From the NCBI GenBank assembly GCA_963751455.1, contig CAVVUN010000015.1:320001-384000 (forward strand): a stretch of DNA of 64,000 bases, given 5' to 3'. How positions within the stretch are numbered: position 1 is the first letter of the stretch; the number at the start of each line of letters is the position of its first letter. The stretch is from Nitrospirota bacterium. Its GTDB lineage: Bacteria; Nitrospirota; UBA9217. Below, in pieces: positions 1 through 64,000 of this stretch. Made by a program: the position numbers and the translations under genes. Below the pieces are notes generated by a model. The model saw only the letters and a list, made by a program, of their open reading frames with translations. It ran no database searches and had not been told where the DNA came from.

Positions 1-3
1 CAT

Positions 4-1353
4 ATGATGAAGATGTTATCTTATTTGACAGCGATGTTACTAATTCTTTTCGCCGGTACAGTTCATGCCGCATCATTTGTAAGCGGTAGCACGGGAGCCG
101 ATGGCGCTTTTAACCCGACGACTAACACAGAACTTCAACTTCCGCCTGATGGTATTTTTAATTTTACAACAGTGAATATTCCTTCGGGCGTGAAAATTAC
201 ATTTAAGAAAAACGCCTCAAACACGTCTGCTTATATTCTCGCTACCGGCGATGTGATAATTTCAGGAACAATTGATGTCAGCGGTGGTTCGAGTCCCACG
301 GATAACCATCCTGGTGTAAGTGGCCCCGGAGGATTTGATGGCGGGTTTGGTGGTATTCCAGGAATATCAAATGGAGCCGGCGGTAAAGGACTCGGTCCTG
401 GTGGCGGAGGTGGAGGCCCGAATTTGTTATATGTAGGCGGTGCCGGTGGAGGTTTTGGAACTGCTGGTGGTAATTCCTCTGGCGGCTATGCGCAAGGTGG
501 CTCTACATACGGCAATTCTAGATTGATACCTCTTATAGGAGGTTCAGGCGGAGGGGGCGCGTCGGGCGGATATGGCATCGGCACTGGTGGCGGCGGAGGT
601 GGTGGGGCGATACTTATAGCGTCATCCGGGAACGTAAAGATTAATGGAACTATCTATGCGGTTGGCGGAGGAGGTAAATATGTTTCCAGCTATACTGCTC
701 TTAGCGGCAGCGGGAGTGGTGGTGCAATTAAATTAATTGCGAACAGTATCTCTGGTATGGGATCATTGAATGCGGTGGGGTTGGGCAGTTACAGCAGTGG
801 TGGCTCTGGAAGAATTAGAATAGAAGCTTATACGAATACTTATGGAAACATTTCGACACCAAATTATACCTCTGGTTTGCCAGGGTCAGTCTTTCTAGCG
901 AACATACCGAGCCTCAGCATCACATCTATAGCAGGTGTGAATATCTCTTCAAACCCTACCGGCTCCTATTCAACACCCGATATAGAACTCCCGACTACAA
1001 CAACGAATCCTGTAACAGTCGCATTATCGGCTTCGAATATCCCTCTCACCGCGACGATTACCATATCTACAATTCCAAAGTACGGCAACACTACAAATGT
1101 GACCGCTATTTTGACAGGGACGGATACATCATCGACAGCTACGGCAAGCGTTAATCTTAGTACGGATTACGCAAGTGTTATCATGGCATACACCACTTAT
1201 ACACTTCAGACAGCTATGTTCTATGAAGGCGAAAAGATAGATAAGGTTCGGATAGCGTCTTCGATGGGCGTGAAGTCTGAGGCAGTGTATATCACGGAAT
1301 CCGGCAAGGAGATAAAGGCGAATCAGCTTATATTAGCGGGACTGTTGAATTAG
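4..1353 (+). CDS. Secreted glycine-rich protein upstream of Rhs gene
   Basis: Signal peptide (MKMLSYLTAMLLILFAGTVHA-A); many GGSGGGG/GGGGGA segments; Ser/Thr-rich beta-type C-terminal region; 65 bp upstream of the Rhs gene. Confidence 0.75.
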   Translation: MMKMLSYLTAMLLILFAGTVHAASFVSGSTGADGAFNPTTNTELQLPPDGIFNFTTVNIPSGVKITFKKNASNTSAYILATGDVIISGTIDVSGGSSPTDNHPGVSGPGGFDGGFGGIPGISNGAGGKGLGPGGGGGGPNLLYVGGAGGGFGTAGGNSSGGYAQGGSTYGNSRLIPLIGGSGGGGASGGYGIGTGGGGGGGAILIASSGNVKINGTIYAVGGGGKYVSSYTALSGSGSGGAIKLIANSISGMGSLNAVGLGSYSSGGSGRIRIEAYTNTYGNISTPNYTSGLPGSVFLANIPSLSITSIAGVNISSNPTGSYSTPDIELPTTTTNPVTVALSASNIPLTATITISTIPKYGNTTNVTAILTGTDTSSTATASVNLSTDYASVIMAYTTYTLQTAMFYEGEKIDKVRIASSMGVKSEAVYITESGKEIKANQLILAGLLN

Positions 1354-1418
1354 ATTTAAAAAATGAGCGTTCACTAATTGTTGAGATGAGGTTTTCAAAG
1401 TGAAGAGGAATTGATATC

Positions 1419-4400
1419 ATGAAAGTCTTCAGACCGTATTCCACGCGTCTTATTTTCGTGATCCTGATATGCCTGGGACTTGCATTTGCCCTTGGTCGAA
1501 CACTCTCGCTCCAAGCCCAGGATACGACGCTTTTGGGAAGCATAGCGCTGGACAAAAAAATAGACATGGTGGCGCTCGCGCCGAATACGGGACTGGCCTA
1601 CGGCATACGATCTGAAGGCAAAACCCTTTCTATATTCGACCTCAAAACATACATAGTAAAAAATACAATCAAGCTTGATAGAAAACCGACTTTCATCGCC
1701 GTAGATCCCTCTACGAACATAGTGTATGTGACTGCAAAGAACGATAAAGGGGAAGGTCTGCTTTATACCTACGACTCCAACGGAAAAGTTGCGTCGATTC
1801 CTATCCCGAGAGAGCCACAGGGCATTGCAATCGATTCGGAAAGGAAAGAGGCCGTAATTGCGCTCGGGAAGGATAAGCAACTCCTAATCCTCGAGCTCGA
1901 TAAGCTAACTACAGTAAAAACAATCACCCTGCCTCAAAGACCGAGGACAATTTCCCTTGACGACGATTCCAGCCGTGCTGTGGTTGTCGCCGGAGAGGCC
2001 GAAGGTGAGGGCAAGCAGGACAGGATACTCGTCATCGACCTCTCTGCTGGAACAATTCTCCAAAACATCAACATCCAGAGGGAAATAGAAGCCCTGTCAG
2101 TAGATGCAGAAAAGGACGCAGCCGTCGCGGTCTCGAAGAACGAGGTCAACGTAATCGACATAAACACCGGGACAATCCTTGCAACTTTTAAGGCGGACGA
2201 TGCGGAAGGCGTCGACATCAACCAATCTACACATACCACGGTCATAACCGGCAGCGAGGGGTACGTTCTTCATGATTTAAATTCATCCAAGCAAGATTAC
2301 TATCCGCTTGGTTACGAGACGAAAGCCGTGTCGATTGACAGATACAGAAATACGGCTCTTTTGGGCGCAAAGGACAAGGTAGTCGAAGTCCAGCTTCCCA
2401 ATCCTGTGCCGACGATTACAAACATTGCGCCTAAATTTACAAGAATGGGTGATCCGGGCGTTACCCTCAAAGTCGAAGGCGAACGGTTCATTACGACCTC
2501 AATTGTTAAGTTTAACAACAGTAATATCGAGACTGTGTTTAAAAATGATAAAGAGCTTGAAGCATTCATTCCAGCAAGCCTGATTACGGAGCCGGGTACA
2601 GCGTCCATAACTGTCACGAATCCATTGCCTATGGGAGGGACATCCGAACCTTATCCCTTCATCATCCAGTATCCGACACCATTGATCGCTTCGCTATCAC
2701 CGGATTCGGTGCCGGCAAAAAGTCCGGATTTCACGCTCACTGTTGCCGGCTCGTTTGTACCTGGGAATACGGTAATCTTTAACTCGCATAACCTGCAAAC
2801 AGCCTATGGAAACGCTACTACATTAACTGCCGTTGTTCCATCATCATTGATTCAAACAAAAGGAGTTTACCCGGTCGCGGTCATGACCCCGGATGGGCAA
2901 AGCTCGAACCTGCTCTACTTTACAATCACGGACACGTTGCCGGTTATATCGGGTTTCTCTCCCACGGAAGGTCCTTCCGGTACCCTGGTCACGATAGTCG
3001 GCGCAAACTTCAGCAAAACTCCGACAACAGTTTCTTTTAACGGGACCCCAACGGTAGTAGCGAGCCTGTCAGATGCGGAAATCAAGGTAACGGTTCCGCC
3101 CGGTGCCAAGACCGGTCCGATAACGGTAAAAACTGCGGTCGGAAGCACGGAGAGCAGTACTCCGTTTACCGCACGTTTGAGACAGAATTTTGCTCTCTCC
3201 GTGAGCCCGCAAAGTTTAAATATCCCTGCGGATGGAAGCGCATCAGTGGCCGTTAGCCTAGTAGATACAGGTGGCGAGCCATTTACGGGACTGGTGAGAT
3301 TGGCGATCAATAGCGGCCCGCAAGGAATCACCGGAGTGTTCAATCCTGAATATATCTCCCTTAACCAGTCCTCGCTCCTGACCCTGTCTCAAGCCAGTTC
3401 AGGGAGTATAACGGTACAAGGGACTTCAAGCATCAGTGGGACTGCAACTGCCAGGACAGCCATCGTTACGCTCAATCAAATCGCAGCCGGAACAACAATT
3501 TTACGTGGACAGGTACTTGCCTCAAAAGATGCCAATCCTATTCCCGGCGTTATCGTGAAGTTAGGATCATTGACCGTGCAGACAGATAGCGCAGGTAACT
3601 TTCTATTTACAAATCCACCATTGGGTAGTCAGGTAATTACCATAGACGGAGATACGGCGAACCATGACGACATAACCTATCCGTCTGCGATACCGGTTGC
3701 CGTCAATATAAGTGCGGGCAGTGATAATGTGCTACCCTATCCAATTTTTTTACATGAAGTGAAGACAAATTTTTTCACTCAGATTAATCCTTTAACCGAT
3801 ACCATCGTAACCGATCCAGAGATTCCGAATTATGAAATGTTTATCCCTGCAGGAACCGTAATCACCGGATTGGATGGACAGCCGAATACAAAGGTGTCCG
3901 TTAAACCCGTTCCTATTGACCGCGTTCCCATTTCTAGACCCCCCGATGGCGTCTATGCAACGGAGATTTACATGTATTACTTCTTCAAGCCTGGAGGTGG
4001 TACGCCATCACAACCGATTCCCGTCAAGATGCCTAATAACTTTCAGGCCGATCCTGGTACAAGAGCTCAGCTCTGGTATTATGATGAATCATTCACTCCT
4101 GATGCAAATTCCAATCAATGGAAACCATTTGGCATGGGAACAGTCAGCAGCGATGGAAGGAATATCATTCCCGATCCCGGTGTTGGTATACCCAAGTTCT
4201 GCTGCGGTGCTAGTTTTGCTGCTAGTTCCCCGGTCGGCGGCCCTTCACCAAGCCCACCTGATAGCGGCATCTCTCAAGGGAGTGGAGGCAGCCCAGGAGG
4301 GTACAGCACAGGAGGTAGCTCGGGTAGTGGCAGTTACGGAGGTGGGGGAAGCTCTGGCGGTAGTGGCAGCTCCGGAAGCAGCGGCGGGGGCGGAGGTACA

Positions 4401-7400
4401 ACCAACTGCAAGAACAAAGTTGGCGACCCTGTTGACCCATACAGCGGAATGTTTACTTATGAAAAAGATGATATCGGTTATCCAGCCCCATCTAACCTTA
4501 CTTTGAGACGGTATTATGATTCCGGAAATACTGTTGTGGGATCGTTCGGAAGAGGGACAACCAGTAATTTTAACCATAATCTGCAAGGGTCCGGCGATGC
4601 ATTAACATATATACCACCCGAAGGCGGAAGATATATCTTTTCAAAGAATGCTGACGGAAGTTTTTCAAATATAAACTATCCATTTCTGCGTGGAGTGAGA
4701 GCATATCTGAAGGATGACGGTACAAGGACGTTGAAATTTAAAAATGGAGATGTTTATACCTTTGATACAGCCGGAAGGGTCACTGCAATAAGAAGTCTGA
4801 ATGACTACTTGATTAATATAACAAGGGATGGTTTTGGAAATATTACCGGTCTCAACGACAGCTTTGGAAGAGCGTTTTTTATATCAAGTACTAATGTTCA
4901 AGTGGGGAGCTCAATATTTACATTGGTTGAGAGAGTCACAGACGCGATGGGACGGCAAGTTGGCTATGCGTATGACAGCCTGGCAAGATTGACATCCGTT
5001 ATCATGCCTGACGGCAGTAAAATTATATACTCGTACAGTGCAAACAGTAGACTAGCTTCGATAACTAATCCGCGCGGATACGTTGAGGTTACGAACCAAT
5101 ACGATTCTGCAGGAAGAGTAATTAGCCAGACACATGCGGACGGGGGAATTTTTAAGATAGATTATTCGGTTGTAGGCGGCATCGTTACAGAAACTCGTGT
5201 GACAGAACCTAACGGCGGCGTAACGATTTATCGATTTAACGGTTTGGGTTACAGAACCGAGGTTACGAATCCGTATGGCCAGAAGACAACATACGGCAGA
5301 GAGTTCAGTACGAACAATTCGAATTCGGTCACAGATCCGCTCGGCAGAACCACGACATTTACTTATGATTCCAATGGCAACACTACGTCAGTGACGGATC
5401 CAGGAGGGCATGTAACTACTTACGAGTATCATCCTATATTTGACAAGCCCACAAAGATTACGGACGCCATTGGCAATGTTTTGAGCCTTACGTATGATGA
5501 GAAAGGAAACCTCATCAATATCTTATCTCCTAAGTCGGAACTAACTACGATCGAATACAACGAGAACGGTTTGCCGATATCAATATTGGACGCTTTGGGT
5601 AATACAGCGAAATTTGAGTATGATGAATATGGTAATCTTGTAAAGACCACAGACCCGCTCGGGAATTCAGCAAAAAAAGAATATGATGCAATCGGCAGAT
5701 TGATTAAAGCAACAGACCCGACCGGAAAAACAAACATTTTCTCGTATGACGATTTAAACCGAATAAAGGACATTGTAGATGCACTAAACAACAAATCTTT
5801 TTTCACTTACGATGAGAATGGAAATCTTCTTACTGTAACAGATGCAAAGAACCGGAGGATTACATATTCTTATAACTCCAGAGATAAAATGATAAGCATG
5901 ATAGATCAACTCGGTAAAACCGAATCATATAATTATGACCAGGAAGACAATCTCATATCTGTAACCGACAGAAAAGGTCAAACAACTTCATATACGTATG
6001 ATCTTATGAAGCGAATTACCAGTGCCACATACACTGATGGTAGTTCTAAAATCTATACCTATGACGCTATCGGCAGACTGATTTATATCAATGACTCTAT
6101 TTCAGGTCCAATAGAATATATCTACGGGAACACCGGGTGTGCAGCATGCGGAGGGGCGATTGATAAAATCATAAAGGAAATAACGCCGCTCGGGAGTATA
6201 AGCTATACATATGACGCACTTGGACGTCGCGAGAGCATGACCGTTGCAGGTCAACCGACAGTGGCTTACCTTTATGATGCTAACAGCCGTTTGAGGGAAA
6301 TAAATGCAATCATAAATGGGGCGATTGCGAAATTCGATTTGCAACATGACGCTCTCGGCCGAAGGACATCTCTCACAGTGCCGAATGGTGTAACAACAGC
6401 ATATGGTTATGATAATGCAAGCAGGTTATTAAATCTTAATTATAGTAACTCAGTAAATGAAATACTTGAATCAATCAGCTATACATATGACGCCAACAGC
6501 GTCAGAACAAGCATGAGCCGAGAAGGAGTAAGTTCTTTGTTGCCCGGACCAGCCGCGAATATTACTTACAATCAGGCAAACCAGTTATTAACTTTCAATG
6601 ATAAGAGCATCTCATATAACGAAAACGGTAATATAACGTCAGTAGCTACTTCATGCGGTACGACTACTTACACATGGAATGCAAGGAATAAACTAGTTGG
6701 TATTGATGGTTACAATTCTGATTGTTCGGCCCTGTCTGCATCGTTTAAATACGATGCCATCGACCGCAGAATTGAGAAGACTGTTAATGGGCAGACCATT
6801 AGGTATCTTTATGACGGATTGGACATAGTTCAGGAAATAACAGGTGGAACGGTAACTGCTAACTACATCCAATCATTAAACATTGATGAACCATTGGTCA
6901 GATTAAACTCAGATGGAACCGTACGTTTCTATCAAGCAGACGCATTAGGTTCTATAATCGCTCTTACGGATGAAAATGGGATTATCAAAACCCAATATGC
7001 ATACGATCCATTCGGTAACGTCGCTTTATTAGGCGCTGCTACCGACAATGCATTGCAATATACTGCACGAGAAAATGATGGGACAGGTTTATACTATTAC
7101 AGAGCGAGATATTACAGCCCTGAACTCCAACGATTCATAAGCGAAGACCCGATTGGATTGTTGGGCGGGATAAATAAATTCGGCTATGTGGCTAATAATC
7201 CAGTCAACTTTATTGATCCTAAAGGAAAGAGCGCAGGGGCGCATATCGTCATTGAGGTGATTATTAAAATACTTATGCCTACTAACGTCGGTGAAGGTGA
7301 GGATCAAATGGTACAAGACCGCGAAAGGCAAGACACTTACCGTCGTATAGACCAATTGGGAGAAGATATTCAAGACGATAAAAAACGACTAGATCAATTA

Positions 7401-7442
7401 ATTAAAGATGAGGAAAAACGATGTGGGGAAAAATATCAGTAG
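1419..7442 (+). CDS. rhs: Large Rhs/YD-repeat protein: signal/TM segment, YVTN-like beta-propeller, IPT/TIG repeats, carboxypeptidase-regulatory-like domain, Gly/Ser linker, DUF6531-like region, YD repeats, Rhs core, short C-terminal tip
   Basis: GDPVDPYSG motif; numerous YxYD..GR repeats; Rhs-core signature YYYRARYY...RFISEDPIG...YVANNPVNFIDPKG followed by about 71 aa. Confidence 0.92.
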   Translation: MKVFRPYSTRLIFVILICLGLAFALGRTLSLQAQDTTLLGSIALDKKIDMVALAPNTGLAYGIRSEGKTLSIFDLKTYIVKNTIKLDRKPTFIAVDPSTNIVYVTAKNDKGEGLLYTYDSNGKVASIPIPREPQGIAIDSERKEAVIALGKDKQLLILELDKLTTVKTITLPQRPRTISLDDDSSRAVVVAGEAEGEGKQDRILVIDLSAGTILQNINIQREIEALSVDAEKDAAVAVSKNEVNVIDINTGTILATFKADDAEGVDINQSTHTTVITGSEGYVLHDLNSSKQDYYPLGYETKAVSIDRYRNTALLGAKDKVVEVQLPNPVPTITNIAPKFTRMGDPGVTLKVEGERFITTSIVKFNNSNIETVFKNDKELEAFIPASLITEPGTASITVTNPLPMGGTSEPYPFIIQYPTPLIASLSPDSVPAKSPDFTLTVAGSFVPGNTVIFNSHNLQTAYGNATTLTAVVPSSLIQTKGVYPVAVMTPDGQSSNLLYFTITDTLPVISGFSPTEGPSGTLVTIVGANFSKTPTTVSFNGTPTVVASLSDAEIKVTVPPGAKTGPITVKTAVGSTESSTPFTARLRQNFALSVSPQSLNIPADGSASVAVSLVDTGGEPFTGLVRLAINSGPQGITGVFNPEYISLNQSSLLTLSQASSGSITVQGTSSISGTATARTAIVTLNQIAAGTTILRGQVLASKDANPIPGVIVKLGSLTVQTDSAGNFLFTNPPLGSQVITIDGDTANHDDITYPSAIPVAVNISAGSDNVLPYPIFLHEVKTNFFTQINPLTDTIVTDPEIPNYEMFIPAGTVITGLDGQPNTKVSVKPVPIDRVPISRPPDGVYATEIYMYYFFKPGGGTPSQPIPVKMPNNFQADPGTRAQLWYYDESFTPDANSNQWKPFGMGTVSSDGRNIIPDPGVGIPKFCCGASFAASSPVGGPSPSPPDSGISQGSGGSPGGYSTGGSSGSGSYGGGGSSGGSGSSGSSGGGGGTTNCKNKVGDPVDPYSGMFTYEKDDIGYPAPSNLTLRRYYDSGNTVVGSFGRGTTSNFNHNLQGSGDALTYIPPEGGRYIFSKNADGSFSNINYPFLRGVRAYLKDDGTRTLKFKNGDVYTFDTAGRVTAIRSLNDYLINITRDGFGNITGLNDSFGRAFFISSTNVQVGSSIFTLVERVTDAMGRQVGYAYDSLARLTSVIMPDGSKIIYSYSANSRLASITNPRGYVEVTNQYDSAGRVISQTHADGGIFKIDYSVVGGIVTETRVTEPNGGVTIYRFNGLGYRTEVTNPYGQKTTYGREFSTNNSNSVTDPLGRTTTFTYDSNGNTTSVTDPGGHVTTYEYHPIFDKPTKITDAIGNVLSLTYDEKGNLINILSPKSELTTIEYNENGLPISILDALGNTAKFEYDEYGNLVKTTDPLGNSAKKEYDAIGRLIKATDPTGKTNIFSYDDLNRIKDIVDALNNKSFFTYDENGNLLTVTDAKNRRITYSYNSRDKMISMIDQLGKTESYNYDQEDNLISVTDRKGQTTSYTYDLMKRITSATYTDGSSKIYTYDAIGRLIYINDSISGPIEYIYGNTGCAACGGAIDKIIKEITPLGSISYTYDALGRRESMTVAGQPTVAYLYDANSRLREINAIINGAIAKFDLQHDALGRRTSLTVPNGVTTAYGYDNASRLLNLNYSNSVNEILESISYTYDANSVRTSMSREGVSSLLPGPAANITYNQANQLLTFNDKSISYNENGNITSVATSCGTTTYTWNARNKLVGIDGYNSDCSALSASFKYDAIDRRIEKTVNGQTIRYLYDGLDIVQEITGGTVTANYIQSLNIDEPLVRLNSDGTVRFYQADALGSIIALTDENGIIKTQYAYDPFGNVALLGAATDNALQYTARENDGTGLYYYRARYYSPELQRFISEDPIGLLGGINKFGYVANNPVNFIDPKGKSAGAHIVIEVIIKILMPTNVGEGEDQMVQDRERQDTYRRIDQLGEDIQDDKKRLDQLIKDEEKRCGEKYQ

Positions 7443-7570
7443 TAATGCAATTAACATTTACCATAAAACAAACAGTAATTGAAAAAATCAATTTGGAACG
7501 ATTGAGGAAGTGCGAGCCTTGCAGATAATGGTAACCTAAAGGTTTATTTTCGTTTGCGAATTGGATCGTT

Positions 7571-7744
7571 ATGAAATATTATACTATAAGAATTCTTGCC
7601 GCCATATTTATTTTAGGATCGTTTGAGGCTGGATTCATTGCGGGTGCTGAATATGGGAAATTGATTGGCTGGTTCACTTTTTTTATTTTTGCACTGATCG
7701 GCTATGTGCTCCATGTTGTTGCCGACAAAATTCAGAATAGTTAA
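7571..7744 (+). CDS. Small two-TM protein, candidate Rhs immunity protein (not in ORF track)
   Basis: Manual translation MKYYTIRILAAIFILGSFEAGFIAGAEYGKLIGWFTFFIFALIGYVLHVVADKIQNS*; 57 aa, AT-rich, directly downstream of rhs. Confidence 0.5.
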   Translation: MKYYTIRILAAIFILGSFEAGFIAGAEYGKLIGWFTFFIFALIGYVLHVVADKIQNS

Positions 7745-8071
7745 ATGCATTCTTTAAGCCCACATTATTCGTTTTCTCATTTTCACTTTCCCTTGAAGCA
7801 TCAACGCTTCGCACACGATGTAGTTGAGATCGACGCGGACGTTTTTCCATTTGGCTGAAACGCGTTCTTCTATCTCTCGTTCTCCATGAATGACTTTATA
7901 TTTTTCACGCGTTTTTCTGAACGACAGTTCAAGAACGATTCTAGCAATTCCATCAATAAAAACAAGATATTAGATTTTGCCATTTTTTCTATCTCATAAA
8001 CTTACAAAACTTGATATAATACTTTTTAATTAGGTTTTGCAAAATAATGTCTTAGGCAAATAAGGATATTC

Positions 8072-9289
8072 ATGGCGCAATTCAAGTATAAAGTGAGGAA
8101 CCAAAGCGGTCAGGTCCATACCGGCATGATTGAGGCGGCCTCTCAGGAGGCAGCGGCTGATCAGTTAAGCGCCATGGATTATATTCCTGTTCTGATTCAA
8201 GAGCAGGTTGAGACCAAAGCGGTGGAATCCGTCCAGCAGTACTTCAAAAGAGTATCTCCTCAGGACCTCTCTCTCTTCAGCAGACAGCTTTCCACACTGC
8301 TTGCAGCCAGCATTCCTTTTATACGCAGCTTGACAGTTGTTGAAAAACAGATGAGCGGCAATCCTTATTTTAAGCAAATTATTTCTCAAATACGGCAAGA
8401 TGTCTCGACAGGCACGTCCTTTTCGAGCGCTCTTGAAAAATACCCGAAAATATTCAGCTCTCTGTATGTAAACATGGTGAGCGCTGCAGAAACCGCGGGA
8501 ATACTTGATTCCGTACTCAACCGGCTCGCGCTTTTGACAGAACATGAGATGGAGACTAGGAACCGGATAAAGATTGCGGTTCGTTATCCACTGATTGTTG
8601 TTTTATCCATATGTGTAGCATTTGTTTTCCTGGTCAGCTTTGTGATTCCTCGTTTCGCGTCTTTATATAGCCAGTTTAAGACCACTCTTCCTCTCCCGAC
8701 CCGTATTTTAATTGGCATTAATTACGCGATACAGCACTATTGGTACCTCATTATTCTGGGCATTGCACTGATCATATGGGCTGCCCTGTGGTATGTGCGC
8801 ACCCCCAATGGGCGATGGCAATGGGATGGAATAAAACTCAGGCTGCCTATATTCGGCCCGTTGTTTCAAAAAGCTGCTCTTTCGCGGTTCGCGCGCGTGT
8901 TCGGTGCCATGCAGAAGAGCGGTCTCTCTATGATTCTTACACTTGATATCGCGGCCAAAACACTTGACAATGCCGTGCTGGCCCGGGGGGTCGAGGATAT
9001 CAGGGAAGGGGTGCGCCAAGGGAAGACAATTGCGGAGCCGATGGAAGCTACAGGTCTGTTCCCTCCTCTTATTATCCAGATGATCTCAGTAGGGGAGGAA
9101 ACAGCGCAAATCGAGGCCATGTTAAGCAAGGTTTCAGATTATTATGACAGAGATGTTGACTACAGCGTCCGCAACCTTTCGTCCGTAGTCGAACCGGTGC
9201 TTCTTCTCTTTGTCGGCGGCATGGTCCTGTTCCTCGCATTAGGTATATTTCTGCCTATGTGGAGCATGATCACCCTGTTTAGACATTAA
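8072..9289 (+). CDS. pilC: Type IV pilus/T2SS platform protein (PilC/GspF/MshG family)
   Basis: Two T2SSF domains; FSRQLSTLL, GEETAQIEAMLSKVSDYYD and VEPVLLLFVGGMV motifs. Confidence 0.95.
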   Translation: MAQFKYKVRNQSGQVHTGMIEAASQEAAADQLSAMDYIPVLIQEQVETKAVESVQQYFKRVSPQDLSLFSRQLSTLLAASIPFIRSLTVVEKQMSGNPYFKQIISQIRQDVSTGTSFSSALEKYPKIFSSLYVNMVSAAETAGILDSVLNRLALLTEHEMETRNRIKIAVRYPLIVVLSICVAFVFLVSFVIPRFASLYSQFKTTLPLPTRILIGINYAIQHYWYLIILGIALIIWAALWYVRTPNGRWQWDGIKLRLPIFGPLFQKAALSRFARVFGAMQKSGLSMILTLDIAAKTLDNAVLARGVEDIREGVRQGKTIAEPMEATGLFPPLIIQMISVGEETAQIEAMLSKVSDYYDRDVDYSVRNLSSVVEPVLLLFVGGMVLFLALGIFLPMWSMITLFRH

Positions 9290-9319
9290 GGAAATAGCTG
9301 CATACAAAATAATTACGTA

Positions 9320-9348
9320 TTGACAAATAATAATTGTTTTGATACTCT
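9320..9348 (+). promoter_or_regulatory. Putative sigma-70 promoter for pilin genes
   Basis: TTGACA-17 nt-TACTCT. Confidence 0.5.
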
Positions 9349-9468
9349 TTATGTAGAATAAAAGGTATCTTGCTGCTATTTCTCGCAAAATAGTATTGAT
9401 TTTTTTAACTTTAGTTGTAGAATGCCCTAAATACGCTGTAAACGGAATCTTTGGGTTAGAGTTCTTTA

Positions 9469-9897
9469 GTGGAGCTTTGGTTGAAAAAAAGATCAGGGAA
9501 TTGTCGGGGGATAACGCTTGTCGAAGCCCTGATCTCGCTTTGTCTGATCGGCGTACTCTTCGGTGTAGTGATTTTGAAATACAGACAGGTGGCCCGTGCA
9601 GCCCAGGAATCCGCGCTGAAGGCGGAGCTGGTAAATATTCGGACCAGTATCAAGCTTTTTAAAATGTTTAATCAGAGAAATCCAGACAGCCTCCGGGAGA
9701 TGATGGATAAAAAAGTTTTTCTTCCCGGAAGGATAGATTCTGGCCGTTTCAGTGATTCAATTTACGAGCAGCGCTATCTCTTGCAGAATGCCTTGGATGC
9801 GGACGGGAACAAAGTGGATGCATTTGGAAACCGATTTGTTTACGATCGAGCTATCGGGGAGGTGAGAACAAGCACAAAAGGATACGAAAACTGGTAG
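9469..9897 (+). CDS. Pilin-like protein (prepilin N-terminal cleavage motif)
   Basis: RG|ITLVEALISLCLIGVLFGVVI class III signal. Confidence 0.8.
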   Translation: MELWLKKRSGNCRGITLVEALISLCLIGVLFGVVILKYRQVARAAQESALKAELVNIRTSIKLFKMFNQRNPDSLREMMDKKVFLPGRIDSGRFSDSIYEQRYLLQNALDADGNKVDAFGNRFVYDRAIGEVRTSTKGYENW

Positions 9898-9956
9898 CTC
9901 CGATTATGGAGCATTCAAGCTGATAAAAATTTTTTCTTTATTAAGGAGGAAATAAA

Positions 9957-10319
9957 ATGATGTTTAAACTCAAATCGCAAAAAGGTTTTACCCTCATCGA
10001 ACTGGTCATGATCATCGTGATCCTCGGTATTCTTGCAGCGGTTGCCGTACCTCGGTACGTAGACCTGCAGGCTGAGGCAAGGACAGCCACGTGCGACGGA
10101 GCAGAGGGCGCGCTGTTCTCCTCTGCAGCCATGCAGATTGCCGTGGCGCCGAGAGGCGCCAAGACTGTGGCAGCCGTTATCGTCGCCACAGCAACAAATG
10201 GAGTGACATATACCGCAATGGGAGGTATACCGAATCTTGTTGACGTAGATTTGACTGACGGGCCTACTGATTGCGGCGTTGATGTAGATCTGGTAACGCC
10301 GGGTCTGGCTATCAACTGA
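9957..10319 (+). CDS. Probable major pilin, MshA-like
   Basis: Strong RBS (AAGGAGG); KG|FTLIELVMIIVILGILAAVAVPRY; followed by a terminator. Confidence 0.85.
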   Translation: MMFKLKSQKGFTLIELVMIIVILGILAAVAVPRYVDLQAEARTATCDGAEGALFSSAAMQIAVAPRGAKTVAAVIVATATNGVTYTAMGGIPNLVDVDLTDGPTDCGVDVDLVTPGLAIN

Positions 10320-10400
10320 GCCTAACGTATAGCACGGCAGAATTCGTCTTACAAGTCGAATCGCTTTTATTACCAGAACAGCCGTATCGAATTTTCATTG

Positions 10401-10436
10401 AAGGCGGGCGGGGAAACTCGCCTGCCTTTTTTTATT
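10401..10436 (+). terminator. Rho-independent terminator after major pilin
   Basis: AAGGCGGGCGGG-GAAA-CTCGCCTGCCTT hairpin plus T-run. Confidence 0.75.
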
Positions 10437-10460
10437 AATGACCATCGGAGTAAGTAAGGG

Positions 10461-10970
10461 ATGAACCACAGAGGTTTCACACTCATGGAACTTGTGATGG
10501 TCCTGATTCTGATCGGCATCATCGCAGTATTTGCCGCACCAAGGATGCCTGACATCACCTCCACGAATGCGGACGCATTCAAAGACAAGCTGCGAGCGGA
10601 TATTCGTTACGCGCAGAACCTTGCCATGAGCCGGAATCAGAGATGCAGGGTGTATTTCAACACAGCGCCCTCTCCTGTCCCTGACGGATATGCCGTTGTG
10701 AATGATCTAGATGGGGATGCTATTTGGGGTGAAGCCGGTGAATTTGCCATGGATCCTGCAGGAACCGGAAATTTGAGCGTTGTGTTGAATACGGGAGATT
10801 ATTCAAACATTACCATTAGCACGGGCGCTTGCGTTCCTGCAGTCGGTGGTTTCACGGAATTTAATTCATTGGGTGTTTCTACAACTGGTGGGGGAGCTAT
10901 CACGGTTTGCGCGAACGGTGTCGCCGTGGGGGCGGTGGTGATTGCGGCAGAGACGGGGGCGGTGAACTGA
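10461..10970 (+). CDS. Minor pilin (MshC/GspH/FimT-like)
   Basis: RG|FTLMELVMVLILIGIIAVFAAP; LRADIRYAQNLAM motif. Confidence 0.85.
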   Translation: MNHRGFTLMELVMVLILIGIIAVFAAPRMPDITSTNADAFKDKLRADIRYAQNLAMSRNQRCRVYFNTAPSPVPDGYAVVNDLDGDAIWGEAGEFAMDPAGTGNLSVVLNTGDYSNITISTGACVPAVGGFTEFNSLGVSTTGGGAITVCANGVAVGAVVIAAETGAVN

Positions 10971-10972
10971 TC

Positions 10973-11004
10973 GAATGCGGAGTTCGGAATGCGGAGTGCG
11001 GAAT
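10973..11004. repeat. Heptamer tandem repeat (AATGCGG/AGTGCGG/AGTTCGG)
   Basis: GAATGCGGAGTTCGGAATGCGGAGTGCGGAAT; same family at 13138-13229 and 60593-60627. Confidence 0.8.
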
Positions 11005-11267
11005 CAGGATCAGACGGTATTTAGTCATCGTGCTTAGCTATTGAGCTTCTCGGTGATAAGCAGAGGTAAAGCGTCTCGAACGGAAAGAATATTCTTCCAC
11101 AGAAGGCACAAAAGACACAGAGAACTAATAAACAAGATTTTGATTTATGAATCGGATTTTCTTTGTTGCGATGAAAGAGTGAGGGAATTAATACTCATCC
11201 ATTGAGTATTTTTACTCAACCATTGAGTAAATTATTGATATTTAATCGGAATGACATATTTGGGAGA

Positions 11268-11711
11268 ATGAAGATCGGAAGAACAGAAGGTTTTACCCTC
11301 ATTGAAACCATCATTACGCTTGTCGTGCTCTCGATAGCGGCTGTGGGAGTGCTCTCAGTCTTCACCACCGGTATGAAGGGAAGCGCGGACCCGCTTCTTA
11401 TCGAACAGGCCACGCAGTTGGCGCAGAGAACTATGGAGGAGCGCGTAATCGGCCTGAAATTGTCGAATGGATTTAACGCAGTCCAGGACGTTGCCGCAGC
11501 GGCATTCGCAGCTCCATTTGCCGGTTTTTCCTCTGCCGTTGACGCAACGTGCGTTGACGTAAATTTTGCAAATGATCAGGCCGCTCCGGGATACAATCTC
11601 GATGGTTCCTGCAATCAGGCAGGGTTCGCCAGGAACTATAAAAGAGCGGTTGTCACGGTCAGTTGGACCGGCGGCGACGTCGTCCTTACGACCGTTGTTG
11701 GAGATTTTTAA
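11268..11711 (+). CDS. Minor pilin (MshD/PilV-like)
   Basis: ATG 11268 after GGGAGA; EG|FTLIETIITLVVLSIAAVG; C-terminal KRAVVTVSW. Confidence 0.85.
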   Translation: MKIGRTEGFTLIETIITLVVLSIAAVGVLSVFTTGMKGSADPLLIEQATQLAQRTMEERVIGLKLSNGFNAVQDVAAAAFAAPFAGFSSAVDATCVDVNFANDQAAPGYNLDGSCNQAGFARNYKRAVVTVSWTGGDVVLTTVVGDF

Positions 11712-11717
11712 TGGGCT

Positions 11718-11888
11718 GTAGGGCAAGGCTTCAGCCTTGCAGATTCTGTCAGGACAGAAAAGAAGAAAAGTACATGCAACCCTGAAGGGTTGCCCTACAA
11801 AAACAAAAAAGGACATGTAGGGCAAGGACTTCGACGAGACTTCGGCGTGAGCTCAGTCGAACGCTCAGTCGAGACGCTTCAGCCTTGC
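11718..11888. repeat. GTAG-family REP cluster upstream of RAYT
   Basis: REP-A GTAGGGCAAGGCTTCAGCCTTGC (11718-11740); inverted REP-B GCAACCCTGAAGGGTTGCCCTAC (11776-11798); interrupted REP-A (11817-11888). Confidence 0.9.
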
Positions 11889-11900
11889 AGAATCAAGGCA

Positions 11901-13139
11901 ATGATAACTACAACGTTCAAAAAAAGGATACGTCTCAAGGGCTTTGATTATCAGGGCTGTTTTCGATATTCCTTGACTTTTTGTACGAGAAACAAGTTGC
12001 CTCATTTCAAAGACGACCTAACCGTACTTAATACCGCACGGATACTGCAAGAAACGGCAAAGACGCATGATTTCAAAATATGGACTTGTTGCTTCATGCC
12101 GGACCATGTTCATGTTTTGGTAGAGGGTGAAAGTCAAACTGCTGATTTAAAAAAATTCGTGTCCGCTTTCAAACAAAAGAGCGGTTACTGGTTTAGGCAA
12201 ATGCAAAAACAAGCAACCCTGAAGGGTTGCCCTACAAAAGATGAAATAGAAATTAATGTAGGGCAAGGATTTCGACAAGCTCAGTCGAGACGCTTCAGCC
12301 TTGCGAAATCAGCAACCTTAAAAGGTTGCCCTACAAAAGAGGGGAAAAACGTTAATGGGCAAGGCTTGAGCCTTGCGAAGATGCGGGGCGATGAGCTCTG
12401 GCAGATAAATTATTATGACCATGTTTTGAGAAGCGACGAGGCAACAGAAAAGGTCGCGCGATATATTTTGGAGAATCCCGTAAGGAAAGGACTCGTGGAG
12501 GATTTTCGTAATTATCCCTTTTCATGGTGTCAAGTTTTTGATTTTGTAGGGCAAGGCTTCAGCCTTGCAGATCATGCAACCCTGAAGGGTTGCCCTACGA
12601 AAGACGTGAAAGCAACTCTAAAGGGTTGCCCTACAAAACATAAAAAGAACGAGGTCGGTTTTACGCTTATCGAGATCGTGATGACGATCGTGATCGTGAG
12701 TATCATTGCGGGTGTCTCCGGCATGATCATCGCATCCGGGGTAAGGGCTTATTCGGACGAGCAAGCCCGGAGTGATGTACATTATCAAGCCAGGCTTGCG
12801 ATGGAGAGAATGACAAGAGAAATCCGCACGATGAGGGGCAGGGCCGCTGCACCGGACGATATCCCCAATATGGCTGCAAATGCGCTGGGATTCTATGACA
12901 TCACTGGCGTGCTCGTGGAATTTGATCTTAGTGGGACCAATCTTCGGCGCCAGCAGGATGGAGGCGGATGGCAAACTCTGGCGACGAACATTGCGGGACC
13001 TCTTTTTGAATATTACGATAACGCCGGCAATCCGGGCGCCGCGCAAAACGCATTGTGGTACGTGGAAATCGGTTTAACGGCTACGCAGGGTTCTGAGTCT
13101 CTTCAAATGAACACGCGCGTGCATCCTAGGAACTTTTAA
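11901..13139 (+). CDS. In-frame fusion: REP-associated tyrosine transposase (RAYT, Y1/HUH) plus MshO/PilW-like minor pilin
   Basis: KKRIRLKGFDY, LTFCT, MPDHVHVL (HUH), LWQINYYDHVLR, YILENPVRKGLV, YPFS; no stop before NEVG|FTLIEIVMTIVIVSIIAG (Phe at 12660); pilin motif ARLAMERMTREIR. Confidence 0.8.
   Translation: MITTTFKKRIRLKGFDYQGCFRYSLTFCTRNKLPHFKDDLTVLNTARILQETAKTHDFKIWTCCFMPDHVHVLVEGESQTADLKKFVSAFKQKSGYWFRQMQKQATLKGCPTKDEIEINVGQGFRQAQSRRFSLAKSATLKGCPTKEGKNVNGQGLSLAKMRGDELWQINYYDHVLRSDEATEKVARYILENPVRKGLVEDFRNYPFSWCQVFDFVGQGFSLADHATLKGCPTKDVKATLKGCPTKHKKNEVGFTLIEIVMTIVIVSIIAGVSGMIIASGVRAYSDEQARSDVHYQARLAMERMTREIRTMRGRAAAPDDIPNMAANALGFYDITGVLVEFDLSGTNLRRQQDGGGWQTLATNIAGPLFEYYDNAGNPGAAQNALWYVEIGLTATQGSESLQMNTRVHPRNF
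12213..12376. repeat. Four REP palindromes inside the RAYT coding sequence
   Basis: REP-B 12213-12235 and 12312-12334 (translated ATLKGCPT); REP-A 12258-12304 with 24-nt insert; degenerate REP-A about 12355-12376. Confidence 0.9.
12546..12634. repeat. Three REPs forming the RAYT-pilin linker
   Basis: REP-A 12546-12568; REP-B 12576-12598 and 12612-12634; translated VGQGFSLA-DH-ATLKGCPT-KDVK-ATLKGCPT. Confidence 0.9.
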
Positions 13140-13229
13140 GTGCGGAGTGCGGAGCATCTGAGTGCGGAGTGGCGAGTGCGGAGTTCGGAGTGATAAGACT
13201 TTTAAATTCGAAATGCGAAATGCGAAACT
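13138..13229. repeat. Heptamer repeat array overlapping start of next pilin gene
   Basis: AGTGCGG/AGTTCGG units, then AAATTCG AAATGCG AAATGCG. Confidence 0.75.
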
Positions 13230-13867
13230 TGCGTCAGCAATCTTTAAGCAGGGGTCCGAATTCAAGGGGCGTTTCGATCATTGCCGCCATATTCATCATC
13301 GTCATCCTGGCGTTTATGGGAACGATGCTGGTTTCTCTCCTGAACACGGCCACTTTTTCGTCGCTCAATGACATGCAGTCCGCGCAGGCGCTTTACATAG
13401 CCGAGGGCGGGATCCAGAGGGCGCTGCGTTATTTGCAGCTTGAGGGTGGCAGGTGTCAGGACATAACAACAGTCGATGCGGCGTTGTTCACAAACATTGC
13501 CCTCGGCGACGGTGCTTTTACGGTCACGGCGATACTGTTTCGACAGGTTCCTTCTGAAAGATTAACGGTCGCGGTCAATGATGTGGCGGCGGCTATCTCC
13601 GCTACTGCAACAGCCGGTTATGCTCCAGCCGGCAGAATTTATATCCAAAATGATCCTCCGCCAGGAGCCGTAGGGACCGAGGCAATAGATTACACAAGTA
13701 TCAACGCCGTACTGAACACTTTTGATGGGTGCCGCAGGGGCATGGACGGCACGACCGCGTCCGCCCATAACGCCAACCGGCGCATTGTACAGAATCAATG
13801 CGACATCGTGTCAACCGGCTCTATCGGAAACGTACAGCGCCAGGTGCAGCTGAGTGTGCAGCAATGA
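13220..13867 (+). CDS. Minor pilin (MshP/PilX-like)
   Basis: RG|VSIIAAIFIIVILAFMG (no Glu5, typical of PilX/MshP); QSAQALYIAEGGIQRA; start uncertain. Confidence 0.8.
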   Translation: MRNLRQQSLSRGPNSRGVSIIAAIFIIVILAFMGTMLVSLLNTATFSSLNDMQSAQALYIAEGGIQRALRYLQLEGGRCQDITTVDAALFTNIALGDGAFTVTAILFRQVPSERLTVAVNDVAAAISATATAGYAPAGRIYIQNDPPPGAVGTEAIDYTSINAVLNTFDGCRRGMDGTTASAHNANRRIVQNQCDIVSTGSIGNVQRQVQLSVQQ

Positions 13868-13895
13868 ACTTGGGAAAAGGGTCTTTCGGGACTAT

Positions 13896-14024
13896 GTAGG
13901 GCGACCCTTTAGGGTTGCTGCTGTTCCGGCGCTTTCAGCAAGGCTAAAGCCTTGCCCTACAAGTTTGGTTGCGGCCTACTGCCGCGCTATGATAACACCA
14001 GTCGTTTGTGAGACACTACACTAG
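13896..14024. mobile_element. Truncated MITE copy carrying a REP doublet (right end only)
   Basis: About 130 bp nearly identical to 16457-16585; ends GAGACACTACA-CTAG. Confidence 0.75.
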
Positions 14025-14180
14025 CCGGAATCCAGTGTGTTTGATTTCTGTTGATTTGAAAAATCCAGATTCCCGACAGGAGCGTTTGGGAATGACGAAC
14101 AAGTGTCATTGTAGTAATAATCCGTGCTAATAATATTCCCCTCCCCATAGAAAGGGAAGGTTAGGTGGGGTTATTTTCGA

Positions 14181-16139
14181 ATGAAAAAAGGTCATAAAAT
14201 CGCGTTGTTGGTCCTGGCCATTCTGTCATTAACTGTCTTAGGCAGGGACGTGTTTGCCGCCGCCCGCGTCGGCTATTATACGATTACGCTTCCCGGCTTC
14301 ACGGGTGTTACGATGGGGGATGCCTCGGTAACCCTTCCGGTGACCATCAATAACCTCGCGACCTCGACGGCCACGGTCGGCTATATCCGCATTGATTTTA
14401 ACTCGGCAATTTACTACGTCAGCCAGGAGAATGCGGCGCCCCCGAATTGGACCGTTGTAGAGATCAAGAATGCAGGCGCAGGCCAAACTTATATCAAATA
14501 CAAGACCGCTACCAATCCCATACCGATCGGAGGCAGTCAGGTGTTCAACGTCATTCTGACCGGAACCGGCAACGGCAATATACCGGCTGCTGTTGCCGAT
14601 CAGACTGATGCCATTGACGATGACAACAATTCGACCGACCTGCTGGTGAGCGATACCAATTCAAACTACTTCGACAGGAATGCTACAGGGAATGCGGATT
14701 CATGGACGCGCAAATCTCTGTATGCGACCATGTCGGCGTCTCCCGGTGCTGTCGGGACCGGAGACTCAGTCTCGGTCATGATGACGGTAACAAACCGGTC
14801 GAGCGCAGCGCAAACGAATGTGCAGCCGTCGGCCATGAATTTCAACACCACCGAAACAGGGGGAGCCACGCTTACGGCGGGACCGACGCCCGCAGTTGTC
14901 GCTTCTTTGGCTGCCGGAGCTGCCGCAACGTTTCAGTGGACCTACACGGCAACGGGAAGCGGCAGTATTCAGTTCTGTAATTCGGCGCGAAACGGCACGA
15001 ACAGCTCTACGTCAAAAAACGTTTGTTCGTATGATGTTGCAATTGGAGATTTTACCGCAACGCTATCAATCTCCCCTCCGCAGATCGTTTCGGGGCAAGA
15101 GGTGACGGTCACGATGACAGCATCGAACAAGGGGACATCCGCCCGCAATAACGTTGCGCCTTCCGCTCTCACGTTTGAAGTCCTGGGCGGAAATGCCGCA
15201 AGTGTCTGTTCCGGCCCTACTCCGGCGAACGTAGGCAGTCTCGCTTCCGGCTCTTCAGCTATGTTCCAATGGACTTGCACCGTCACTTCCACGCAGATCG
15301 GAAGTTCATTCCGGTACAATGCCTTTGCCACGAGCAATTCGGGTAATTCATTGCCTTCCCCGGCCTATTCGAATATCGGCGTCATATCAGCTTATTCGGT
15401 CACAGTAACTCCGGCTACTGTCCCATCGGGCAGCGGAGCGACGTTTGCGTTTAGAATAACCAATAACGGCGGATATCCTCTTTTTAAAGTCAGAATCGAC
15501 ACGCCTGCCGTCGGTTTCAGTTACTCGTCGGCCTCTGGAGGATGCACCGGTAATTGGACTCCAGTGACTGTCGGCACGCCGGTACAAATTACGTTCTCGA
15601 CGACGGACGTAAGTACCTGCACCTGCGCTGCTGCCCTAAATTGCATCCCATGCGCCGGCGGCGAATGCAATTTTTACGTAACGTATTCGGCTGTTCCGGC
15701 GGTAGCGGTCAATACGGACTATGTCTTCACCGTAAAAGTCTGGGACACGCAATTAACCCAGCCGAATGCCGAACCGCGCGCCTCGCTGAATGCAAATGTT
15801 ACAGTTACTTCTCACGCCGTGACTCTTGAGGCGATCCCTGAGACCGCTGCTCCCGGCTGCACAGCGCTGCTGATCGCGACGATAACTCCTGCTGTAGCAA
15901 GCGGCGGCGTGGTGGATTTCTTCGCAACCGCAGGCTCTTTGTTGAATGTCAGTCCCACGACGTCGAGCAGCGATGCATCTGCAGATATCCGGGCTCCGAT
16001 ACCATCCGATCCTGCAATAACGGGTGCGAACGTTTGGGCAGTGTATCAAGGAGCTTTATCGAACGTAGTGCCCATTACTTTTCCCACCAATGCTCCATCA
16101 TGCCCGAAGCGAGTGAGATGGAAGGAACAGATACAGTAA
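14181..16139 (+). CDS. Secreted multi-Ig-like protein, probable pilus-associated adhesin (MshQ position)
   Basis: Signal peptide; duplicated beta-sandwich repeats (ATFQWTYT/AMFQWTCT); Cys cluster; C-terminal RWKE as in PilY1/MshQ-type tip proteins. Confidence 0.6.
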   Translation: MKKGHKIALLVLAILSLTVLGRDVFAAARVGYYTITLPGFTGVTMGDASVTLPVTINNLATSTATVGYIRIDFNSAIYYVSQENAAPPNWTVVEIKNAGAGQTYIKYKTATNPIPIGGSQVFNVILTGTGNGNIPAAVADQTDAIDDDNNSTDLLVSDTNSNYFDRNATGNADSWTRKSLYATMSASPGAVGTGDSVSVMMTVTNRSSAAQTNVQPSAMNFNTTETGGATLTAGPTPAVVASLAAGAAATFQWTYTATGSGSIQFCNSARNGTNSSTSKNVCSYDVAIGDFTATLSISPPQIVSGQEVTVTMTASNKGTSARNNVAPSALTFEVLGGNAASVCSGPTPANVGSLASGSSAMFQWTCTVTSTQIGSSFRYNAFATSNSGNSLPSPAYSNIGVISAYSVTVTPATVPSGSGATFAFRITNNGGYPLFKVRIDTPAVGFSYSSASGGCTGNWTPVTVGTPVQITFSTTDVSTCTCAAALNCIPCAGGECNFYVTYSAVPAVAVNTDYVFTVKVWDTQLTQPNAEPRASLNANVTVTSHAVTLEAIPETAAPGCTALLIATITPAVASGGVVDFFATAGSLLNVSPTTSSSDASADIRAPIPSDPAITGANVWAVYQGALSNVVPITFPTNAPSCPKRVRWKEQIQ

Positions 16140-16206
16140 AGTCGGATATTAGAAGAGGGTGAAAACATAAGACGGGAATAGAGATGGCTATTTATTGAAC
16201 CGGAGA

Positions 16207-16347
16207 CTATTTAAAATAAAGCTTGAGCATGGCGAAGATAATGCCGGTGAGGACGCCGATCTGTCCAAGCCAGAATAAAAACATCCACTTAATGAGCTCT
16301 GACTTTATATTTGCAAGGTCTGCCTTTGCAGCAAGGATGTCCTTCAT
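16207..16347 (-). pseudogene. Fragment of a DUF1640/CCDC90-like coiled-coil membrane-anchored protein
   Basis: Manual translation MKDILAAKADLANIKSELIKWMFLFWLGQIGVLTGIIFAMLKLYFK* resembles that family's C-terminus. Confidence 0.5.
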
Positions 16348-16369
16348 TTTATCCTGAAAATTACCCCAC

Positions 16370-16585
16370 CTAGTGTAGTGTCTCTTAAATGGACGGTGTT
16401 ATATGATGATTTCTCATCGAAAACTTATCTTCGCGTAAATATTTGCTGATGAATTTGTAGGGCGACCCTTTAGGGTTGCTGCTGTTCCGGCGCTTTCAGC
16501 AAGGCTAAAGCCTTGCCCTACAAGTTTGGCTGCGGCCTATTGCCGCGCTATGATAACACCAGTCGTTTGTGAGACACTACACTAG
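16370..16585. mobile_element. MITE with CTAG flanks and imperfect ~29-bp TIRs, carrying a GTAG REP doublet
   Basis: CTAG-TGTAGTGTCTC...GAGACACTACA-CTAG; TIR match extends to GGTGTTAT; internal REP-B and REP-A from 16457. Confidence 0.8.
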
Positions 16586-16904
16586 CTCCCCCTTTATAAG
16601 GGGAGGGATTGTCGTTAGTCCACTCGATTATTAAGCCCCCTCCCTCCAGGGGCCTCCAGGGGAGAGGGGCAGGGGTGAGGGCCGTAGTGATTGAGGGGTG
16701 GTGTGGTGGTTTTGCGAGTCGAAGTTCATGGAAATTTCATATCTTCTACGCTCACAGAATCTCTCCCTATTTTTCTTTACGGTAAATTTATCATAAAATC
16801 GGTGTCCTATAAAATATTTTTGTGGCGATATCAGTGCAGCACTCATACAGGTCCTAAAATTGGGTCATCATCTAATATAAATTGCAAAACCAAGTTTATT
16901 TTGC

Positions 16905-16933
16905 TTGACAGAATTGAACTCATACTTTATTAT
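16905..16933 (+). promoter_or_regulatory. Putative sigma-70 promoter of merR-pilM operon
   Basis: TTGACA-17 nt-TATTAT. Confidence 0.6.
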
Positions 16934-16998
16934 TATAACACTGTAGAAAAATAAACCTAAACTTAGTTTTAAATTCATCCGGTAAGGGGAGAAGCGGC

Positions 16999-17244
16999 AT
17001 GAAGACGTCAGAAATCATCAGTAAGCTTGATATACCGCGGCATAAGCTCTACTACCTTGAGCAAAAGGGCTATGTGCGCCCCAAGCGAATACCTATGGGT
17101 GACCTTGAAGCAAGAGAATTCAGCAAGCAGGATTTCGAACGTATCAGAGTTATCTGGAAATACCTGCGGCAGGGATTTAAGCACAAGACCGCCTTCCAGA
17201 TGGCTACAGAGGAAATGAAGGCGGGAAGAGACGGAACGGATTGA
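16999..17244 (+). CDS. Small MerR-family HTH regulator (no effector domain)
   Basis: MKTSEIISKLDIPRHKLYYLEQKGYVRP...REFSKQDFERIRVI. Confidence 0.75.
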   Translation: MKTSEIISKLDIPRHKLYYLEQKGYVRPKRIPMGDLEAREFSKQDFERIRVIWKYLRQGFKHKTAFQMATEEMKAGRDGTD

Positions 17245-17316
17245 GGGATTTGGAGCAAGCCGACCGTGTCGGCGTAAATTACGGCAACATGGTTGCCTCG
17301 GTCCACATGGTGAATC

Positions 17317-18342
17317 ATGGGATTTTTCGGATCTAACGACATAACTGCCGTCGATATCGGCGCCGGATCGATAAAGGTAGCAAGGGTTGCAAATGCAAAC
17401 GGGCGGCGCCCGAAGCTGTTGTCCGCCGCGCTGTTTGAATTGCCGATCGAAGCCATGACGAACGGCGGCAACGGCGAATACATTGCTGAGCTTTTTAGAA
17501 ATAACAAAATAAAAGGCAAAAATATCGTGACCATGGTGCCGGGCAGACACCTGACGATCAGAAATTTCAATCTGCCGAAAATGCCGCAATCCGACCTCCG
17601 CGAGGCGGTTCGGTGGGAATCGAAACGGCATATTTCATATCCTCTGGACTCGGCTGTTATAGAATATCTCATCGTGGGAGAGAATTCGGGAGCATCGGAT
17701 AAATACGATATCCTCATGGTTGCCGCTCCCCGGGCCGGCGTTCTCGAGCACCTCAAGCCGTTTAATGACGCGGGAGCAGCGGTCATTGCAGTGGACGCGA
17801 ATCCGCTCGCGCTGCGTAATGTTCTCCGACTTGCCGGGAGCAGGAACGGAGAAAATGTTCTGATGGTTGATATGGGGGCGGGAAAAACCGAGATCAATAT
17901 TTTCAAGAACGGACATCTTCGTTTCAGCCGCTGTCTTGAAACGGGCGGAATCGACATAACGCGCGCAATCTCAGAACTTCTTGGGATCGGTCTTCAGGAA
18001 GCGGAAGAAATGAAGTGTAAAACAGGCTTGACGCAAACGTCGAATAAAGAAATTGGTACTTTGATCGGGAACAGGGTCGACAGCCTCTGGCTTGAAATAG
18101 AGCGATCGCTTACTTACTACAAAAGCGCATTCCGGGAATCACAGGTCGACCGGGCTATATTGACAGGCGGCGGATCCCTGATGAAAGGGCTCGTTGACTA
18201 TCTTTCCGGTCTCTATAAGGGCGTCATGGAACAGGACTCGCCGTTTTCTTTCTTGTCCTCCGGAAAGGACATAAGAACAGAATTTGAGGCTGTTGCGCCA
18301 AGGTTTTCGGCGGCGGTCGGGCTGGCGCTGCGAAGGGTATGA
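17317..18342 (+). CDS. pilM: Type IV pilus assembly protein PilM
   Basis: Actin-like fold motifs AVDIGAGSIK, VDMGAGKT, ILTGGGSLMKGL, AAVGLALR. Confidence 0.9.
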   Translation: MGFFGSNDITAVDIGAGSIKVARVANANGRRPKLLSAALFELPIEAMTNGGNGEYIAELFRNNKIKGKNIVTMVPGRHLTIRNFNLPKMPQSDLREAVRWESKRHISYPLDSAVIEYLIVGENSGASDKYDILMVAAPRAGVLEHLKPFNDAGAAVIAVDANPLALRNVLRLAGSRNGENVLMVDMGAGKTEINIFKNGHLRFSRCLETGGIDITRAISELLGIGLQEAEEMKCKTGLTQTSNKEIGTLIGNRVDSLWLEIERSLTYYKSAFRESQVDRAILTGGGSLMKGLVDYLSGLYKGVMEQDSPFSFLSSGKDIRTEFEAVAPRFSAAVGLALRRV

Positions 18343-18383
18343 TATGACGTCCATGAACTGCGTTCACAAAGCGTATGAAAACA

Positions 18384-18460
18384 ACCTCCCCCAGCCCCTC
18401 CTTGGCAAGGAGGGGAGCTATTTAGTCCCTCCCCTTGGCAAGGGGAGGTCAGGTGGGGTG
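18384..18460. repeat. C-rich/G-rich palindromic doublet
   Basis: CCTCCCCCAGCCCCTCCTTGGCAAGGAGGGG...CCCTCCCCTTGGCAAGGGGAGGTCAGGTGGGG; relatives at about 14137-14172, 16362-16682 and 19677-19826. Confidence 0.75.
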
Positions 18461-18468
18461 ATTTACAG

Positions 18469-19038
18469 ATGAAAATCGTGAAGGACCAGATCAACCTGTT
18501 GCCGATCGAGGAGAAGAGAGATAGCCCCTTCCTTAAAAACGGTTATCTTCTTGGAATCGTGGTTCTCCTCGGCTGGATCGCGGCTTTCGGTGTTCAATTC
18601 AAGCGTGAGTGGGACGTGAAGCAAGAACTGGTTTCACTCACTGAGCAGAAACAGAAGCTCTTTCCGGAACTGAGCAGGCTTGAGAAAGAGTTCGGCCCCG
18701 CGTCAGATCTCGCAAAGAAGCGCCAGAAGGAGGCCCTTGTCGAAGATTTTCTCACGGAAAGGGTCCTCTGGTCCGAGGTTTTTAAACAATTTTCCCGGCT
18801 CGTTCCGAAAGGGCTATGGTTCGATAACCTTGAGGGAAGTTCTTCGGGGAAGACTGAAATAAAAATCAAGGGCGGCGCTTTGAATTATTCAGCGCTGTCC
18901 CAATTCATGCTCTCCCTGGAGGCGTCAGGATATTTTATAAATCCCCAACTCCGGTTTGCCCAGAAAGTGACTGTGAAGGGACGCGATCTCGTCAATTATG
19001 AGATACTGTGCGAAACGAAAAGAAAGGCCGTAAAATGA
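18469..19038 (+). CDS. pilN: PilN
   Basis: QINLLP motif, single TM, WSEVFKQFSRLVPKGLWF. Confidence 0.85.
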   Translation: MKIVKDQINLLPIEEKRDSPFLKNGYLLGIVVLLGWIAAFGVQFKREWDVKQELVSLTEQKQKLFPELSRLEKEFGPASDLAKKRQKEALVEDFLTERVLWSEVFKQFSRLVPKGLWFDNLEGSSSGKTEIKIKGGALNYSALSQFMLSLEASGYFINPQLRFAQKVTVKGRDLVNYEILCETKRKAVK

Positions 19039-19625
19039 TGACCGTACAGGTGTCGGCATTATTGAATTACTGGTCGATCCTGCTGAGTTACTGGCGGAAA
19101 CGTTCGCCCCGGGAACACGCTATGATGTCCGCCACAGGCCTTGCCGTGTTGACCATGCTTATCTATCAGTTCCCTTATTCGCTCCAGGTGAGATCGGTTG
19201 CGGCGCTGGAAGCAGAAGCAGGGAAGGCGCAGGAAGAGAAATTACGCGCCGAGAAGGACATCGCGGACCTTAAAGCGCTGGCTGCAGAGATCAGATCCCG
19301 CGGATTATCGCCCGGCCCCGGATGGCAGCTCGCCAATCCGAAGGGCGTTTTTCTGCTTTTTCAGGATGTGTCAGGGGAAGCCAAGCGCGTCGGTGTAAAT
19401 GTCGTATCAGTTAATCCGGCGCGCGAAATAGATAAAGATAAGTATAAAGAACTGTCCATGAACCTTGATCTGAAGGGCCGTTACCGCGAATTGGCGGCTT
19501 ATTTTAAGAGCATCGAGGAGCTTCCTACCATTGTGAATATTCGGAAAATCCGGGTGGAGGCGTGTCCGGATTCGGCTTCGGTTTGCGCCGCACAGATGGA
19601 GGCAGTGATGTATGTGGAGAAGTGA
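19035..19625 (+). CDS. pilO: PilO
   Basis: ATGA overlap with pilN; LKGRYRELAAYFKSIEELPTIVNI. Confidence 0.85.
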   Translation: MMTVQVSALLNYWSILLSYWRKRSPREHAMMSATGLAVLTMLIYQFPYSLQVRSVAALEAEAGKAQEEKLRAEKDIADLKALAAEIRSRGLSPGPGWQLANPKGVFLLFQDVSGEAKRVGVNVVSVNPAREIDKDKYKELSMNLDLKGRYRELAAYFKSIEELPTIVNIRKIRVEACPDSASVCAAQMEAVMYVEK

Positions 19626-19851
19626 GGGAGCAGAGTGCGGATTTCGGGGTGAACTGCCGCAGATCCTGCTGAGTTTCCTCCCCTTCAACGGGAGGATTAA
19701 GCTGGGGATGGGTTTCTTTTCGAATTGGTGAGAAACCCATTGTCACGCCGTCCTTGATTCCCTTCTCGCGATTCACGAGAAGGTAGAACAAGGGTCGAAG
19801 ATTTACCCTCTCCTGAAGGAGAGGAGTTTGGTTGCGGCCGGAGGCCGCCTT

Positions 19852-20256
19852 ATGTTTAAACGACTGACAATCATAGCCGTCATAGTTCTAAATGCGGCAG
19901 CGGCAATGGCCGAGATCGACATGAAGCAGGACCCTTTTTTCCCGTCAGAAAATGAGAAGGCGTCAGAAGCGGCCGTTTCGGAAGCATGGGGCAGGGACCC
20001 CTTCTCCAATCCTTATACGAACGGTACGCCGGAGTCGGGCGACAAGAGCTCCCGTTATCAGGGCCAGCAACTATTGACGGGAATCATCTATAACGGCGAT
20101 GCCAGTATCGCGATCGTAGGCGGGGAAACGGTCAGGGCGGGCGACAAGGTCGGTGATCGTAAAATCATCTGGATAAGAAGGAACAGTGTGGTTCTCGTTA
20201 ACCAGTCAGGCGGGCAGGAGGAGCTTTTTCTCGAAAATTATTCTTCGAGAAAATGA
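19852..20256 (+). CDS. PilP/MshK-like periplasmic protein
   Basis: Signal peptide; RDPF motif; LTGIIY...AIVGGETVRAGD; position between pilO and pilQ. Confidence 0.65.
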   Translation: MFKRLTIIAVIVLNAAAAMAEIDMKQDPFFPSENEKASEAAVSEAWGRDPFSNPYTNGTPESGDKSSRYQGQQLLTGIIYNGDASIAIVGGETVRAGDKVGDRKIIWIRRNSVVLVNQSGGQEELFLENYSSRK

Positions 20257-20357
20257 CATCAGGCGCTTCATCGGACGCAAATAACAATCTACGCGTCGGC
20301 CCGAGACTTCGCCCGGACAGACACGGCGTCTTCAGGGCAGTTGAAACAAATGTATTT

Positions 20358-20448
20358 GTAGGGCAAGGCTTCAGCCTTGCTGATTATGCGAAAGGCAGCA
20401 ACTCCCCGCTTAATGCCTGCGGGGACAGGCTCTGAAGGGTTGCCCTAC
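20358..20448. repeat. REP doublet with 28-nt hairpin inserted in REP-B
   Basis: REP-A 20358-20380; REP-B 20398-20448 split by TCCCCGCTTAATGCCTGCGGGGACAGGC. Confidence 0.85.
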
Positions 20449-20557
20449 AAATATCGATAAAAATTGTCGCGGTTATAGGCGTAAGCGCCTTGTCGGCATT
20501 GCAGGCAGGACCCAGTTACATGAACAAGATTTCCCGCGGTCAGGGAGGTAATTGCAT

Positions 20558-21967
20558 ATGGCTTCATACTCGTTTGGTGCAAGATGGATACGCCCTCTTT
20601 TATTGATACAGTGCATCGTAAGCCTGTTTTCAGGGATTGCGTTCGCCGAGACTGTTGACGTAAAAAAGAAGGACTCCAACTTCTCCCTGGAGTTCAGGGA
20701 CGCCGAGATCAGGGACGTGCTTCGCGCGGTAGGGCAGGCGGCAGGTCTCAATATGGTCGTGGGTGACACCGTCGCAGGAAAGGTATCACTCAGCGTAAAG
20801 GATGTTGAACTCCTGGAAGCGCTCGACGCGATTCTCAAAACAAAGGGCCTCAGCTACGTCCGCAACGGGAATATCATGCGCGTGCTTATGATATCCGAGG
20901 TCCGTGACGAGGACATGGAGACCCGGGTTTTCCCCCTTGGTTATGCGACCGGCAAGGATGCTCTCACCGTTGTGGAAAAGGTCAAAAGTGATAAAGCAAA
21001 GGTTTCGGTGGACTTACGGATGAACGCAATCATGGTGAAGGATTTGTCGCTCAACCTCGATAAAATGGCGCATCTGATCAGGAATATCGATGCGCGTACC
21101 CCTCAGGTCCTGATAGAAGCAAAGATCGTGGAGGTCTCGAGTAATTACGCCCGGGAACTTGGTATCCAGTGGGGGGGCCAGTACACCGGAACAAACGGCA
21201 GAATATTCGGAGGCACCACGGCGATTGCCAATACAAGCGGCGGAACGTCCGCTCCGCTGGTCGGCGGCAATACCTTCTATCCGTTGTCCGGGGATATCGG
21301 TGTGAGCGGCAATGCATATGTCGTGAACCTGCCTGCCGAAGTAGGCCTTGGTTCGGGCGGGGCGCTCGGCATGACCTTCGCAAAGTTAGGGAGCAGGCTG
21401 ACGCTCGACCTCCAATTGTCCGCAATGCAGGCGACCGGCAACGGTAAAATTCTGTCCAACCCGAAGGTGCTGACGGTAAATAACAAAGAGGCGAAAATAT
21501 CGAGCGGCACCGATATCCCGGTAAGAACAATAAGCGCCACCGCCAACGTTGGAGCAGGCAGCACGAACACGGCAGGGGTGACAACGATATCGGCCAGCCT
21601 TTCTCTCTCGACTACCCCGATCATTACCAATGACAACCGCATCGCCCTGCTGGTGAAGGTCGAAAAATCGGAGCCCGACTTCACCCATCAGGTAGACGGC
21701 ATTCCGACAATCGTAAGACGGTCCGCGAATTCGGAGTTGATCGTAAACAACGGCGAGACGGTCGCGCTTGGAGGCATCTATACCAAGAACGAGGGCACCG
21801 CGGAAACAGGGATCCCCCTTCTTTCAAAAATACCGCTCATAGGTTGGCTTTTCAAGAAAACAACCAGGTTCGAAAACCAGTCTGAGCTTATGATATTCAT
21901 TACTCCGACGATACTCGAGGAGAAATTGCCGGGCACGGCGGAGAACGGCGGCGAGAAACCGTTTTAA
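20558..21967 (+). CDS. pilQ: Secretin PilQ
   Basis: STN/N domains; QVLIEAKIVEV, ILSNPKVLT and GIPLLSKIPLIGWLFK...ELMIFITPTI motifs. Confidence 0.93.
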   Translation: MASYSFGARWIRPLLLIQCIVSLFSGIAFAETVDVKKKDSNFSLEFRDAEIRDVLRAVGQAAGLNMVVGDTVAGKVSLSVKDVELLEALDAILKTKGLSYVRNGNIMRVLMISEVRDEDMETRVFPLGYATGKDALTVVEKVKSDKAKVSVDLRMNAIMVKDLSLNLDKMAHLIRNIDARTPQVLIEAKIVEVSSNYARELGIQWGGQYTGTNGRIFGGTTAIANTSGGTSAPLVGGNTFYPLSGDIGVSGNAYVVNLPAEVGLGSGGALGMTFAKLGSRLTLDLQLSAMQATGNGKILSNPKVLTVNNKEAKISSGTDIPVRTISATANVGAGSTNTAGVTTISASLSLSTTPIITNDNRIALLVKVEKSEPDFTHQVDGIPTIVRRSANSELIVNNGETVALGGIYTKNEGTAETGIPLLSKIPLIGWLFKKTTRFENQSELMIFITPTILEEKLPGTAENGGEKPF

Positions 21968-22084
21968 ATGCTACTCAGGTAAGCTACTTCGGTTCGAAAA
22001 GGCAAGGCGATCTCACGCAAAGCCGCGAAGCGCGCAAAGGGAATCAAAAGCCTCAGGGATAGTGACTAATCAGGGAGCCAACCT

Positions 22085-22162
22085 GTAGGGCAAGGCTTCA
22101 GCCTTGCATTCGGACGGTCTGCGTAATTCCACGTCCGGAAGCAACCCTAAAGGTTGCCCTAC
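22085..22162. repeat. REP doublet (REPIN-like)
   Basis: REP-A 22085-22107 and inverted REP-B 22141-22162. Confidence 0.9.
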
Positions 22163-22230
22163 AAAGGCAGTGCGAACGCGCGAGTGCAGGGCGCGGCTTT
22201 GCGCGAAAATGATTTTGTTCAGGAGTTTTC

Positions 22231-23982
22231 ATGGCTGATGCACCACCTAAAAAGAAGATGGTCGGCGAACTGATGGTCGCCTCCGGCATGATCAACGAGT
22301 CGCAGTTAAAAAGGGCGCTCGACGAACAGAAAAGTCGGGGCGGCAGGGTCGGTGAATTGCTCGTCAACATGGGTTTCATCTCGGAGTACGATTTCGCTTC
22401 GATTCTCGCGAAACAGCTGAATCTCGGGTATATAGAAATTGAAAAAGAGCTGGTAAACGGCAAGATTGTCAGGTGTATTCCCGAGGAGATGGCGAGGCGC
22501 CTTGTGGCCCTTCCCCTGTACGAGCAAAAAGAGAAGGTCGTCGTGGCAACGGCCGATCCTTTGGATATATTCGCGCTCGATGATATCAGAAACGCCCTTT
22601 CAAGGGACGTCGTGCAGGTCGTGGCGACAAGGAGCGATATCCTGAGCGCCATAAGCCGGTATTACGGCATGGACCCGGCGCTGGAGACCGCGCCTGCTGC
22701 AAAGGGAACACAGGCCGCGACGGACGATGGAGGCGAACCCGACATTGCATCCGCGGAGGACGCCCCGATAGCGAAGCTCGTGAGCGGTCTGCTTGCGCAG
22801 GCCGTCATGGACCGCGCGAGCGATATCCATATCAACGGCGAGGGAAAGACCATCAAAGTCCGGTACCGGATCGACGGCGCGCTCAGGGACGTGAGGTCTC
22901 TCCCTCGGGAAATGCATGCTTCAATCGTCTCGCGCATCAAGATCCTTGCCCATATGGATATCGCCGAGAAGCGCGTTCCGCAGGACGGCCGCTTTCAGGC
23001 AAGGGTTACGCATACGGCGTCAGGGCCGGTGGTAACGTCGGTTTTCAGCAGCCGTGCGTCATTTCGCGCGGATGACGAGGCCACGGTCGATATCAGGGTA
23101 TCGACACTCCCCGTGATCCAGGGAGAAACCGTGGTCATGCGAATTCTGACCCGGACCAATCTCATTAATAACGTCGAGGGCCTTCAATTGAATCCGGACC
23201 TGCATGTCCGGTACACGAAACTTATTGCCCGTCCCTTCGGCATGCTGCTGGTAACAGGGCCCACAGGCAGCGGAAAGTCCACGACCCTCTATGCAAGCAT
23301 AAATTCCCTTGACCGGACTAAAAACAATATCATTACCGTGGAAGACCCGGTCGAGTATCAGATCAGCGGGGTCAACCAACTACAGGTGAACCCAAAAGCC
23401 GGCGTCACATTTGCGAGCGGGCTCCGTTCCATTCTTCGGCAGGACCCCGACATCATCATGGTGGGAGAAATACGGGACCGGGAAACCGCCGAAATCGCCA
23501 TTCACGCTGCGCTTACCGGGCACGTGGTCTTCTCCTCGCTCCATACCAATGACGCTGCGAGCGCCGCCAGCAGGCTGATCGAGATGGGCATCGAGCCGTT
23601 TCTGATCGCTTCTTCCATTACGGGTATCGTGGCCCAGCGCCTGATACGGAAAATATGCGACCAGTGCAGAAAACCATTTTCTCCGCCTGCCGAATTGCTC
23701 AAAACGCTCGGTATACCTCCGACCGGCAGATTTTTCCGGGGAGAAGGATGCCCGCATTGTAAAAACACGGGGTATCACGGCAGGATCGGACTGTATGAGC
23801 TTATCGAGATGACCGATACGATCCGCGGGTTGATCGTTTCAAAGGCGCCGAGTTCAGTAATGAGAACAGCGGCTGCCCGGGAAGGGTCCATCAGCCTGCG
23901 TCAGGAAGGGCTTCGTAAGGCCGCTGCAGGCATCACCACGCTGGAAGAAGTTCTTCGAGTGACCATGGAAGATGCGGTGTAA
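22231..23982 (+). CDS. pilB: Pilus extension ATPase PilB/GspE/MshE with MshEN-like N-terminus
   Basis: GPTGSGKST, TVEDPVEY, LRQDPDIIMVGEIRD, Cys4 zinc site; RVGELL motif. Confidence 0.95.
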   Translation: MADAPPKKKMVGELMVASGMINESQLKRALDEQKSRGGRVGELLVNMGFISEYDFASILAKQLNLGYIEIEKELVNGKIVRCIPEEMARRLVALPLYEQKEKVVVATADPLDIFALDDIRNALSRDVVQVVATRSDILSAISRYYGMDPALETAPAAKGTQAATDDGGEPDIASAEDAPIAKLVSGLLAQAVMDRASDIHINGEGKTIKVRYRIDGALRDVRSLPREMHASIVSRIKILAHMDIAEKRVPQDGRFQARVTHTASGPVVTSVFSSRASFRADDEATVDIRVSTLPVIQGETVVMRILTRTNLINNVEGLQLNPDLHVRYTKLIARPFGMLLVTGPTGSGKSTTLYASINSLDRTKNNIITVEDPVEYQISGVNQLQVNPKAGVTFASGLRSILRQDPDIIMVGEIRDRETAEIAIHAALTGHVVFSSLHTNDAASAASRLIEMGIEPFLIASSITGIVAQRLIRKICDQCRKPFSPPAELLKTLGIPPTGRFFRGEGCPHCKNTGYHGRIGLYELIEMTDTIRGLIVSKAPSSVMRTAAAREGSISLRQEGLRKAAAGITTLEEVLRVTMEDAV

Positions 23983-24018
23983 ACTCTTCGTTTAAGACCG
24001 TAACAATCCGTTATCGCT

Positions 24019-24190
24019 TGATCCTAAAAACGGCATTTGAACACGGATGAACACGGTAACAGCGGATCAAAACAATGTGATAGAGCAAAAAGCCATCTCG
24101 CCTTTTGGGTGAATCCATTACTGTTCGTAACTTCCTATAAATCCGTGTTGATCAGATTTTATCCGTGTCCAACTGCTTTTTTCAGGTTGA
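24019..24190. mobile_element. MITE-like element, divergent copy of 25965/30770 family
   Basis: Ends ATCCTAAAAACGGCATTTG...CAACTGCTTTTTTCAGGTT; internal ACACGGAT 9-mers. Confidence 0.6.
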
Positions 24191-24330
24191 TACCTCATTA
24201 ATACTACCCAGCAGGAATTGATGATCTTCATCACGCCCGCCATCGTGACAAAATGATCGGGCCGTCGCAGCCGCTGCTTCCGGGTTTCGTCGTTGACACC
24301 AGACATGCTCTGGCGTAGTATGAAACAGCG

Positions 24331-24783
24331 ATGGAGACAGAGCGAAGGAAATTTATAAAGAAGGCCCTGTACGGAGTGCTCGCTCTGCTCGGTCTTGGCT
24401 TTCTCATTCCGGGCATAACCGTTTTCTCCCCGGTCGGTACGCGGGCCAAGGACCTGCTCTATTTCCCCCTGATGCCGGAGGAAGAAGTTCCCCGATCTGG
24501 CGTGAAAAAAAGCGAACTGGCGTATATGGTTTCCGGCAGGGAGCGAAAAGCGCGGGTATTCATCGTTTCTTCTCAAAAAGGTCTTACGGTGCTTTCAGCC
24601 ACCTGCTCCCACCTGGGTTGCCTCGTTCAGTACAACAAACAAAAAAATGAATTCATCTGCCCTTGCCACAGCGGGAGGTATGATCTATCCGGAAAGAATA
24701 TAGCCGGGCCTCCGCCGGCTCCGCTGAATAGTCTGCCGATCAAAATCGAGAATGGCGTTGTAATGATCGGGGTCAGAGTTTAA
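24331..24783 (+). CDS. petC: Rieske 2Fe-2S protein (Tat-anchored)
   Basis: ERRKFIK twin-arginine motif; CSHLGC and CPCHSG boxes; GPPP. Confidence 0.9.
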   Translation: METERRKFIKKALYGVLALLGLGFLIPGITVFSPVGTRAKDLLYFPLMPEEEVPRSGVKKSELAYMVSGRERKARVFIVSSQKGLTVLSATCSHLGCLVQYNKQKNEFICPCHSGRYDLSGKNIAGPPPAPLNSLPIKIENGVVMIGVRV

Positions 24784-24861
24784 CGGTCTGCGAGCGGCAA
24801 GCTGCAATGCGGTTTGCCGGAGACGCAGCAGAGGTTTGTATCTCAAAATTTGGAATACCGC

Positions 24862-25506
24862 ATGAATATTCTCGACTACCTCAATACGCGTCTCGGTTTT
24901 TCAAGCAGGCATCGACGGGTGATCGACAGGCCTGTGCCCGCAGGAATCAATTATTTTTATTGCCTCGGCGGCGTAACCTTCACCTTGTTCGTGATGCAGG
25001 TGCTGACGGGACTCCTGTTGTCAATCCATTACAATCCCTCCGAAGCGGAAGCGTACGTGAGCATCCAGCGTCTGCAGACGGCGGTGCCGCTCGGTCATCT
25101 GCTCCGGTCGATACATCATTGGGCCGCGAACCTCATGGTCGTTATGGTCACGCTGCACATGCTGAGGGTATTCATCACGGGCTCCTATAAAAATCCGCGG
25201 GAGCTGAACTGGATCGCGGGCTGCATTCTCTTGCTGCTCACATTGGGCTTCGGCTTTACCGGCTATCTTCTGCCCTGGGACCAGAAGGCGTACTGGGCCA
25301 CTGTGGTCGGGACGAACATGCTCGGCTCGCTGCCGCAAATAGGGCCGTGGCTTGCGTCAATAATACGAGGCGGAGAAGAAGTTTCCGGCCAGACGCTGCT
25401 TCGCTTTTTCAGCCTGCACGTGCTCTGGCTCCCTGTCTTTACGGGTTTTTTTCTCTGGGTGCATTTTCACATACTGAGAAGGGTGGGAATTTCCGGCGGT
25501 ATGTGA
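24862..25506 (+). CDS. petB: Cytochrome b6-like subunit
   Basis: RSIHHWAAN, HMLRVF, FTGYLLPWDQ and LH...HF heme ligands. Confidence 0.9.
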   Translation: MNILDYLNTRLGFSSRHRRVIDRPVPAGINYFYCLGGVTFTLFVMQVLTGLLLSIHYNPSEAEAYVSIQRLQTAVPLGHLLRSIHHWAANLMVVMVTLHMLRVFITGSYKNPRELNWIAGCILLLLTLGFGFTGYLLPWDQKAYWATVVGTNMLGSLPQIGPWLASIIRGGEEVSGQTLLRFFSLHVLWLPVFTGFFLWVHFHILRRVGISGGM

Positions 25507-25572
25507 CAGATGAAAAGGAAGAAGCAATACTGATTGGATTGTTCGAAAGATCCGGCCAACCAATGAAAGAGC

Positions 25573-25953
25573 ATGATTAACAGCGGAAAAAATTTTTTCC
25601 CCTATATTGTATTCGAGATCACGCTTGCTGTGCTCTTCACGATCGAGGCGGTATTGATCCTCGCGGTTCTGTTTCCCTCGATAACAGGAAGGGAAATAGA
25701 CTTCTCCGCCCAGTTTCAGCCCCGGCCGGAATGGTATTTTCTATTTCTGTACCAGCTTACCAAATACTTCCCGGGTCGGTTTACCTTCGTGGGAGCCGTA
25801 CTCCTGCCCGGTCTCGCCTTCAGTGCTCTCCTCATGGCGCCGTTCCTTGACAGCGGGAAAGAAACAGCGGTCCGCGGCAGAAAGGGGACGCTCTTTGCCG
25901 GTTTCTCAATGCTCGGAGCGGTCATTCTGCTGACGGTCCTATCGCTGCTGTGA
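25573..25953 (+). CDS. petD: Cytochrome b C-terminal/subunit IV
   Basis: PEWY Qo-site motif; three TM helices. Confidence 0.85.
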   Translation: MINSGKNFFPYIVFEITLAVLFTIEAVLILAVLFPSITGREIDFSAQFQPRPEWYFLFLYQLTKYFPGRFTFVGAVLLPGLAFSALLMAPFLDSGKETAVRGRKGTLFAGFSMLGAVILLTVLSLL

Positions 25954-25964
25954 TTGAAATCGTT

Positions 25965-26149
25965 TTAACCTGAAAACGGCAGTTGGACGCAGATGAACGC
26001 AGATAACCGCAGATCAAACAAAAGGATTTTTAGAGAAAAAAATTCACCCGCAGGGTGACTGCTTTTACGATACAAGAACGTTTTTTTTATCCGACCTTAT
26101 CTGCGTTTATCCGATTTTTCTGCGTCCCAAATGCTTTTTTTAGGTTCAA
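25965..26149. mobile_element. MITE-like element, about 180 bp
   Basis: Ends TTAACCTGAAAACGGCAGTTGG...CCAAATGCTTTTTTTAGGTT; internal ACGCAGAT 9-mers; near-identical inverted copy at 30770-30943. Confidence 0.75.
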
Positions 26150-26167
26150 CGATTGTTACAGCGCAGT

Positions 26168-27517
26168 CTACTTTTCTATCCCCAGCTCCTTCAATTTTTT
26201 CCAGAGAGTGACCCTGCTTATGCCCAGGTGCTTTGCGGTAAGCGTACGATTGCCGTTATGAAGGGCAAGCGCGGCTTCGAATTTATGCCGGTCAACACTG
26301 ACTCCATTCTCGCCGGGCTTGTTTTGAACGAATAAGTATTCAGGCAGGTCGCTTATCTCGATGGTGTCTCCCCTGGCCGTTATCGCGCTGTGTTCCAGAG
26401 TATTAATGAGCTGCCGGACGTTCCCCGGCCACCGGTAGTTTATGATTGCGTCAAGGGCTTCGGGGCTTATCCGGCGGATGTCCTTGCTGTTGACATGCGC
26501 TATCTTTTTCAGGTAATGAAAAGCGACCGCCGGGATATCCTCAGTCCGGTCCCTGAGCGGGGGGACCTTGATCACCAGGGAATTTATCCGGTACAGCAGG
26601 TCTTCCCGGAACAGGTCCGAGCTGACGAGTCCGTTCAGATCCTTGTTCGTTGCCGAGATGAGCCGGATATTTACCGGGATCGAGCGGTTATCTCCGACCC
26701 GTTCCACCAGTTTTTCTTCGATGACCCGCAGCACTTTTACCTGCATGAGTTTCGGCATATCGCCGATTTCATCGAGGAAGATGCTCCCGTCATGGGCGGC
26801 TTCGAACCTTCCTGTCCGGTCGTTTACCGCGCCGGTAAAGGACCCTTTCTTGTGGCCGAACAGCTCGCTTTCGAGCAAATAGTCGTTGAGTGACCCGCAG
26901 TTCATTGCCACGAAAGGACCGTCCTTGCGCCTGCTGAGCGCGTGAATTGCACTGGCAACCAGGTTTTTTCCTGTTCCGCTTTCACCGAAGATGAGGACCG
27001 GAGCTTCGCTTTGAGCCGCGTTTCGGATCTGCTCGAACAGCCGCTGCATCAAGGCGCTTTTGCCGAGCAAACCCATGAACCAGTATTCCTGCCGCAACTC
27101 GTGCTTCAGCTCTTCGAGCTCTATTTCCTTCATATAGAGCGAGGTGATGTCAGTCATCGATTCTACGGCCCCGATCATCTCGCCGTTTTCATCCTTCAGA
27201 ATAGTGACGTTCTTGAGGAGATAAACAGCCCGACCGTCATTCGACCTGATCCGGCATTTTTTATTCTCAATGCCTCCGGTTTTAAATATGCAGCAATCTT
27301 TCTTTTTACCTTCATCCGATAAAATAACGCAGGTATCGCTGTCCAGTATAGTGCATTGCTGCCCGCTGACCTCTTTTCTGGAATAACCCGTAATTTCTTC
27401 TGCCGCACGGTTGAAATAGAGAATCTTGCCCTCTCTATCCACGATCATGAGCCCGTCTCTCATGGTTTCGAAGACATTTATCAAAAAGTTCGGTTCCTTG
27501 CAGAGTTTATCGAACAT
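26168..27517 (-). CDS. PAS-domain sigma-54-dependent activator (Fis HTH)
   Basis: PAS domain; GESGTGK; ESELFGHKKGSFTGA; WPGNVRQL; LGISRVTLWKKL. Confidence 0.95.
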   Translation of the reverse strand: MFDKLCKEPNFLINVFETMRDGLMIVDREGKILYFNRAAEEITGYSRKEVSGQQCTILDSDTCVILSDEGKKKDCCIFKTGGIENKKCRIRSNDGRAVYLLKNVTILKDENGEMIGAVESMTDITSLYMKEIELEELKHELRQEYWFMGLLGKSALMQRLFEQIRNAAQSEAPVLIFGESGTGKNLVASAIHALSRRKDGPFVAMNCGSLNDYLLESELFGHKKGSFTGAVNDRTGRFEAAHDGSIFLDEIGDMPKLMQVKVLRVIEEKLVERVGDNRSIPVNIRLISATNKDLNGLVSSDLFREDLLYRINSLVIKVPPLRDRTEDIPAVAFHYLKKIAHVNSKDIRRISPEALDAIINYRWPGNVRQLINTLEHSAITARGDTIEISDLPEYLFVQNKPGENGVSVDRHKFEAALALHNGNRTLTAKHLGISRVTLWKKLKELGIEK

Positions 27518-27540
27518 AGATCCCTCGCAGTGCAACTTAA

Positions 27541-27688
27541 TGTTAATTTACCTGTTAACTGTTAATTAACGGATGTTAATGTTAATTATCAGATTAACAC
27601 TTTTTTGTCAACCGGAAATTATAATGAGTGGTAACATGCTGAATTTAAAGCGAATTTCATTTTTTCGACTTTTGGCATTGGCCTTGCT
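27541..27688 (+). promoter_or_regulatory. Sigma-54 promoter with upstream activator sites
   Basis: TGGCATTGGCCTTGCT (GG-N10-GC) at 27673-27688; palindrome TGTTAAT-N6-ATTAACA at 27580-27599 plus further TGTTAA half-sites. Confidence 0.8.
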
Positions 27689-27742
27689 ATATATGCCCTA
27701 AATTTGTGAAGTTGTAAAATTTAAACTTTATGGAGTGCTTTT

Positions 27743-28327
27743 ATGAAAAAGGTGCTTATAGCAGTCGATGACACGAAGGCATCTCAAAATGTAATGTCGG
27801 TCTTTCATAACTTTGTTCAAAAGCCGGTAGAGGTTGTGCTGCTTCACGTCGGGAAGCTGCAAGGACGGTCCCTCATGATTGATATGCTGGGTCAAGCGGA
27901 AATTTCGACCTTCCGGGAAATGATCAAAGGCACCGATTACAAAGCCGGCCTCGACAAAAGATCGGAACAGATACTCTCATTTTACTCAAAACAGCTCGGC
28001 CTGACCAGTCCTTCTACCGTTAAATCCGTAAGAAGAGACGGCATCCCCTCCGAGGAAATTCTGAAGGTTGCCGAGGAAGAAGGGGCGGAACTCATCATTC
28101 TCGGACAGAGCGGCAAAAAAGGTTTTGACCGGTTCATTACGGGAAAGGTTGCCACCTATGTAGAGAAGAATGCCAAAGTGCCGGTACTGGTCGCAAAAAG
28201 GGCACTTATGTGTGAAGAGCCGTTTACCAGGAGGGACGCGTACGCCGCTGTTTCGGTTACGACGGCGGTCATGGTTGCGCTGTTTCTTCTGGGGGTGATT
28301 CTGCAGAGGGGCGGACTTATCCATTAA
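27743..28327 (+). CDS. Universal stress protein with C-terminal TM anchor
   Basis: KKVLIAVDD...GIPSEEILKVA...VPVLV; hydrophobic tail. Confidence 0.9.
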   Translation: MKKVLIAVDDTKASQNVMSVFHNFVQKPVEVVLLHVGKLQGRSLMIDMLGQAEISTFREMIKGTDYKAGLDKRSEQILSFYSKQLGLTSPSTVKSVRRDGIPSEEILKVAEEEGAELIILGQSGKKGFDRFITGKVATYVEKNAKVPVLVAKRALMCEEPFTRRDAYAAVSVTTAVMVALFLLGVILQRGGLIH

Positions 28328-28465
28328 TCCCGCGACTATGAATCCCCGGCTTGCGCCGAGGAGGTATGCGTCGTAACCGCGGGAGTCGCGTTGTTGTGGA
28401 GAGACTCCGGCTAATGCCGGAGGAGGCTCCACTAGCATTTAAAGCACCATATCAAGGAGGTTACA

Positions 28466-28990
28466 ATGAAAAAAGTGTTGATCGCAGTAGATGAGACAGA
28501 GGGTTCAAAGTCGGTATTATCGGTTTTCCGAAACATGGTCCGTCCGCCGGAGAGCGTGGTTCTGGTCCATGTCCAGCAGCTCGAAGGCAAATCGCTCATG
28601 ATCGATATGCTCGGAGAGGCAGAAATGGCGACCCTCCGTGAGTCTCTGAAAGACACAGAGCACAAAGAGGCTCTGGACAGGCAATCCCGGAAAATCCTGA
28701 ACTACTACCGCAAAGAGATGGAGAACGGGGGTCTCGTCAACGTCAAGACATTGATTCGCGACGGTGTTCCCTCGGAAGAGATTATGAAAGTCGCCCAGGA
28801 AGAGGGTGTGGACCTCATTATCACGGGCTACAACGGAAAGACCCTGATGCAGAGACTTATCACCGGTTCCGTGAGCAAGAATGTGGAGAAAAATGCGCCT
28901 GTGCCGGTCCTCGTAGCAAAAAATCCGACCGAGGAAGAAAAACTGGCCTGGACAGCAGCTTCGGCCATGAATTTGAAGGAAAGTCTTTAG
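28466..28990 (+). CDS. Universal stress protein
   Basis: USP motifs; GSVSKNV. Confidence 0.9.
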   Translation: MKKVLIAVDETEGSKSVLSVFRNMVRPPESVVLVHVQQLEGKSLMIDMLGEAEMATLRESLKDTEHKEALDRQSRKILNYYRKEMENGGLVNVKTLIRDGVPSEEIMKVAQEEGVDLIITGYNGKTLMQRLITGSVSKNVEKNAPVPVLVAKNPTEEEKLAWTAASAMNLKESL

Positions 28991-29063
28991 GCTTCCACGT
29001 GTGCGCTTCCCTGCGCCTGTAGTCAGGCCAGATAGAGCAAATATAAAACCAAGGAGGAGGTAT

Positions 29064-29582
29064 ATGAAGGTTTTAATGGCGGTAGACGAGACAGCCGGTT
29101 CAAAATCCGTAGTGAATGTTTACAAAACCATGGTCCGCGAACCGGAAAGCGTCGTCCTGGTCCATGTTCAGCGGCTCCAGGGCAAGTCGTTGATGATCGA
29201 CATGATGAGCGATTCCGAGCTCAAGACCTTGAAGGAGTCGATGCAGGGTACGGACTACAAGGAAGCCCTGGACCTGAAATCTGAAAAGATCATGAGCTTC
29301 TACAAAAAGGAATTGGAGAAAGGCTGCCCGGTCAAGGTGAAGACCGTGATGCGAGAGGGGATTCCTTCTCAAGAGATACTGAAGGTGGCCAAAGAAGAGA
29401 AAGTAGACCTGATTATCATGGGATGCAACGGGAAGTCGGGGCTCCAGCGGCTGATTGCCGGATGCTCGACGAAGGAAGTAGAACGGGCCGCAACAGTGCC
29501 CGTACTGGTCGCAAAAACAGCCGGGTGTGAAAAAACGGCTGAATATGAATTTGAGCGGAGGGAAGCGTATGCTGCACAGTAG
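29064..29582 (+). CDS. Universal stress protein
   Basis: ATG after AGGAGGAGG; USP motifs. Confidence 0.9.
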   Translation: MKVLMAVDETAGSKSVVNVYKTMVREPESVVLVHVQRLQGKSLMIDMMSDSELKTLKESMQGTDYKEALDLKSEKIMSFYKKELEKGCPVKVKTVMREGIPSQEILKVAKEEKVDLIIMGCNGKSGLQRLIAGCSTKEVERAATVPVLVAKTAGCEKTAEYEFERREAYAAQ

Positions 29583-30666
29583 TGTTGTTTCTTTCGGGAC
29601 AGCGATATTTATGGGTCTTGCGCTGGGTTATATTCTGCAGAGAGGCCGCTTTTGTCTGAATTCGGCCTTTCGCGACATTATTTTTATGCAGGACATGACG
29701 CTCTTCAGAGCGTATCTCCTGGCCCTTGTCGTAGCGGCTGTCGGCTCTAACCTGATCGAAGATCTGGGATTTCTTCAGGCGATCAATGCCGATACCGGCG
29801 CTTTCGAAACTACCGAGCTCCTGCGCCAGAGCTTCGTTCCCATTGCTAATATACTCGGCGGATTTCTGTTCGGACTCGGCATCGTTCTGGCAGGCGGATG
29901 CGCAAGCGGCATCGTGTACCGCATCGGGGAAGGCCAGTTGTCGGCGCTCATTGCAACACTTGGGTTCTTTTTCGGGGCAGTCATGACCGCGGACGGCCTT
30001 CTCAGCCCGATCAACAATTATCTGAAAGGTTTCAAAGTCGAGATCAACGGTACAACAAGTCCGGCGATCTGGGACCTGTTCGGCGGCGGTCCTGCCTTGA
30101 AATGGCTTACGATCGCTATCTTTGCCGTAGGGGTGCTCACCTTTGTTTTCGCGGGAAAGCCGGAGTTCAAGTCGAAGTCCAAAGGTTTTGCGTGGGGAAC
30201 CACCGGCGTTGTTATCGGTGTTCTTACGATCACAGCATGGTGGGTATCATCCTATTTCGGCGGCGCCCCGCGTGGAATGGCGGTCAGCGGTCCTATCAGG
30301 GAATTCTTCAGCGTACTTCTGACCAAGAGTACGCATTCAAGCTTCCCGGAATTCAGCTTCCTCGGCATCTTCCGGGGCTCCTGGGGCATGTTCTTTATTT
30401 TCTCCGTACCGTTCGGAGCGTTGCTGAGCGCTCTTGCGCTCAAGGAATTCAAGTGGAAGATACCTCCCGCAACGGAGTTCCTGACGGTATTTTTCGGAAG
30501 CATCCTCATGGGAATCGGCGCGGTAATTGCCGGCGGCTGTAATCTCGGCCACGGCATAACCGGCATGTCAACGCTGGCTGTTTCCAGCCTGGTTGCGATC
30601 ATTTCGATCATCCTTGGCAACTGGACCATGGTTTACTTCAAGATGATCAAACCGATGAAGGATTAA
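29569..30666 (+). CDS. YeeE/YedE sulfur-compound (thiosulfate) transporter
   Basis: QRGRFC, LAGGCASG and IAGGCNLG conserved Cys motifs. Confidence 0.9.
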   Translation: MLHSSVVSFGTAIFMGLALGYILQRGRFCLNSAFRDIIFMQDMTLFRAYLLALVVAAVGSNLIEDLGFLQAINADTGAFETTELLRQSFVPIANILGGFLFGLGIVLAGGCASGIVYRIGEGQLSALIATLGFFFGAVMTADGLLSPINNYLKGFKVEINGTTSPAIWDLFGGGPALKWLTIAIFAVGVLTFVFAGKPEFKSKSKGFAWGTTGVVIGVLTITAWWVSSYFGGAPRGMAVSGPIREFFSVLLTKSTHSSFPEFSFLGIFRGSWGMFFIFSVPFGALLSALALKEFKWKIPPATEFLTVFFGSILMGIGAVIAGGCNLGHGITGMSTLAVSSLVAIISIILGNWTMVYFKMIKPMKD

Positions 30667-30769
30667 TAAAGCCCCCTTAGGGAAGGGCGGTTCCTGTTTT
30701 TTTGGGGCCGTCCTTTTTTTGTGATCCATAAATCCCGTTCCAGGCAAAGTATTTCCCTGATTTTGACGG

Positions 30770-30943
30770 TTAATCCTAAAAAAAGCATTTGGGACGCAGA
30801 AAAATCGGATAAACGCAGATAAGGTCGGATAAAAAAACGTTCTTGTATCGTAAAAGCAGTCACCCTGCGGGTGAATTTTTTTCTCTAAAAATTCTTTTGT
30901 TTGATCTGCGTTCATCTGCGTCCAACTGCCGTTTTCAGGTTAA
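30770..30943. mobile_element. MITE-like element, inverted copy of 25965-26149
   Basis: Reverse complement matches 25965-26149 except for one missing 9-mer and a few substitutions. Confidence 0.75.
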
Positions 30944-31074
30944 TAAGGTCTCTGATCACGGACGGTGAACGGACTTCATTTCTTTTTTCATACATGGATT
31001 TTTGAAGGCAGGGGCATAAAGCGTAAACGGATTTTGAAACAGGTTTATTTAACCATCAGTGGAAGAATCGAGAG

Positions 31075-31515
31075 TCAAGCCATCGGAGCTGTCGGTTTCC
31101 TTTTACCTGCCATCATGCAGCCTATTGCAGCTATCAGCATGGAGAGCGGTATGAACATGACAAAGGAAACGATAACGCCGCCCAGGGCGGCCAGTCCGAG
31201 TCCCTCGGGTTTAAACACGTAGTTCAAAAGGAAAATCGCGCCTTTGATGACGACATGATCGATAAAGTAGATGACGATGCCTGCCGCAGCCGCCTGCCAG
31301 ATGCCCCCGACATTTTTCCTGGCAACGAGCCAGCCCGCATAAAAAATGATCGAGATCCTTCCGATGTTATAGACGGTATTGCCGACGTTGTAAGGCAGGA
31401 GTGAAAAGAGCGTATTGACGAGGAAGAAGTTAATGACGATAAAGAATACCGGCCGTCTCAGTACGGCCAGAAACTTCTTCAGTTTAATGTTCATAGCGCT
31501 TTTTGATAAATCCAC
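31075..31515 (-). CDS. Hypothetical four-TM membrane protein
   Basis: Hydrophobic ORF; no recognised motif. Confidence 0.55.
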   Translation of the reverse strand: MDLSKSAMNIKLKKFLAVLRRPVFFIVINFFLVNTLFSLLPYNVGNTVYNIGRISIIFYAGWLVARKNVGGIWQAAAAGIVIYFIDHVVIKGAIFLLNYVFKPEGLGLAALGGVIVSFVMFIPLSMLIAAIGCMMAGKRKPTAPMA

Positions 31516-31598
31516 TTTGGAAGGATGGTTTTCATGGGTATTGAGCGACCGGAGAGGCTCTTTGCCGCTACTGCAAGCTTTTCCGTGCTGACCGAAAG

Positions 31599-31632
31599 CT
31601 CCGTGGCCGGATTGTAAACCCGGCCACGGAGA
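31599..31632 (-). terminator. Hairpin downstream of yeeE-tusA-small protein operon
   Basis: CTCCGTGGCCGG-loop-CCGGCCACGGAG. Confidence 0.55.
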
Positions 31633-31649
31633 GATTGATGCAAACCTGA

Positions 31650-31922
31650 TTATTTATAGCCGCCAGCCGCAGGCGCTCCGTGCCCGCCCGCAGCAGGAGC
31701 CGGTGCTCCGTAGCCGCCCACAGCAGGAGCCGGTGCTCCGTACCCGCCCGCAGCAGGAGCTGGCGCTCCGTAGCCGCCCGCAGCAGGAGCCGGTGCTCCG
31801 TAGCCGCCCGCAGCTCCGTGAGTTGCCTGTGCCGTGCTCATGTCGTGCTGCTGACTATAAACCAGCAAAAACCCGATAACGGTCGCCACGATCACAATCA
31901 CAATTACCAGAGGTGCCTTCAT
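31650..31922 (-). CDS. Small membrane-anchored protein with GGYGAPAPAA repeats
   Basis: RBS AGGAGG; N-terminal TM; 30-bp tandem repeats at 31681-31815. Confidence 0.75.
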   Translation of the reverse strand: MKAPLVIVIVIVATVIGFLLVYSQQHDMSTAQATHGAAGGYGAPAPAAGGYGAPAPAAGGYGAPAPAVGGYGAPAPAAGGHGAPAAGGYK

Positions 31923-31953
31923 AAGATCCTCCTGAGATACGGTTTAACCCGTC

Positions 31954-32205
31954 TCACGCTTTTTGGATTTTAAAGATGATCTTGCCGCCTTCGTTCTTCT
32001 TTTCGACGAGGTCGTGTCCAGCCTGGTCGATCATCTGAACAATGGTTTCCGCAGACGAGGGGTTGTCGAAAATCATCTTGAGCGTATCACCGGACGCGAT
32101 TTTCTCCAGGGATTTTTTGCAGTATATCTGCGGATGAGGGCACACATAGCCGCACACATCCAGCATGTATACCCCATCACCTTTTTTCTCAAACTTCATA
32201 GCCAT
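31954..32205 (-). CDS. tusA: TusA/YeeD-family sulfurtransferase
   Basis: LDVCGYVCPHP motif. Confidence 0.9.
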   Translation of the reverse strand: MAMKFEKKGDGVYMLDVCGYVCPHPQIYCKKSLEKIASGDTLKMIFDNPSSAETIVQMIDQAGHDLVEKKNEGGKIIFKIQKA

Positions 32206-32236
32206 GACGAATTACCTCCTTAAGAGTAAATTGATG

Positions 32237-33664
32237 TTATTGAACACCGAAATCGGCCATTTCCGCGGCCATCTTTCTTTCTGACCACCAGTTGAAGAAC
32301 TTGACGCCTCCATAAGCTCCGGTGACCATTCCGATACCGTACAGCCATCCGCTCGGATCGCCGCCGGCTACGCGGATGAAGAATGCTCCGATATTGCATC
32401 CGAGCGCTGGACGGGATCCCAGTCCCATAAGGGTGCCGCCCAAGAGCCCCCAGACGATGAGTTCGCCTTTCGGCAGTTTGAACTTGAACTCCTTGCTGAG
32501 GAGGGACATGATCATGGCGCCGAAGATAATCCCGAGGGACATCCAGAGCGCGGGGTTGCGCCAGAGCTGCGGTAATCCGTTATTCAATCCGAAGAAGATA
32601 TTGTCCCGCATGTTCCAACCGAGTTTATCCAGCACCCAGGCCCCGAACTGTCCTTCCTGGGTGGTAATATACCAGTACCCCGGATCGAAAACAGTACCCC
32701 GGGCGCCGGTATCGGCAGCATGGCCCATCCGTATAAGCAGTTCTCCAAAGTTGGTAATGCCGAACTTGATCTGCATGCCCTTCATCACGAATATGTGCAG
32801 GCCCGCGGTAATGCCTATGATGACGCCCATCAGGGTCGTCCGCTTTGAAGCGGTCAGCATGCTCCAAATTCCGGCAAAATTGTCCGAAAATGAAGTGGGC
32901 TTGCTTGTCTGCTTTGCCCGCTTCTTGAGGAACCCTTTGCGGATGTAGAAAGCATAGATGACAACGATCAGCACGAGGGCCGGAATGATTGCGCTGATCA
33001 GCGCGTCACCGATGAAGTATTTTGAAGCGCCCGGGAGGGCACCTCCAATCGCTTTCGTGTGGGAGAGCTGGATGGCGGGTTGATCCCATACGTAACCGGT
33101 CAGGTAGTAGTCGAACCAGGAGCTCATTTTGTCGGCGGGAAGATTTTTAGCCGCGCTGGCAACCTTCCAGCTTTCAGGTACGAGTTTCAGAAAAGGACCG
33201 CCGAGGTCGACGAAGATCGCCTGGCCGAAAGATATGCCGAGGATGGAAAGAATCGATGTGCCATTGCCTTCACCGATTTTGTACAAAGATCCCGAGGCGC
33301 ACCCGCCGGCAAGAACCATTCCGACGCCGAAAATGACGCCCGATATCAGCGTATGAACGCCAAACGGGGCCGGGTGGAAGGTGCTCATATTGGTTGAAGC
33401 GAGTGTGGCCTGAATAATGCTGAAAAAGATGAGAGCTACGAGAATCCCGACGGCCATGCGGGGAACTCCCGCGGCAAACAAATCTCGCGACGCCGAAGCG
33501 AAACAGAAACGCCCGTATTGAAGCATCATGCCGTACGCAATGCCGAACCAGATATATACTACCACATAGATGTAGTATACATTTGCCTTGTAATAGGCCA
33601 GACTGATCAGGACCATCAAGCCAGTTACTATGAAGGCCCAAATCTGATTTCGTTTCTCTTCCAT
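32237..33664 (-). CDS. YeeE/YedE-related transporter (long form)
   Basis: YGRFCFASA, LAGGCASGSLYK and ALGCNIGAFF motifs. Confidence 0.9.
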   Translation of the reverse strand: MEEKRNQIWAFIVTGLMVLISLAYYKANVYYIYVVVYIWFGIAYGMMLQYGRFCFASASRDLFAAGVPRMAVGILVALIFFSIIQATLASTNMSTFHPAPFGVHTLISGVIFGVGMVLAGGCASGSLYKIGEGNGTSILSILGISFGQAIFVDLGGPFLKLVPESWKVASAAKNLPADKMSSWFDYYLTGYVWDQPAIQLSHTKAIGGALPGASKYFIGDALISAIIPALVLIVVIYAFYIRKGFLKKRAKQTSKPTSFSDNFAGIWSMLTASKRTTLMGVIIGITAGLHIFVMKGMQIKFGITNFGELLIRMGHAADTGARGTVFDPGYWYITTQEGQFGAWVLDKLGWNMRDNIFFGLNNGLPQLWRNPALWMSLGIIFGAMIMSLLSKEFKFKLPKGELIVWGLLGGTLMGLGSRPALGCNIGAFFIRVAGGDPSGWLYGIGMVTGAYGGVKFFNWWSERKMAAEMADFGVQ

Positions 33665-34000
33665 AAGACTATTTCCCCCTTAAAAAAATAGTTTTGAAAG
33701 GTGTGACCAAGGATTATATCAGCGCGTATTTTCTTTAGTCGCCCTCCTTTCGCTTGAGATTCTGCGTTGACCGATAAATTTTATTTATGGGTCGGGATGG
33801 AAAACTTATGCGATTTATCAGCACATTAGGACGTACTGTACATTGATAGCACAATCAGGGAAATAAAGACAAGCACTATTTTTTCTTTGCAGAGTTGCTA
33901 AATTACTTAACTTGTAATGATAAGACAAGGCCAAATTCGGCCGGAAATAAGGGGTGCGATACGAGTAAGGCGATGCAGGAAGCTTACGATTAACTGAATC

Positions 34001-35682
34001 CTATTTCTGGTATAATCTGATGCCGACTGTAGATTGAAAAACGTTTTCATTCGCGGTGAATGTCTGTAGTAATCGGTGCCCTTCCAGTTTCTTTCGAACC
34101 GTCCCGGGCAGCTCTGAGGACCTTGCGTCGGAGATAACAACAACAGGCAGCCCCCGATCACGGTCCTGAAGGCAGTTATAATACGGCGGGTCCCGGTAGA
34201 GCCAGGTGAAGCGGAGCGAGGAATTCCGGATTGTCTGTGCGGGCGGGGAGGCGGAAGCGTCGAACCGATAGCATATTTGTTTTGTCGTAAAGAGGTCGAG
34301 AAGCGGAACGGACACCGCCGGGTTCACAAGCGGCTCCGGCGGGGCCAGCGTTACAACTTCGATTTGCCTGCTCTGGAGCGTTTCCAGGTAAGCGCCTGCG
34401 TGTTTGATATTCTGGGCACTCATGCTCGTGGCGAACGGCAGGTAGGCGCAGAAAACGACGACCAAAGACGAGGCCACAGTGCCGTACAGGATCAAACGCC
34501 GTCGATCTTGCCGGACAGTATTCAGCCCGTACCCGGCCATGAGAGCGAGCATCGGGAAGGCGGGTATAATGTACCGGATCCTTTTGATATCGAGCAGTAC
34601 GATCATCAAAATGAGCCAACTCGTGATTAACAACTTCCAATCACGCCTTCGTATGGCGGCAACAATGGAAACCAGAGCGAGTATTGATATAAAGGGATGG
34701 ACCTGAAAAAAAAGGTCGAAAAGAAGCTTTCACCCCACCGTTCGAGCCCAGGTATTTGATATCCTCTCAGCAGGGAGATCTGCTCGGAAATGACATCCGG
34801 TTTTGTGGACAAAATTGCGGCGGACAGCAAACCTGAAGCGGCTAGTACCAGAAAGCCGCGTCGCGCACAAGTGCGGCCGGTTGTTGCTTTTTTTTCAAAA
34901 TAGTGAACGGCAAGCATAACCGGAAGAATGGAGAGCAACAGCCATGAAGAATATTTTGAGAGGACGGCAAGCACTATTGAAACTGCAGAGATACTGATCC
35001 AAATGCCGCCGCTTCTGTTCATTGCTTCAAGGAACGCAAAGACGGCGAGCGTGAAGAAGCACATTGTCGGAACATCCACGAGCATGAGCGGAACCTGCGT
35101 GAGCAGGTAGGGAATGCCGAGAAGCAGGAGCGCACCGGAAAAACCGGTTTCCCTGCCCCAAAGCCTTTTCCCAATCAGGTAGGTAAGAACCGTTGTGAGC
35201 GAAAAAAGGGCTGTTGTAAAGACCTGTATGCCTGCCCTGGTTTCACCGAAGACCTTAAAAATGAATCCGTAGAGGAAGGGGACAAGCGGCATATCCGTCC
35301 AGGCGACGATTCCACCGCCCCATTCTTCAAAAAAATACGGGATTCCGTAGATTTCCAGATGTTTTGCCTGCGTAAAGTACCGGGAAGCGTCGATGATAAG
35401 TTCGGGTTCCTGCCATAATGGGACAATTGCCGCAAATGAGATAACCGCAAGAAAAGGGATATGATAATCGTCGGGGACCGCCCACAGCGAGAGAAAAGCA
35501 GCGATCACGAGACCGGCTGCGAGAAAGAGATAGACCGGCCACCCCTCCACTGCCGCAAATACCCAGGACCAGCTGAAAAGACTGTTATCATCCAGACCTC
35601 GCAAAAAAAAGGCGGTGATAAAGACAGGGAGAAAAAGAGCAAGGATTGCGAAAACAGCCGTCGTTCTTTTCATGTGACGCAT
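34001..35682 (-). pseudogene. ArnT/GT39-like membrane glycosyltransferase split by one frameshift
   Basis: ORFs 34627-35682 and 34001-34633 join if the A8 run at 34706-34713 is A9 (…STFFF-QVHPFISILALVS…); D..PL and LSKYS GT-C motifs. Confidence 0.7.
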
Positions 35683-35819
35683 TATAGCATTACGTCATTT
35701 CAAGTTCTATGCTTTAAAATCGGATGGTCAAACAGCTGTGGTTAAAGATTTAAGAGCCGGGATTCTGTCAAGGTAAGTGATTCCGGGAGGCACCGAAGCG
35801 ATGCCTCCCGGGGAGTTGA

Positions 35820-36320
35820 CTATTTTGCGAGCGGGTAATTACTTGTCGCCGCGTTTTGAATTGCAGTCTGCATATTCTGTCCGCCGCGATAGTCCTTGAT
35901 CCAGGCGGCATAACCGAAGGACATGGTGTATGCGTCGTATCCCAGAGCCCTTAATCCTACGACCGGAAGGTTCTGGATCTGACCGGTTACGCATACGAGG
36001 ATGACTTTTTTGTTCTTGGGAAGCTTTTTGAGATTCTCGGGCTTGAAGATGTCCTGATTGGAGATCTGAATGGCCCCGGGTATATGGCCTGCGCTGAATT
36101 CAGCCGGATTGGGGCGAACATCAACAACGACGAAGTCCGTTTTTTTCTGGTCGATCATTTCCTTGACCTCATCGGCCGGTATCTGCCAGAACTTCACCTG
36201 GGCGCCTTTCGAAAGCACCGCATTGAGTTTTGATGCCATATCGTCCGCGCCCCACGATGCGGGAACTGCAACCGAGACCGATAGCACAAGAACCAGCAGC
36301 ATGACAATTCTCTTTTTCAT
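35820..36320 (-). CDS. Exported rhodanese-like sulfurtransferase
   Basis: Signal peptide MKKRIVMLLVLVLSVSVAVPASWG; DVR...GHIPGA; active-site loop CVTGQ. Confidence 0.85.
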   Translation of the reverse strand: MKKRIVMLLVLVLSVSVAVPASWGADDMASKLNAVLSKGAQVKFWQIPADEVKEMIDQKKTDFVVVDVRPNPAEFSAGHIPGAIQISNQDIFKPENLKKLPKNKKVILVCVTGQIQNLPVVGLRALGYDAYTMSFGYAAWIKDYRGGQNMQTAIQNAATSNYPLAK

Positions 36321-36388
36321 TTTCCCCCTCCTCTGATTTTGGTATGTTCTGATCGGGACAGATTCCCGAGAACGGCTTGTTGCCATGT

Positions 36389-36691
36389 CTAGAGTACGAT
36401 TACCTTATCCGCGTCATGATGCATGACCGCGTTGTTGTACTGACTGCCGCACACGATCTCTTTGGGAAGTCCTTCGGATGTGACCCCTATGTGTTTCGCG
36501 CTATGATCGCAAAAGCCGACAGTGACGCCCGGCGTCTTGCAGAGTTCCGCATATTGAGGTGTTCCAACGAGTTTTGTTCCCTCGTCCATATTGAACAGGA
36601 TCACGGTATGTCCTTTTGCCAGGGCCGCCTTCGTTATTCCCTGCACGGCCTCCATATTTTTATCAGTATTCACGAATATGCCTAATTTCAT
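36389..36691 (-). CDS. DsrE-family protein
   Basis: LGIFV...F.MDEG...CDHSA...CGSQY...ADKVIVL. Confidence 0.85.
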   Translation of the reverse strand: MKLGIFVNTDKNMEAVQGITKAALAKGHTVILFNMDEGTKLVGTPQYAELCKTPGVTVGFCDHSAKHIGVTSEGLPKEIVCGSQYNNAVMHHDADKVIVL

Positions 36692-36759
36692 GAGTAGTGC
36701 CTCCTCTCGAATTTCCGCACCCGGTTGAATGACCGTGGGCGCTCATTGCTCGTCAACGA

Positions 36760-36927
36760 TTACCAGGAGATTACCTTGTCGCTGGAAAAAATAAGGTCCA
36801 CGAGCTGGTCGTAGTTTTTATTTTGCTGAATGTTGATGACGGTTACTTCGTTTCCTTTTTTATGTTCTTCCAGAATCTTTTTTGCCGTAGCATCCAATTC
36901 CTTTTTCTGAATATGCAGAATTTTCAT
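36760..36927 (-). CDS. Small DsrH/TusB-like protein (55 aa; not in ORF track)
   Basis: Manual translation MKILHIQKKELDATAKKILEEHKKGNEVTVINIQQNKNYDQLVDLIFSSDKVISW*; RBS GAGGTG; C-terminus resembles DsrH. Confidence 0.75.
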   Translation of the reverse strand: MKILHIQKKELDATAKKILEEHKKGNEVTVINIQQNKNYDQLVDLIFSSDKVISW

Positions 36928-36952
36928 CGTTTATCACCTCGTTCGGATAGTA

Positions 36953-37225
36953 TTAAAACGGCACGATATGGTCATATTCCAGCAGTTTTGTGGCTAGTTC
37001 TTCTGTGGACATGTATTCCATACCGGCGTTGTCTTTTGTATTCGTAGCCAACTTCATTCCCATGTCCTTGATGGTCTCGATATTCAGATCGTTGTCGTCG
37101 TTTTTTTCGACTTTTCTATCGAGCACGTACACATCGATGCTGTCATCCATCAACGTGATTCCTACCGACATTCTCAGGGCTTCTCCCTGACGGTCTCGTA
37201 CGAGTACCGCTATTTTTTTACCCAT
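36953..37225 (-). CDS. DsrF/DsrE-like protein lacking Cys
   Basis: KKIAVLV...EALRMSVG...LLEYDHIVPF. Confidence 0.7.
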   Translation of the reverse strand: MGKKIAVLVRDRQGEALRMSVGITLMDDSIDVYVLDRKVEKNDDNDLNIETIKDMGMKLATNTKDNAGMEYMSTEELATKLLEYDHIVPF

Positions 37226-37733
37226 GATCTCCTCCTTGATCGGATTCTAATGATGTTCTTTATATAGCTGCATCGGATATGGCTAAAGAAGATTATTTGC
37301 CGGACCACCTCCTCTGGCTGAAATTCCATCAACGACCAGGCGGTGCATTAAATAAACCGGAACAGTTTGCGAAGTTCAACGCATACATGTTGCCGCCGCG
37401 TTACTGTTGCAGAATATAGAAAATTGTCAGTTTGCAAACAATATAAAACGCGAGAGCGAATAATGTTCTACGATAATATAATCAAAATCAAATTGCAAGA
37501 AAAGAGCGTTGTCCGGTCCATAAACTCTCATTATAGAGCAATGAAAGAAATTAATACAACAAGATGGAACGGCAATGCGTTTCCAGTATTGACATGCTGA
37601 GTGGTTTTTGTTAAGGTGGGGCATTCAAAAGCAATTCATGTAAGAAGATGCCTTTGCCGACACTTGGTTATGACAAATTAAGCGGGCTGGAGCCCGAATT
37701 TGATGCTTACTATACCGATTGAGGAGGAACAAA

Positions 37734-37982
37734 ATGGGACTGAAAGACGAAACTCCAAAAGAAACGCTGGATACCCTTGGAAGGGTATGCCCTTATCCGC
37801 TGTTGTTGACAAAAAAGGCGCTTGAAAAGCTTGGAAGCGGCCAGACACTGAAAGTACTCTGCGATGCACCAGCGTCTGCAGAAGACAGCATCCCCCGGTA
37901 TGCCGAGAAGCAAGGTTATACGTTTGAATCGGTAAAGGTTGAAGACAAGGGAATGTGGGAGCTTTTTATCAAGAAGTCGTAA
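37734..37982 (+). CDS. tusA: TusA-family sulfurtransferase
   Basis: LDTLGRVCPYP; RBS GAGGAGG; terminator at about 38018-38049. Confidence 0.9.
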   Translation: MGLKDETPKETLDTLGRVCPYPLLLTKKALEKLGSGQTLKVLCDAPASAEDSIPRYAEKQGYTFESVKVEDKGMWELFIKKS

Positions 37983-38196
37983 AGTCGTGATCTGTCAATA
38001 ACGACTGAGAACACCACGCCGGGAAGATCAATCTGCCCGGCTTTTTTTACCGGAAAGCTGCTATTTTGTGCAGTATTTTGCTCTTGACAGGCACTTATCT
38101 GTCGGGCATAGTAAGCACAGTTATCACCATCCGGACGTTATCTATGGGAGAATACGTTCGCAGTTTTATTTAGCTGAATCCTTGGCAGGAGGATAC

Positions 38197-38511
38197 ATGG
38201 CTGGATCAAAACTATTGGCGGATGTTCTTCAGGAGCTCAATACCGGCAAAAAAACAGGAGCGCTTTTTATATCAGTGACTGAAGCGAGCGAGAACCTTGT
38301 TCGCTTCTATTTTAGAGAAGGAAATATCTATACGGTATCGTATGGCCCGCTCAAGGACAAAGAGTGTCTGGATATCCTTGACTGCTACAGCTTCAACAAA
38401 ATAATCTATTTCGAGGGTCTGAAGTCGCCTCAAGCATCGTCGGATCTTCCATCAACGGCGGACATCATATCGATGATAAGAAAAGGCGGCAAGGAAGTGC
38501 ATACGGATTGA
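38197..38511 (+). CDS. DUF4388/PATAN-like small protein
   Basis: LADVLQELNTGKKTGALFI...FYFREGNI pattern; RBS AGGAGG. Confidence 0.5.
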   Translation: MAGSKLLADVLQELNTGKKTGALFISVTEASENLVRFYFREGNIYTVSYGPLKDKECLDILDCYSFNKIIYFEGLKSPQASSDLPSTADIISMIRKGGKEVHTD

Positions 38512-38670
38512 GATTGAATCGTATTTTCGTCGGTCATCCCTGCTTTCCCCTGTCTTTCCCCTGTAAGAGTTGTCTTTTCTCCTTTCCGGACTGTATCAAA
38601 TGCCACAAGATGCCCCGATTCGAAAGCTCCGGCTACCGTCAAATCCTTGATTCTTTTGAGTTCACTATTC

Positions 38671-38686
38671 TGGCAAACCTATTGCT
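38671..38686 (+). promoter_or_regulatory. Sigma-54 promoter
   Basis: TGGCAAACCTATTGCT (GG-N10-GC), 37 bp before ATG 38724. Confidence 0.7.
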
Positions 38687-38723
38687 AAAGACCTGTTGTA
38701 CCAATATCGAAACGAGGTTAATC

Positions 38724-39671
38724 ATGAATTGTCCGAATTGCAGCACACAGAATGATGCGGATGCCGGCTATTGCAGCGAGTGCGGCAAGCTGCTTGCTCT
38801 CAAGCCGGAAATTGAAACTGGAAAGGCGAGGAAACCTTATCGCTTCATATTTTTTTTGATCCCGGTTATCTTCATTGCAGCGGGTTTTGGCTATTATAAA
38901 TATTATTTGCCGGATGGCGTTTCAGCCCTGGTTAACGGCCAGGAGATCAAACGATCCGAACTGGATGCGGCCGTTGCCCGTGTTCAAGCGGTATACGGCA
39001 CGAGTTCCGAAGGAGATCAAGCCGGACCGCAGGCGCGAAAACTTCGCTATCAGGTCCTGAACGGACTTATTTCCGAAAGGCTCATACTCCACGAGGCTGA
39101 CAAGGCGGGATTCGGTGTTTCACCCGAAGAGGTAGCAGCCGCAGCATCACTGGCCCAGAAAGCGTCCGGAATGGACCAGCATCTGTTTTCGGCCGAAGTG
39201 ATACGCCGGTACGGCAGCCTTCAGGCATTCGAAGAAGCAGTCAGGCGCGACCTCATCGTCGAGAAATTCATTTCAGAGAAAGTCCTTCCAAAGGGCGTCG
39301 ATGATCGAACGGCGCGAGCAGAGGTCGACCGCTGGGTAGAAAAACTCCGGGCGTCCTCGGCAGTGCGGGTTACCCTGTCGGAACAGTGGTCAGGAGCAGG
39401 GTGCGGATGCTGCGGGAAATCACGGGGAACTCCGGCGGCCGAACAGGGAGGGAAGCAGCAGGGTTCCGTCCTGGCCGGCGTTCCTCAATCAGCGGACGGT
39501 CAGAAAGCGGCAGATGCGGGTCTCAAGTATTGGCGTGAAAAGCATGGAGAAGAAGACGTTTCCGCCAGGGTAAGCGACTTCGGCTGTCATCTGCAGGTGG
39601 ATATTGTAAAAAAAGGGCAAACGATCGGCTCCCTTCGTTATCAGGGCGGCAATCTATCGGAGATGAGATAA
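38724..39671 (+). CDS. Zinc-ribbon, TM, SurA-N-like protein with Cys-rich C-terminal domain
   Basis: CPNC...CSECG; ALVNGQEIKRSEL; GCGCCG; DFGCH. Confidence 0.7.
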   Translation: MNCPNCSTQNDADAGYCSECGKLLALKPEIETGKARKPYRFIFFLIPVIFIAAGFGYYKYYLPDGVSALVNGQEIKRSELDAAVARVQAVYGTSSEGDQAGPQARKLRYQVLNGLISERLILHEADKAGFGVSPEEVAAAASLAQKASGMDQHLFSAEVIRRYGSLQAFEEAVRRDLIVEKFISEKVLPKGVDDRTARAEVDRWVEKLRASSAVRVTLSEQWSGAGCGCCGKSRGTPAAEQGGKQQGSVLAGVPQSADGQKAADAGLKYWREKHGEEDVSARVSDFGCHLQVDIVKKGQTIGSLRYQGGNLSEMR

Positions 39672-39682
39672 GGAGATAGACC

Positions 39683-40315
39683 ATGAACAAATGCGGCAAA
39701 TGCGGTGCTCAAATTACGAACAACTCAAAATATTGCAAGGCCTGCGGCTCTTCTATTTCGACGACAGGAGCAAGCCTTGATACGAAAAAGGCGCGCGTAC
39801 TGAACCGTGAAAGGCAATGGATAAAGCCTGTCATTATTTCGGTTGTCGTTGCTCTGGCCCTTACCGCGGGATGGATGTTTTCAGCGTCCAGGAAAACCGT
39901 CGCTCATCCGGTGTTTCAGCCTCAGAGGGAAGGAGCAGCAACGCTTACAAAAGCGGTGCCGGTAAAAGCTGCACGCGGAACAATACGCATCCCGGTTGCC
40001 GGCGTGGCTGACGGCAAAGCGCACTTTTTTTCGTACGAGGGCCAGGCAAAGACCATTCTCTTCTTTGCGATCCGCGCCGCTGACGGAAGCATCAGAACTG
40101 CCTTCGATGCCTGCGTTGCTTGCAATCATGCGAAGCTTGGCTACCGGGAGGAGGGCGAACTCGTGGTCTGCAACAATTGCGGCATGGGCTTCAAGCCGAC
40201 GGATATAGGCATTATGACCGGAGGTTGCAGCCCCATCGCCGTTGAAAAATCCCTGGACGGACAGATGATCGTTCTGAAGACGAAAGATCTGGAAACAGGC
40301 GCGATGTACTTCTAA
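39683..40315 (+). CDS. Zinc-ribbon DUF2318 (Fe-S membrane) protein
   Basis: AFDACVAC...GY...VCNNCG...GGCSP. Confidence 0.85.
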   Translation: MNKCGKCGAQITNNSKYCKACGSSISTTGASLDTKKARVLNRERQWIKPVIISVVVALALTAGWMFSASRKTVAHPVFQPQREGAATLTKAVPVKAARGTIRIPVAGVADGKAHFFSYEGQAKTILFFAIRAADGSIRTAFDACVACNHAKLGYREEGELVVCNNCGMGFKPTDIGIMTGGCSPIAVEKSLDGQMIVLKTKDLETGAMYF

Positions 40316-40391
40316 TTACGGCGTAATGCGGAATTAATAGATTGTGCTGTTCGAGCTTGCAGCCTAAAACTAATTATTAACAGGTAACCTT

Positions 40392-41555
40392 ATGAAACTG
40401 ATAGATATATCACTGAACAACCTTCTTCGGAAAAAAGGCCGGACCTTTTTTCTCGTGTCCGGTTTGGCGATGGGAATCGGGGCAGCCGTTGCAATGACGG
40501 CTGTCGGCGACGCAATGAACCGCGAAGTGATGCACTCGCTCGATGAATTCGGGGCGAACATCCTTGTGCTGCCCGCTTCCGAGGGGCTTCCGCTGTCCTA
40601 CGGCGGCATCACCGTGTCCGCGGTGAGCGCCGGCGGCCGTGAACTGACAACCGATGATGTCGAAAAAATACGCACCATCAGGAATAAAGAGAACATCAGT
40701 ACGATTGCTCCGAAACTGCTCGTGCAGACTGAGGTCAAAGGAACAAAGGTTCTGATTGCGGGAGTCAACTTCAAAGCAGAGCAGCGTCTCAAGAAGTGGT
40801 GGCGGGTTGCAGCCGGAATGAACCCCCAGAATGAGGGAGATGCCCTGATAGGCAAGGACGCGGCCGCCCGGCTCCATCTGGCGCCCGGCGACAGCATTGT
40901 GCTCGGCGGGAAAAGTGTCCGCGTGTCAGGCGTACTGGACAATACGGGGTCCCAGGATGACGGATTGATTTTTGCTGACATTAACCTCGTACAGACAAAT
41001 TTTAACAAGGGCAATGATGTCAGTCTTATCGAGCTGTCGGCCCTCTGCAGCGGCTGCCCGATCGGGGACATCGTGGCGCAGGTGAACTCGGTGCTGCCCG
41101 GCGCACGCGCCGTGGCAGTCAAAGAAACGGTGGAGCTGAAAATGCAGGCAATGCATTACTTCCACAAATTCTCCCTTGGTATCTCCGCCCTCCTGCTCAT
41201 TGTGGCCGGCATGATCATCTTTTTTGCCATGACCGCGTCCGTGAAGGAGCGCGTGCAGGAAATCGGACTGTTTCGGGCGATCGGGTTCCGCACGGGTCAT
41301 ATCATCCAGGTGCTGCTCACCGAGGCCTTCATCGTCAGCCTGATTGCGGGTATTGCGGGGTATGTCGCGGGCATCATCGGTTCGCGTCTTGTGGCGCCAT
41401 ACCTGATGAGCGCCTACAACCTTACGTTCGAATTCGATCCCGCGCTCATGGTGAGAGCATTAGCGGCCTCGGTGCTTGTCGGTCTTGCGGCAAGCATTTT
41501 CCCGGCCGTACGCGCCGGCCGGCTGGACCCGGTAGAGGCGCTGAAGACGCTCTAA
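40392..41555 (+). CDS. ABC permease (MacB/FtsX family)
   Basis: SVKERVQEIGLFRAIG; LDPVEALK; periplasmic CSGC. Confidence 0.9.
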   Translation: MKLIDISLNNLLRKKGRTFFLVSGLAMGIGAAVAMTAVGDAMNREVMHSLDEFGANILVLPASEGLPLSYGGITVSAVSAGGRELTTDDVEKIRTIRNKENISTIAPKLLVQTEVKGTKVLIAGVNFKAEQRLKKWWRVAAGMNPQNEGDALIGKDAAARLHLAPGDSIVLGGKSVRVSGVLDNTGSQDDGLIFADINLVQTNFNKGNDVSLIELSALCSGCPIGDIVAQVNSVLPGARAVAVKETVELKMQAMHYFHKFSLGISALLLIVAGMIIFFAMTASVKERVQEIGLFRAIGFRTGHIIQVLLTEAFIVSLIAGIAGYVAGIIGSRLVAPYLMSAYNLTFEFDPALMVRALAASVLVGLAASIFPAVRAGRLDPVEALKTL

Positions 41556-41643
41556 GCGCATAGAGCAGAGCGCATAGCGCAAAGCGAAAGAGCAAAGCGC
41601 AAAAAAGCAGAAACGCTATGCGCCATGCCCCATGCGCTATGCG
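41556..41643. repeat. Inverted arrays of AGCGCAT/AGAGCAA-type heptamers
   Basis: GCGCATAGAGCAGAGCGCATAGCG...CGCTATGCGCCATGCCCCATGCGCTATGCG. Confidence 0.7.
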
Positions 41644-41659
41644 AATTTCAGGAGTTAAC

Positions 41660-42328
41660 ATGGCTTTCATTGAACTGAAAAACGTGAGTAAAATATTCCA
41701 TGCGGGCGACGAAGATTATGCCGCCCTCAGGGCAATTTCGCTTAGCATCAACTCGGGTGAGTTTGTCGCGGTGATGGGGCCGTCCGGCTCGGGCAAAAGC
41801 ACACTGCTTTCTCTTATCGGGGGTCTAAGCAAAGCGTCCTCCGGCGTGGTTTCCATCGACGACATCGAGCTCAACAGTCTTGGTCCGAACAAGCTCTCCG
41901 ACTTCAGGCGGGAATATCTCGGGTTCGTGTTCCAGTCGTTCTATCTTGTGCCGTATCTGACCGCGCTCGAAAATGTAATGCTCCCGCTCACGATCCAGCC
42001 CGGCTTGAACGGAACGGCCAGAGCAAAGGCACTTGAGGCCCTGTCGCGCGTGGGTCTCGATGCCAAGGCAAAGCGCCTGCCGTCGCAGCTCTCGGGCGGC
42101 GAACAGGAGCGTGTGGCAATTTCACGCGCGATCGTCAACAGCCCGGCGCTTATTCTTGCGGACGAGCCTACGGGAAATCTGGACACGAAGACCGGGGAAA
42201 AGGTGCTCGAACTGCTGGAGGGGCTGCATGCGGAAGGCCGGACCATCGTAATGGTGACCCACAGCAGGGAGAACGCCGGACGGGCGGGAAGGACCATCGA
42301 GATCCGGGACGGTGTGGTTGTACAATAA
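41660..42328 (+). CDS. ABC ATPase (LolD/MacB-like)
   Basis: GPSGSGKST, LSGGEQER, ADEPTGNLD. Confidence 0.95.
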   Translation: MAFIELKNVSKIFHAGDEDYAALRAISLSINSGEFVAVMGPSGSGKSTLLSLIGGLSKASSGVVSIDDIELNSLGPNKLSDFRREYLGFVFQSFYLVPYLTALENVMLPLTIQPGLNGTARAKALEALSRVGLDAKAKRLPSQLSGGEQERVAISRAIVNSPALILADEPTGNLDTKTGEKVLELLEGLHAEGRTIVMVTHSRENAGRAGRTIEIRDGVVVQ

Positions 42329-42422
42329 GTGTTGCAGGATGGTTCAATTGCAGATTGCACCCTGCACTCGCGGGTCCACTCGTAACAACTGGGTGCAGGC
42401 GGATTTCGGATTGCCGAATTCT

Positions 42423-43070
42423 TTAAAATTCAAACAGGAACCCTGCGAGCCAGCTTGTGCCGCCCAGCTCCACGGTGCCTGACGGCAGGGCGTCCGCAGC
42501 TGCCTTGATGCGCTCGGCTTCAATAAAAAGGTAAGTATGCTCTACTCCCCAGTCGAGATAGAAACTGGTTGCGGCGCTGGGGTCGATCTTGTCCAAGAGG
42601 AGTTGAAGGCCGGCCCGAGCATGGGTCCCGTCGGCTGAACCTCGGGTGACTCCCTGGTCCTGGATTTCTTGTTTATAGAACATTCTCGTCCAACCGCCTC
42701 CCACATACGGCACGAGCCATTGCCCTTCAGTGAATACGGCACGGATAAGAACAAATGCATTCAGCGGTGCAACTTCATGCGTGACATTCCCAGTAATTAC
42801 TCCATGGAGCGGGGCAAAGCCTTGCCCGCTGTCGCGGCTGAATGAACCTTCGACCCCGATCTCGAGTTGCCGTATGATCTTGTAACCGAGCGAGGCGCCG
42901 TAAATGCCGCTATATCTCTCTCCGTAGTATTTAGACCAATTCTCAATCTCCGGTATAAACCGGCCACCCTTAATTTCCAGCGACCAGTATGGCCGGGTCG
43001 TGACCTCCTCGGCCGCAAACGATGTACAAGGCAAGATTACAAGGAACATCATCAAAAACAATTTTTTCAA
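42423..43070 (-). CDS. Outer-membrane beta-barrel protein (MXAN_2562-like)
   Basis: Signal peptide; PYVGGG; C-terminal FEF; overlaps the CFI-box gene. Confidence 0.7.
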
Positions 43071-44902
43071 CTCACGCCCCCGCTCCGGAAAAAGTATCTG
43101 CTGAACAGAAAATACATGAACAAGAGCCCTATGACTAGTATAACAATCATTTTTGCCTGTAAGGACGTGTGTACCATTAAAAACGCTCCGGCCACCAGGG
43201 GCATCAGCGCAATTTGCATCATTGGCCGCGACCAGGGATGATCGTTTATGAATTGAGCTCCCCTAGGCCCATGGCGATAGTACCATCCCACGAACATTCT
43301 TCCAGGCCCGTTCGTCAGGAGATAACGGTCCCTGAACTGCCGCAACGCTTGAACCTGGGGGGCCGAATAATAGCCGTATGCTGCAGTTGCGATGAAACAG
43401 CCATTATTCGCAAGTTGGGGATAGGGAGCTATGGCTTCGGGGAAATCGCTTACTGTGCCGGGGCTTCCGTACACTCTATCTTCCAGAGATGCCGAGGCTT
43501 CATTAGAGAAAGCTTGACTGATAAACGATTTATTAAAGCTGTAATAAGGTTTGACAGCAAAATAATAGGTCGACTGAGTATATGGAGTTACGATGAAATG
43601 ATAGCTAGTTCCATTAGCAAGACCATCTATGAACCGGGACGTGGAATTGCCGACGTCGATGTTGACCGTGCTAGATGGCGGTGTTGTCGGAGGTGCCGTT
43701 ACCGGCAAACTAGTATCATACCGAATCTCAAATCCGGTGATGCTGCCAGTCACCCGGCTTGTGAGATCCGTTGCCCAGTCAAGAGTGAGCGCTCCATTAG
43801 AAACAGTGGATGAAACCGCAGGACTGCCCGTCGGAGCTGATGACACTGATGAAACCAAGTTTGGTATGGTATGCGTTGCGGCGGTACTCATGGTGTCTAT
43901 GGGAGTGCCATATTGACCGGATACGGTTCCAAAATAGACAAAATATCCGCCTACCATGTAGGATGTGTTTGGAGACCAGGTTACGGTAACGGAAGCTGGT
44001 GATGAGCCAGTCACTGAAGTTACGACTAAGCCGGATACTGGGAAGGGAATTTTATCCGCTTCTCCTCCGCCGTAGGCGCCAATGTCTGCGGCAGTAGCAT
44101 CTATACTGTCGGTTCCGTCACCTTTGTCTTTAGCCGGCGATCCGCTTTTTAAGTGGAAGTCTCTGGCAGTTGGATTAACGAATAAAGGGTCACTATTTAC
44201 AATGTTTCCTTTATATGCAGGATCAGTTAAGTTCTCTATAACGGCAGGGCCAATAGTGCCTCCAAAGAAAAGATTATTCTTTATAGCATTCAGATCCATG
44301 GTGCTCGGAGTTATAGCAGTACCGCCGCTGTTCTGATAAAAGATATTATTTGTAATGTTTATAGCGGTTGTATCCGAAACAATTCCATTGAGATTCCCAT
44401 AAAAAGTATTATTGGTGATTTCTGTTGAGGGTGAACCAGTGGTCTCAACTCCCGAACTGCTCTCACCAGCCTGAAAAACGTTATTGCTAATGGTTACAGA
44501 GGAAGAAGTGTTACGCACTAAAATTCCAGCGCCTGTCGCTGATGCCTGTATAAAAGTAAGTCTCCGTATGTCCATCGCTGTTGTAATGTTTTCTACTGTC
44601 AGGATTGTTCCTGTCCCACCACCGTCCAGAAAAGTTCTGGCAGTCTCGATACCACGTATTGAAACACTTTTATTTAAAGTGACATTGCCTGTGGCGTAAG
44701 TACCCGGCCCTATTTCTAAGGAATCTCCCGCAACTGCATTGGTTATTGCTTCAGAAAAACTGGTATAGCAGGGTGGTGTGGGTATGCCGGCGGGGCATTC
44801 ACCTGTGTTGCTGACAAGGTGCCTTACTTCTGCTATTGATGCTTTCAAACCGGCAAGGACCATGATTCCTGCAACAGAAATAATAATGAGAAAATTCTTC
44901 AT
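43067..44902 (-). CDS. Secreted beta-helix plus FN3 protein with CFI-box-CTERM domain
   Basis: DPLFV...DFHL...SPA; DIGAYGG; [10 protein letters not shown]...LRQFRDRYL...FVGWYY; C-terminal TM. Confidence 0.85.
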
Positions 44903-45055
44903 TCGCTTTTGAGCCTCTCCTAGTGATGAAAAACTTTATCAGAATGTAAAGCGAATGTCAAAACAGATTATTGAACGAAAAAGTATTGTTGAGTTTGGTT
45001 TTTTTATGTTATAATTGTACAGCTTTAGACTTAGAATGCAGTTGGAGGAATTTCC

Positions 45056-48000
45056 ATGCCACCGGTTTTTCAATCAGCCTTTCTCGTATTTTTTCTCATC
45101 CTTTTCGTACCAATACAGTCCTTCGGGTACCTGCAAATAGAATTTCTGCGCGAAATCAGCGATGTCGGTAAAAAAGCAGCTCAGCGCCGGCTCAATGAAC
45201 CCCGCGCAATAGCCTTGGACGCAGCAGGTAAAATGTACATTGCCGATACGGCCGCAAACAGGGTCATCGTGCTCGAGCAGGACGGCACGATGCTGCGGAC
45301 ATGGGGTACAAAAGGAGATAAACCGGGACAGTTCAGGTCTCCGTCCGGTATCGCGGTCGACGAGGATGCGTACATATATGTATCCGACACAAAGAACCAT
45401 CGCATCCAGGTTTTTAACGCCGGCGGCGCCTTTGTCCGCAACTTCGGTCAAAAAGGGGATGGCGATCGTGAATTCAGCAGCCCGGCAGGCATAGCGGTTC
45501 GGCGGGGACTTCTGTACGTGGCCGATACAGGGAACAACCGGGTCCAGATTCTGACAACCGATGGAATTTTCGTGAGGGAAATTACCGTGAGCGGGGAAAA
45601 GGATGCCATGAACGCCCCAACGGCTGTCGCAATCGATACGCAGAACAGAATCTACGTACTCGATACGGACAATAACAAGATCAGAATATTCGACTCCAAC
45701 GGTGCGCAGCTTCTCCAGTTCGGGTCGGGTGGGAGAGGCGCCGAGGGATTCGATTCTCCCCTCGGAATGGCAGTGGACGGTTACGGCGCGGTCTATGTTT
45801 CGGATACCGGAAATTATAAATTGAAAAAATTCGATCAGCACGGCAAGCTGGTCGCGTCAGCGGGCTCCGAAGGCGATGGACCGGGCCGCTTCCGTCAGTT
45901 GTTCGGATTGGCCGTGGACGCCGAGAACAAGCTCTATGTGCTCGATGCCGGGAGAAATGCTCTGCAGGTATTCTCCTGCGAGTGCGAAGGCCAGCCGCTG
46001 CAGCCCGCATCCCCGCCTGCCTCACTGTCCCTGAATAAGGAGGTCCGCGGCGAAGTGAACGGCATCGCCTTCGATAAGCGGGCATGGGCCCTTGTAAACG
46101 ATACAATCTCCGCTGTCGGCGTTTACGGCGGCCGAACTATCGGCTCGCGCGGAAGCGAGCCCGGTCTTTTAAAAAATCCACGCGGCCTGGCCTTTGACGA
46201 TTCCGGCAGATTCTGGGTCGCGGACACCGGCAACGACCGTCTGCAGAAGTTCAGCATCGAAGGGAACCTTCTCCAGGTGATCGGAAGGTCCGGGTCGGGC
46301 GAAGGGGAATTCCGCTCTCCTTCTTCCGTAGCAATCAGCACGAAAGGAAACATTTTCGTGGCGGATACCGGAAATAAACGGGTGCAGGTCTTCAGCGGTA
46401 AAGGCATGTTTCTCGGGGCCTTCGGCAAGTCGGGTAAAACTTCACAGCTCCAGGAGCCCGTGGATTTAGCGGTTACCGGTGATGAAAACGTGTATGTCGT
46501 GGACCGAGCGACCGACAGGGTCGCCAAATATGACGGCAACGGCACGCTTGTCTGGGAAATCAAAAAGACCGGCAAACTTGAAGGTGAATTCAACGGCCCG
46601 ACGAACATTTCGGTGTCGCCTGAAGGCGAGCTCTATGTGCTTGACGCGGGCAATTCCCGCATACAGGTTTTTGATACGAACGGTCAATTCCTGCGTAAAT
46701 TCGGGAGCGAGGGAGAAGGTCCCGGGCAGTTCAAAGAGCCGCAGGGACTCGCCCTTGACGGAGGGCTCAGGCTTTATGTAGGAGACCGGGGCAATAGCAG
46801 GGTCCAGATTTTTACGCTGCGGCAGACACCCGCGATGCCGAAGGAAGTGACCGCCCAGTCCAGATCCAATGAGGTGCAACTGAACTGGAAGGGAAACGGC
46901 GAAAGCTATCTCGAGCAGTACACCGTCTACCGCAGTGATGCGGCAACCGGGCCGTTCAAGGTTGTCGGGACTGCAGCCGAGCCATTCTTTGTAGACAAAG
47001 GACTGGCGAGTAACCGTGCATTTTATTACGCGATCAGCAGCAAGGCGAAAGAGGGTAACGAAAGCGTCCCGTCTCCGGTGCTTTCTGCCGTGACGCCGAA
47101 ACTTATCCCATCCGTTCCAAAGAAGGTCAAGATAGAGGCGCTCGAAAAACAGATCACGCTTTCCTGGCTTCCTAATCTCGAGCCGTTCATGAACCATTAC
47201 GCTGTGTATCGTTCGAAGCAACCTTCCTCCGGCTTCGAGCTGCTTGGCAAGGCAGACAGGACCGTGTACGTTGACACAGGGCTTGCCGACGAAACCTTCT
47301 ATTATTATCAAATAACGGCCGTCGGCAAGGAAGGCGATGAAAGCCCGACGAGCGAGGTTGTTTTTATTTCTACGCCGAAGGGTTCTCTGTCGCTTCCGCC
47401 CATTGAAATCAGCAAAGTCGAGATGGGGCAGCTCTTCTCCTCGGCTTATAAATATTACGAATCACATCCGCTGGGCAAGGTCATCATCTCCAACAATACG
47501 GATATCGCCTATCCGAAGGTTAAGCTCAGCTTCTCGATAAAAGATTTCATGGACTTTCCGACCGAGCTCGAGATAGAGAACCTTCCGGCGAAGCAGCAGC
47601 GGGAACTGTTGCTCAAGCCGGTATTCAACAACAAGATCCTTGAGGTGACCGAAAATACGCCGCTGCAGAGCGAGATCGCGATCACCTTCTACGCCGGAGG
47701 CGAGCCCAAGACGGTTGCGCGCACCTTTCCTGTAATGCTCTACGAACGTCACGCAATGGTTTGGGACGTGAAGGCGAAGCTCGGCGCATTTGTAACGGCG
47801 AAGGACACGCCGGTCGTGGACTTCAGCAGGTCGGCCATCCGGCCCTATGTCGATGCCTATCCCAATCTTCACCAATCCATAATTTACGCCCGCGTGGTAT
47901 TTGACGCCCTCGGCGTGCTCGGACTGAAATATATCATCGATCCGTCCAGTCCGTTCCAGGACTTTTCCGAGAACAGCGCCGTGGTCGACTACGTCCAGTA

Positions 48001-48853
48001 CCCGCGCGACACGCTTACAAGGAAGAGCGGGGACTGCGACGACCTCTCGATCCTGTTTGCCGCATGCATGGAGAATATCGGAATTGAAACGGCGTTCATT
48101 GACGTCCCCGGTCATGTATTCATCATGTTTAATACGGGCATTTCCGAGAACGAGAAGGCGACGCTCGGCTTCCCCGACAAGCTCGTGTCATACCAGGGCA
48201 CTGCATGGGTTCCCGTGGAGATGACGATGGTCGGCTCGTCATTTACCCGGGCATGGCAGAAAGCCGCCGAAGAATACCGGGAATGGTCCGCCAAGGGCAA
48301 GGCGGACATCGTCAGTACCGAAAAGGCCTGGGAACTTTTCAAGCCCGCCACACTGCCGCATACCGAGCAAAGATCGCCCAAGGTCTCCAAAGAAGAGATC
48401 GAAGCTAAATTCAAGGACGAGCTCGAATCACTCGGACGGCAGCGGCTTGCCAATCTTTCAACGGAATATCTGGATGCGTTGAAGAAAAAGCCCAACGACA
48501 CGAACGCCATGGACCAGCTCGGAATTCTCTACGGCGAAAACGGGCTTCTTGCAGAAGCGCTCGAGCAATTTCAAAAGATCCTGGCAGTGGACAAGAACAA
48601 CGCGCAGGCCCTCAACAATATCGGGAATATAAACTTTTTGCAGGAACGGCTGGAAGACGCAAAACTCGCGTATGAAGGTTCGCTGAAAGCGTCCCCGGAC
48701 GATACCGGCGTCATGGTAAACCTGGCACGGGTGCTGCTGAGGATGGGCAAGAAGAGTGAATCTAAAACGCTGTTCGAGAACGCAATTTCGGCAGACCCCC
48801 GTATTATCAGGCAGCATGGGGATATGTCGACTGCGCTGGGGATTGCCAAGTAA
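45056..48853 (+). CDS. Secreted NHL-repeat (two propellers), FN3, transglutaminase-like, TPR protein
   Basis: Repeated F..P.GIAVD...YVADTGNNRVQ; FN3 repeats; GDCDD...GHVF; C-terminal TPRs. Confidence 0.85.
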   Translation: MPPVFQSAFLVFFLILFVPIQSFGYLQIEFLREISDVGKKAAQRRLNEPRAIALDAAGKMYIADTAANRVIVLEQDGTMLRTWGTKGDKPGQFRSPSGIAVDEDAYIYVSDTKNHRIQVFNAGGAFVRNFGQKGDGDREFSSPAGIAVRRGLLYVADTGNNRVQILTTDGIFVREITVSGEKDAMNAPTAVAIDTQNRIYVLDTDNNKIRIFDSNGAQLLQFGSGGRGAEGFDSPLGMAVDGYGAVYVSDTGNYKLKKFDQHGKLVASAGSEGDGPGRFRQLFGLAVDAENKLYVLDAGRNALQVFSCECEGQPLQPASPPASLSLNKEVRGEVNGIAFDKRAWALVNDTISAVGVYGGRTIGSRGSEPGLLKNPRGLAFDDSGRFWVADTGNDRLQKFSIEGNLLQVIGRSGSGEGEFRSPSSVAISTKGNIFVADTGNKRVQVFSGKGMFLGAFGKSGKTSQLQEPVDLAVTGDENVYVVDRATDRVAKYDGNGTLVWEIKKTGKLEGEFNGPTNISVSPEGELYVLDAGNSRIQVFDTNGQFLRKFGSEGEGPGQFKEPQGLALDGGLRLYVGDRGNSRVQIFTLRQTPAMPKEVTAQSRSNEVQLNWKGNGESYLEQYTVYRSDAATGPFKVVGTAAEPFFVDKGLASNRAFYYAISSKAKEGNESVPSPVLSAVTPKLIPSVPKKVKIEALEKQITLSWLPNLEPFMNHYAVYRSKQPSSGFELLGKADRTVYVDTGLADETFYYYQITAVGKEGDESPTSEVVFISTPKGSLSLPPIEISKVEMGQLFSSAYKYYESHPLGKVIISNNTDIAYPKVKLSFSIKDFMDFPTELEIENLPAKQQRELLLKPVFNNKILEVTENTPLQSEIAITFYAGGEPKTVARTFPVMLYERHAMVWDVKAKLGAFVTAKDTPVVDFSRSAIRPYVDAYPNLHQSIIYARVVFDALGVLGLKYIIDPSSPFQDFSENSAVVDYVQYPRDTLTRKSGDCDDLSILFAACMENIGIETAFIDVPGHVFIMFNTGISENEKATLGFPDKLVSYQGTAWVPVEMTMVGSSFTRAWQKAAEEYREWSAKGKADIVSTEKAWELFKPATLPHTEQRSPKVSKEEIEAKFKDELESLGRQRLANLSTEYLDALKKKPNDTNAMDQLGILYGENGLLAEALEQFQKILAVDKNNAQALNNIGNINFLQERLEDAKLAYEGSLKASPDDTGVMVNLARVLLRMGKKSESKTLFENAISADPRIIRQHGDMSTALGIAK

Positions 48854-48978
48854 GCCCTGTTCGCGGCATTCTCTAACTATGCTGCAGTAGGGACGGGATT
48901 TTTCAGCATCTTGAATCATGTACCTGGTATGGGAGGTTGTCATGAAAAAATATCGTTTTTTACAGTGATGATGATGGT

Positions 48979-49431
48979 ATGTTTAGCGCTGCCGTGGCCG
49001 GGGAGACCGACAAAAAACCGGCGTCCGGGATGACGGAATGGCTCAAAGGACTACAGAAAAAGATCGGGCAGATTGTCCCTAAAAAGACAGTTCCAGTGAC
49101 AACGAGCGTGGCCGGTGTTCGGGGCGCCAAGGAAGACACGCAGGTTAAGCTGTACTGGAAGGGGAAAAAAAGCGAAGAACTCGTGACCGAGCAGGAGATG
49201 GCTGAGTTCAAGAATGGTGTCGATCTTGCGGCTAACGGCGATACGGAGGCTTCGGTCAAGAAAATCGAGGAGTTCATGAAGCAGTATCCGGACAGCGCCA
49301 TGATTCCCGATGCCAAGAAGACGCTGGACCTCGTCAAGGCCGAGATAAAGCCGGAAGCGAAAGCGGATCTTATTAAAAAAGAGCAGGAAGAAAAGAAAGA
49401 AGAACCTAAAGATAAAGATGTAAAGAAATAG
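48979..49431 (+). CDS. Hypothetical TPR-like protein; true start probably 48942 (frameshifted)
   Basis: VAGVRG motif; FMKQYPDS TPR-like segment; GGAGG RBS precedes out-of-frame ATG 48942. Confidence 0.6.
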   Translation: MFSAAVAGETDKKPASGMTEWLKGLQKKIGQIVPKKTVPVTTSVAGVRGAKEDTQVKLYWKGKKSEELVTEQEMAEFKNGVDLAANGDTEASVKKIEEFMKQYPDSAMIPDAKKTLDLVKAEIKPEAKADLIKKEQEEKKEEPKDKDVKK

Positions 49432-49842
49432 CTGCGGCCGCAAATGGCCCGAGATACAAACGTCAAAATTTAGATGAAATTAAGCATTAACAGCGGGGGC
49501 ATATTTTGTACAGCGATTAAAGCTTTAAATATCGAATAGTTTTGGCAAATGTTCTGATTTTTCATGTTTCTACCGCAATTTTTACATGCACATCAGTTTG
49601 CAGCAATACCCTTAAAATACCCCATCGTAAACCTTGACTTTTTTTGATACTTATCTATGATTAACAATTGGCTTAACTGAGTTTGTTAAAGAATGCGCTC
49701 TATTGCAGAATTTATACTCCCGCCAGCCTTCAAGATTTACAGCAGGAGTCGACAACACACAAGTTAAAGCGAAAGGAGGTGAATTGGAGGCTCAAGGCTG
49801 ATTTATTTTTATCTACTTCAAAGACTAAAAAGGGAGGTTTCA

Positions 49843-52359
49843 ATGAAAAAAACAGGGTTTATTCTTTTGGCAGCAATAATCGCATTAACTCTTTCAATTC
49901 TCGGATGTGATAAAAAGACAACAAATTACTACGGGGGCGGCGCCGCAACAGGCGGAGATATGCCGATGGGAACCATTCAGGGCTATCTCATCGATTCCGT
50001 AACCCAGGACCCGATTGCCGGCGCTGTGATCGACATCGGTGTAGCCAAGACGACGACAGCCGCAGATGGTCAATACGTTATTGAAAACGTGCCCACCAAT
50101 CTCGAATCCATTATAACCACGCCGGTAGCGGCGGCCGGCACAGCAGGAAACCAGACCGTCACAACAACGTATACGGGATCATATTATATGACGATCGATC
50201 TCAGGAACGTGACGAGCCCGGTTGCTATGACGAGCACGGCGACCCCAAGATATCCGGATTTTTCATATGATACGGTAACCGCACAATACCAGATTATCAG
50301 CAATATCGATACGTCGGGGTCAGGTTCAATCGGATCGACGCCCCTTACCGTAACGCAGAAGGTCACCAATAAGATGCTGAGCGTAGGCAAGCTGGCCGCG
50401 AACATCGCAGGTGTGGTTGCCTATGGCTCATCTACACCCGGAGGTCTTGCCTTGCAGCCCGTGGGTTCAGGCTGGACCGTCAAGCTCGTATCTAACGGAT
50501 CGAGCGATTCGGAAGGATCGACCGGGGGGACTGGCGCGGCGAGCAATGTCGTTCAAACCGCCACAACCGGAGCCAATGGAGATTTTACATTTTCCAACAT
50601 TGAATCTCTCCAAAACTTCACGATTCAGGCATGGAATGCAAGCGGGACATATTCGAACGGGACGGGCGTAACCGTTTCTGCTCCGGCAGACGGTGAGACA
50701 AAGCAGCTTGCCGTTCAGACCAACGACGCGATCTTTGTGGTAGCGACCGATTCTCTGTCACCGGCCATCATTGCCGTCTCACCCGAAAACAATGCCGACA
50801 TTACTTCCACGGGCGGCGCTAACGTGGTATTTACGTTCAGTGAGCCGATCCTGCAGGATGCATATGCAACGGTATTAAGCAACAACGCTGCCTTCGGTAC
50901 GGCAAACGGCCTTTACAATGATGTGGCCGTCAACTTCAACGGCGTGAAGGCCGGCAATATCGCTCATACCCTGTCGTGGGATTCAACCAGGACCATTTTG
51001 ACTGTTGCCATCCCGACACTTGCCCCTTCCTCTAAATACACGGTGGATATTCACCTTGCAGCGCTCATGGATGACGCCGGAAAATGCGTGGATACGGACG
51101 CGGACAATACGTGCGACATTGCGCAGGCCGCTGATTCCGGAGCAAGAAATAATATCGTGAACTTCACGACCAATGGCGGAGCAACCGCGGCAGCTCCCAG
51201 TGTAGTTCTTACAGACAGCGCCAGCCTCGACCAGGCAGATACAACCAACTTCACCAATATACCGTGCCTCGACTGGCTGCCTGTTTCAGGAGCGAAGTTC
51301 TATAATGTGTACCGGACCAGGAACGAGGTTTGGGGTGCCACGGTCAATACGGGTGCGGCCCAGCTCATGACCGCCTCGGCAATCTCTGCTTCAGGCTGGT
51401 GTGATGCGGCGGTAACGTTCGTCGAGCATGACCAGGTGAAGCTCACTTATGATTACACGGTAAAATCAGTCAATTCAGAGGGTACCGAATCAGATGGCAG
51501 CACTGCAGTGAACGCCAAAGACGTCATAGGCGCGAACCTGGCAAATACCGGGTCTTTCGTCGGACAAATTAATGACAGCGACGATCAGATCACCATCTAT
51601 TTCAACGAGCAGCTGGATGAGGCAACCGCCGAGACGGCAGCTAATTATTCGCTGACGGGAATTTCGGGTACGGTTCCCACAATCGCTTCTGCGGTATATA
51701 ATGGCTGGGACGCAGTCAACAGTAGGTCGTCTGTTACGCTGACCCTTTCAGCGGACCTGAATCCGTCCAACATTACGAGGAGCTATATTTCTACTGGTGT
51801 TGATGGAATCCTCTCTACAACGGTCATTGCTAATGATGGCGCTTTGTTCCCAGCCGATAGCGGCGGGCTTTGCATTTCCCCTGTCGGCACAGGCGACACC
51901 TCGGGTACGGCGCTTACGACGGCCGTGGGAGGTGACGACGTAATATTCAAGCCTGCTGACGCCCCGACAGCCATGGCCAATTCGATCTATGCCGGGCCGG
52001 ATGGAGTATGCAATAGTACAGCAGCAGCAGCAGATACGCAAGTGGTTGCGGCGACCGCAAAACCAGCTGCGAATGCGCTAGGCATTACCGCGGCTACCTA
52101 CACAAATGGTGCCATAGACAATGCGGCTGCTGATTTCACACTCCAGACGGTGACTCTCAACGGCGTTGCTCTAACCGGCATTACGGGCACGCCCGACGAC
52201 GTTGTCGTTCGTACCGTTTTGGTAACGGTCAGCACGAACGTTCACGATGTCGCTGGCAACGCACTGAACACAGGCCGCGCAGCCGGTATAATCACGAACG
52301 GCGCTTCCACGACGGGCGCATTCACCAAGCTCAATACCGACGGAACCACGTTGCCGTAG
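49843..52359 (+). CDS. Large surface lipoprotein with carboxypeptidase-regulatory and Ig-like (Big_5/SbsA) domains
   Basis: Lipobox ILG-C; VFTFSEP and IYFNEQLD; Thr/Ala-rich; terminator at about 52389-52424. Confidence 0.75.
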   Translation: MKKTGFILLAAIIALTLSILGCDKKTTNYYGGGAATGGDMPMGTIQGYLIDSVTQDPIAGAVIDIGVAKTTTAADGQYVIENVPTNLESIITTPVAAAGTAGNQTVTTTYTGSYYMTIDLRNVTSPVAMTSTATPRYPDFSYDTVTAQYQIISNIDTSGSGSIGSTPLTVTQKVTNKMLSVGKLAANIAGVVAYGSSTPGGLALQPVGSGWTVKLVSNGSSDSEGSTGGTGAASNVVQTATTGANGDFTFSNIESLQNFTIQAWNASGTYSNGTGVTVSAPADGETKQLAVQTNDAIFVVATDSLSPAIIAVSPENNADITSTGGANVVFTFSEPILQDAYATVLSNNAAFGTANGLYNDVAVNFNGVKAGNIAHTLSWDSTRTILTVAIPTLAPSSKYTVDIHLAALMDDAGKCVDTDADNTCDIAQAADSGARNNIVNFTTNGGATAAAPSVVLTDSASLDQADTTNFTNIPCLDWLPVSGAKFYNVYRTRNEVWGATVNTGAAQLMTASAISASGWCDAAVTFVEHDQVKLTYDYTVKSVNSEGTESDGSTAVNAKDVIGANLANTGSFVGQINDSDDQITIYFNEQLDEATAETAANYSLTGISGTVPTIASAVYNGWDAVNSRSSVTLTLSADLNPSNITRSYISTGVDGILSTTVIANDGALFPADSGGLCISPVGTGDTSGTALTTAVGGDDVIFKPADAPTAMANSIYAGPDGVCNSTAAAADTQVVAATAKPAANALGITAATYTNGAIDNAAADFTLQTVTLNGVALTGITGTPDDVVVRTVLVTVSTNVHDVAGNALNTGRAAGIITNGASTTGAFTKLNTDGTTLP

Positions 52360-52458
52360 GATAACATTCAAATAGTTTCCGCAAGATACAGGCAGGGGGC
52401 CCCTTCCCCTGCCTGTTTTTTTTTGATACAATGGCTTAGCTCGGAGGCGGTCATAGGG

Positions 52459-53718
52459 ATGTTGTTTATGCGTTTTTATACATTTATTTTTATTGTTGCC
52501 TGCTTCATTGTCTCCTGCAGAAGTCAGAGCGAGAACGATCCGGGGACATGGACTTTTTTAGTCTACATGGACGCGGACAACGACTTGGCCGTCCAAGCCC
52601 TCGCGGATATCGAGGAAATGAGAACTACGGGCAGTTCGGATTACGTCAACATCATTGTACAACTGGACCTGCCGAACGAAACCACAAAACGATACAGGAT
52701 AACGAACGGATCCCTTCGCCTGGCTGCTGACCTCGGCGAACTGGACATGTCTTCGCCGCAGACGCTCACCGACTTCCTCTCCTGGTCAAAAGAGGCCTGG
52801 CCTGCGGACAGGACGGTGCTCGTGCTCTGGGACCACGGCAACGGCTGGGACCAGGGAGACGGTCCCCCGGGCCCTCCCGGAAAGCCGGTTGTGAGAAGGT
52901 CAATGTTCCTCGACGGGAACAATGGCAGCACAACAAGCCCCGTTTTTCTTTCCAACCAGGAAATCAGGAAGGCGATCCAGGCCTCAGGGATCAAGCTGGA
53001 TATTCTCGGCATGGATGCCTGCACTATGGGAACCCTCGAAGTCCTGTACGAGTTCCGGGACCTGGCGCCGATCATCGTCAGCTCCGAGGAAGATACCCGG
53101 GACGAAGGATGGGATTACGCATCCGTTCTTTCGAAATTGATGTTGAATCCTTCGATTTATCCCGAGGAATATGCAAAGCAGATAGTGGAGTCCTATAAAA
53201 CATTTTATGAAAACGTTTTTTATCCCGCCAATCCCAATTACGAACACTATCTCGGAATTTCCGCGATACGGACAGCGTACCTCGGAGCGATCGCTCTTGA
53301 AGCCGACAAAATGGCCGGCCGGCTTATCGGCCTGCTGGACGATTCTGTTTTAAGAACCGATGCCGTTAACGCCATAGGGAGTGCGCGGGCTGCGGTTCAA
53401 GAGATCGACCTTTACAGTACTATGTTTGTGTATGTGGACCTGGTCGATCTTGAAGCCCATCTTAGCCAGGGAACCGAGCTCGCAGGGCTCGTATCCGAAG
53501 CAACCATCGCTGAATATCATGGTCCGGCCAGGCCGGATGCGCACGGTATTTCGATTGTATTCTTCGACCTGCCCGATGCCAAAACCCATTCAGTGTATGA
53601 TTCCAATTACAAAAACTACGACGGCGCGACGAATACCGGCAACAATGGAGAGTTTATAAACGGATTCCGCTGGGACGAGTTTCTGGGCCGGTACTACTCA
53701 TACGCAAGCTTGATTTAA
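52459..53718 (+). CDS. Clostripain (peptidase C11) family lipoprotein
   Basis: WTFLVYMDADNDL; WDHGNGW (His); DACTMG (Cys); lipobox IVS-C. Confidence 0.88.
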   Translation: MLFMRFYTFIFIVACFIVSCRSQSENDPGTWTFLVYMDADNDLAVQALADIEEMRTTGSSDYVNIIVQLDLPNETTKRYRITNGSLRLAADLGELDMSSPQTLTDFLSWSKEAWPADRTVLVLWDHGNGWDQGDGPPGPPGKPVVRRSMFLDGNNGSTTSPVFLSNQEIRKAIQASGIKLDILGMDACTMGTLEVLYEFRDLAPIIVSSEEDTRDEGWDYASVLSKLMLNPSIYPEEYAKQIVESYKTFYENVFYPANPNYEHYLGISAIRTAYLGAIALEADKMAGRLIGLLDDSVLRTDAVNAIGSARAAVQEIDLYSTMFVYVDLVDLEAHLSQGTELAGLVSEATIAEYHGPARPDAHGISIVFFDLPDAKTHSVYDSNYKNYDGATNTGNNGEFINGFRWDEFLGRYYSYASLI

Positions 53719-53778
53719 TCCGTCATATACGCTTCTCTTTTCTCTGGATGTTTCCGGCGGCGCATGATACTATTTCCC

Positions 53779-54408
53779 ATGGCCGATCAAAATAAATCCC
53801 GTTATCCCTGGATCTTCATCCCCACGCTCTACTTCGCCGAAGGCCTTCCGTACGTGCTGATCAATACCGTATCCGTTATCCTGTACAAGAGGATGGGGAT
53901 AGACAACGCGCATATTGCGTTCTGGACGAGTTGGCTCTACCTTCCCTGGGTGATCAAAATGTTCTGGGGGCCGCTGGTCGATGTTACCTTGACCAAGCGG
54001 CGCTGGATTCTCTCGACGCAGGCCGCCATGAGCTTCAGCATGTTCGTAGTCGCGTTCTCGCTTCGGACCGAGCACTTTTTTTTCCTCTCGCTCGCGGCAT
54101 TCTGCGCGGGCGCGTTTATTTCCGCTACCTACGACATTGCGACCGACGGGTTCTACATGCTCGCGCTTACCGAGAAAGAACAGGCGCTGTTTGTCGGAAT
54201 CCGGTCTGCATTCTACCGGCTGGCAATGATATTCGGCTCCGGTTTTCTGGTGTATGTTGCCGGGATGCTTGAAACCTCGACCGCCAATGTTGCCGGAAGC
54301 TGGTCCACGATCATGACCGTATCGGGACTGATCTTTGCCTCGGTGTTCGTGTATCACCGGTTCATACTGCCGTTTCCTTCATCCGACACAGACCGGACAG
54401 CGCAATAA
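53779..54408 (+). pseudogene. ampG: N-terminal half of AmpG-like MFS permease
   Basis: LYFAEGLPY, PWVIKMFWGP, SATYDIATDGFY; ends after about six TM with no second half downstream. Confidence 0.7.
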
Positions 54409-54622
54409 TTCTGCTTGACAGAAGACCCTATTTAAATAAAGATAGCGCTAGTCGTGGATTCTATTTGGCCTCTTTGCCGCTTCATATTCCTGAAGGAAGA
54501 AAACGCCGTTAGAAAACAAGTTTTTGACGATGACAGATATGGGATTATACCCGCAACCTATGAAGGGCAATAAATCTCGCTGACATGATCGCGACTTTTT
54601 CTGACGGTAAATAAGGAATGAC

Positions 54623-57600
54623 ATGGTTACAAGAGAGCGATCTTCTTCGATTGCAAAGATAACTCGTCCTGATGTTTCCGGCATCGTTTATCGTAAGAGG
54701 CTATTCACAAAACTGGATCAGAGCCGAAAAAAAACCGTCACCTGGATTTCAGCCCCAGGCGGCTCAGGCAAGACGACGTTGCTCTCGAGCTATGTCGACG
54801 CCCGGAAGTTGTCTTATCTCTGGTATCAGCTGGACGCCAGGGATGAGGACCCCGCGACCTTCTTCTATTACCTGCGCGGGGCCGCGCGAAAGGCCGCACC
54901 CCGCTTCAGAAAACCTCTGCCCCTGCTTACGCCTGAATACCTCCCAACCCTTCATCTTTTCACAAAGAATCACTTCCAAGAACTATACCGAAGATTAAAG
55001 CGGCCTTTTCTCATCATTTTCGACAATTACCAGGAAATCTCCGTCGATTCGAAATTGCACGGAATCATAATCGATATGATGTTGTCGGTTCCCGAGGGAA
55101 TAAGGATCGTGGTGCTGAGCCGCGGAGATCCTCTGCCGGCTTTCTCCCGGTTGCGTGCGAACGGGCATATCGAATGTGTGGGGTGGGAAGAGATAAAGTG
55201 CACTCTGAAAGAGGCCGGGGAAATCATAAAAAAGAGCGGTTGCTCAAAAATACTTGACGGCGTCGTGGAACAATTTCATTTAAAGACCGAAGGATGGATC
55301 GCGGGACTGGTCTTGTTGATTGAAACACTAAAGAGAAATGAAGGCAAGCAAGAAATTATTTCAGCGGATCAAGCACATATCTTCGATTATTTCGCATCCG
55401 AGATTTTTCAAAAAGCAGATGCACAAACTCGGGACTTTCTTTTGAAGACCGCTTTTCTGCCACAGATTGAGCCTTCGCTGGCCGCCGGCATGACAGGCTC
55501 AAGCGACGCCGAGCAAATCCTTTCAACACTCGCGCGTAACCATTATTTCACCACCAAACATGCTTCTTACGATTCAGTGTATCAGTACCATCCGCTTTTC
55601 CGGGAATTTCTTATTTCAAAGGCGCTATCGGGTTTCGGCAAACAGAAAATGAAAAACCTGAAGCGGAGTGCGGCTGAGCTTTTGAGCAAGAACGGAAAAG
55701 CCGAAGATGCGATAGACCTGTACCTGGAAGCGGGAGACTGGGAGGATGTGTCTAAGCTCATTTGCTCCACAGCGGCTAAATTGTTGGCACAGGGGCGAAG
55801 CGAAATCGTGCGGGGGTGGCTGGACAATATGCCACCCGATCTTGTGGAACAGAACGCGCAGTTGCTTTACTGGCGCGGAGCTTCCATAATGGCGTTGAAT
55901 CCCATGGCCGGTAGTGCTGACTACGAAAAAGCATTCCATTTTTTTAAGCGAACGAACGACCTGGCTAAAATCTTCCTCTGCTGGTCGGCCGTATGCGATA
56001 TATCCGTTCAAACGCTTGAGTTCGGGCAGATTGCCGACTGGATGCGGGAACTTCACGACCTGCTTCAAAAAGATAATGCTTATCCGTCAAAAGAGATTGA
56101 AGCTCAGGTTATCATGAGCAAGTTCAACGCGCTTTCAATGGGGTTACCCCATCATCCGGACATAGACGTAATTCGGGAAAAAGCTTTTTCTTTAATTTGT
56201 GGACAAAATATTTTTGATAAAAATTTATATCTTCTGACATCCAATTGCCTGATTGTCCACTATCTTTGGCATGGTGATCATTATAGAGCCGGGTTCGTCA
56301 TGGACCTGTTCAGGAAATTAATCCAGCGCGAAAAGGAAAACGATTTGCTGATGATGACCTTGAACGCTACTGAGGCGCTCTATTTTCTATTCACGGCTTC
56401 ATTCGCTGACTGTGTGGAAAAGGTTTCGGAGGCGCTCAGGATTGCAGAAAAAACAGGTATTCACCTATGGGATAACCACATACTCTGCCATGCTCTTTCC
56501 GCTGCCTTGAACATGAATGATGAAAATACATTCACAAGGCTGTTACCGCTCATTAAAAATATAGAGCAGTGCAGAAGAATAGATCAAACTTATTATTATG
56601 TCCTGCTGTCCTGGCAGGCTATCCTTGCAAAAAAAATTGAAGCTGCTTGTTACTATCAAGATTTGAGCTGTAAAGCGGCAGATGGGACGGGATTTCATGC
56701 AGTCGAGGCCGACTGCATGATTATTTATTCGGAGCTACTTGCGGAAAAAGGCGAAGCCGAAAAGGCTGAACAATTTCTAAACAAAGGACTGGAACAGGCG
56801 CAGAAGATTAAAAGCGACTATCTGCTCTATCATTATTTGCTGGTGCGATCTTCCATTGCTTTCCAGAAAGGTGACACGGCCAGCGGCCTTCACAATCTAT
56901 CAGAAGCGATGACCACCGGCAGGAGGAGGAATTTAAAAACCTTCTATTATTTTCGTCCCGATAAAATGGCTCTCTTGTGCGAAAAGGCTCTTGAGAACGG
57001 GATTGAAGTGGATTATGTGCAGGACTTGATCCGAAAGCGCGGCCTGGTCCCCGTTAAGCTTCCTGTTCACCTAGAATGCTGGCCCTGGCCGATCAAGATC
57101 TATTTGTTAGGCAGGTTTGAAATATATAATAATCCGAAACAAGTGTTGTTTTCCGGGAAAGTTCAGCAGAGGCCGCTAGCCATGCTGAAAGTTTTGATAG
57201 CGTTCGGAGGACAAAACGTTTCCGAGGACACCGTTATGGACGCGCTTTGGCCGAATGCTGACGGAGACCTGGCGAAGAAGTCCTTTGACACGACGCTGCA
57301 CCGGCTGCGGAAGCTCCTGGGGAATGAAAGGGCTGTCCTGCTCCACGAAAAACAGTTATCCGTGGATAAACGGCAATGCTGGGTGGATGTGTGGAGCTTC
57401 GAAGAAGCCGTGCAAAGTGAGAACGAAATCAAAAAGTTGGAATGGGCAGTCGCCCTGTACCGCGGGCACTTCCTTCCGATGGATATCCAACAGTTCTGGA
57501 CTATTTCCCTGCGAGGGAAGCTCAGGGCCAAATATCTGAGTGTTGTTTCGAGACTCGGGAGCGGCTATGTAGAACAGGGACAGTTCGAGAAGGCCATCCA

Positions 57601-57745
57601 GGTGTACGAGCAGGGCCTTGAGCGCGACGACACCCAAGAGGAGTTTTACCAGGAATTGATGGTCTGCTATCAGAAACTCGGCAAGTTGGCTGAGGCGAAG
57701 AGAGTATATAATCGGTGTAGGACGGTATTGTCTGCGACTGTGTAG
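54623..57745 (+). CDS. MalT-like ATPase/TPR regulator with C-terminal wHTH-BTAD; premature TAG
   Basis: APGGSGKTT; TEGW; YQYHPLF; FDTTLHRLRKLLG; homology continues past the TAG to 57805. Confidence 0.88.
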   Translation: MVTRERSSSIAKITRPDVSGIVYRKRLFTKLDQSRKKTVTWISAPGGSGKTTLLSSYVDARKLSYLWYQLDARDEDPATFFYYLRGAARKAAPRFRKPLPLLTPEYLPTLHLFTKNHFQELYRRLKRPFLIIFDNYQEISVDSKLHGIIIDMMLSVPEGIRIVVLSRGDPLPAFSRLRANGHIECVGWEEIKCTLKEAGEIIKKSGCSKILDGVVEQFHLKTEGWIAGLVLLIETLKRNEGKQEIISADQAHIFDYFASEIFQKADAQTRDFLLKTAFLPQIEPSLAAGMTGSSDAEQILSTLARNHYFTTKHASYDSVYQYHPLFREFLISKALSGFGKQKMKNLKRSAAELLSKNGKAEDAIDLYLEAGDWEDVSKLICSTAAKLLAQGRSEIVRGWLDNMPPDLVEQNAQLLYWRGASIMALNPMAGSADYEKAFHFFKRTNDLAKIFLCWSAVCDISVQTLEFGQIADWMRELHDLLQKDNAYPSKEIEAQVIMSKFNALSMGLPHHPDIDVIREKAFSLICGQNIFDKNLYLLTSNCLIVHYLWHGDHYRAGFVMDLFRKLIQREKENDLLMMTLNATEALYFLFTASFADCVEKVSEALRIAEKTGIHLWDNHILCHALSAALNMNDENTFTRLLPLIKNIEQCRRIDQTYYYVLLSWQAILAKKIEAACYYQDLSCKAADGTGFHAVEADCMIIYSELLAEKGEAEKAEQFLNKGLEQAQKIKSDYLLYHYLLVRSSIAFQKGDTASGLHNLSEAMTTGRRRNLKTFYYFRPDKMALLCEKALENGIEVDYVQDLIRKRGLVPVKLPVHLECWPWPIKIYLLGRFEIYNNPKQVLFSGKVQQRPLAMLKVLIAFGGQNVSEDTVMDALWPNADGDLAKKSFDTTLHRLRKLLGNERAVLLHEKQLSVDKRQCWVDVWSFEEAVQSENEIKKLEWAVALYRGHFLPMDIQQFWTISLRGKLRAKYLSVVSRLGSGYVEQGQFEKAIQVYEQGLERDDTQEEFYQELMVCYQKLGKLAEAKRVYNRCRTVLSATV

Positions 57746-57791
57746 CTAGCGCCATCCTCGATGACGGAGGAGATGTACTTGGATATTAAAA

Positions 57792-60700
57792 ATGCGAAAA
57801 AATAATAAAATATCAACAGACGCCGTCCCTCTATCCAAGATCATGCAGCCGAAACTCACACATGTTTTCCAAAGAGATCGATTATTTCGGACTGTCGACG
57901 AGGCCAGAAAAAAACCTATTACCTGGGTTTCCGCTCCGGGAGGATCAGGCAAGACCACGCTCGTTGCCAGCTATCTTCACTCACGAAGACTGCCTTGTCT
58001 GTGGTACCAGGCGGATCAGGAAGATGGCGATATAGCCACTTTCTTCTACTTCATGGCTCTCGCTGCGAAAAAGGCTGCTCCGCGACACCGCAAACCGCTT
58101 CCGCTTCTGACACCCGAATATCTCTATGGCGTCACAGCGTTTACATACCGCTATTTTGAAGACCTGTACAAAAGATTAAAAACTCCTTTTATTCTAGTCA
58201 TCGACAATTACCAGGATGTGCCGGTAGATTCAGCGCTCCATGAGCGGCTGTGTGAAGGGCTGTCACGAGTGCCTGAGGGGATTTCAATCGTAATAATCAG
58301 CCGTGTTGATCCGCCGCCGGCGTTTGCACGGCTTCGAGCGAACGGGCTCATTGCCCCCCTAACATGGCAAGAAGTCAGATTTAGTCTCGATGAAACAAGA
58401 GCGCTCGCCTGGAGCAAATACGCAAAATTTTCCGAGGCGGATGTTGATGTCCTTCACGCCAGGACCGAAGGATGGGCCGCAGGACTGGTGCTCTTAATGG
58501 AGCGGGGACTCGAAGCTGAAAGCAACCTCCGGCTTGATGAAAACCTGTCCCGGGAAGAAATCTTTGATTATTTCGCGCGGGAAGTCTTCCAAAAAACCGA
58601 TAAGGATAGCCAGCAGCTTCTGCTCTCAACCTCCGTTCTACGGAAGACGACCGGCAGGATGGCGGGCGAGTTGACCGGTCTTGGTCAGGCAGAGCGGATC
58701 CTCAGCGATCTTAATCGCAATAATTACTTTACGGAAAAACGTCCCGGTAAGGAACCGGTATACCAGTATCATCCCCTGTTCAGAGAATTCCTGCAATCTC
58801 ACGCTAAAGTACAAATGACGCCGGCGGCGCTGGCCGGCATACTGCAAACAGCCACACTGCTTTTGGAGAAAGCAGGAGAGGTGGAAGACGCAGCCGGTCT
58901 GTGTATCCAGGGGCAAGCATGGGAAAAGCTGGACGCGCTGATTCTGTCATATGCAAAGGTCTTGATAGCGCAGGGAAGAAGCTATGTGATCGAGGATTGG
59001 ATAAAGAAGCTTCCGCAGGAACTGGTCGAGCGGAACCCGTGGGTCCTGTTCTGGCTCGGCACCTGCCGGATGACCGCCAATTTTACGGAGGCCAGGACTT
59101 TATTCGAAAAAGCCTTCGACATGTTCCAGTCACAAGGTGACCCCGCAGGCAGCTACCTTTCCTGGGCGGGTGCGGTCGATTCAATCGTGTATGAATGGGC
59201 GGATTTTTCTCGACTCGACAAGTGGATCGACCTGATGCACCGCATTATGAAGGAATATCCCTTGTTCCCCTCCAATGAGATAGAGGGACGCGTTGCGGGC
59301 AGCATGATAGCGGCTCTTATGTACTATAAAGCTCAGCATCCAGAGATCAACGCGTGGGCCGAACGGATCCATAGGCACGTACGGAAAAGCTCCGACGGGA
59401 ACTACCGGATTATGATCGGTAATCAACTGGCGCTATATCATTTGTGGTGGACCGGCGATCACGCAAAACTGAGCGTTATCATGGATCTCCTGCGCCCTTC
59501 TCCGGAAAATCCAGCGATCACGCCGCTTGCCCGGATTATATGGCTTACGATTGAAGGGCTTGAGAGCTGGATCAAGGCTGATTTCGAGAAAGGGCTCCGG
59601 AATTATCACGAAGGCCGCAGGGTCGCGGACACAAGCGGAGTTCATATATGGGATTTCATGCTTTATATGCTGGGGATATGCTGTTACCTGGGATCGGGCA
59701 ATCATAAGGTGGGAAAACCATTAATCGAACAGTTCACATCACGCATGGACCGTTCCCAGCAGATGAACATGTGTCACTTTCTCTATACCTCTTCATGGCA
59801 GGCAATGCTGGCCGGAGATCCTGCCCGCGCGCTTGAGCAGACTCAAATATCATCGGAACTTGCCGACCGGCTGGGAGGATCATTTCTGGCTGCTTCAACG
59901 AAGGCGGTCAAGGCCCAAGCCCTGTATGCGTGCGGAAGGAAGGAAGAAGCCCTCCGCAGTATCGAGGAGTCGGATAAGCTTGCGCAATTGATACATGGGC
60001 CGCTCCTGATATACCGCAATTATCTGATCAAAGCGTATTTTGCGCTGGATCAGGGGAACGAAAGTCATTGCATTCAGATGCTGCGCCAAGGCCTTCCCAT
60101 TGCGAGGGAAAAGGGATACATCAATTTCTCCTGGTGGAGGCCATCGATAATGACTCCGCTGTTTATAAAGGCGCTGGAAGCAGGGATCGAAGTGGATTAC
60201 GTTCAACATATCATCCGTAAGCGCGGTCTCTTCCCGGAAAATCCGCCTTCACATCTGGAGGCCTGGCCCTGGCCGGTTAAGATATATGCGCTCGGCAAGT
60301 TTGAGCTACTCCATGACGAGAAGCTCGCTATGTTTTCCGGCAAGGTCCAGCAGAAGCCTTTGGCAATGCTGAAGGTAATGATAGCGCTTGGTGCGGAGAA
60401 CGTGCCTGACGACATGGTAATGGATGCGTTGTGGCCGGATGCGGAGGGGGATCTGGCTAAGAAATCCTTTGATACCACACTCCATAGATTAAGAAAGCTG
60501 CTCGGTAATGAAAAGGCAATACTGTTGCAGGAAAAACAGTTATCCCTGGACAGGCGGCAGTGCTGGGTGGATGTGTGGGCGTTCGAAGAAGCAGTGCGGA
60601 GTTCCGAGTGCGGAATGCGGAATGAGAACAACACCAAAAAGCTCGAACGGACGATCGACCTGTACCACGGCCATTTTCTGCCAATGGACGTTCAGCAGCC

Positions 60701-61007
60701 CTGGACCTTCTCAATAAGAGAGAAGCTGCGAACCAAATATCTGAGCGCTGTTTCCAGATTGGGGAACTACCACGTGGAGCAGGGACAGTTCGAAAAAGCA
60801 GTCGTAATTTATGAGAAAGGACTTGAGATAGAGGATACCGTGGAGGAGTTCTACCAAGGGCTGATGCTCGGCTATCAGAGACTGGGGAAGAACGCAGAGG
60901 CGGTCAGAGTATTCGACCGATGCAAGAGGGTCTTATTTGCAAAACTGCAGCTTGCGCCGTCGGAGAGAACCAAGCAGATTTACGCAAATATAAACCGTAA
61001 AAAATAA
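57792..61007 (+). CDS. Second MalT-like/BTAD regulator (tandem paralog)
   Basis: Same motifs; C-terminal region highly similar to the upstream copy. Confidence 0.9.
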   Translation: MRKNNKISTDAVPLSKIMQPKLTHVFQRDRLFRTVDEARKKPITWVSAPGGSGKTTLVASYLHSRRLPCLWYQADQEDGDIATFFYFMALAAKKAAPRHRKPLPLLTPEYLYGVTAFTYRYFEDLYKRLKTPFILVIDNYQDVPVDSALHERLCEGLSRVPEGISIVIISRVDPPPAFARLRANGLIAPLTWQEVRFSLDETRALAWSKYAKFSEADVDVLHARTEGWAAGLVLLMERGLEAESNLRLDENLSREEIFDYFAREVFQKTDKDSQQLLLSTSVLRKTTGRMAGELTGLGQAERILSDLNRNNYFTEKRPGKEPVYQYHPLFREFLQSHAKVQMTPAALAGILQTATLLLEKAGEVEDAAGLCIQGQAWEKLDALILSYAKVLIAQGRSYVIEDWIKKLPQELVERNPWVLFWLGTCRMTANFTEARTLFEKAFDMFQSQGDPAGSYLSWAGAVDSIVYEWADFSRLDKWIDLMHRIMKEYPLFPSNEIEGRVAGSMIAALMYYKAQHPEINAWAERIHRHVRKSSDGNYRIMIGNQLALYHLWWTGDHAKLSVIMDLLRPSPENPAITPLARIIWLTIEGLESWIKADFEKGLRNYHEGRRVADTSGVHIWDFMLYMLGICCYLGSGNHKVGKPLIEQFTSRMDRSQQMNMCHFLYTSSWQAMLAGDPARALEQTQISSELADRLGGSFLAASTKAVKAQALYACGRKEEALRSIEESDKLAQLIHGPLLIYRNYLIKAYFALDQGNESHCIQMLRQGLPIAREKGYINFSWWRPSIMTPLFIKALEAGIEVDYVQHIIRKRGLFPENPPSHLEAWPWPVKIYALGKFELLHDEKLAMFSGKVQQKPLAMLKVMIALGAENVPDDMVMDALWPDAEGDLAKKSFDTTLHRLRKLLGNEKAILLQEKQLSLDRRQCWVDVWAFEEAVRSSECGMRNENNTKKLERTIDLYHGHFLPMDVQQPWTFSIREKLRTKYLSAVSRLGNYHVEQGQFEKAVVIYEKGLEIEDTVEEFYQGLMLGYQRLGKNAEAVRVFDRCKRVLFAKLQLAPSERTKQIYANINRKK

Positions 61008-61050
61008 ATTCTAGGAACCAAGAAAAAGATTTCTGTATGTTAAACTGGAA

Positions 61051-61437
61051 TTATTCATCAGAAAACTGTTGTTGGAGTTCTGCAATGATCTCGCTCACCT
61101 TGGCAAGAAATTGTTCAGCATGGTTTACGGCATTGTATGCATCTGCTGCATCGATCGTTGAATAATCCGCATAGTCGGCGTCTTCCCTTTCAAATAAGAG
61201 GTCACGGAACCACTTTCCGTGTTCCTTGGGTAAGTGCCCCTCAAGCACCAGCATCTTGCCGACCATCGTTTTTACGCCCTCATGCGTCTTCGGATCAGCC
61301 CCGAGCAGAATCAGCGCCGACCTGGCTGCGCTCAGTGCCGCATAATAGCTCCGGTTCAGCGTAGATTCCCACCGTCCTTCTTTCTGAAGAAGCCGGGCGT
61401 CATCCAGCAGTCTTTTCGCTTTTTCAAGCCGGTGCAA
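61051..61437 (-). CDS. HEPN-domain protein; true start probably 61472 across a homopolymer frameshift
   Basis: NRSYYAA...KTHEGV...REDADY pattern; adjacent MNT gene. Confidence 0.85.
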   Translation of the reverse strand: MHRLEKAKRLLDDARLLQKEGRWESTLNRSYYAALSAARSALILLGADPKTHEGVKTMVGKMLVLEGHLPKEHGKWFRDLLFEREDADYADYSTIDAADAYNAVNHAEQFLAKVSEIIAELQQQFSDE

Positions 61438-61452
61438 AGAAAGAGCTTTTTT

Positions 61453-61788
61453 TCACGCCCGGTCAGCGTCATACAATACAATCCCTTCGGCTTCAATACT
61501 CTTCAAAAACGGACTGCCCAGTTTCCGGTTCACATCAAGCTCGTGCAAAGAAAGAACAGTGGGTGAAAAAGAAATATCCATATTCAGTTCGTATTCATAG
61601 ATAAGCTCCATGATGAAATTCTTGATTTCCCGGTCCTTTCTGTCCACGACGATCAGCAGATCCAAGTCCGAATCGGCGCGAAAATCGCCTCGCACCCGAG
61701 ACCCGAACGCTACGATGCGTAGGATTCGTTTGTTCTCAGCAAGTTTATCGGAAACTTCCTCGACAATGGTTTTTTCCCGCACTAACAT
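61453..61788 (-). CDS. Minimal nucleotidyltransferase (MNT)
   Basis: FGSRVRGDFRADSDLDLLIV; EGIVLY. Confidence 0.9.
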   Translation of the reverse strand: MLVREKTIVEEVSDKLAENKRILRIVAFGSRVRGDFRADSDLDLLIVVDRKDREIKNFIMELIYEYELNMDISFSPTVLSLHELDVNRKLGSPFLKSIEAEGIVLYDADRA

Positions 61789-61912
61789 GGAGAAATGTTA
61801 GCACAAACAACATGATTGTACAAGCAATTTGCCTCCCGGCCCAGGGTCGTGTCATTGTTCAATGCAACGGTACAATAACAAACATCTTTTCACGCACATT
61901 CACTTCCTTTAC

Positions 61913-61988
61913 CGTCATTCCGGCTTGTCCGGAATCTTTCCTGCCTTTTCAGAAGGATTCCCGACGCGCTTCGCTTGCGGGAATGACG
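61913..61988. repeat. CGTC-type palindromic doublet
   Basis: CGTCATTCCGGCTTGTCCGGAATC...GATTCCCG...CGGGAATGACG; partial relative at 14025-14097. Confidence 0.7.
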
Positions 61989-62223
61989 TTATAGGGGTTT
62001 ATGTGCGACTTTGACGGGACCGTGCCTCCCGGCCGGTTTTTTAAGCGCGCGTTGTTTCGCTTAATTCCTGTCGAAACTTATGTTCATCCCCTTACCTTCG
62101 GACCTTTTTTTCCAGTTCTATCATTTTTTATCCTGTTACTTTTATTCGCAGCATTTATAAAATTCTAATTTGAGCGAATCTGTAAGTCATTTGTAAGTAT
62201 GTCTATGGTATTAACACTCGCGT

Positions 62224-62406
62224 ATGGAAAACTACATCGTGCGCATATACCGGCGGGATTCGGAGGATCCGCAACAGGTTGCAGGCGTTGTTGAGCTAGT
62301 CGAACCCGGGAAAACAAAGGCTTTTTCGTGTATTGAGGAGCTTAATCAGATATTGAGGGCCGAGACAAACATGGACTACAGGGACAAGGTGAAGGATCAT
62401 AAATAA
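62224..62406 (+). CDS. Small hypothetical protein
   Basis: MENYIVRIYRR...GVVELV...F...EEL; 60 aa. Confidence 0.6.
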   Translation: MENYIVRIYRRDSEDPQQVAGVVELVEPGKTKAFSCIEELNQILRAETNMDYRDKVKDHK

Positions 62407-62621
62407 GTTTTTTTGAAGATGTGTTTCGGTCAACGGCGGTTTAGTATCGACCGCAAAGTAGAGGTTTAGATGATCCTTTCCGAAGTCGTGTTTCAGCTTA
62501 ACCCGCGGCGTTCGGTTTATATCTTCACGGTCCGGTAATACTCTGCGCGAACCTGAACAGATTAAAATGACAAAACGAGCATTATGTGACGTGATCGACA
62601 TGAAACCAAAAGGAGAATAAT

Positions 62622-64000
62622 ATGAAAAACAGTAATTTTAATTTATTAATACTTGTGGCGTTCATAGTTTTCGGTTTAATGTCTCAAGGCTGTACACGCA
62701 ATAATGATCCAAAAAATAATGCAAATACCAATCCCTCGTTTGAGGTGCCTGCAGGTTTCATCAGTCATGTAGGAAAAGGACAACTCGTGATCGGGTGGCG
62801 GACTGTTTCTGATGCAACATCATACAACATATATTATTCTCAATCGTCAACAATTTCGAAAACAACCGGCACAAAAATCGCGAATGTTTCAATGCCTTAT
62901 ATTCATACCGGCCTCACAAACGGTACCACCTATTCCTATTTTGTGAGTGTAGTAAAAAGTAACGGTGCAACAGTAGAGTCAACATCGTTTTCGAGCATAC
63001 CATCTTCAACAGGCAATGTGCCTGATGCACCTCTCGCGACTTCTGTGCCCGGCAATGGGCAGATAACGCTGAGATGGAATAGTGGTTACAATTCCACGAC
63101 CTTCAATATCTATTGGTCGACAGCGCCTGGAGTCTCGAAAAATACGGGTATAAAAATTTCGCAGGTATCATCTCCTTATACCCATACTGGCCTTAATAAC
63201 GGAACTTCCTATTATTATGTTGTGACTGCCGTTAACAGTTACGGTGAGAGTGCGGATTCCGTTCAAGTGGCTGAATCTCCCTTTGCAACCGGAATTGCTC
63301 CTTCTTTACCAGCGGGGGTCATTGCGAATCCAGGGAGTAAAGAGAATGAGATTCGCTGGGATGCGACGGCGCGTGCAACTTCGTACAATGTTTATTGGTC
63401 AGCAGTTCCGGGTGTCAATACTGTGTCCGGTAATCGGGTATCTACTGCATTCCATTCATTTGCTCATCAAAACTTAACGGACGGAACAACTTACTATTAC
63501 AGAATTACGGCGGTAAATAATTATGGAGAAAGCAGCCCCTCAAGCGAAGTTTCAGCAACGCCGTACCAGGCTTCCTACGGTGTAATTCCGCAAATTCCCG
63601 TCTGTAATTGTGTCGGGTTTCCTCCATCCCCATGGGCGTATGGCGGAAGCACTGCACCCGAACCACCGGCTTGTCATGAGTGCAGAATGAAGATTAAATG
63701 GGGGGATTATTGCTCCCAAATTGAAGCATCGAAATGCTGGGTTGATAACAATTGCGTTTCCTTATACGGCGTCAGCGGTGGAGTTGACTATGCTCTATAT
63801 AACTGCGGGTTACTGCAGGGAATGATTCCCTGCCCCTCAGTAGGCGAATCTTTAATCTGCACTGTGACAAGTGGCAGCTTTCCGCCTGAACCAGATGGAT
63901 ACACGCCAGGTGCAACATTTCCTTATCAAGGCGATCTTAATTTGTATGCCACATTTAATCCGCCTTGCTTGGAGTTCAATATCGGCATAACGATTGATTC
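62622..64000 (+). CDS. FN3-repeat lipoprotein, partial (runs off window; not in ORF track)
   Basis: RBS AGGAGA; lipobox SQG-C; three FN3 repeats (YNIYY/FNIYW/YNVYW...GLTNGTTY); Cys-rich C-terminal region; frame open at window end. Confidence 0.8.
   Translation, partial: MKNSNFNLLILVAFIVFGLMSQGCTRNNDPKNNANTNPSFEVPAGFISHVGKGQLVIGWRTVSDATSYNIYYSQSSTISKTTGTKIANVSMPYIHTGLTNGTTYSYFVSVVKSNGATVESTSFSSIPSSTGNVPDAPLATSVPGNGQITLRWNSGYNSTTFNIYWSTAPGVSKNTGIKISQVSSPYTHTGLNNGTSYYYVVTAVNSYGESADSVQVAESPFATGIAPSLPAGVIANPGSKENEIRWDATARATSYNVYWSAVPGVNTVSGNRVSTAFHSFAHQNLTDGTTYYYRITAVNNYGESSPSSEVSATPYQASYGVIPQIPVCNCVGFPPSPWAYGGSTAPEPPACHECRMKIKWGDYCSQIEASKCWVDNNCVSLYGVSGGVDYALYNCGLLQGMIPCPSVGESLICTVTSGSFPPEPDGYTPGATFPYQGDLNLYATFNPPCLEFNIGITID

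Follow-up and report, generated by a model that had tools for sequence, protein, structure and literature searches.

A RAYT transposase read through its REP array into an MshO-like minor pilin, in the position of a prepilin leader

RAYT transposases persist as single-copy genes, and their persistence is presented as an open question, the usual answer being an unknown benefit to the host (bioRxiv 10.1101/2021.07.10.451892). In E. coli TnpA-REP, activity is modulated by a C-terminal tail (PMC8266576). Type IV prepilins, as described in PMC10191384, are sent to the membrane by a hydrophobic stretch with the leader inside the cell. On that cytoplasmic side prepilin peptidase cleaves behind a Gly or Ala, with no other protein required; the length of the leader varies. 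Here we describe a bacterial gene in which a RAYT and a prepilin share one open frame.

The gene lies in a stretch of 64,000 nucleotides from a Nitrospirota contig (the window), in a pilus operon that also encodes a platform protein, several pilins, a secretin and an ATPase-like ORF. The Msh letters that we give to its genes (MshD-, MshO- and MshP-like) follow what we take to be the msh gene order. On the plus strand, a single stop-free frame runs from ATG 11901 to TAA 13137-13139 and encodes 412 amino acids, a RAYT followed by an MshO-like pilin; the same frame is open 5' of this ATG as well, back to the stop of the upstream MshD/PilV-like minor pilin (11202..11711, plus strand; TAA 11709-11711), which bounds the insert and whose orthologs precede the pilin in relatives. 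The N-terminal core of the RAYT (11901..12194) contains the HUH motif H69-V-H71 (nucleotides 12105-12113) and is followed by a REP-derived in-frame insert of 67 codons (12195..12395) and by the C-terminal core (12396..12539), with the guide-binding region W167 Q168 D173 H174 R177, the catalytic Y188 and N192, roles that we assigned after PMC6006769. Where a RAYT stop would be expected there is instead a read-through linker of 39 codons (12540..12656), in which the right-hand REP array (12546-12634) is followed by a basic tail. Gly253 (12657..12659) is the predicted prepilin peptidase cut site (G|FTLIE), on the strength of motif and profile matches, and the mature minor pilin of 159 amino acids plus stop follows (12660..13139); of the 63 other genomes in the family, 25 have an ortholog of it at 40-65% identity. 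The initial annotation had described a complete RAYT and a prepilin in one ORF, with the Gly of G|FTLIE at residue 253, and a REP-encoded, basic-ended linker between them; the open frame, the domain matches given below and the 39-codon array-bearing linker bear out both statements.

Both flanks of the RAYT carry GTAG-footed REP hairpins. To the left is a GTAG REP doublet, or REPIN (11718..11798; DNA fold z -4.9), followed by a REP left arm that is split by a second repeat type (11817..11888; repeat families D4, D5 and D8), a similar unit of which recurs at 12258-12304. Downstream of the fusion, an MshP/PilX-like pilin with short tandem repeats in its leader region (13169..13867, plus strand) is followed by a dispersed REPIN of the same family as the REPs of the fusion (13896..13960), with more copies or arms at 16457-16521, 20358-20380 and 22085-22107. 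The window holds several other elements. Short tandem repeats of GTGCGGA- and TTCGAAATGCG-type lie between pilin genes (10970-11010 and 13139-13230), a stretch resembling a small gene fragment lies beside the REPIN at 16457 (16140-16320, minus strand), and just 5' of the pilus operon an ORF of 2007 amino acids (1419-7442) shows, by eye, a YD/RHS-like repeat core and a short variable C-terminus.

By its core motifs, its flanking REPs and the dispersed REPINs the enzyme is a RAYT, and its partner has the sequence of a prepilin in all but its leader. Pfam places Y1_Tnp at residues 22-105 (53 bits, cut-off 23) and N_methyl (PF07963) at residues 253-272 (23 bits, cut-off 21.2); in NCBIfam, REP_Tyr_transpos NF047646 scores 93.5 bits (cut-off 80) and TIGR02532 is also over its cut-off. 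H69, H71, Y188 and N192 are invariant in the five full RAYTs aligned (5/5), and the C-terminal core aligns to residues 90-136 of E. coli TnpA-REP (4ER8). Cognate REPs and REPINs are dispersed in the genome, which has one gene of the fused clade. On the pilin side, a Gly precedes a hydrophobic helix with Glu5, as it does in the five other fusions scanned; the leader is not short, the Gly standing at residue 253. We also considered other identities. An IS200/IS605 transposase was rejected (NF033573 at 34.4 bits, below its cut-off of 55; no adjoining tnpB; single copy), as was an intein, given no Hint-type Pfam or NCBIfam match up to E 0.1 and no N-terminal extein.

A protein search recovered the same join in five further 90% clusters, at 50-56% identity, from JGI, ENA, NCBI and Logan assemblies; one of them (P0006) covers only the C-terminal part of the RAYT, and one close fused relative carries the source name Nitrospirae bacterium GWD2_57_9. 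Since a protein search can find only open frames, we added a DNA alignment scan with the RAYT alone and examined 45 loci, 42 from metagenomes and the best three of eight from genomes. Three of the 45 sit between MshD-like and MshO-like genes, and all three are in-frame fusions, two matching known clusters and one new (L027). With the window, the five clusters and L027 there are thus seven distinct fusions, four of which were ascertained as open frames. At the other 42 DNA loci, many on short contigs, msh neighbours are absent, and where the full gene could be parsed the RAYT stop mostly falls 22-30 residues after YIxxNP; none of the best three of eight distant genome-contig loci is in a pilus operon. 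The clade member closest to the window RAYT (P0144) ends after the linker with no pilin motif, on a contig of 1093 nucleotides, and may be an unfused member of the clade, its end being either that of the contig or a true stop. A phylum-wide RAYT profile search at E 1e-35 found none in 400 other genomes (at most eight candidates scored per genome), all ESM Atlas matches fell below 0.9, and the sets of viral contigs and plasmids gave no relative of the fusion.

These further proteins of the same architecture, for which the initial annotation had proposed a search, bear directly on the simplest alternative, an assembly indel near 12535-12545 that took away the RAYT stop. The stretch is T-rich and both other frames stop inside it, and the one DNA read run examined, with 6% of words and coverage of 4 of 30 bins, had nothing across the junction. 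But the same read-through frame recurs in six other divergent sequences from independent assemblies, which in effect refutes an artefact and leaves it a negligible chance. The fusion is almost certainly real and old.

In a tree of 155 RAYTs, the six full fused members group with three fragments in a single clade (support 99). Their core aligns over 92+48 amino acids without indels at 59-86% identity, with inserts of 7-71 amino acids and linkers of 32-77 amino acids across the clade. Among the four fused loci for which DNA was available, dN/dS of the RAYT core is 0.10-0.17 in three of six pairs (dS 1.5-2.2), the other three pairs being saturated, and the pilin helix is under similar purifying selection. 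The pilin would need no more than an open frame, so conservation of the RAYT core points to selection on the enzyme itself. The REP arms have one stop-bearing frame; the linkers read the other two and never that one, and an in-frame stop lies within 10 codons 5' of the RAYT start in three of the four DNA loci, a contrast drawn from few loci and from linkers of which four in seven were ascertained as open frames.

How translation of the pilin begins is a separate matter. It had been proposed from the sequence that no in-frame ATG lies between the end of the RAYT and the cleavage site, and indeed the closest is 92 codons before Gly253. The accompanying proposal that GTG 12606 is the sole alternative start held only in part: this codon has a weak SD-like site (-2.2 kcal/mol), but CTG 12582 is also present, and within the RAYT tail, where TTG 12468 is a further near-cognate codon, GTG 12495 has a better site (-5.4 kcal/mol). 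In 24 of 28 unfused orthologs an ATG lies no more than 36 codons from the Gly; at the fused DNA loci the closest in-frame ATG stands 92, 165, 6 (L027) and 37 (L029) codons before it. Just past the upstream stop, the window locus and L027 each have an ATG preceded by an SD-like site, from which a short ORF runs into a REP and stops there. In the window this ORF (11711..11785, plus strand; SD-like GGAG, -6.4 kcal/mol) is out of frame with the fusion and ends at a TGA within the REP, and it is possibly the orphaned original start of the pilin. A promoter and terminator scan gave results at chance level.

One reading of these start codons is that translation of the pilin begins inside the fusion at a near-cognate codon of its own (GTG 12606 or 12495), the RAYT-pilin chain being a side product. 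None of the four DNA loci shows an SD-like site ahead of the RAYT ATG (+1.9 to -3.3 kcal/mol; six operon genes range from -2.8 to -10.8). Each of these loci carries a near-cognate codon at a distance of 6-23 codons upstream of the Gly, L027 and L029 have an in-frame ATG besides, and an ordinary 18-residue leader would result from initiation at GTG 12606. On the other side, we found no internal start common to the four loci: the candidates differ in identity and position, and they sit in or directly behind strong hairpins. Internal initiation would also leave an open frame across seven linkers with no reason to exist, and a RAYT lacking its own stop would still require the prepilin peptidase PilD to leave the membrane even if the pilin started internally. 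We consider internal initiation unlikely.

The reading we prefer, and which we regard as probable on the evidence of sequence, is that RAYT and pilin are made as one chain that is cut by PilD after Gly253, yielding a normal pilin and a free cytoplasmic RAYT. It would have arisen by one old insertion into the mshD-mshO junction, in which the RAYT stop was lost and the pilin's own start displaced. The pilin helix would target the chain while the RAYT part stays inside the cell, the predicted cut would separate the two, and the released RAYT, bearing a REP-encoded tail of about 40 amino acids, would copy the REPINs of the genome. As a tail modulates the activity of TnpA-REP, the REP-encoded tail of the fused RAYT could matter. 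A two-domain prepilin peptidase (PilD) is encoded on contig C9 of the same genome, at about 239.5 kb. Since the pilin would be lost with any stop or frameshift in the RAYT, the element would be locked in until recombination of the segment or a deletion that leaves a start.

Large T18/T25 domains placed ahead of mature ComGC and ComGG gave a two-hybrid signal, and such fusions to the other minor pilins were not expressed (PMC8727766); in the open-access literature we found no case of PilD cutting behind a folded domain of 250 amino acids. This, together with a full chain laid out like a one-pass membrane protein, would suit a fusion that is made but stays uncut, the RAYT remaining tethered to the inner membrane at the base of the pilus, where it could act on incoming single-stranded DNA. 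The cleavage signal itself argues against tethering, since all seven fusions retain the G, F1 and E5 as well as a pre-site that is polar or basic, and so does purifying selection on the pilin helix as strong as that on the RAYT. An uncut pilin, moreover, could not enter the filament, as is well established (see also PMC10191384), and no second copy of the MshO-like pilin was found in the window genome. A permanently tethered enzyme is therefore highly improbable in our estimate. The initial annotation's account of the fusion's biology is supported in part: the fusion is genuine and, as we find, old and under selection, its class III signal is canonical and the peptidase is encoded. The likening to an intein would hold for harmless removal by a host protease and goes no further, as splicing is absent and homing finds no support here.

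That the leader region of this pilin tolerates foreign sequence is supported by the relatives. Leaders of unfused orthologs vary widely and many consist of short repeats, and one MshO-like ortholog (P0285) is called with a leader of 91 amino acids that has no known domain. In one relative (G041; L016:1046-1992), the mshD-mshO slot is taken by a nucleotidyltransferase gene whose stop is overlapped by the GTG start of the pilin. The leader of that pilin appears to resemble the start of a HEPN partner. Genes for DUF7718 and DUF5647 lie behind the pilin of G041. Repeats like those between the pilin genes of the window also make up the leaders in many unfused orthologs, as well as those of further prepilins encoded on contigs C1 and C15.

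The pilin is present in 26 of 64 family genomes, and the long fused frame occurs only in that of the window (G000), the other 25 having an ordinary pilin. The fused RAYT is always in the same operon slot, is found in one of the 26 pilin-bearing family genomes, and is flanked by genes whose trees conflict. In the pilin tree, fused tips are scattered among unfused ones (seven changes for seven tips; a single clade is rejected, p-AU 1e-44), and RAYT and pilin identities are uncorrelated (rho 0.01, 15 pairs); these pilin and msh trees leave out L017, which is distant, and L084, a duplicate of L010. Such scatter, with right junctions of two styles, is what would be expected if the RAYT cassette were a homing-type element that repeatedly entered the mshO leader of different lineages. 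The same scatter is explained by recombination at the level of genes: the mshC, mshD, mshO and mshP trees disagree with one another for unfused loci too, so that the operon is a recombination mosaic for which one origin plus recombination is enough. In the mshD tree all four fused loci fall within one group of nine among 30 loci (94/99), which speaks against repeated insertion, but they do not form a clade there (p-AU 0.0004). Homing is further disfavoured by the failure to find cassette relatives in viral contigs or plasmids, by reports that RAYTs do not move themselves (bioRxiv 10.1101/2021.07.10.451892) and by a relic of loss described next, and we consider it very unlikely. Apart from the fusion, the strong tree conflict over the msh-like operon (L001-L016, L026-L029, L077-L088) points to gene-by-gene shuffling of minor pilins.

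The relic is found in an unfused relative (G027; loci L008 and L094), in which a decayed remnant of RAYT tail and REP linker, 259 nucleotides before the pilin, serves as a leader of 35 codons. As a protein profile the RAYT tail and linker match this leader at E 2e-5, the next best of 28 leaders reaching E 1.1, and by blastn its right junction is identical to that of the window at 22 of 24 nucleotides, at the same distance from the Gly; a DNA profile performs less well than either, matching at E 0.13 only. The in-frame ATG of G027 stands 35 codons before the Gly, and its first three codons are those of the window RAYT, a match that could be due to chance. Taken as sequence, the relic suggests loss of the RAYT by deletion. 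No RAYT of the fused clade was found in twelve REP-bearing or relic regions of six relatives.

The genome of the window contains 107 REP arms of the fusion's kind, grouped in 45 clusters of which about 25 are near-identical doublets, against none in a shuffled contig. Among 33 Y1 matches in the genome, the fused gene is the only one with such arms at a distance of 1.6 kb or less; the RAYT next closest to it is associated with different REPs. The clusters are also concentrated around the fusion, 6 of the 42 others lying within 20 kb of it (p 5e-7). Such a REP population fits a working fused RAYT. It is no proof of that enzyme's activity, because one relative (G033) has 28 arms of the same family and no close RAYT in its assembly, and because similar arms flank most free-standing RAYTs; at least one arm of the family is present in 9 of 63 relatives. 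The MshO-like and MshP-like proteins of G033 are among the closest to those of the window. Elsewhere in the window genome, a free-standing RAYT with its own GTAG REPs lies between respiratory-oxidase-like genes (G000:C2:636800-637300, minus strand), and the 33 Y1_Tnp matches include about ten long open frames of 270-335 amino acids, some in tandem pairs on C1 and C15. A protein of 479 amino acids (P0011) shows, by eye, a RAYT-like segment behind a DNA-methyltransferase-like segment.

Release by PilD, if it occurs as is likely, would turn a disposable leader into a lasting home for a mobile-DNA enzyme. To the usual explanation of RAYT persistence it would add a testable alternative, that the enzyme is welded to a needed gene through a peptide that the cell discards, and the fusion offers a natural test of whether prepilin peptidase cuts behind a folded domain of 250 residues. 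There is a consequence for annotation as well: genes of this kind are labelled as transposase or pilin alone, and internal class III signals are overlooked. A much broader proposal, which we offer tentatively and think rather doubtful, is that prepilin leaders in general offer a safe harbour and that this RAYT clade is a specialised leader-dweller, released by PilD, with pilus assembly dependent on its frame, spreading among mshO alleles, and with REP cleavage tied to pilus expression so that the RAYT would be on when and where pili are built.

Compared with known systems, the enzyme is closest to the REPtrons of E. coli TnpA-REP (4ER8; NF047646), with which it shares the HUH/Tyr core, the WQ..DH..R region, flanking GTAG doublets, genome-wide REPINs and single copy; unlike REPtron RAYTs, it lacks its own stop, and its frame continues across the right REP array into that of a prepilin. 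In-frame REP insertions of variable length between the HUH and Tyr motifs are known from TnpA-Y1 subclass 2.4 and some of 2.8 (Quentin et al., PMC6006769), and the HVH, WQ and YIL.NP motifs of the fused RAYT resemble the subclass 2.7 row of a table in the same paper. The accessible part of that study describes no fusion to another gene for its subclasses and states that unexpectedly long proteins were discarded, and two of its supplements make no mention of pilin, fusion or Nitrospir. REPs in frame inside RAYTs were already published, and it is the RAYT-in-leader arrangement that appears to be new; in the open-access literature we found no RAYT-pilin fusion and no enzyme inside a prepilin leader. 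The gene also resembles repeat-derived in-frame extensions, in which palindromic repeats are translated within a host ORF (review PMC3184786), but the cases there are short repeats, whereas here a whole conserved enzyme is involved, within a portion of the protein predicted to be cut off. Its pilin half is like class III type IV prepilins in an MSHA-like operon, with G|F...E5, a hydrophobic helix, platform protein, secretin and ATPase (PMC10191384). Unlike in ordinary prepilins, the predicted leader is 253 residues long and holds a folded enzyme. The arrangement is like inteins and homing endonucleases in placing a mobile-DNA enzyme inside a host ORF, with a predicted post-translational removal that would spare the host protein; unlike inteins, it has no splicing domain, and removal would be by the host's own PilD.
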